Of a stretch of DNA of 19,638 nucleotides, positions 1-19,638 are shown in pieces. Position 1 is the stretch's first letter. The number at the start of each line of letters is the position of its first letter. The notes under the pieces are model-generated. The model was given only the letters and a program-made list of their open reading frames with translations, ran no database searches and was not told the DNA's origin. Position numbers and translations under genes: made by a program. The DNA is from an uncultured Christensenellaceae bacterium. Lineage in GTDB: Bacteria; Bacillota; Clostridia; Christensenellales; CAG-1252. The stretch spans positions 1 to 19,638 of the forward strand of contig CAYOYS010000013.1 in the NCBI GenBank assembly GCA_964408255.1. Reading direction: 5' to 3'.

Positions 1-33
1 AAACAAAGATAATATATACTGTGGAGGTCCCCC

Positions 34-1587
34 ATGGACAAGTTCAATGATTTTTTTGTGAACATAGCGGATAAGATACCTTTTGGCAAAGACTTTTTCA
101 AAAATAGTTTGCCTGTTTTCGGTATTGAAATCAACAATTTATTTTTGATTCTCGTAAGCTTGCTACTTGTGATTGTTGCGATAGTTTTAATAATCGCGAT
201 TGTCGTTTCGAGTAAAAAGGCGAAAAAAGCCAAGGCAATAGCGTCGCAAGCTACCGAGGGGGAAGCGGATGCGCAAAGCAGTGCGGGTTCGACTGCTTGT
301 GGAGTACTTATGGACAAGCAGCCTAAGTGCGCCGCGATAACTGCCGATATAGCCGATACCGGCAAGCCGGAGGCAGCCGCTTCGAAAGACTCATCCGATA
401 CGGTTGGAAAGCCGCAAGCGGAAAGCGTGTTGAGCGATGTTCAAGAAGAGATTGATACAGTTGATTCTACGGCGCAGGCTGCGGCTAGTTCTGCCGTTGA
501 GAGCGGCGCTATCCATGCGGATAAGCTACCGGAAGAGAAGACTCAATCTGAACTTTCTAAGCCTGAAGCCGCAGCAGTCGAAGCAGAAACGCCTACTTTA
601 GTTCAAGAAAACAAAGACGATTTGAGCAAACTTGCCGCCGCCTCGGTCAGCGAAGCCGCGCCGCCGACAAGAACTGCTCCTAAGACGACTGCGACGCCTA
701 TTGCCGACGGGGCAAAAAAGCCTCTTAAAAAAGCCGAGCCCGTAGCAGTTGCCGAGCCTGCTAAGTCAAGTGAGCCGAAGGATACCAAGGCTACCACTGC
801 CGCAGCACCGAAAAAGAGCGATAACGCAGTCGGTAAAAAAAGTGCGGACAGATATTCGGGCAAATTCGAGATTTATCTCACCGTGTGCGGTTACCGCTTT
901 ATCCTTACCGCAAGCAACGGTCAACTCCTATATGAGAGCAATGGATACACAAGCGCGGACGGTGCGCTAAAAGGTATTGAAACTTTCAAAAACGCTGTTC
1001 CCAACGGTACTTTTGTGGTAGACGAGGATAAATTCAACCGTTTTAGGTATATTCTTAACAAGAGGTATGTAGGTGAAAACTATACTACGAAAGCTTCCTG
1101 CGAGAACAGCATCGAATCGGTAAAAAAGTTCAGTCAAACCGCAATAGTCATGCCGTATGTAGCGGACGAGGCGGCGGAACAAGCGTATGCAGAAAGCATG
1201 AAGATGCGCAAGGCGCAAAAAGAAATAGATTGGGAAGAGATTGAAAAAGCAGAAAAGCTCGTCAAGCCGAGCGGCAAGTTCGAGATTACAAAAGGCGCGG
1301 ACGGGTTTCACTTCAACCTGATTGCGAACAATGGTCAGCTTCTGTATGCAAGCAACGGCTATGCGTCTAATAAATCTGTAAACGAAGGGATAAAAAACTT
1401 CAAGAAAACGGTTTATTCCGGAACTTTCTTTGTCGATGAAGACAAATTCGGCCGTTTCCGTTACATACTGCGGGGCGCAACTTTCAATTCTATCTATATA
1501 GGTGAATCCTATACCGCAAGAGCGGCATGCGAAAAAATTATTCAATCCGTTAAAAGATTCGTAAAATCTGCGGTAATGCCCGAATAA
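34..1587 (+). CDS. Membrane-anchored protein with four tandem YegP/DUF1508 (UPF0339) repeats. One N-terminal TM helix, a long Ala/Glu/Lys/Pro-rich low-complexity linker, then 2 x 2 DUF1508 units.
   Basis: GGAGG RBS at 22-26, ATG at 34. Hydrophobic segment LFLILVSLLLVIVAIVLIIAIVV. The motif GKFEI..G..F.L.A.NGQLLY.SNGY.S...A..GI..FKK is repeated twice, each followed by a half-repeat (FVVDEDKFNRFRYIL / FFVDEDKFGRFRYIL), typical of the YegP family. Confidence 0.75.
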   Translation: MDKFNDFFVNIADKIPFGKDFFKNSLPVFGIEINNLFLILVSLLLVIVAIVLIIAIVVSSKKAKKAKAIASQATEGEADAQSSAGSTACGVLMDKQPKCAAITADIADTGKPEAAASKDSSDTVGKPQAESVLSDVQEEIDTVDSTAQAAASSAVESGAIHADKLPEEKTQSELSKPEAAAVEAETPTLVQENKDDLSKLAAASVSEAAPPTRTAPKTTATPIADGAKKPLKKAEPVAVAEPAKSSEPKDTKATTAAAPKKSDNAVGKKSADRYSGKFEIYLTVCGYRFILTASNGQLLYESNGYTSADGALKGIETFKNAVPNGTFVVDEDKFNRFRYILNKRYVGENYTTKASCENSIESVKKFSQTAIVMPYVADEAAEQAYAESMKMRKAQKEIDWEEIEKAEKLVKPSGKFEITKGADGFHFNLIANNGQLLYASNGYASNKSVNEGIKNFKKTVYSGTFFVDEDKFGRFRYILRGATFNSIYIGESYTARAACEKIIQSVKRFVKSAVMPE

Positions 1588-1630
1588 TCGAACGCGACAA
1601 TCAAATTCGGAATACAAAACGCTTATCTGT

Positions 1631-1660
1631 AATGTGCTGATTATTTAATAATCAGCACAT
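1631..1660. terminator. Bidirectional hairpin between convergent genes: 13-bp perfect stem AATGTGCTGATTA / TAATCAGCACATT.
   Basis: Perfect inverted repeat at 1631-1643 and 1648-1660 read directly from the sequence. Followed by TTTC on the + strand. Lies between the stop of the + gene (1587) and the stop of the - gene (1727). Confidence 0.55.
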
Positions 1661-1726
1661 TTTCAATCGCATAACATAAGCCTGCGGCAGTTGTCGAATA
1701 ATAACATCTTGTAATAATCAGCATAT

Positions 1727-2401
1727 TTATATCTGCGGTTTGTCATTTAATATGAAGCGGTTCTTGTTATACGCGATTATGCCCTCTTTTTGCATTTTTG
1801 AAAGCTCAAAGGACAACGCGCTTCGCTCAACCAACAAATAATCGGCGAGCTGCTGTCTGTTAAAAGGAATGAAAAAATCTTTTTTGCCGACCTTTTTGTA
1901 CTCGTCCGAAAGATAGGCAATGACCTTTTCGCGCGTTGAGCGTTGTGATACGTGTTGCAGCTTCCTTGTTATTAAAAAGTTTTTGTCCGCGATAAGAGCC
2001 ATGAGGTTGCGGATAAGACGATTGTGAAATTCGCAAGCCGAGGTGCATACGGTTACGAAGCGTTTGAAATCGAAAAACAATATCTCGCTGTTTTCGACCG
2101 CCAAAACATTGACATTCAAGGGTCTGTGCTCGGAAAATGCAAAAACTTCTCCGAACAGTTTGCCCGGCCCGATGTGGGAAATGATGCTTCTGTTCCCCCA
2201 AAAATCCTCTTGTACAATGTGCACCGCTCCCATATAGACCATGCCGAACGAGCGTATATGGTCGCCTTCTTTGAAAATAAGCTGTCCCGCTTTGTACTGC
2301 ATGCTCGAATACGTGATGCAATTAAGGACTGCGGATATTTCGTAGTCTTTTATATTCGTGAATAGTCCGGTACCGCTTAAAAATTCTAAATATTTATTCA
2401 T
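1727..2401 (-). CDS. Crp/Fnr-family transcriptional regulator (cNMP-binding-like domain plus C-terminal HTH). By genomic context it is a candidate HcpR-type regulator of the adjacent hcp locus.
   Basis: Start trimmed to MNKYLEF (ATG at 2399-2401), preceded by AAAGGAAAAAA. Effector domain run GDHIRSFGMVYMGAVHIV...GPGKLFGEVFAF. C-terminal HTH region SQRSTREKVIAYL...FNRQQLADYLLVERSALSFELSKMQKEGII. Divergent from hcp-associated genes. Confidence 0.8.
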   Translation of the reverse strand: MNKYLEFLSGTGLFTNIKDYEISAVLNCITYSSMQYKAGQLIFKEGDHIRSFGMVYMGAVHIVQEDFWGNRSIISHIGPGKLFGEVFAFSEHRPLNVNVLAVENSEILFFDFKRFVTVCTSACEFHNRLIRNLMALIADKNFLITRKLQHVSQRSTREKVIAYLSDEYKKVGKKDFFIPFNRQQLADYLLVERSALSFELSKMQKEGIIAYNKNRFILNDKPQI

Positions 2402-2414
2402 TTTTTCCTTTTTG

Positions 2415-2428
2415 GTTGTAAAAACAAC
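2415..2428. promoter_or_regulatory. Candidate Crp/Fnr(HcpR)-type operator GTTGT-AAAA-ACAAC (5-4-5 inverted repeat) in the divergent intergenic region. A TATAGT -10-like hexamer lies at 2447-2452.
   Basis: Inverted repeat read directly from the sequence. FNR-like 5-4-5 spacing. Its centre is about 28 bp upstream of the TATAGT hexamer and 57 bp upstream of the 4Fe-4S gene start. Confidence 0.4.
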
Positions 2429-2484
2429 TGATTTATTTGGTTTATTATAGTACAATGAATATGAAAAATCAAGGAGGCGGAGCA

Positions 2485-3189
2485 ATGATTAGAAAAATAA
2501 TTAAGATAGATGAAGATAAATGCAACGGATGCGGTGCTTGCGTTACCGCCTGCCACGAGGGCGCAATCGGAATGGTTAATGGCAAAGCAAAGCTTTTGCG
2601 TGATGATTATTGCGACGGGTTGGGCGATTGTCTGCCTAGCTGTCCGACGGGAGCGATATCCTTCGAGGAGCGAGAGGCTGCCGAGTTTGACGAAGCGGCG
2701 GTCTTAAAGAATAAGAGAAAACAACAATCCGAAGTATTGCCTTGCGGCTGTCCCGGATTACATTCCAAGTCCATTAATAGACAACCTCAGCAAGAGGCGA
2801 CCTCTTGCGCGTCAAGCGAGCAGGAGAGCAGACTTGCGCAATGGCCCGTTCAAATCAAGCTTGCGCCGCTCAATGCTCCGTATTTTGCAGGTGCTAGACT
2901 TCTGATAGCGGCGGATTGCGCGGCATACGCTTATGCGTCCTTTCACGAAAGGTTTATCAAGGGGCATATTGTTCTGATAGGCTGTCCCAAGCTTGATTCT
3001 GTGGACTATTCGGAAAAGCTTGCAGAGATTATAAAAAGAAACGATATAAAAAGTATCACAATAGTAAGAATGGAAGTTCCTTGTTGCGGCGGTTTGGAAA
3101 ATGCGGCGAAGAAAGCCATTCAAAACAGTGGAAAATTTCTGCCGTGGCAGATAATAACTATTTCAACCGACGGAAAAATAATGTATTAA
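2485..3189 (+). CDS. 4Fe-4S ferredoxin-domain protein with an uncharacterised Cys-containing C-terminal domain.
   Basis: AAGGAGG RBS at 2471-2477, ATG at 2485. Two cluster motifs CNGCGACVTAC and CDGLGDCLPSCP. C-terminal domain contains ...IGCPKLD...VPCCGG. First gene of the putative hcp locus. Confidence 0.75.
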   Translation: MIRKIIKIDEDKCNGCGACVTACHEGAIGMVNGKAKLLRDDYCDGLGDCLPSCPTGAISFEEREAAEFDEAAVLKNKRKQQSEVLPCGCPGLHSKSINRQPQQEATSCASSEQESRLAQWPVQIKLAPLNAPYFAGARLLIAADCAAYAYASFHERFIKGHIVLIGCPKLDSVDYSEKLAEIIKRNDIKSITIVRMEVPCCGGLENAAKKAIQNSGKFLPWQIITISTDGKIMY

Positions 3190-3204
3190 TAGGAGGTCGA
3201 ATTT

Positions 3205-3516
3205 ATGATAGAAAAAGAATATAAGTTAACTCAAACCAATGAAAAGAAGATAGAAAAGATTCTCTTCGATGAAAACATCAACTATAACCATATGGTCTTG
3301 CCAAAAGGTGACGCGCTGCCCGAGCATTATTCCAATTCCAACGTATATATGACGGTACTTCGCGGAGTGTTATCTATCGGGCTTGACGAACAGAATATCC
3401 ATGAATACGGCGCGGGAACCTTGCTAAAAATCCCGAACAAAACCAAAATGAACGTTAGAAATCTGCATGACGAAGTGTTGGAGCTTACCGTTGTAAAAGC
3501 ACCCGCGCCCAAGTAA
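3205..3516 (+). CDS. Small cupin-fold protein.
   Basis: AGGAGG RBS at 3191-3196, ATG at 3205. About 100 aa with the cupin-like pattern HYSNSNVYMTVLRGVLSIG...G.L.KIP. Sits within the hcp locus. Confidence 0.65.
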   Translation: MIEKEYKLTQTNEKKIEKILFDENINYNHMVLPKGDALPEHYSNSNVYMTVLRGVLSIGLDEQNIHEYGAGTLLKIPNKTKMNVRNLHDEVLELTVVKAPAPK

Positions 3517-3522
3517 TAGGAA

Positions 3523-3683
3523 CTGCCTTGCTTTGCAGAACCGACCGAGCAAGCTGGTAATTGCCTTACCGACCGAGCAAGCCGGTAATTGCCTTGCTTT
3601 GCAGAACCGACCGAGCAAGCCGATAACTGCCTTGCTTTGCAGAACCGACCGAGCAAGCCGATAACTGCTTTGCTTTGCAGAAC
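3523..3683. repeat. Tandem array of about 4.5 copies of a 38-bp GC-rich unit (TGCCTTGCTTTGCAGAACCGACCGAGCAAGCCGATAAC). Each unit contains an internal inverted repeat. One copy carries an 11-bp deletion.
   Basis: Units at 3523-3561, 3562-3589 (short), 3590-3627, 3628-3665 and 3666-3683 (partial). Units 3 and 4 are identical. No unique spacers, so it is not CRISPR. Confidence 0.85.
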
Positions 3684-3772
3684 GATATAGGCAAAAATAT
3701 GCAAGATATATGCGGATTCAAAGTGAATATTGCAGAATAATCAATAATAATTTATAAAAAAGGAGAACAAAA

Positions 3773-3937
3773 ATGGAAAAATACGTTTGTATACCGTGCG
3801 GATATGTTTATGACCCCGCGATTGGTGACCCCGACGGGAAAATTGCACCGGGCACGTCTTTTGATGCGCTGCCAAACGATTGGCAATGCCCGATATGTTA
3901 TGTCGGCAAAGAGGATTTTGAAGCTGTAACGGAATAA
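3773..3937 (+). CDS. rub: Rubredoxin (54 aa). It is not in the supplied ORF track because it is short.
   Basis: AAGGAGAA RBS at 3760-3767, ATG at 3773. Translation [54 protein letters not shown] with the two CxxCG-type knuckles (CIPCGY and CPICYVGK) and the conserved W.CP motif. Confidence 0.9.
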
Positions 3938-3948
3938 AGGAGGAAGTT

Positions 3949-5577
3949 ATGAGTATGTTTTGTTATCAATGTCAAGAAACTGCGGGCAACAAAGGTTGCA
4001 CAATCCGCGGTGTATGCGGCAAGAATGAAGAAGTTGCAAAACTGCAAGATTTGTTGATTTATACCTTAAAAGGCATCGCGGAGATTGTGGTAAAGAACAA
4101 AGTCGACGTCAAAACTATCGATAACATCAATTTTGAGGTGTTAAGCAGTCTGTTTATGACCATAACCAACGCGAACTTCGATGACGGCTCGATTGAAACT
4201 CAAATCAAAAAGATGCTTGAGTTAAGGAATTCTTTGAGGGCTGCTAATAAGTTGACGGATTATCATGATGCCGCGGTATTCGAGGCGGAAGATAGAGCGG
4301 CGATGCTAATAAAGGCATCCGAAGTCGGCATACTTGCTACCGAAGACGAGGATATACGCTCTCTTACTCAAATGATTACATACGGGCTTAAGGGTATGGC
4401 GGCGTACGCGGAGCATGCGAAAAATATCGGGAAAGAAAACCTTGAGATTAACGCCTTTATATACGAGGCACTGTCCGCGACACTCGATGAGAAACTTACA
4501 GTCACGGATTTGGTAGCTTTGACTTTGAAGACCGGCGAATTCGGCGTTAAGGCAATGGCACTACTCGACGAAGCCAACCGCTCACGGTTCGGCAACCCCG
4601 AGATAACCGAGGTCAATATCGGTGTGAGAGGCAATCCCGCGATATTGATTACCGGACACGATATGATTGACCTTGAGCAACTGCTCGAACAGACGAAGGG
4701 AACGGGAGTAGATGTCTATACACATAGCGAGATGTTGCCGTCGCATTATTATCCCGCATTCAAAAAATATCCTAATTTTGTGGGCAACTACGGCAACGCA
4801 TGGTGGAAGCAGCTTGACGAGTTCGTATCTTTTCGCGGACCAATTCTGTTCACTACCAACTGTATCGTTCCGCCAAGAAGCGAGGAAGTAAAAAACAGAA
4901 TTTTTACCACCGGCGCAACCGGCTATCCGGGGTGTAAGCATATTCAAGCGGATAAAAACGGAAAAAAAGATTTTTCAGAAATCATCGCGCTTGCTAAGAC
5001 ACTTCCCCCGCCCCAAGAGATAGAAACGGGCAGTATTGTCGGAGGCTTTGCGCACAATCAGGTGCTTGCGCTTGCCGACAAGATTATAGCGGAGGTAAGT
5101 AGCGGGGCAATTAAGAAGTTCTTTGTTATGGCAGGCTGCGACGGACGTATGAAATCTAGAGATTATTATACTCAATTCGCTGAGAAACTGCCTAAAGATA
5201 CTGTAATACTCACCGCGGGTTGCGCTAAGTACCGCTACAACAAGCTAGAGCTTGGCGATATTAAAGGGATACCTAGAGTGCTTGACGCGGGGCAGTGCAA
5301 CGACTCCTATTCTTTGGCGGTAATTGCGCTTGCGCTAAAGGACGCTTTTGGGTTGGACGACATCAACAAACTGCCGATAGTATTCAATATCGCTTGGTAT
5401 GAGCAAAAAGCCGTTATCGTATTGCTTGCGTTGCTGTACTTAGGTGTAAAGAATATCCACCTTGGACCCACGCTCCCGGGGTTTTTATCTCCGAACGTAG
5501 CTAAGGTATTGATTGAGAAGTTTAATATTGCGGGCATAGGAACGGTAGAAGACGATCTAAAGTTATTTTTAGAATAA
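3949..5577 (+). CDS. hcp: Hybrid cluster protein (hydroxylamine reductase / NO-detoxifying Hcp).
   Basis: AAGGAGGA RBS then ATG at 3949. N-terminal Cys motif [23 protein letters not shown] is diagnostic for Hcp. Length about 540 aa. Rubredoxin immediately upstream and a Crp/Fnr regulator nearby. Confidence 0.95.
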
Positions 5578-5768
5578 AATAATAATAAGCACATTACTTC
5601 CGATAACGATAGCGCAACATATAACAAAGCTATTGAATCAATCATATAGGGCGAATTGTTTCCTATAATGATAGCGCAACAAACACAATATTTTAGAATA
5701 AACAATCATATAGCGTATTACTTCCGAGGACAATAGCGCAATAAATTGCAAGATTTTAGAATAAAATC
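5567..5768. repeat. Tandem array of three degenerate units of about 64 bp. The first unit begins inside the last codons of hcp (TTTTTAGAATAAAAT). Units share the pattern ..TTCC(G/T)A(T/G)(A/G)A(C/T)(G/A)ATAGCGCAA(C/T)A...ATTTTAGAATAAA.
   Basis: The pattern ttagaataaa(a/c).. recurs at 5569, 5691 and 5753. GATAGCGCAACA recurs at 5608 and 5672, with CAATAGCGCAATA at 5729. Period 59-64 bp. Confidence 0.75.
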
Positions 5769-5781
5769 ATAACATAAGCAT

Positions 5782-5818
5782 AATTCGGTGACCGCCCGAT
5801 ACGGGCGGTCGCCGAATT
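5782..5818. terminator. Near-perfect 17-bp-stem palindrome AATTCGGTGACCGCCCG-ATA-CGGGCGGTCGCCGAATT between convergent genes. It is a strong hairpin with no U-tract on either strand.
   Basis: Inverted repeat read directly from the sequence. One T/C mismatch becomes a G.U pair in RNA. Downstream of hcp (+) and of the DUF218 gene (-). Confidence 0.5.
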
Positions 5819-5833
5819 AATTAATGCCGAAGA

Positions 5834-5978
5834 GGACAATTTCGAGTCGGCAATATTTTGTGTCTTTTCAGTTTATATCCGTCATCGGCACTAAGCAGCT
5901 AAATTTTTCACAACATAGCGCTACTATGAGTAAAAAGTTTGACAAACCAATCTCGAAAATCATTCAAAATATTCATCA
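5834..5978. repeat. Copy A of a modular interspersed repeat (element X). Conserved left arm CAAT(T/C)TCGAGT..AATATTTTG..TCTTTTCAG, conserved block ATATCCGTCATCGGCA, a copy-specific centre, and a conserved right arm AATCTCGAAAATCATTCAAAATATTCATCA. The arms are imperfect inverted repeats of each other.
   Basis: Aligns along its length with 14036-14196 and 17705-17831 (estimated 70-80 percent identity in the arms). Left arm ATATTTTGtgTCTTTTCAg matches the reverse complement of right arm gaAAATCAttcAAAATAT. Confidence 0.7.
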
Positions 5979-6055
5979 ACACTCTTATGTCTACTTCTAT
6001 TATTGCGCCGTATGTGTTGCGCAATCGAGTGTATGTTAAGCGTAGTATGGCGCTT

Positions 6056-6466
6056 TTAATCGGCTATTATGGGAATTATCGCGTATCCTTTTAGACGCGC
6101 TCGGAATAGACGTATCGGGTTGAGAAGCCGCCGCTTAAGGTGGGTGGAGGATGAGCATAGATAAATTTTATCCACTCCCGCGGCGAGTATCATATTTTTT
6201 GCGAATTTCGCATTTTGATAGGTGGTCTTAGATTGCCGCTCGAGTATAAGCCTTTCGGATGAAATACCTCTTTTGATTAGATAATCCTGCATCGCCTCTG
6301 CTTCAGTAACGCCTGCTTTGACATTCGCAAGACCTCCGCAAAGCAGCGCCATATCATATGTATTGTCCTTAAGCCCTTTGTATGCAGTCTTGCAACGCTC
6401 GCTCATCTCGGTGTGGAAAGAGCCGTCATTATTCAATCTTTTTCCCAAAACAACAAGTAATTTCAT
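6056..6466 (-). CDS. DUF218 (YdcF/SanA/ElyC-like) domain protein.
   Basis: Start trimmed to MKLLVVLGKRL (ATG at 6464-6466), which lies 1 nt after the upstream esterase stop. Motif run LLCGGLANVKAGVTEAEAMQDYLIKRGISSERLILERQSKTTYQNAKFAKNMI is characteristic of DUF218. Confidence 0.7.
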   Translation of the reverse strand: MKLLVVLGKRLNNDGSFHTEMSERCKTAYKGLKDNTYDMALLCGGLANVKAGVTEAEAMQDYLIKRGISSERLILERQSKTTYQNAKFAKNMILAAGVDKIYLCSSSTHLKRRLLNPIRLFRARLKGYAIIPIIAD

Positions 6467-6467
6467 A

Positions 6468-7406
6468 CTATTCTTTGATATAACCGTTAATAAAATCCAT
6501 AGTTTGCCTAAAACAGTCCAACCCTTTTTTTGTCCTTGTCGCAATACCCGCGGCATGCAGCGAAAGTACCCCCGTGCCCTTATACATCTTGTACGGCACA
6601 TTAAGACTATCGAGCTGCTTCGCAAGCGCAAAACTTTCGTGGCGCAGTAGGTCATGCGCGCCGTAAATAATCATCATGGGCGGAAAGTCCTTAGTCATAT
6701 AAGAGGTGGGGGATAAAAGCTTAATTTTTTCGGTGTCTGCGCCCTTTATGATATCGGAAAGAGTAAGGTCGGTATAGCAGCGTAGCATTGTCTTCATGCC
6801 CGGGAAATGGGAACGGGTAAGCCGTACCATATCGAACGCGCCGCAATTACAGATTCCCGCGGTAATGTCGAAGGTGTCACGATGTCCAAACTCAATTCCT
6901 AGCTTATCGAACAGCGACTTATCCTTTACAATTGCCGATACCGCAAGCACAAAATAGCCGCCTGCGGATTCGCCCGCAATTACCGTTCTGTCCGTGTCGA
7001 TACTGTATTTTTCCGCGTTATCCAAGATAAAATCGATTGCTTTGAATATTTGTCTAAGCTGGTGGGGAAAGACCTTTTTAGGAGCGGTAGAATAGTCGAT
7101 ATTGGCAACGAAATACCCCTCTTTTGCCGCGTGATAGCAATAATAATTCCGTAAGTTTTTTTGTCCGGAAATCCAGCCCCCGCCATGAATCATAATCATT
7201 AAGGGCTGCTTGACTTTATTCTCTACCGCTTGCTTGTCATATATGAGGTTGCAAAGCTCGTTTTCGTCGGGGTCACCGTATGCTATGTCCTTTTCGATTG
7301 CGATGCCCTCGGGCAGCGGCTCGTATATCAAAGGGTAAAGAAAGTATTCGGTAAAATTCAAAAAGGTTTTTAGCGCGACACCTCTAACATAGGTCAATTT
7401 TTTCAT
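6468..7406 (-). CDS. Alpha/beta-hydrolase-fold esterase/lipase (HSL / Abhydrolase_3-like).
   Basis: Start trimmed to MKKLTYV (ATG at 7404-7406), with GGAGAG seven nt upstream. Oxyanion motif IHGGGWISG, nucleophile elbow GESAGG, and C-terminal DLLRHE region. Confidence 0.85.
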   Translation of the reverse strand: MKKLTYVRGVALKTFLNFTEYFLYPLIYEPLPEGIAIEKDIAYGDPDENELCNLIYDKQAVENKVKQPLMIMIHGGGWISGQKNLRNYYCYHAAKEGYFVANIDYSTAPKKVFPHQLRQIFKAIDFILDNAEKYSIDTDRTVIAGESAGGYFVLAVSAIVKDKSLFDKLGIEFGHRDTFDITAGICNCGAFDMVRLTRSHFPGMKTMLRCYTDLTLSDIIKGADTEKIKLLSPTSYMTKDFPPMMIIYGAHDLLRHESFALAKQLDSLNVPYKMYKGTGVLSLHAAGIATRTKKGLDCFRQTMDFINGYIKE

Positions 7407-7560
7407 TTTGGCTCTCCGCACGAATCTTTAATAGTTGTATTATACGCAATATCATAGTGGTAGTCAAGGAGAAAAAGGCACGCGTACTCTCTCGCAATAA
7501 AATGCTAAAATGGGCGCAAAAAATACATAAAACGCAAGTTAATACAGTTAAAATAGAGGT

Positions 7561-8568
7561 ATGGCGGCGATAGACACGGTCAAAAAACGCAAGGTTGCGC
7601 ATATACTTTCCGAAATATTGAAAAATGGTGAGGTGTGCAAGCTTGCGCTTAGAACGGCAACGGGGTACAGTACAACGACTGTTGATTCCGCGCTCAAGAA
7701 CCTTTCGGAACAAAGAATAATAACCATTGGCGAGAAAAAGAGCGGGGCAGGGAGCAGAAAGATTGCGATAAGCGCGAATCCACGCATAGTAATTGCGGGA
7801 GTCAGTTATTATCGTATGAAGCTGTACGGCAAGCTCATGCAGCTTGACGGCAAAATTGTAGCAACCGGCGAAAAGGAGCTTAACGAATCCCATTGCGACC
7901 TATCAGACAGCGTTACCGCGTTGATTGAAAGCATGCTAAGCGCAAGTCCTACTCTTGCCGCAATCGGCGTTTCGGTAGCTATGGGCGATAGCACGAGCTT
8001 TGCACGGATACTTGCTTTAAGGTTTTCTGTGCCCGTTCATGTGTCAGACAGCCTTTCGGCGCTCGCAATGTATTATCGATATAAGGTTAAAAAGAATAAC
8101 ACAAACCTCGCAGTTCTTTACGCGGGTAAGCGAATTCGCTCGGTCAAGGTCAAGGAATGGGGGGAGGATATTGAGCTTGGCAACTTGCTTTCGCCGATTA
8201 TTTCGGCAAAAAAAGGTAGGCTGATTTATGACGAGGTACTGTCCGCGGAGGCGGTAAGACACCGTATGCGGCAAAAGTTCGGCAAGGCGGAGACCGCGTT
8301 CGAGGCGGGAACGCTCGAGCCGGAAATCTCCTTTTATGCCAAGCAATTGCAGTATGCGCTAGGCGAGCTTATATTGCTTATTGACAAGACGGTTAAGCCG
8401 TCCGCGATAATTACCGCGGGAGAATATATGACCAAAGAGCTTATAGAAGGAAGCCTTGACAGCTTAGCCGGCGGCGTCCGCGCCGAAGTTGTTTGCTTTG
8501 AGAAAGGGCGCGACGAGATTATCGAAGGAGCATGCTATATCGCGTACAACGGATTATGTTATTATTAA
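7561..8568 (+). CDS. ROK-like (NagC/XylR-fold) protein with an N-terminal HTH. Probably a transcriptional regulator. The zinc-Cys ROK signature is not evident.
   Basis: N-terminal HTH region LRTATGYSTTTVDSALKNLSEQRII, followed by an actin-like ATPase-fold start RIVIAGVSYYRMKLYG. Divergent from the esterase operon. Confidence 0.55.
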   Translation: MAAIDTVKKRKVAHILSEILKNGEVCKLALRTATGYSTTTVDSALKNLSEQRIITIGEKKSGAGSRKIAISANPRIVIAGVSYYRMKLYGKLMQLDGKIVATGEKELNESHCDLSDSVTALIESMLSASPTLAAIGVSVAMGDSTSFARILALRFSVPVHVSDSLSALAMYYRYKVKKNNTNLAVLYAGKRIRSVKVKEWGEDIELGNLLSPIISAKKGRLIYDEVLSAEAVRHRMRQKFGKAETAFEAGTLEPEISFYAKQLQYALGELILLIDKTVKPSAIITAGEYMTKELIEGSLDSLAGGVRAEVVCFEKGRDEIIEGACYIAYNGLCYY

Positions 8569-8576
8569 TGCGTCAA

Positions 8577-8880
8577 TAGCGCAACAAAATCCGTCTTTAA
8601 CTTGCAGTGTTGCAAGGCTTTAATTAGCCCGATAAAATCCATTTTAATTACGGTGTAGCAATATTTTGATTATATCGCGAATAAAAGTCGTTATAATTGC
8701 GGTATTGTAATTTTGATTATAGCGCGAATAAAATCTACACTAACTTGCGGTATTGTAATATTTTGATTATAGCGCGAATAAAATCTACACTAACTTGCGG
8801 TATTGTAATATTTTGATTATAGCGTGAATAAGATTTGTATTATTACAGTGTTGCAATGTTTTGATTTATCTATAATATTT
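8577..8880. repeat. Tandem array of about six units of a 47-52 bp AT-rich repeat. Two units are identical 50-mers (8713-8762 and 8763-8812): TTGATTATAGCGCGAATAAAATCTACACTAACTTGCGGTATTGTAATATT.
   Basis: Period of 50 read directly from the sequence. Degenerate flanking copies at 8577-8628, 8629-8665, 8666-8712 and 8813-8880. Not spacer-separated. Each unit boundary gives TTGCGG-17-TATAGC and TTGATT-17-TACACT promoter-like spacings. Confidence 0.85.
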
Positions 8881-9074
8881 GTTCGCAAAAGAATGAAATT
8901 TGGATATTCAGGCAACATATGTTAGTAAAAGCGATGTATTATTATCGAAGAATAAACGGCGGTAAGTGATTGCCGTTAAGGATTAGAATACCGCATATAA
9001 ATAACTTTGCCGTGGCGCAATAGGCTAACGCTTCCAATTTGTCAAAAATAATTTTGATAACAACTTGTAAGTTA

Positions 9075-9103
9075 TTGTAAAAATCTAAATAATTTGATAT
9101 AAT
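9075..9103 (+). promoter_or_regulatory. Sigma-A-type promoter TTGTAA-17-TATAAT upstream of the membrane protein / NfeD / flotillin cluster.
   Basis: Hexamers at 9075-9080 and 9098-9103 with exact 17-bp spacing. AGGAGG RBS at 9120-9125 and ATG at 9131. Confidence 0.5.
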
Positions 9104-9130
9104 TACTTTACGATATATTAGGAGGAATTT

Positions 9131-9838
9131 ATGGTTACTTATATACTGCTTGCGTTAGGCATAGTAAGCCTTATCGGTTTTTTGGTCGTAAGAGACAAGA
9201 ACGGAAGCCCTCTAGCTACCATACTCAAGACTCTTACAAGTCTTTTTTTCATAGCGACTGCGATTGCCGCACTCGGCGAAAATGAAACAGTATCCTATGA
9301 TAGGATAATTGTTCCCGCTTTGCTTATCATAATGGGTCTTGTCTTGGGGCTTGTGGGCGACATTACTCTCGACCTTAAGATTACTTATCAAAAAATGATT
9401 AAAGACAGTGACACCTATACTTTTGCGGGTATGGCATGCTTCGGCATCGGGCACATTCTTTATATTGTGGCAATAGCTATACTTTACGAGTTCAGCGGTT
9501 GGGCGATACTTGTCGGAGTAGGGCTCAATGCCGCGATATTCGCAGTCAGCATATTCCTTATGAAGATGAAGTTCGGCAAATGGCTTATCCCGAGCATGAC
9601 TTATGGATTCCTTCTTTCGATATTTATGTGCGTTGCAGGCGCCTCTTGTATTATCGAAAAGACTGTCGGACCCGATTTGATACTATTCCTTATCGGCTCC
9701 ATTCTTTTCCTCTTATCGGACCTCGTGCTTTCCATGACATATTTTGAGGGCAAAGATAGTAAAATAATGATAATAACCAACCATGTGCTGTATTATGCGG
9801 CGCAATTTTCCATTGCGATAGCCGTACTTTATATCTAA
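9131..9838 (+). CDS. Polytopic integral membrane protein, possibly YhhN-family (lysoplasmalogenase-like).
   Basis: Six or seven hydrophobic segments. Segments GLVGDITLDL and GIGHILYIVAIA resemble the YhhN GD..HL motifs. Strong RBS. Immediately upstream of NfeD and flotillin. Confidence 0.5.
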   Translation: MVTYILLALGIVSLIGFLVVRDKNGSPLATILKTLTSLFFIATAIAALGENETVSYDRIIVPALLIIMGLVLGLVGDITLDLKITYQKMIKDSDTYTFAGMACFGIGHILYIVAIAILYEFSGWAILVGVGLNAAIFAVSIFLMKMKFGKWLIPSMTYGFLLSIFMCVAGASCIIEKTVGPDLILFLIGSILFLLSDLVLSMTYFEGKDSKIMIITNHVLYYAAQFSIAIAVLYI

Positions 9839-9875
9839 ACCGTTTCTGCGGACGGCTACAGTCGAAGGAGGTATT

Positions 9876-10466
9876 ATGACTGCATTTTGGACGAGCTGGG
9901 ATTTGCTTAGCAAAATCATGTTTTGTTTGGGTTTGGCTAGCACCGTAGCTTTGACAGTACAAGTAATCTTTTTGATTATCGGATTCGCCGGTGGTTCTTT
10001 AGGCGACGTTGACGGCTTCGGCACGGACGGCGACATTAACCTTGACGACGCTTCGGCGGGTGTCGAAGTGGGCTTTTTTACCCTTAAGGGCGTTCTTGCC
10101 TTTTTCGCGATTGGCGGCTGGGTGGGGCTTGGTATGAATCTGGCGAACCTGCATATTGCGTTGGTCCTTGGCGTAGCGATACTGTGCGGCGCCGCGGGAC
10201 TAATGGGGGTCGGCTTTTTGTATCGCGCCTTGTATAAGCTGCAATCCTCGGGCAATATCAATACCGAGAATGCCGTGGGCAAGATTGCCGAGGTTTATCT
10301 TACGATTCCTAAATTGGGTATCGGCAAGATAGTTCTTAACGTTCAAGAACGATTCATGGAGTTCGAAGCAAGAAGCAACGCCGATAGAGATATCAAGACG
10401 GGCGAAAGAGTCAAGGTAGTTGAAAAAGCGGGCGGAATGTTGATAGTCGCTCCGCTCGAGGAATAG
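9876..10466 (+). CDS. NfeD-family membrane protein (short form, C-terminal OB-fold), the usual partner of flotillin.
   Basis: GGAGG RBS. N-terminal membrane segments. C-terminal beta-rich domain GKIAEVYLTIPKLGIGKIVLNVQERFMEFEARS...GERVKVVEKAGGMLIVAPLEE. Upstream of an SPFH protein, as in the yuaF-floT arrangement. Confidence 0.8.
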   Translation: MTAFWTSWDLLSKIMFCLGLASTVALTVQVIFLIIGFAGGSLGDVDGFGTDGDINLDDASAGVEVGFFTLKGVLAFFAIGGWVGLGMNLANLHIALVLGVAILCGAAGLMGVGFLYRALYKLQSSGNINTENAVGKIAEVYLTIPKLGIGKIVLNVQERFMEFEARSNADRDIKTGERVKVVEKAGGMLIVAPLEE

Positions 10467-10649
10467 TAATAAACAGTATTGTATATTTTGACCGTGATTT
10501 AATCGGCAACGCGCGGCGACAATTCCAAATTTGCTAAGACAGCGGCGCTCGTATCCGAAAATAGGACAAATTGTCAAAGTAATCGGCAAAATTGACGGCA
10601 AACTAAAGATTAGCGCCGTTGAAAAGCAAGGCATATAAGGAGGGTTTCT

Positions 10650-12086
10650 ATGAGTGGCGGAATAATCGCTTTAATCATAATAGTTGTGGTTTTAATTTTA
10701 TCGGCAATTGTGCTGATGTTTTTGACGAGGTACAAAAAATGTCCTTCGGATAAAATTATGGTAATTTACGGCAAGATTTCTAATAATGCCGACGGCACAT
10801 ACCGCTCGGCAAGATGTATTCACGGCGGCGCGGCGTTCGTTATACCTGTCTTTCAAGCACATTCTTTTCTTGACTTGACACCAATATCGATAAGCGTAGA
10901 CTTGCGCAACGCCCTTTCAAAACAAAATATTCGTATCGATGTCCCGAGCCGCTTTACAGTCGGCATCTCGACCGAGTCGGGCGTTATGCAAAACGCCGCA
11001 GAAAGACTCCTTGGGCTGACGTTAAGCGAGATTCAAGAGCTTGCCAAAGATATTATCTTAGGTCAACTCCGTCTTGTGATAGCCACAATGGAAATCGAGG
11101 ACATCAACAGCGACCGCGACAAGTTCCTTGAGGCGGTGTCCCGCAACGTGGAAGGCGAGTTGAAAAAGATTGGCTTAAGGCTGATTAACGTCAACATTAC
11201 CGACATCAACGACGAGTCGGGATATATCATAGCTTTGGGTAGGGAAGCGGCGGCGAAAGCGATTAACGCGGCTAAGATTTCGGTCGCGGAGGCGGATAAG
11301 CACGGCGCGATAGGTCAAGCCAACGCACAGCGCGAGCAACGAATCAACGTTTCGGCGGCGGAAGCGGAAGCGATATCGGGCGAGAATGCCGCGAAAGCGG
11401 ACATAGCTGCGGCGCAGGCGGTATTAAGAGAGAAAGAGGCAGAGGCGTTGCGTAGGGCAACCGCCGCTGAGAAGATTCAGGCGGCAAAAGCGCTCGAGGA
11501 ATCGTATGAAGCGGAAAAGAAAGCCGAGCAAGAACGTGCGGCAAGAGAGACCGCGACGCTTGAGGCGGACGTAATCGTCAAAATGGAGATTGAAAAACGG
11601 CGCAAGGAGATAGAGGCAGAGGCGGAAGCCGAACAGGCAAGACGGCGAGCGCGAGGCGAAGCAGACGCGATTTTTGCCAAAATGGAGGCGGAAGCAAGAG
11701 GCGTTAAGGCAGTCTTGACAGGTCAAGCGGCAGGCTTAGGCTCTATTGTCGAGGCTGCCAACGGCAATCCCTCTGAGGCGATGAGGCTTATGATAGCGGA
11801 CAAAATCGAAGCGCTCGTTTCGACACAAGTCGAGGCGATTAAGAACCTTAAGATTGATAAAATTACCGTTTGGGAGAACGGCGGCAAGGATAAGAACGCA
11901 ACCGCGAACTTTATATCCGGCTTATTGAAATCTTTGCCCCCTATGACCGATTTGTTCAACATGGCGGGACTTCAGCTACCCGATATAATCAAGGCGAAAG
12001 CGGTTGAAGAAACGAAAGCAGTTGACGGGGTGAAAGCGGTTGACGAGGTGAAAGCGACGGAATCCGAAGAAATAAGCACGGAGTAA
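10650..12086 (+). CDS. floT: Flotillin / SPFH (band-7) domain protein, FloT-like.
   Basis: AAGGAGG RBS. N-terminal TM. SPFH domain. Long Ala/Glu-rich coiled-coil segment EAEAISGENAAKADIAAAQAV...EKRRKEIEAEAEAEQARRRARGEADAIFAKMEAEARG, typical of flotillin EA repeats. Confidence 0.9.
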   Translation: MSGGIIALIIIVVVLILSAIVLMFLTRYKKCPSDKIMVIYGKISNNADGTYRSARCIHGGAAFVIPVFQAHSFLDLTPISISVDLRNALSKQNIRIDVPSRFTVGISTESGVMQNAAERLLGLTLSEIQELAKDIILGQLRLVIATMEIEDINSDRDKFLEAVSRNVEGELKKIGLRLINVNITDINDESGYIIALGREAAAKAINAAKISVAEADKHGAIGQANAQREQRINVSAAEAEAISGENAAKADIAAAQAVLREKEAEALRRATAAEKIQAAKALEESYEAEKKAEQERAARETATLEADVIVKMEIEKRRKEIEAEAEAEQARRRARGEADAIFAKMEAEARGVKAVLTGQAAGLGSIVEAANGNPSEAMRLMIADKIEALVSTQVEAIKNLKIDKITVWENGGKDKNATANFISGLLKSLPPMTDLFNMAGLQLPDIIKAKAVEETKAVDGVKAVDEVKATESEEISTE

Positions 12087-12097
12087 CACCGAGTAGT

Positions 12098-12150
12098 ATC
12101 GGCACAGTTACAATCGGCACAGTTACAATCGGCACAGTTACAATCGGCGC
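12098..12150. repeat. Three perfect 15-bp tandem repeats ATCGGCACAGTTACA plus a degenerate fourth, immediately after the flotillin stop.
   Basis: Units at 12098-12112, 12113-12127 and 12128-12142, read directly from the sequence. Confidence 0.85.
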
Positions 12151-12187
12151 GTGACGGTATCGGCGCTAGAAATAAAAATTAGAAAGG

Positions 12188-12223
12188 ATACACGCTATAT
12201 TTATTTTGCGTGTATTCTTTTTT
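12188..12223 (+). terminator. Rho-independent terminator of the flotillin operon: ATACACGC-loop-GCGTGTAT followed by TCTTTTTT.
   Basis: 8-bp perfect stem (12188-12195 and 12208-12215) with a T-tract at 12216-12223. Confidence 0.75.
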
Positions 12224-12517
12224 AATTCTCGTAAATAGGCTAAAACAAATAAGTAAAATGTTTAACGGCAAAGCTCAATTGCTCGAGCAAGCAATCCCAA
12301 CGCACACAATGAGAAACATTTATTCATTGAAGATGCAATATTGCAATGCCCAATGCAAAGCCATATCATTAACGCATATATCGTAGCACCGCAACACAAA
12401 TGCCTATTATTAACGCGTGTCATATCGTAGTGCCGCAACGGAAAATAGCGAAAAAATACAATAAAAGACGACAATGTAAAAGCGAAACAGCAAAGCGGGT
12501 ATGTGCTACGCAGGCGG

Positions 12518-13165
12518 CTAATGGATAAAAGATTTGTACTCTTTGCCGTAATATGTCTTAGCAAGCTTACTAAGCAGCGTTTGAAGAGGTAAAAAGCATA
12601 CCGCGACTATCAAGCCGTTAGATATAACGTGTGTGATATAGAACGCGACACCACGCAAATATATTATCGGAAAGAGAACGGTGATTGCAAAATCGGTCTT
12701 TGCCGAGCCGACGAGCGCATCGACAAAGCTTGTCAGCACTCCGAATAACGCGCTGCACAGCACGGCAAGCGCGGTATATGGCATGATAAGCATACTTTTA
12801 TTGCTTATATTTTCGTCGTGTTGCGCGCGCATTAGCTTCGCAAGCAGACAACTTAAGCATGCAAGCATGGGCCAATAGATAAAATAGGATATCACCCAAG
12901 TATTAAAGCCCCAAATCATCGTTTCGATAGTTACGAAGATTAAAGTCGCGGTAACGGATATCTTCATACCGAACACATACGCATAGACTATGATTAAGAG
13001 CGTCACTATCTCGATATTGGGTATAAAGGAAAGCGCGAGCTTACCGCCCGTTAGGACGGCGGTAAGCATCGCGATAAGCACGATATCCTTGATTGTCTTT
13101 AGGCGGCTTTCCAATCTTATTCGAGAATTATAAATGCATCCTCGTTGACGGTAGAGGATATCCAA
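12518..13165 (-). CDS. ECF-transporter S-component-like small polytopic membrane protein (about 190-215 aa). Under cobalamin-riboswitch control, so it is a candidate cobalamin (CbrT-like) substrate-capture component.
   Basis: N-terminus KTIKDIVLIAMLTAVLTGG resembles the start of ECF S components. Five or six TM segments. The longest ORF starts with TTG at 13163-13165, inside the upstream gene. The real start may be the TTG at 13112-13114 (2 nt after the upstream stop) or the GTG just after AAGGA. Co-oriented directly downstream of the riboswitch-controlled lipoprotein gene. Confidence 0.6.
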   Translation of the reverse strand: MDILYRQRGCIYNSRIRLESRLKTIKDIVLIAMLTAVLTGGKLALSFIPNIEIVTLLIIVYAYVFGMKISVTATLIFVTIETMIWGFNTWVISYFIYWPMLACLSCLLAKLMRAQHDENISNKSMLIMPYTALAVLCSALFGVLTSFVDALVGSAKTDFAITVLFPIIYLRGVAFYITHVISNGLIVAVCFLPLQTLLSKLAKTYYGKEYKSFIH

Positions 13166-13605
13166 TCCTCGCCGAAGGTCACGGTGCAGAACAAATACGA
13201 TACTCCGTCAATTACCGGCATTGCGCTCGCTCCGAGTCCCGCGCTGTAGTAGGTAACGTCGCCGTAAAGTAGGTTGGTTATGGTAGCATCTATATAGTTA
13301 ACGTCGCTGCTGCTTAAGTAAAACATAATACTAGTACGCGTCTCATTGTCCGATACCAATTCTTTTTCCACTCCCTTTATTGAGGTTATCATTATACCGT
13401 AGATGCTTTCCGTGTAGGTCAGCTCGAGCGAACCCGCTTCATCGAGCGCTATCAAAAGAGCCGCAAGACTGTCGTAGCTTCCTTCGGGTATTGCGATGAC
13501 CTCACCGACCGCAGGCACAACCGTGGGGTTATTGTCGCAGGCGAATAGGGATGCCGAGATTATTACAATAAGTAATATAACGATTAAAGGTTTTAGTTTT
13601 TTCAT
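13117..13605 (-). CDS. Small secreted lipoprotein (about 145 aa mature) of unknown family, first gene behind a cobalamin riboswitch.
   Basis: Start trimmed to MKKLKPLIVILLIVIISASLFAC (ATG at 13603-13605) with AGGAGG six nt upstream. Signal peptide plus lipobox LFAC. The long N-terminal extension in the ORF track (MRRQ...) overlaps structured RNA and is rejected. Confidence 0.75.
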   Translation of the reverse strand: MKKLKPLIVILLIVIISASLFACDNNPTVVPAVGEVIAIPEGSYDSLAALLIALDEAGSLELTYTESIYGIMITSIKGVEKELVSDNETRTSIMFYLSSSDVNYIDATITNLLYGDVTYYSAGLGASAMPVIDGVSYLFCTVTFGEDWISSTVNEDAFIILE

Positions 13606-13780
13606 ATGCTTCCTCCTATAATAACCGGTATTATACCGCAGGGCAAGCCCTGCACCCGATGCCTTCGGCATCTGCCGCCGCAAGCGGCGGGTATTAGACC
13701 TTGTTGTTAGCGTTCATAAAAATGCCCTTGCGAGCAAGCATTTTTACTCCGCTAATAAAAAAATACCTTATTTCATAAGG

Positions 13781-13808
13781 AAAAAAGGTAAGGCGAAAGC
13801 CCTTAACC
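13781..13808 (-). terminator. Riboswitch expression-platform terminator (minus strand): GGUUAAGGGC-UUUC-GCCUUACC followed by UUUUUU.
   Basis: Hairpin plus a 6-U tract read from the minus strand, immediately 3' of the cobalamin aptamer. Confidence 0.6.
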
Positions 13809-13809
13809 T

Positions 13810-13975
13810 TCCCTCCCTCCGAGAGCGGCGCAAGCTACGGCTGTGTTCGGTATCCTGGCTTAAGCGGCAATCTTGCCTCGCCGACCTTCCCGTTAAGTGG
13901 TCTTTGGCGATTTCGCTTTTACAGTAGCGGGGGCTGCGGCGGTATCTAACCGCCTTCCCGAATCAACAACCTGTA
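13810..13975 (-). promoter_or_regulatory. Cobalamin (AdoCbl) riboswitch aptamer.
   Basis: Minus-strand RNA carries the hallmark blocks in order: GGGAAGGCGGU...AUACC, GCAGCCCCCGCUACUGU (B12-box variant), CCACUUAACGGGAAGG and AGCCAGGAUACC. This matches the conserved Cobalamin-family core that I recall. The family assignment is established knowledge; I could not run a covariance-model search. Confidence 0.85.
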
Positions 13976-13987
13976 TTTATTTATTTT

Positions 13988-14016
13988 ATTATACCGCCAC
14001 TTTGTAAAAAATTCAA
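13988..14016 (-). promoter_or_regulatory. Minus-strand promoter TTGAAT-17-TATAAT driving the riboswitch operon.
   Basis: Reverse complement of ATTCAA at 14011-14016 and ATTATA at 13988-13993, with a 17-bp spacer. Predicted TSS a few nt before the aptamer. Confidence 0.55.
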
Positions 14017-14035
14017 GTGATTTATGCTTTTTGGA

Positions 14036-14196
14036 GCGAGCAATTTTGAGTTGTAATATTTGGGGTTTTTTAATCTCATATCCTTAATCGGTACTTAAGC
14101 GCTTAAATCTTGCCTATCACTAACATTCAAATTATAGCGATAGAAGTAAAAAAATGACGAATCTAATCTCGAAAATCCATTCAAAACATTTTATCA
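14036..14196. repeat. Copy B of modular repeat element X. It lies between the divergent riboswitch-operon promoter and the surface-protein promoter.
   Basis: Left arm CAATTTTGAGTTGTAATATTTGGGGTTTTTTAATCTCATATCCTTAATCGGTA. Central palindrome TTAAGCGCTTAA. Right arm AATCTCGAAAATCCATTCAAAACATTTTATCA. Aligns with copies A and C. Confidence 0.7.
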
Positions 14197-14260
14197 GCTC
14201 ACTTTTGTTCGCTTCTATGCGAATAAAACTTACATTTTTTAATTGTGAAAGTTATTTAAC

Positions 14261-14289
14261 TTGACAGTTAATACTACTATAAATATAAT
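14261..14289 (+). promoter_or_regulatory. Perfect consensus sigma-A promoter TTGACA-17-TATAAT for the surface-protein / thyA operon.
   Basis: Hexamers at 14261-14266 and 14284-14289, spacer exactly 17. AAGGA and ATG (14310) downstream. Confidence 0.65.
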
Positions 14290-14309
14290 TCATATATAAG
14301 GATATTCGA

Positions 14310-16010
14310 ATGAAAAACGACAATAAAGTTTTAATTTTATCAAGTATAGTCGTAATAATCGCCATTATTGTTTTGGCGATAGGGTGTGATATTATTTCAT
14401 CCGGCGCGAATATGAGCGAAGTAACGCTTACCGGGGCAAGACTGACATGGGATGCGGTTGACGGCGTCGACGAATATTATGTCAATGTCATGTTCAGCGA
14501 AGTAAGCGGCTACGAAATTCCCGTTCGGGATACCAAATACCTTATAAGCCATGCCGCTCCGGGTGATTATTATTATAAGGTCAGAGCAAGGGTCAACGGG
14601 CAATTCACCAATTATTCCAAGACGATGACATATCATCTTGGTGACGGAAGCTTAGAGAATCCGATAACCGTCGGAAGTATTGAGGAACTGCAAAAGATTA
14701 CTACGGGACTCCGCACAATCATAGACGATGACGGCGACACAGTCTCTGTTCAATCGTATTATGTTCAGACCAATGATATAGACCTCGAGGGCAAAGAATG
14801 GACGCCGATAGGCAAGGGGGGTCAGCCGTTCAAGGGAGTTTTTGACGGTGGCGGCTACAATATAACCGGATTAAAGATAACTACGCTGCCAAGCTCGACT
14901 TCTAATGTCGCGGCGGGTTTTTTCGGCTTAGTGCAGGATGCCGTTATCAAGAACGTCAACATTATAGAGCCTAATATCAAAATTACCTATGCGGTTAGCC
15001 AATTTTCGGTAGGCGCTTTAATCGGGCGCTCAACGGCGAGTGCGGTCAAGAACTGCAGCGTTAATGGGAAACTTGTAATCAACGCGCCTACTGCAGGCGA
15101 AAGCATACTCTATGCGGGGCTCGTGATAGGTGAAAGCAGCGGTACGGGAATGAGTAATTTGACCGCGAGAGGTAGCCTTAAGGCGACCTATTCGCGGGTT
15201 TACGCGGGCGGGATTGTAGGCATTACCAAGACAAGCTCCTCCGACATCATCAACAACTGCCTATCATATGCGGATATAACAAGCCACGGTACGGGACGCA
15301 CCTCGTCCAAGGTGATAGCGACCTCTTACGCGGGCGGAATCGCGGGCTACCTTTCGTATGCCAACAGCGTAGAGTATTGCTATTATTCGGGGACGCTTCA
15401 AGCTACCGCGATTGACGGCGCCGAAATGGAAAACATTAACAAGGGGATGTTCGCCGGCGCTCAAAACTCAAGCGGCAGATGCAATATTCTCTTAAAGCAA
15501 TGCTATTTTAATATTGATGCTCTTGGTATCGAGCACGACGAGACGGATAAGACGCCCGAAGAAATTCAAGCAATGTATGCTTCGATTGCCGAGAATTATA
15601 CGGTTGGCAACTGTAGCAAGCTAAAGACGGGAAGCTCGGCATACGGCGTCACAAACGAGGACGAGGGACTTGCCGCTACCTATGCGGGATTTGACTTCGA
15701 GAATGTCTGGACAATTGTTGAGGGCAAACCCGCGCTTTCGCCGGTAGTGCTGCCAACGGTACCGAGAATGAGTGAAGTAACGCAAAGCGGCGCTGTCATA
15801 AGTTGGGAAGCGGTTGCGGGAGCATCGGGATACTATGTTTATAATGTAGACGAAGATACCTCAACGACCGTATATAATCTAAACTATACGATTCCCCATA
15901 CGGCGCCGGGAACGTATAGATACCAAGTTTATGCTAAGACGATAGGCGAATTAACTGAGTATTCGGATATTATCGTCTATGTCATCGAGGCGAATGAGGA
16001 GGAAGGATAA
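14310..16010 (+). CDS. Cell-surface protein. N-terminal signal/anchor (possible lipobox AIGC), FN3-like domain, GLUG-motif parallel beta-helix-like repeat region, C-terminal FN3-like domain.
   Basis: N-terminus MKNDNKVLILSSIVVIIAIIVLAIGC. Matched FN3-like segments SEVTLTGARLTWDAVDGVDEYYVNV and SEVTQSGAVISWEAVAGASGYYVYNV. Repeated GLUG-like units AGFFGLV..., VGALIGRS, YAGGIVGITK and YAGGIAGYLS. Confidence 0.75.
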   Translation: MKNDNKVLILSSIVVIIAIIVLAIGCDIISSGANMSEVTLTGARLTWDAVDGVDEYYVNVMFSEVSGYEIPVRDTKYLISHAAPGDYYYKVRARVNGQFTNYSKTMTYHLGDGSLENPITVGSIEELQKITTGLRTIIDDDGDTVSVQSYYVQTNDIDLEGKEWTPIGKGGQPFKGVFDGGGYNITGLKITTLPSSTSNVAAGFFGLVQDAVIKNVNIIEPNIKITYAVSQFSVGALIGRSTASAVKNCSVNGKLVINAPTAGESILYAGLVIGESSGTGMSNLTARGSLKATYSRVYAGGIVGITKTSSSDIINNCLSYADITSHGTGRTSSKVIATSYAGGIAGYLSYANSVEYCYYSGTLQATAIDGAEMENINKGMFAGAQNSSGRCNILLKQCYFNIDALGIEHDETDKTPEEIQAMYASIAENYTVGNCSKLKTGSSAYGVTNEDEGLAATYAGFDFENVWTIVEGKPALSPVVLPTVPRMSEVTQSGAVISWEAVAGASGYYVYNVDEDTSTTVYNLNYTIPHTAPGTYRYQVYAKTIGELTEYSDIIVYVIEANEEEG

Positions 16011-16843
16011 TGAGTTATGCTGACAAAGTCTTTATTGAAAATATTAAGGATATACTCGAGAATGGGTTTTCGGACGAAAAACTTGAGGTAAGACCACGTT
16101 GGGCAACGGACGACTGTCCCGCGCACACAATTAAAAAATTCTGCATAGTCAACCGATACGACCTGCAAAAAGAATTCCCGATTACAACCTTACGACAGAC
16201 CAATTTTCGCGCGGCGGTTGACGAGCTTTTGTGGATATGGCAGAAAAAGTCCAATAATGTCAAAGATTTGAATAGTCATATTTGGGACGCGTGGGCGGAT
16301 GAAAACGGCTCTATCGGCAAAGCATACGGCTATCAGCTCGGAGTTAAGCATATTTATAAGGAAGGGGAGTTTAATCAGGTAGATAGAGTTATTTTTGACT
16401 TGTTGCATAACCCGCAGTCGCGGCGGATAATGACGAATATTTATGTTCATTGCGATTTGCACGAGATGAGGCTTTATCCTTGCGCTTACAGCATGACCTT
16501 TAATGTGTCGGGTGACACCCTTAACGGTATACTCAATCAGCGTTCGCAGGATATGCTTGTTGCGAACAATTGGAATGTAGTTCAATATTCGATACTGATG
16601 CATATGCTAGCGCAAGTCTCGGGACTCAAAGCGGGTGAGTTGGTACATGTTATCGCGGACGCGCACATCTATGACCGACACATCGAGCTTGTCAACGAGG
16701 TAATCCAAAAGGAGCCTCTTGAGGCGCCCAAGCTAATTATTGATTCTTCAATTAAAGATTTTTACGATTTTACCGTGGATAGCTTCCGTCTTGAAGGCTA
16801 CAATTATCACAAGCTGGGCAAAAAAATACCCGTTGCGGTATAA
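16010..16843 (+). CDS. thyA: Thymidylate synthase, ThyA (Bacillus subtilis ThyA-type clade).
   Basis: Start ATG at 16010 overlaps the upstream stop (TAATG), with GAGGAGGAAGGA upstream. Aligns along its length with ThyA: VRPRW, DELLWIWQ, IWDAWADENGSIGKAYGYQLG, QSRRI, nucleophile PC(A)Y, QRSQD, WNVVQYSIL, ADAHIY. Recalled B. subtilis ThyA shares these non-E.-coli variants. Confidence 0.9.
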   Translation: MSYADKVFIENIKDILENGFSDEKLEVRPRWATDDCPAHTIKKFCIVNRYDLQKEFPITTLRQTNFRAAVDELLWIWQKKSNNVKDLNSHIWDAWADENGSIGKAYGYQLGVKHIYKEGEFNQVDRVIFDLLHNPQSRRIMTNIYVHCDLHEMRLYPCAYSMTFNVSGDTLNGILNQRSQDMLVANNWNVVQYSILMHMLAQVSGLKAGELVHVIADAHIYDRHIELVNEVIQKEPLEAPKLIIDSSIKDFYDFTVDSFRLEGYNYHKLGKKIPVAV

Positions 16844-16856
16844 TTATGGAAATAAT

Positions 16857-16906
16857 GAACAAATAAATTGAATTAGAACGATATTCAGCACGAGTATTTA
16901 TTTGTT
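16857..16906. terminator. Bidirectional terminator-like hairpin between convergent thyA and the DUF421 gene: 10-bp AT-rich stem ACAAATAAAT / ATTTATTTGT with a nested TGAAT/ATTCA hairpin in the loop.
   Basis: Inverted repeats read directly from the sequence at 16857-16866 and 16897-16906. Confidence 0.5.
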
Positions 16907-16912
16907 GTTTCG

Positions 16913-17605
16913 TTAACGCTCGGGTTGGTCCTTAGGGTGGACATAAAAAATATCGTTCGTGTTGTCGTATGTCGCTAAGGCGATTGCCTTGACTTGCTCA
17001 TCGTTCTCGATGTTCAGCTTGCCGAATAGCCAATCTTTGCTCTTGTTCAAATCGTCAAGCGCAACATCTACTACCTTGCCGTCGAGAATTACTTCTGCTG
17101 AAAGTGTTGCGGGGGGCAACTTTATGTCAAGATTGTTAGCGACTACGGGCGTCGCCCCGCTTTTGGGTAGAATGCTTATTTTGCCGCTTGTTTCAAAGAT
17201 GCAATACGCTATATCGCTGATATCAAAGTAATCCTTTTCGCGGCACAGGGAAAGAAATTCGTTGATTGTCAGCTTTGTTTTTTTGATATTTTTGTACAAC
17301 AGCTTGCCGTCTTGTACTAGAATAACCGGTTTTCCGACTATAACGTTTTTCAAAAATGCGGATTTGCGCCCGATTAGGCTCATGGCGATTTCAAGCAGCG
17401 TGAAAACCGTCATCGCAATCAAAAAGTAATAAAACGGTATCTCGGTATCGAAGCTCATTTGCGCCGCAATCGAGCCTAGGGAAATACCGATAATATAATC
17501 GATAAAATCAAGTTGCGCGATTTGTTTTTTGCCCATGATTTTTGCGATTAAAAAAAGAAAAAAGAACGATATCACCGCATTTAATACTACTTTCCCTATT
17601 TCCAT
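16913..17605 (-). CDS. DUF421 (YetF-like) membrane protein.
   Basis: ATG at 17603-17605 with GGAGG six nt upstream. Two N-terminal TM helices, then the conserved DUF421 core KPVILVQDGKLLYKNIKKTKLTINEFLSLCREKDYFDISDIAYCIFETSGKISIL. Confidence 0.8.
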   Translation of the reverse strand: MEIGKVVLNAVISFFFLFLIAKIMGKKQIAQLDFIDYIIGISLGSIAAQMSFDTEIPFYYFLIAMTVFTLLEIAMSLIGRKSAFLKNVIVGKPVILVQDGKLLYKNIKKTKLTINEFLSLCREKDYFDISDIAYCIFETSGKISILPKSGATPVVANNLDIKLPPATLSAEVILDGKVVDVALDDLNKSKDWLFGKLNIENDEQVKAIALATYDNTNDIFYVHPKDQPER

Positions 17606-17704
17606 ATACAGCCTCCGTTAAATGATTATGGACAATTAAGCGGCATTTAGACAATTACCATGTATTATATTTTCGTGATAAGCGACAGCTATTAGTGTCG
17701 GAGT

Positions 17705-17831
17705 GGACAATCTCGAGTTGTTAATATTTTGAGGTCTTTTCAGCTCATATCCGTCATCGGCATTAAAACGCCTAATTCTTTCAAGAATTAGGCAAATCTA
17801 GTCTTGAAAATCCAATCAAAATATTTTATCA
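17705..17831. repeat. Copy C of modular repeat element X, with a perfect central hairpin GCCTAATTCTT-TCA-AAGAATTAGGC.
   Basis: Left arm GGACAATCTCGAGTTGTTAATATTTTGAGGTCTTTTCAGCTCATATCCGTCATCGGCA. Right arm AAATCTAGTCTTGAAAATCCAATCAAAATATTTTATCA. The left arm is about 20/25 complementary to the right arm. Confidence 0.7.
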
Positions 17832-17865
17832 TTCTCTTTTGCCATTCCTTATTAGCGCGGAGTTG

Positions 17866-17894
17866 TTGACATAAGAGCGACTCGCTTATATAAT
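17866..17894 (+). promoter_or_regulatory. Perfect consensus sigma-A promoter TTGACA-17-TATAAT. The predicted TSS is about 2-3 nt before the apgM ATG, so the mRNA would be leaderless or near-leaderless.
   Basis: Hexamers at 17866-17871 and 17889-17894. No SD before the ATG at 17904. The spacer contains the small palindrome AGCGACTCGCT. Confidence 0.6.
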
Positions 17895-17903
17895 ATATTT
17901 GAT

Positions 17904-19112
17904 ATGAAATACATGATTATACTTTGTGACGGAATGAGCGATTACCCTATCGCCGCGCTCGGGAACAAAACACCGTTAGAGGCGGCACACACGCCCGGAA
18001 TGGACGCTTTGGCGCCCTATTCTGAACTAGGTCTTGCTTTAAGTGTGCCAAAAGGCATGATGCCGGGCAGCGACACGGCGAACCTTTCGATACTCGGCTA
18101 CGACCCGTCCGTGTTTTATAGTGGACGGTCTCCGCTCGAGGCGCTTTCTATGGGAATTGAACTTGCGGACACCGATATAGCGGTAAGATGCAACCTTGTA
18201 ACATTGTCCGACGACGAGCCGTACACGGCGAAAAAGATGCTTGATTACAGCGCGGGTGAGATACCAACCGCGGATGCTCGCATATTAATTGCCGCAATCG
18301 AAGCGGAGCTTGGTGATTCGAATAGGCATTTTTACGGCGGAATTAGCTATCGGCATTGTCTTGTGAAGCACAACGCTTCACTCGGAACACAGTATACGCC
18401 GCCGCACGATATTACGGGACAGATTATATCACGACATTTGCCACGCGGCTTGTACGGTGCAGAATTCGATATGTTGCAACGGCGCTCGTACGAGATATTG
18501 AGAGCGCATCCGATTAACAAAATACGCATAGCAAGCGGCAAGCGTCCCGCCAATTCCATATGGCTTTGGGGAGAAGGGGTCAAGCCGCGCCTTACCGATT
18601 TTTATAAAAAGAACGGAGTCAAAGGCGCGATGATATCCGCGGTAGACTTGCTGAAAGGCATTGCTCGCGGCGCGAATATGGACGTTATCGAAGTAGAGGG
18701 CGCGGATGCTACTCTCAATACCAATTATAAAGGCAAAGCGTACGGCGCGTTATCCGCGCTTGAAAAAGCGGATTTTGTATACGTCCATATAGAGGCGCCC
18801 GACGAGATGGGGCATCAAGGCGAGTTGCACAATAAGATTAAGGCAATCGAGAATATTGACCGCGAGATAGTCCAAGTCGTAACGCAAGAGCTTAGGGCGC
18901 GGAAAGAGGAATTCGCTATATTGATATGCCCCGACCACGCAACGCCTTTATCTGTTAGAACGCATACATCCGACCCGATACCGTATATGCTATATAGGTC
19001 TAATAATGCAAAAAAGAGCAATACTAATTATAACGAAAAGGAATGTGCGGCAAGCGGTATATTTGTGGAGCATGGCTTCACTTTGATAGACAAACTTATA
19101 AAAGGGGAATAG
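17904..19112 (+). CDS. apgM: Cofactor-independent phosphoglycerate mutase-like metalloenzyme of the archaeal ApgM type (alkaline-phosphatase superfamily).
   Basis: N-terminus MKYMIILCDGMSDYP, which I recognise as typical of ApgM-family N-termini. About 400 aa. Metal-ligand-like HIEAPDEMGHQG and ICPDHATP segments. Confidence 0.8.
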   Translation: MKYMIILCDGMSDYPIAALGNKTPLEAAHTPGMDALAPYSELGLALSVPKGMMPGSDTANLSILGYDPSVFYSGRSPLEALSMGIELADTDIAVRCNLVTLSDDEPYTAKKMLDYSAGEIPTADARILIAAIEAELGDSNRHFYGGISYRHCLVKHNASLGTQYTPPHDITGQIISRHLPRGLYGAEFDMLQRRSYEILRAHPINKIRIASGKRPANSIWLWGEGVKPRLTDFYKKNGVKGAMISAVDLLKGIARGANMDVIEVEGADATLNTNYKGKAYGALSALEKADFVYVHIEAPDEMGHQGELHNKIKAIENIDREIVQVVTQELRARKEEFAILICPDHATPLSVRTHTSDPIPYMLYRSNNAKKSNTNYNEKECAASGIFVEHGFTLIDKLIKGE

Positions 19113-19114
19113 AT

Positions 19115-19638
19115 ATGAGCGGAAAAAAGAAAAATAAGACTTTGAAAGAGTCCAAAGAGTTAATAGGCGAAGTCTCTCAAGCGGTAGAGAGCGATGTTGT
19201 TTCGGACGAAATTCTCAAAGCAGAAGCGCATAACGAGCAATCCGAGCAGAACAACACGGAGATAGAGAGCGTTGAGGAGTCAAATAAGGCTTTAGAGGAC
19301 GAAGATTTAGCGCAAGAAGTTAAATCGGAGCAGAAAAATGCGGACAGCGTTTTGCAACCTCTCGAATCAGAAGCACCAAAGAAGCAGTCCGAACAAGACA
19401 CCCAATCGGCACAAGTCGATGAAGTTTTGGCACAAGCGGACGAAGTTTCGGAGATTATGGAAAAAGACACGATTTCCGAAACAGCTGACGAACTTATCGG
19501 CGAGGAACAGCTGATTGCGAATGAAGAACTCGTCAAAGCATCGGTAAGCGTGAGCGAAGAGCCCGAGGCGGATACTGAAGAAAAGATTGAAACACCGGGC
19601 GGCGAAGCGGTAACCGTTGATGTTCCGCTCGAGACTCT
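19115..19638 (+). CDS. Highly acidic, Glu/Ser/Gln-rich low-complexity protein that runs off the window end (3' partial). Not in the ORF track because it has no stop.
   Basis: ATG at 19115 with GGGG upstream, 2 nt after the apgM stop. Open frame to the end with no stop codon. Begins MSGKKKNKTLKESKELIGEV, then runs of E/D/Q/S. The track's 19177..19536 minus ORF is its antisense shadow. Confidence 0.55.
   Translation, partial: MSGKKKNKTLKESKELIGEVSQAVESDVVSDEILKAEAHNEQSEQNNTEIESVEESNKALEDEDLAQEVKSEQKNADSVLQPLESEAPKKQSEQDTQSAQVDEVLAQADEVSEIMEKDTISETADELIGEEQLIANEELVKASVSVSEEPEADTEEKIETPGGEAVTVDVPLET

Follow-up and report, generated by a model that had tools for sequence, protein, structure and literature searches.

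The window, by which we mean the whole stretch of 19,638 nucleotides (19.6 kb) analyzed here, an entire NCBI contig of an uncultured Clostridia MAG, contains three copies of a short repeat that we call element X, all of them on its + strand and all in intergenic DNA. Copy A lies between the convergent hcp and DUF218 genes. Copy B is found between a cobalamin riboswitch and a gene encoding a 566-aa protein, and copy C between yetF and apgM; B and C both sit between divergent promoters. This intergenic distribution and the homology of the three copies, both put forward in a first-pass annotation of the same DNA, hold. Mean column identity is 72% in a MAFFT alignment of the three regions with their flanks, and 75% in a trimmed alignment of the cores together with a fourth copy, located on a metagenome contig (L068). 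A profile HMM of the copies finds only these three matches in the window (nhmmer; E values of 9e-46, 1e-41 and 2.5e-42).

The extents reported earlier (5834-5978, 14036-14196 and 17705-17831) proved too narrow, as the complementarity of the arms runs outward to a 10-bp terminal helix. Based on the alignment, the HMM and the extent of this helix, the core of copy A spans 5829-5997 (169 bp, 34.9% GC), that of copy B 14033-14215 (183 bp, 32.8% GC) and that of copy C 17700-17848 (149 bp, 34.9% GC). Copy B is the most diverged of the three. At 33-35% GC, the cores are clearly more AT-rich than the window as a whole (44.7% GC).

Two further inverted repeats border copy A. Immediately to its left, at 5781-5819, there is a strong hairpin with an 18-bp stem (94% complementary) and a 3-nt loop. 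Although without a clear T-run, it is probably the bidirectional terminator of hcp and DUF218, which converge here. Immediately to its right, at about 6010-6033, lies a perfect palindrome, ATTGCGC-N10-GCGCAAT.

For comparison, related genomes were available from Logan SRR24962750 and SRR8925730 (L001 and L002), GCA_023396575.1 (L004), Logan ERR3139790 (L005) and GCA_964441295.1 (L006). The ApgM proteins of four related genomes are 73-81% identical to that of the window.

Several other repeats are present in the window. Directly after the hcp stop codon, at 5567-5765, there are three repeats of roughly 62 nt, each containing ATAGCGCAA. The same 9-mer recurs at 8576-8777 in a 50-nt tandem array (8660-8831, 3.5 copies, 90% matches), bringing its number in the window to 6 against 1.1 expected; these ATAGCGCAA repeats may represent a second repeat family or a protein-binding motif. 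The 50-nt array is part of a 560-bp non-coding stretch at 8568-9130. In L001 and L005, the same slot, from a gene encoding a 335-aa protein to the YhhN gene, is occupied by a FAD-dependent gene of 506-507 aa (DUF8436/HI0933-like), which appears to have been lost or replaced by repeats in the window. A 38-nt tandem array (3.1 copies, 96% matches, plus a 28-nt variant) is located at 3540-3683, within the 430-bp cupin-hcp spacer that constitutes the hcp upstream region. Finally, the Band7/SPFH gene carries an 18-nt coding repeat at its 3' end (11992-12056) and is followed, just past the gene, by a perfect 15-nt tandem repeat, ATCGGCACAGTTACA (12098-12148, 3.4 copies).

Organization of element X

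The most conserved part of the element is a 16-nt block, ATATCCGTCATCGGCA, which is nearly invariant and identical in four of five left halves. It folds as a small CCG/CGG hairpin and is placed asymmetrically, in the left half of the element, at 5875-5890 in copy A, 14078-14093 in copy B and 17747-17762 in copy C. In its degenerate form, ATATCC(G/T)T(C/A)ATCGG(C/T)A, the block, which the first-pass annotation had described for each copy, occurs exactly three times in the window. In copy A it is preceded by the left arm (5829-5871) and followed by a central hairpin (about 5891-5945) and the right arm (about 5946-5997).

The two arms are imperfect reverse complements, also in agreement with the earlier description, and every copy folds as a single long, interrupted hairpin. 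At its base is the 10-bp terminal helix, the left strand of which reads G(A/G)AGN(A/G)(A/G)(A/G)(C/T)A, while the right strand ends in CT(T/C)C; in copy B the two strands have co-varied (GGAGCGAGCAA/TTGTTCGCTTC). Further inward, complementary sub-blocks are formed by GAGT, by AATATTTTG/CAAAATATT and by TTTTC/GAAAA, in addition to the central hairpin. The two arms have a direct component in common as well, CAAT[C/T]TCGA ... AATATT, because TCGA and AATATT are themselves palindromic. As a consequence of this direct component, RNAalifold finds an alternative register.

The centre of the element had been described as specific to each copy. However, the centres of A, B and L068 are homologous and align as TAAAT[T/C]TT...ATAGC...CTAT.AGTAAA...TGAC, and copy C merely lacks the tip of the central hairpin. 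What is left in copy C is a shortened hairpin at 17769-17794, with the perfect stem GCCTAATTCTT/AAGAATTAGGC, and its core measures 149 bp as opposed to 169-183 bp in A, B and L068. Element X therefore occurs in at least two size variants, and copy C is an internal-deletion variant. Rather than the modular, BOX-like build with a variable central module that had been proposed, the alignment points to one palindromic unit plus a variant of it with an internal deletion, a situation nearer to that of Correia/NEMIS with their two size classes.

Insertion sites and further copies

Direct repeats of 5-8 bp flank all three copies in the window, in line with the insertion-site duplications that the earlier annotation had named as a check. 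Copy A is preceded by ATTAATGC (5820-5827) and followed by ATTATTGC (5999-6006), which match at seven of eight positions. Copy B is bordered by TATGC on both sides (14023-14027 and 14216-14220; 5/5 match), with TTTTT between the left repeat and the core. For copy C, the left repeat TATTAGTG (17690-17697) and the right repeat TATTAGCG (17850-17857) read TATTAG(TG) and TATTAG(CG), respectively, i.e. a 6/6 match that extends to 7/8, the right-hand repeat being native sequence. When small offsets were allowed, shuffling gave individual P values of 0.007-0.025 and a joint value of about 5e-5 on the sum over the three copies. Moreover, the empty site of L005 has a single occurrence of the right-hand repeat of copy C, as would be expected of a target-site duplication. 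The repeats are short and imperfect and stand at no constant distance from the terminal helix (0-5 nt on the left, 0-1 nt on the right), so that the exact termini and the length of the duplication are uncertain. A target preference is suggested by the similarity of the three targets to one another (TATTA..GC-like). The likeness of the A and C flanks (ATTAATGC and ATTAGTG), read here as such a preference, could in part be element sequence.

At sites B (cobalamin riboswitch to the 566-aa gene) and C (yetF-apgM), L001/L002, L004 and L005 are syntenic with the window and carry no element. The relatives do keep the native TTGACA-17-TATAAT promoters at both sites. In the window, the corresponding promoter-like sites lie outside the element on the + strand and are conserved in relatives: that of apgM at 17866-17894, 9 nt past the right repeat of copy C, and that of the 566-aa gene at 14261-14289. 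The insertions at B and C lie between divergent promoters, 8-40 nt upstream of their -35 hexamers, and leave the native promoters intact. Virtual excision of the element together with one repeat renders site C colinear with L005 and site B colinear with L001; the yetF-apgM spacer is then 138 nt long, compared with 147-153 nt in the clean relatives. On the evidence of these alignments, element X is an insertion relative to the related genomes.

The riboswitch beside copy B (RF00174, 70.5 bits) is located at 13831-14007 on the minus strand, upstream of two minus-strand genes without Pfam domains (13117-13683 and 12518-13165). Both the aptamer and this gene arrangement are conserved in L001, L002 and L005. 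The left flanking repeat of copy B lies about 7 nt upstream of the -35 hexamer of the riboswitch promoter.

Two loci did not lend themselves to the same comparison. In L006, the yetF-apgM spacer (9705-10001, about 295 bp) has no element X; it holds unrelated extra sequence, for which reason it is not a clean empty site, and a different insertion may have taken place there. Copy A sits at a synteny breakpoint (window 3949-6655 compared with L145, L147 and L148). In relatives the DUF218 gene is followed by the cobalt-transport genes cbiM/PDGLE, whereas in the window it faces a Crp/Fnr-ferredoxin-cupin-hcp cluster. Because of this breakpoint, the empty-site comparison is limited to the other sites.

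A scan of JGI metagenomes returned four matches, one of which is real: L068, a contig of 1,909 bp from metagenome Ga0172382. On its minus strand, it carries a full copy (core 6-176) directly beside a second left arm and block (184-263), and the contig ends 5 nt past the core of the full copy. Four full copies are thus known, three in the window and one in L068. The gltX gene of L068 is 99% identical to P0121, a protein from an NCBI contig. The gltX identities (99, 85, 75 and 74%) parallel those of ApgM (100, 81, 78 and 73%), with the same next-closest MAG in both series, and the window and L068 very probably represent one species. The earlier view of element X as a repeat family is borne out by a full copy and a left half at an unrelated locus of an independent contig.

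The relatives have gltX downstream of typA/bipA, in the same orientation and separated from it by 34-67 bp that are free of the element (L144, L149 and L150). In L068, by contrast, this spacer slot holds at least 260 bp of element DNA, antisense to gltX and about 10 nt from the gltX ribosome-binding site. Judged from this arrangement, expression of the essential gltX gene of L068 must depend either on transcription reading through the element or on a start inside it. As no convincing outward promoter was found in the element, co-transcription of gltX would be the more likely of the two.

Outside this lineage, no copies came to light in the collections searched. An exact search with the 18-position pattern TTTTNANNTNATATCCNTNATCGG in 185,579 species genomes gave 59 loci, all of them chance matches and none similar beyond the pattern; since such a search would miss diverged relatives, and the MAG to which the window belongs is outside that collection, all it shows is that the exact block is uncommon elsewhere. 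No match was present among plasmids and phages, and viral contigs gave 74 chance matches only. Likewise, copy A has no match in 5,426 complete E. coli genomes (blastn in distant mode). A terminal-repeat pattern search of all loci used for comparison for a possible IS end recovered only the known copies. Closer to the window, about 100 kb from four related genomes contain no copies, against three in the 19.6-kb window itself. Within these searches, element X is lineage-restricted. The earlier statement that it matches no known family remained true for every library searched, including Rfam.

Folding, coding capacity and internal signals

Minimum free energy folds pair the two ends in all four copies. 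On a consensus structure of 47 pairs in six helices, which was defined by hand and derived from the same four sequences, 86% of cells pair, compared with 41-50% after shifting the 3' partners by 1-3 columns; in the terminal helix (helix 1) the figure is 90%. Changes on both sides that keep the pairing were counted at 7 pairs in these four sequences, whereas shuffles gave 3.6 ± 1.2 (7 was reached in 2 of 500), and four of the seven fall in the terminal helix, where they make up 4 of 10 pairs. With four sequences and a structure derived from them, the evidence for pairing and compensation is limited. When the left arm of one copy was combined with the right arm of another, the native combination ranked third among 24 permutations, which is not significant; only the arms of copy B specifically fit each other.

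Single copies differ in the strength of their predicted folds. On wider stretches including flanks, z scores are -4.5 for copy C and -2.3 for copy B, and the core of L068 reaches -3.5 with mononucleotide shuffles. Copy A folds no better than shuffled sequence (z -0.3). Comparing strands, A favours the minus and C the plus strand, while L068 favours neither, so that overall the folding energies are about equal. In these models the palindrome is real, and no single transcribed strand is indicated.

The terminal helix varies while its pairing is kept, and the best-conserved segment is internal. This is unlike what would be expected of a transposase recognizing fixed ends. The pattern could reflect a functional single-stranded hairpin, important as RNA or for mobilization by a structure-specific enzyme, template-switch 'correction' in a quasi-palindrome or the small sample. 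Template switching of this kind can mimic compensation without any enzyme recognizing the hairpin.

The open reading frames that overlap the copies are short; their frame differs between copies, they are broken in the other copies, and none is conserved. None of the seven ORF translations over the copies is present in the protein collection. A small-protein reading was rejected, given the unconserved frames and the stops present. The element encodes nothing. No transposase was found in the window.

At the gathering threshold, a search of the whole window against Rfam yielded only the cobalamin riboswitch, which is unrelated to the element. With permissive scans (E ≤ 10), copies A, B and C did not rise above noise, scoring 9-25 bits versus cut-offs of 35-376. 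Promoter and terminator scans in both orientations revealed no signal common to the copies. Copy C alone has a promoter-like site (10/12, at 17804-17832) and a minus-strand terminator-like hairpin, neither of which is kept in A, B or L068.

Classification of element X

We consider element X to be most probably a lineage-specific, non-autonomous mobile DNA element of the MITE or foldback-repeat kind, and put the probability of this reading at roughly 70%. Prokaryotic MITEs were taken as defined in PMC10969869 (sec. 2.1) and PMC3049150 (Background). At 149-183 bp, the non-coding cores are well within the size of such elements (<500 bp, typically <200 bp). They end in an inverted repeat, the 10-bp helix, and are flanked by direct repeats, although the data do not fix the length of the duplication. 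Copies are dispersed, three in the window and 1.5 in L068, and filled sites have empty counterparts in L001/L002/L004/L005 and in L144/L149/L150. The copies are AT-rich and intergenic, in promoter-proximal or operon-spacer DNA, and their predicted structure is strongly paired, with the exception of copy A and its weak fold. Every feature of the definition that can be tested is thus found in element X, and a parent IS with matching ends would lie elsewhere in the genome.

The MITE-like reading implies the following course of events. The transposase of an IS elsewhere in the genome would move the element in trans, recognizing its ends, and a staggered cut would leave a duplication of about 5-8 bp at TATTA..GC-like targets. 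Effects on the host would be by-products: at sites B and C, upstream DNA would have been pushed away from the promoters, and in an operon spacer, such as typA-gltX in L068, the element would be co-transcribed into a long RNA hairpin that could alter mRNA stability, as in ERIC and BOX.

Alternatively, the hairpin itself rather than a pair of ends might be what is mobilized. In an element of the REPIN or IS200/IS605-derived type, an HUH (Y1) or other structure-specific enzyme would act on the single-stranded foldback, including the conserved asymmetric bulge ATATCCGTCATCGGCA, and the double-stranded ends of the element would not be bound by a DDE transposase. Such an origin fits the fact that an imperfect palindrome takes up the full length of every copy, with pairing kept through the seven both-sides changes described above, that the internal CCG/CGG hairpin block and not the termini is best conserved, and that both strands fold about equally, as expected of a hairpin acting at the DNA level. 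We nevertheless hold it to be unlikely. Flanking direct repeats are present, whereas neither REP/REPIN nor IS200/IS605 transposition is known to make target duplications. In addition, no GTAG-type REP head is conserved at the ends, own arms pair no better than swapped ones with the exception of copy B, and the compensation can arise by template switching in quasi-palindromes.

The first-pass annotation had left a choice between a BOX/RUP/MITE-type element and a structured cis-regulatory RNA. Its MITE-type option is upheld by the empty sites, the direct repeats, the inverted ends, the AT-richness, the lack of coding capacity and the extra copies. The RNA option, understood more widely as genes for structured non-coding RNAs, or cis-acting leaders, that have been duplicated to several loci (an sRNA, a 6S-like decoy or an mRNA-stability element), could draw on the long, stable folds with z scores down to -4.5, on the both-sides changes that keep pairs, on the sense orientation of B and C upstream of genes, and on the probable transcription of the L068 copies, which are located where relatives have an operon spacer. 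Yet orientation is inconsistent, since B and C are sense and upstream, A is downstream of both convergent genes and L068 is antisense upstream of gltX. Folding energies show no strand asymmetry, the fold of copy A is no better than that of shuffles, there is no Rfam family even at E ≤ 10 and no conserved promoter or terminator in either orientation. Moreover, relatives, with genes and promoters otherwise conserved, lack the element in the corresponding regulatory regions. We therefore think it quite improbable that element X is an RNA gene or leader.

That element X is host regulatory DNA, i.e. a composite binding site for a transcription factor or nucleoid protein upstream of promoters, seems very improbable: the short distance of B and C to the -35 hexamers and the arms, with their conserved 16-nt block and the palindromic motifs TCGA and AATATT that recur in them, would suit such a role, but copy A between convergent genes has no promoter to serve, the neighbours are functionally unrelated (apgM, yetF, the B12 riboswitch operon, gltX and hcp), relatives regulate the same genes without the element, and a length of 150-180 bp with flanking duplications is not a feature of operator sites.

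Among known repeat systems, several resemble the MITE-like element proposed here. Correia elements or NEMIS, the MITEs of Neisseria, are likewise small, non-coding and intergenic, with terminal inverted repeats, target duplication and two size classes of about 107 and about 155 bp that are distinguished by an internal segment (PMC2229807). They also insert near promoters and within transcription units. Compared by description, however, Correia elements duplicate TA whereas element X is flanked by repeats of 5-8 bp, and the Correia ends are near-perfect over about 24-26 bp, whereas in element X an interrupted complementarity runs through nearly the whole element. The hosts differ as well, Neisseria in one case and an uncultured Clostridia lineage in the other.

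ERIC is an imperfect palindrome of about 127 bp that forms one long stem-loop. It is intergenic and is also found in the spacers of operons, where it is transcribed along with the genes and influences mRNA stability depending on its orientation (PMC2229807). The L068 copies, in what is the typA-gltX operon spacer of relatives, occupy a similar setting. Element X differs from ERIC in phylum and in flanking repeats, and copy A had no match in the E. coli genomes. Furthermore, ERIC is old and conserved across genera, while element X is missing from the nearest related genomes.

Like element X, the RUP and BOX repeats of Streptococcus pneumoniae are AT-rich Firmicute repeats of less than 200 bp with inverted ends, target duplications and strong folds. 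BOX is composed of boxA, a variable number of boxB and boxC, in contrast to the single homologous centre of element X, which has a deletion variant and no tandem internal module. RUP is 107 bp long, targets TA and matches the ends of IS630-Spn1; it is by description that element X is set apart from both. Finally, REPs and the RAYT-mobilized REPINs share with element X the character of palindromic extragenic repeats, the hairpin being thought to be the mobilized substrate. REPs are units of 20-40 nt with a conserved GTAG head, occur as inverted doublets and are not known to produce a target duplication. Element X is instead a single unit of 150-180 bp with flanking direct repeats, ends in G(A/G)AGN... 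and has no conserved GTAG.

A bolder interpretation would assign the function to the single-stranded hairpin of a foldback element. The kept terminal pairing, the nearly invariant asymmetric bulge ATATCCGTCATCGGCA as a protein-recognition knob and the conserved central hairpin would point in this direction. The element would then either be moved by a structure-specific enzyme of a kind not yet tied to target-duplicating repeats, or have been domesticated as a transcribed RNA module that tunes its neighbours, including the essential gltX. We rate this outcome as unlikely.

As a MITE-like repeat, element X is an ordinary kind of bacterial genome parasite and represents no new mechanism or category. 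It does add to the small mobile repeats a family not described before, hosted by an uncultured Clostridia lineage and present three times in 19.6 kb. Short-read assemblies can break at such repeats, and the fragmentation of such MAGs may in part be due to them. Element X appears to mark a very recent genome change and, as close relatives lack it at identical loci, it could be used as a strain or lineage marker. Its insertions beside -35 hexamers and about 10 nt from the gltX ribosome-binding site offer natural experiments in how much promoters and operons tolerate.
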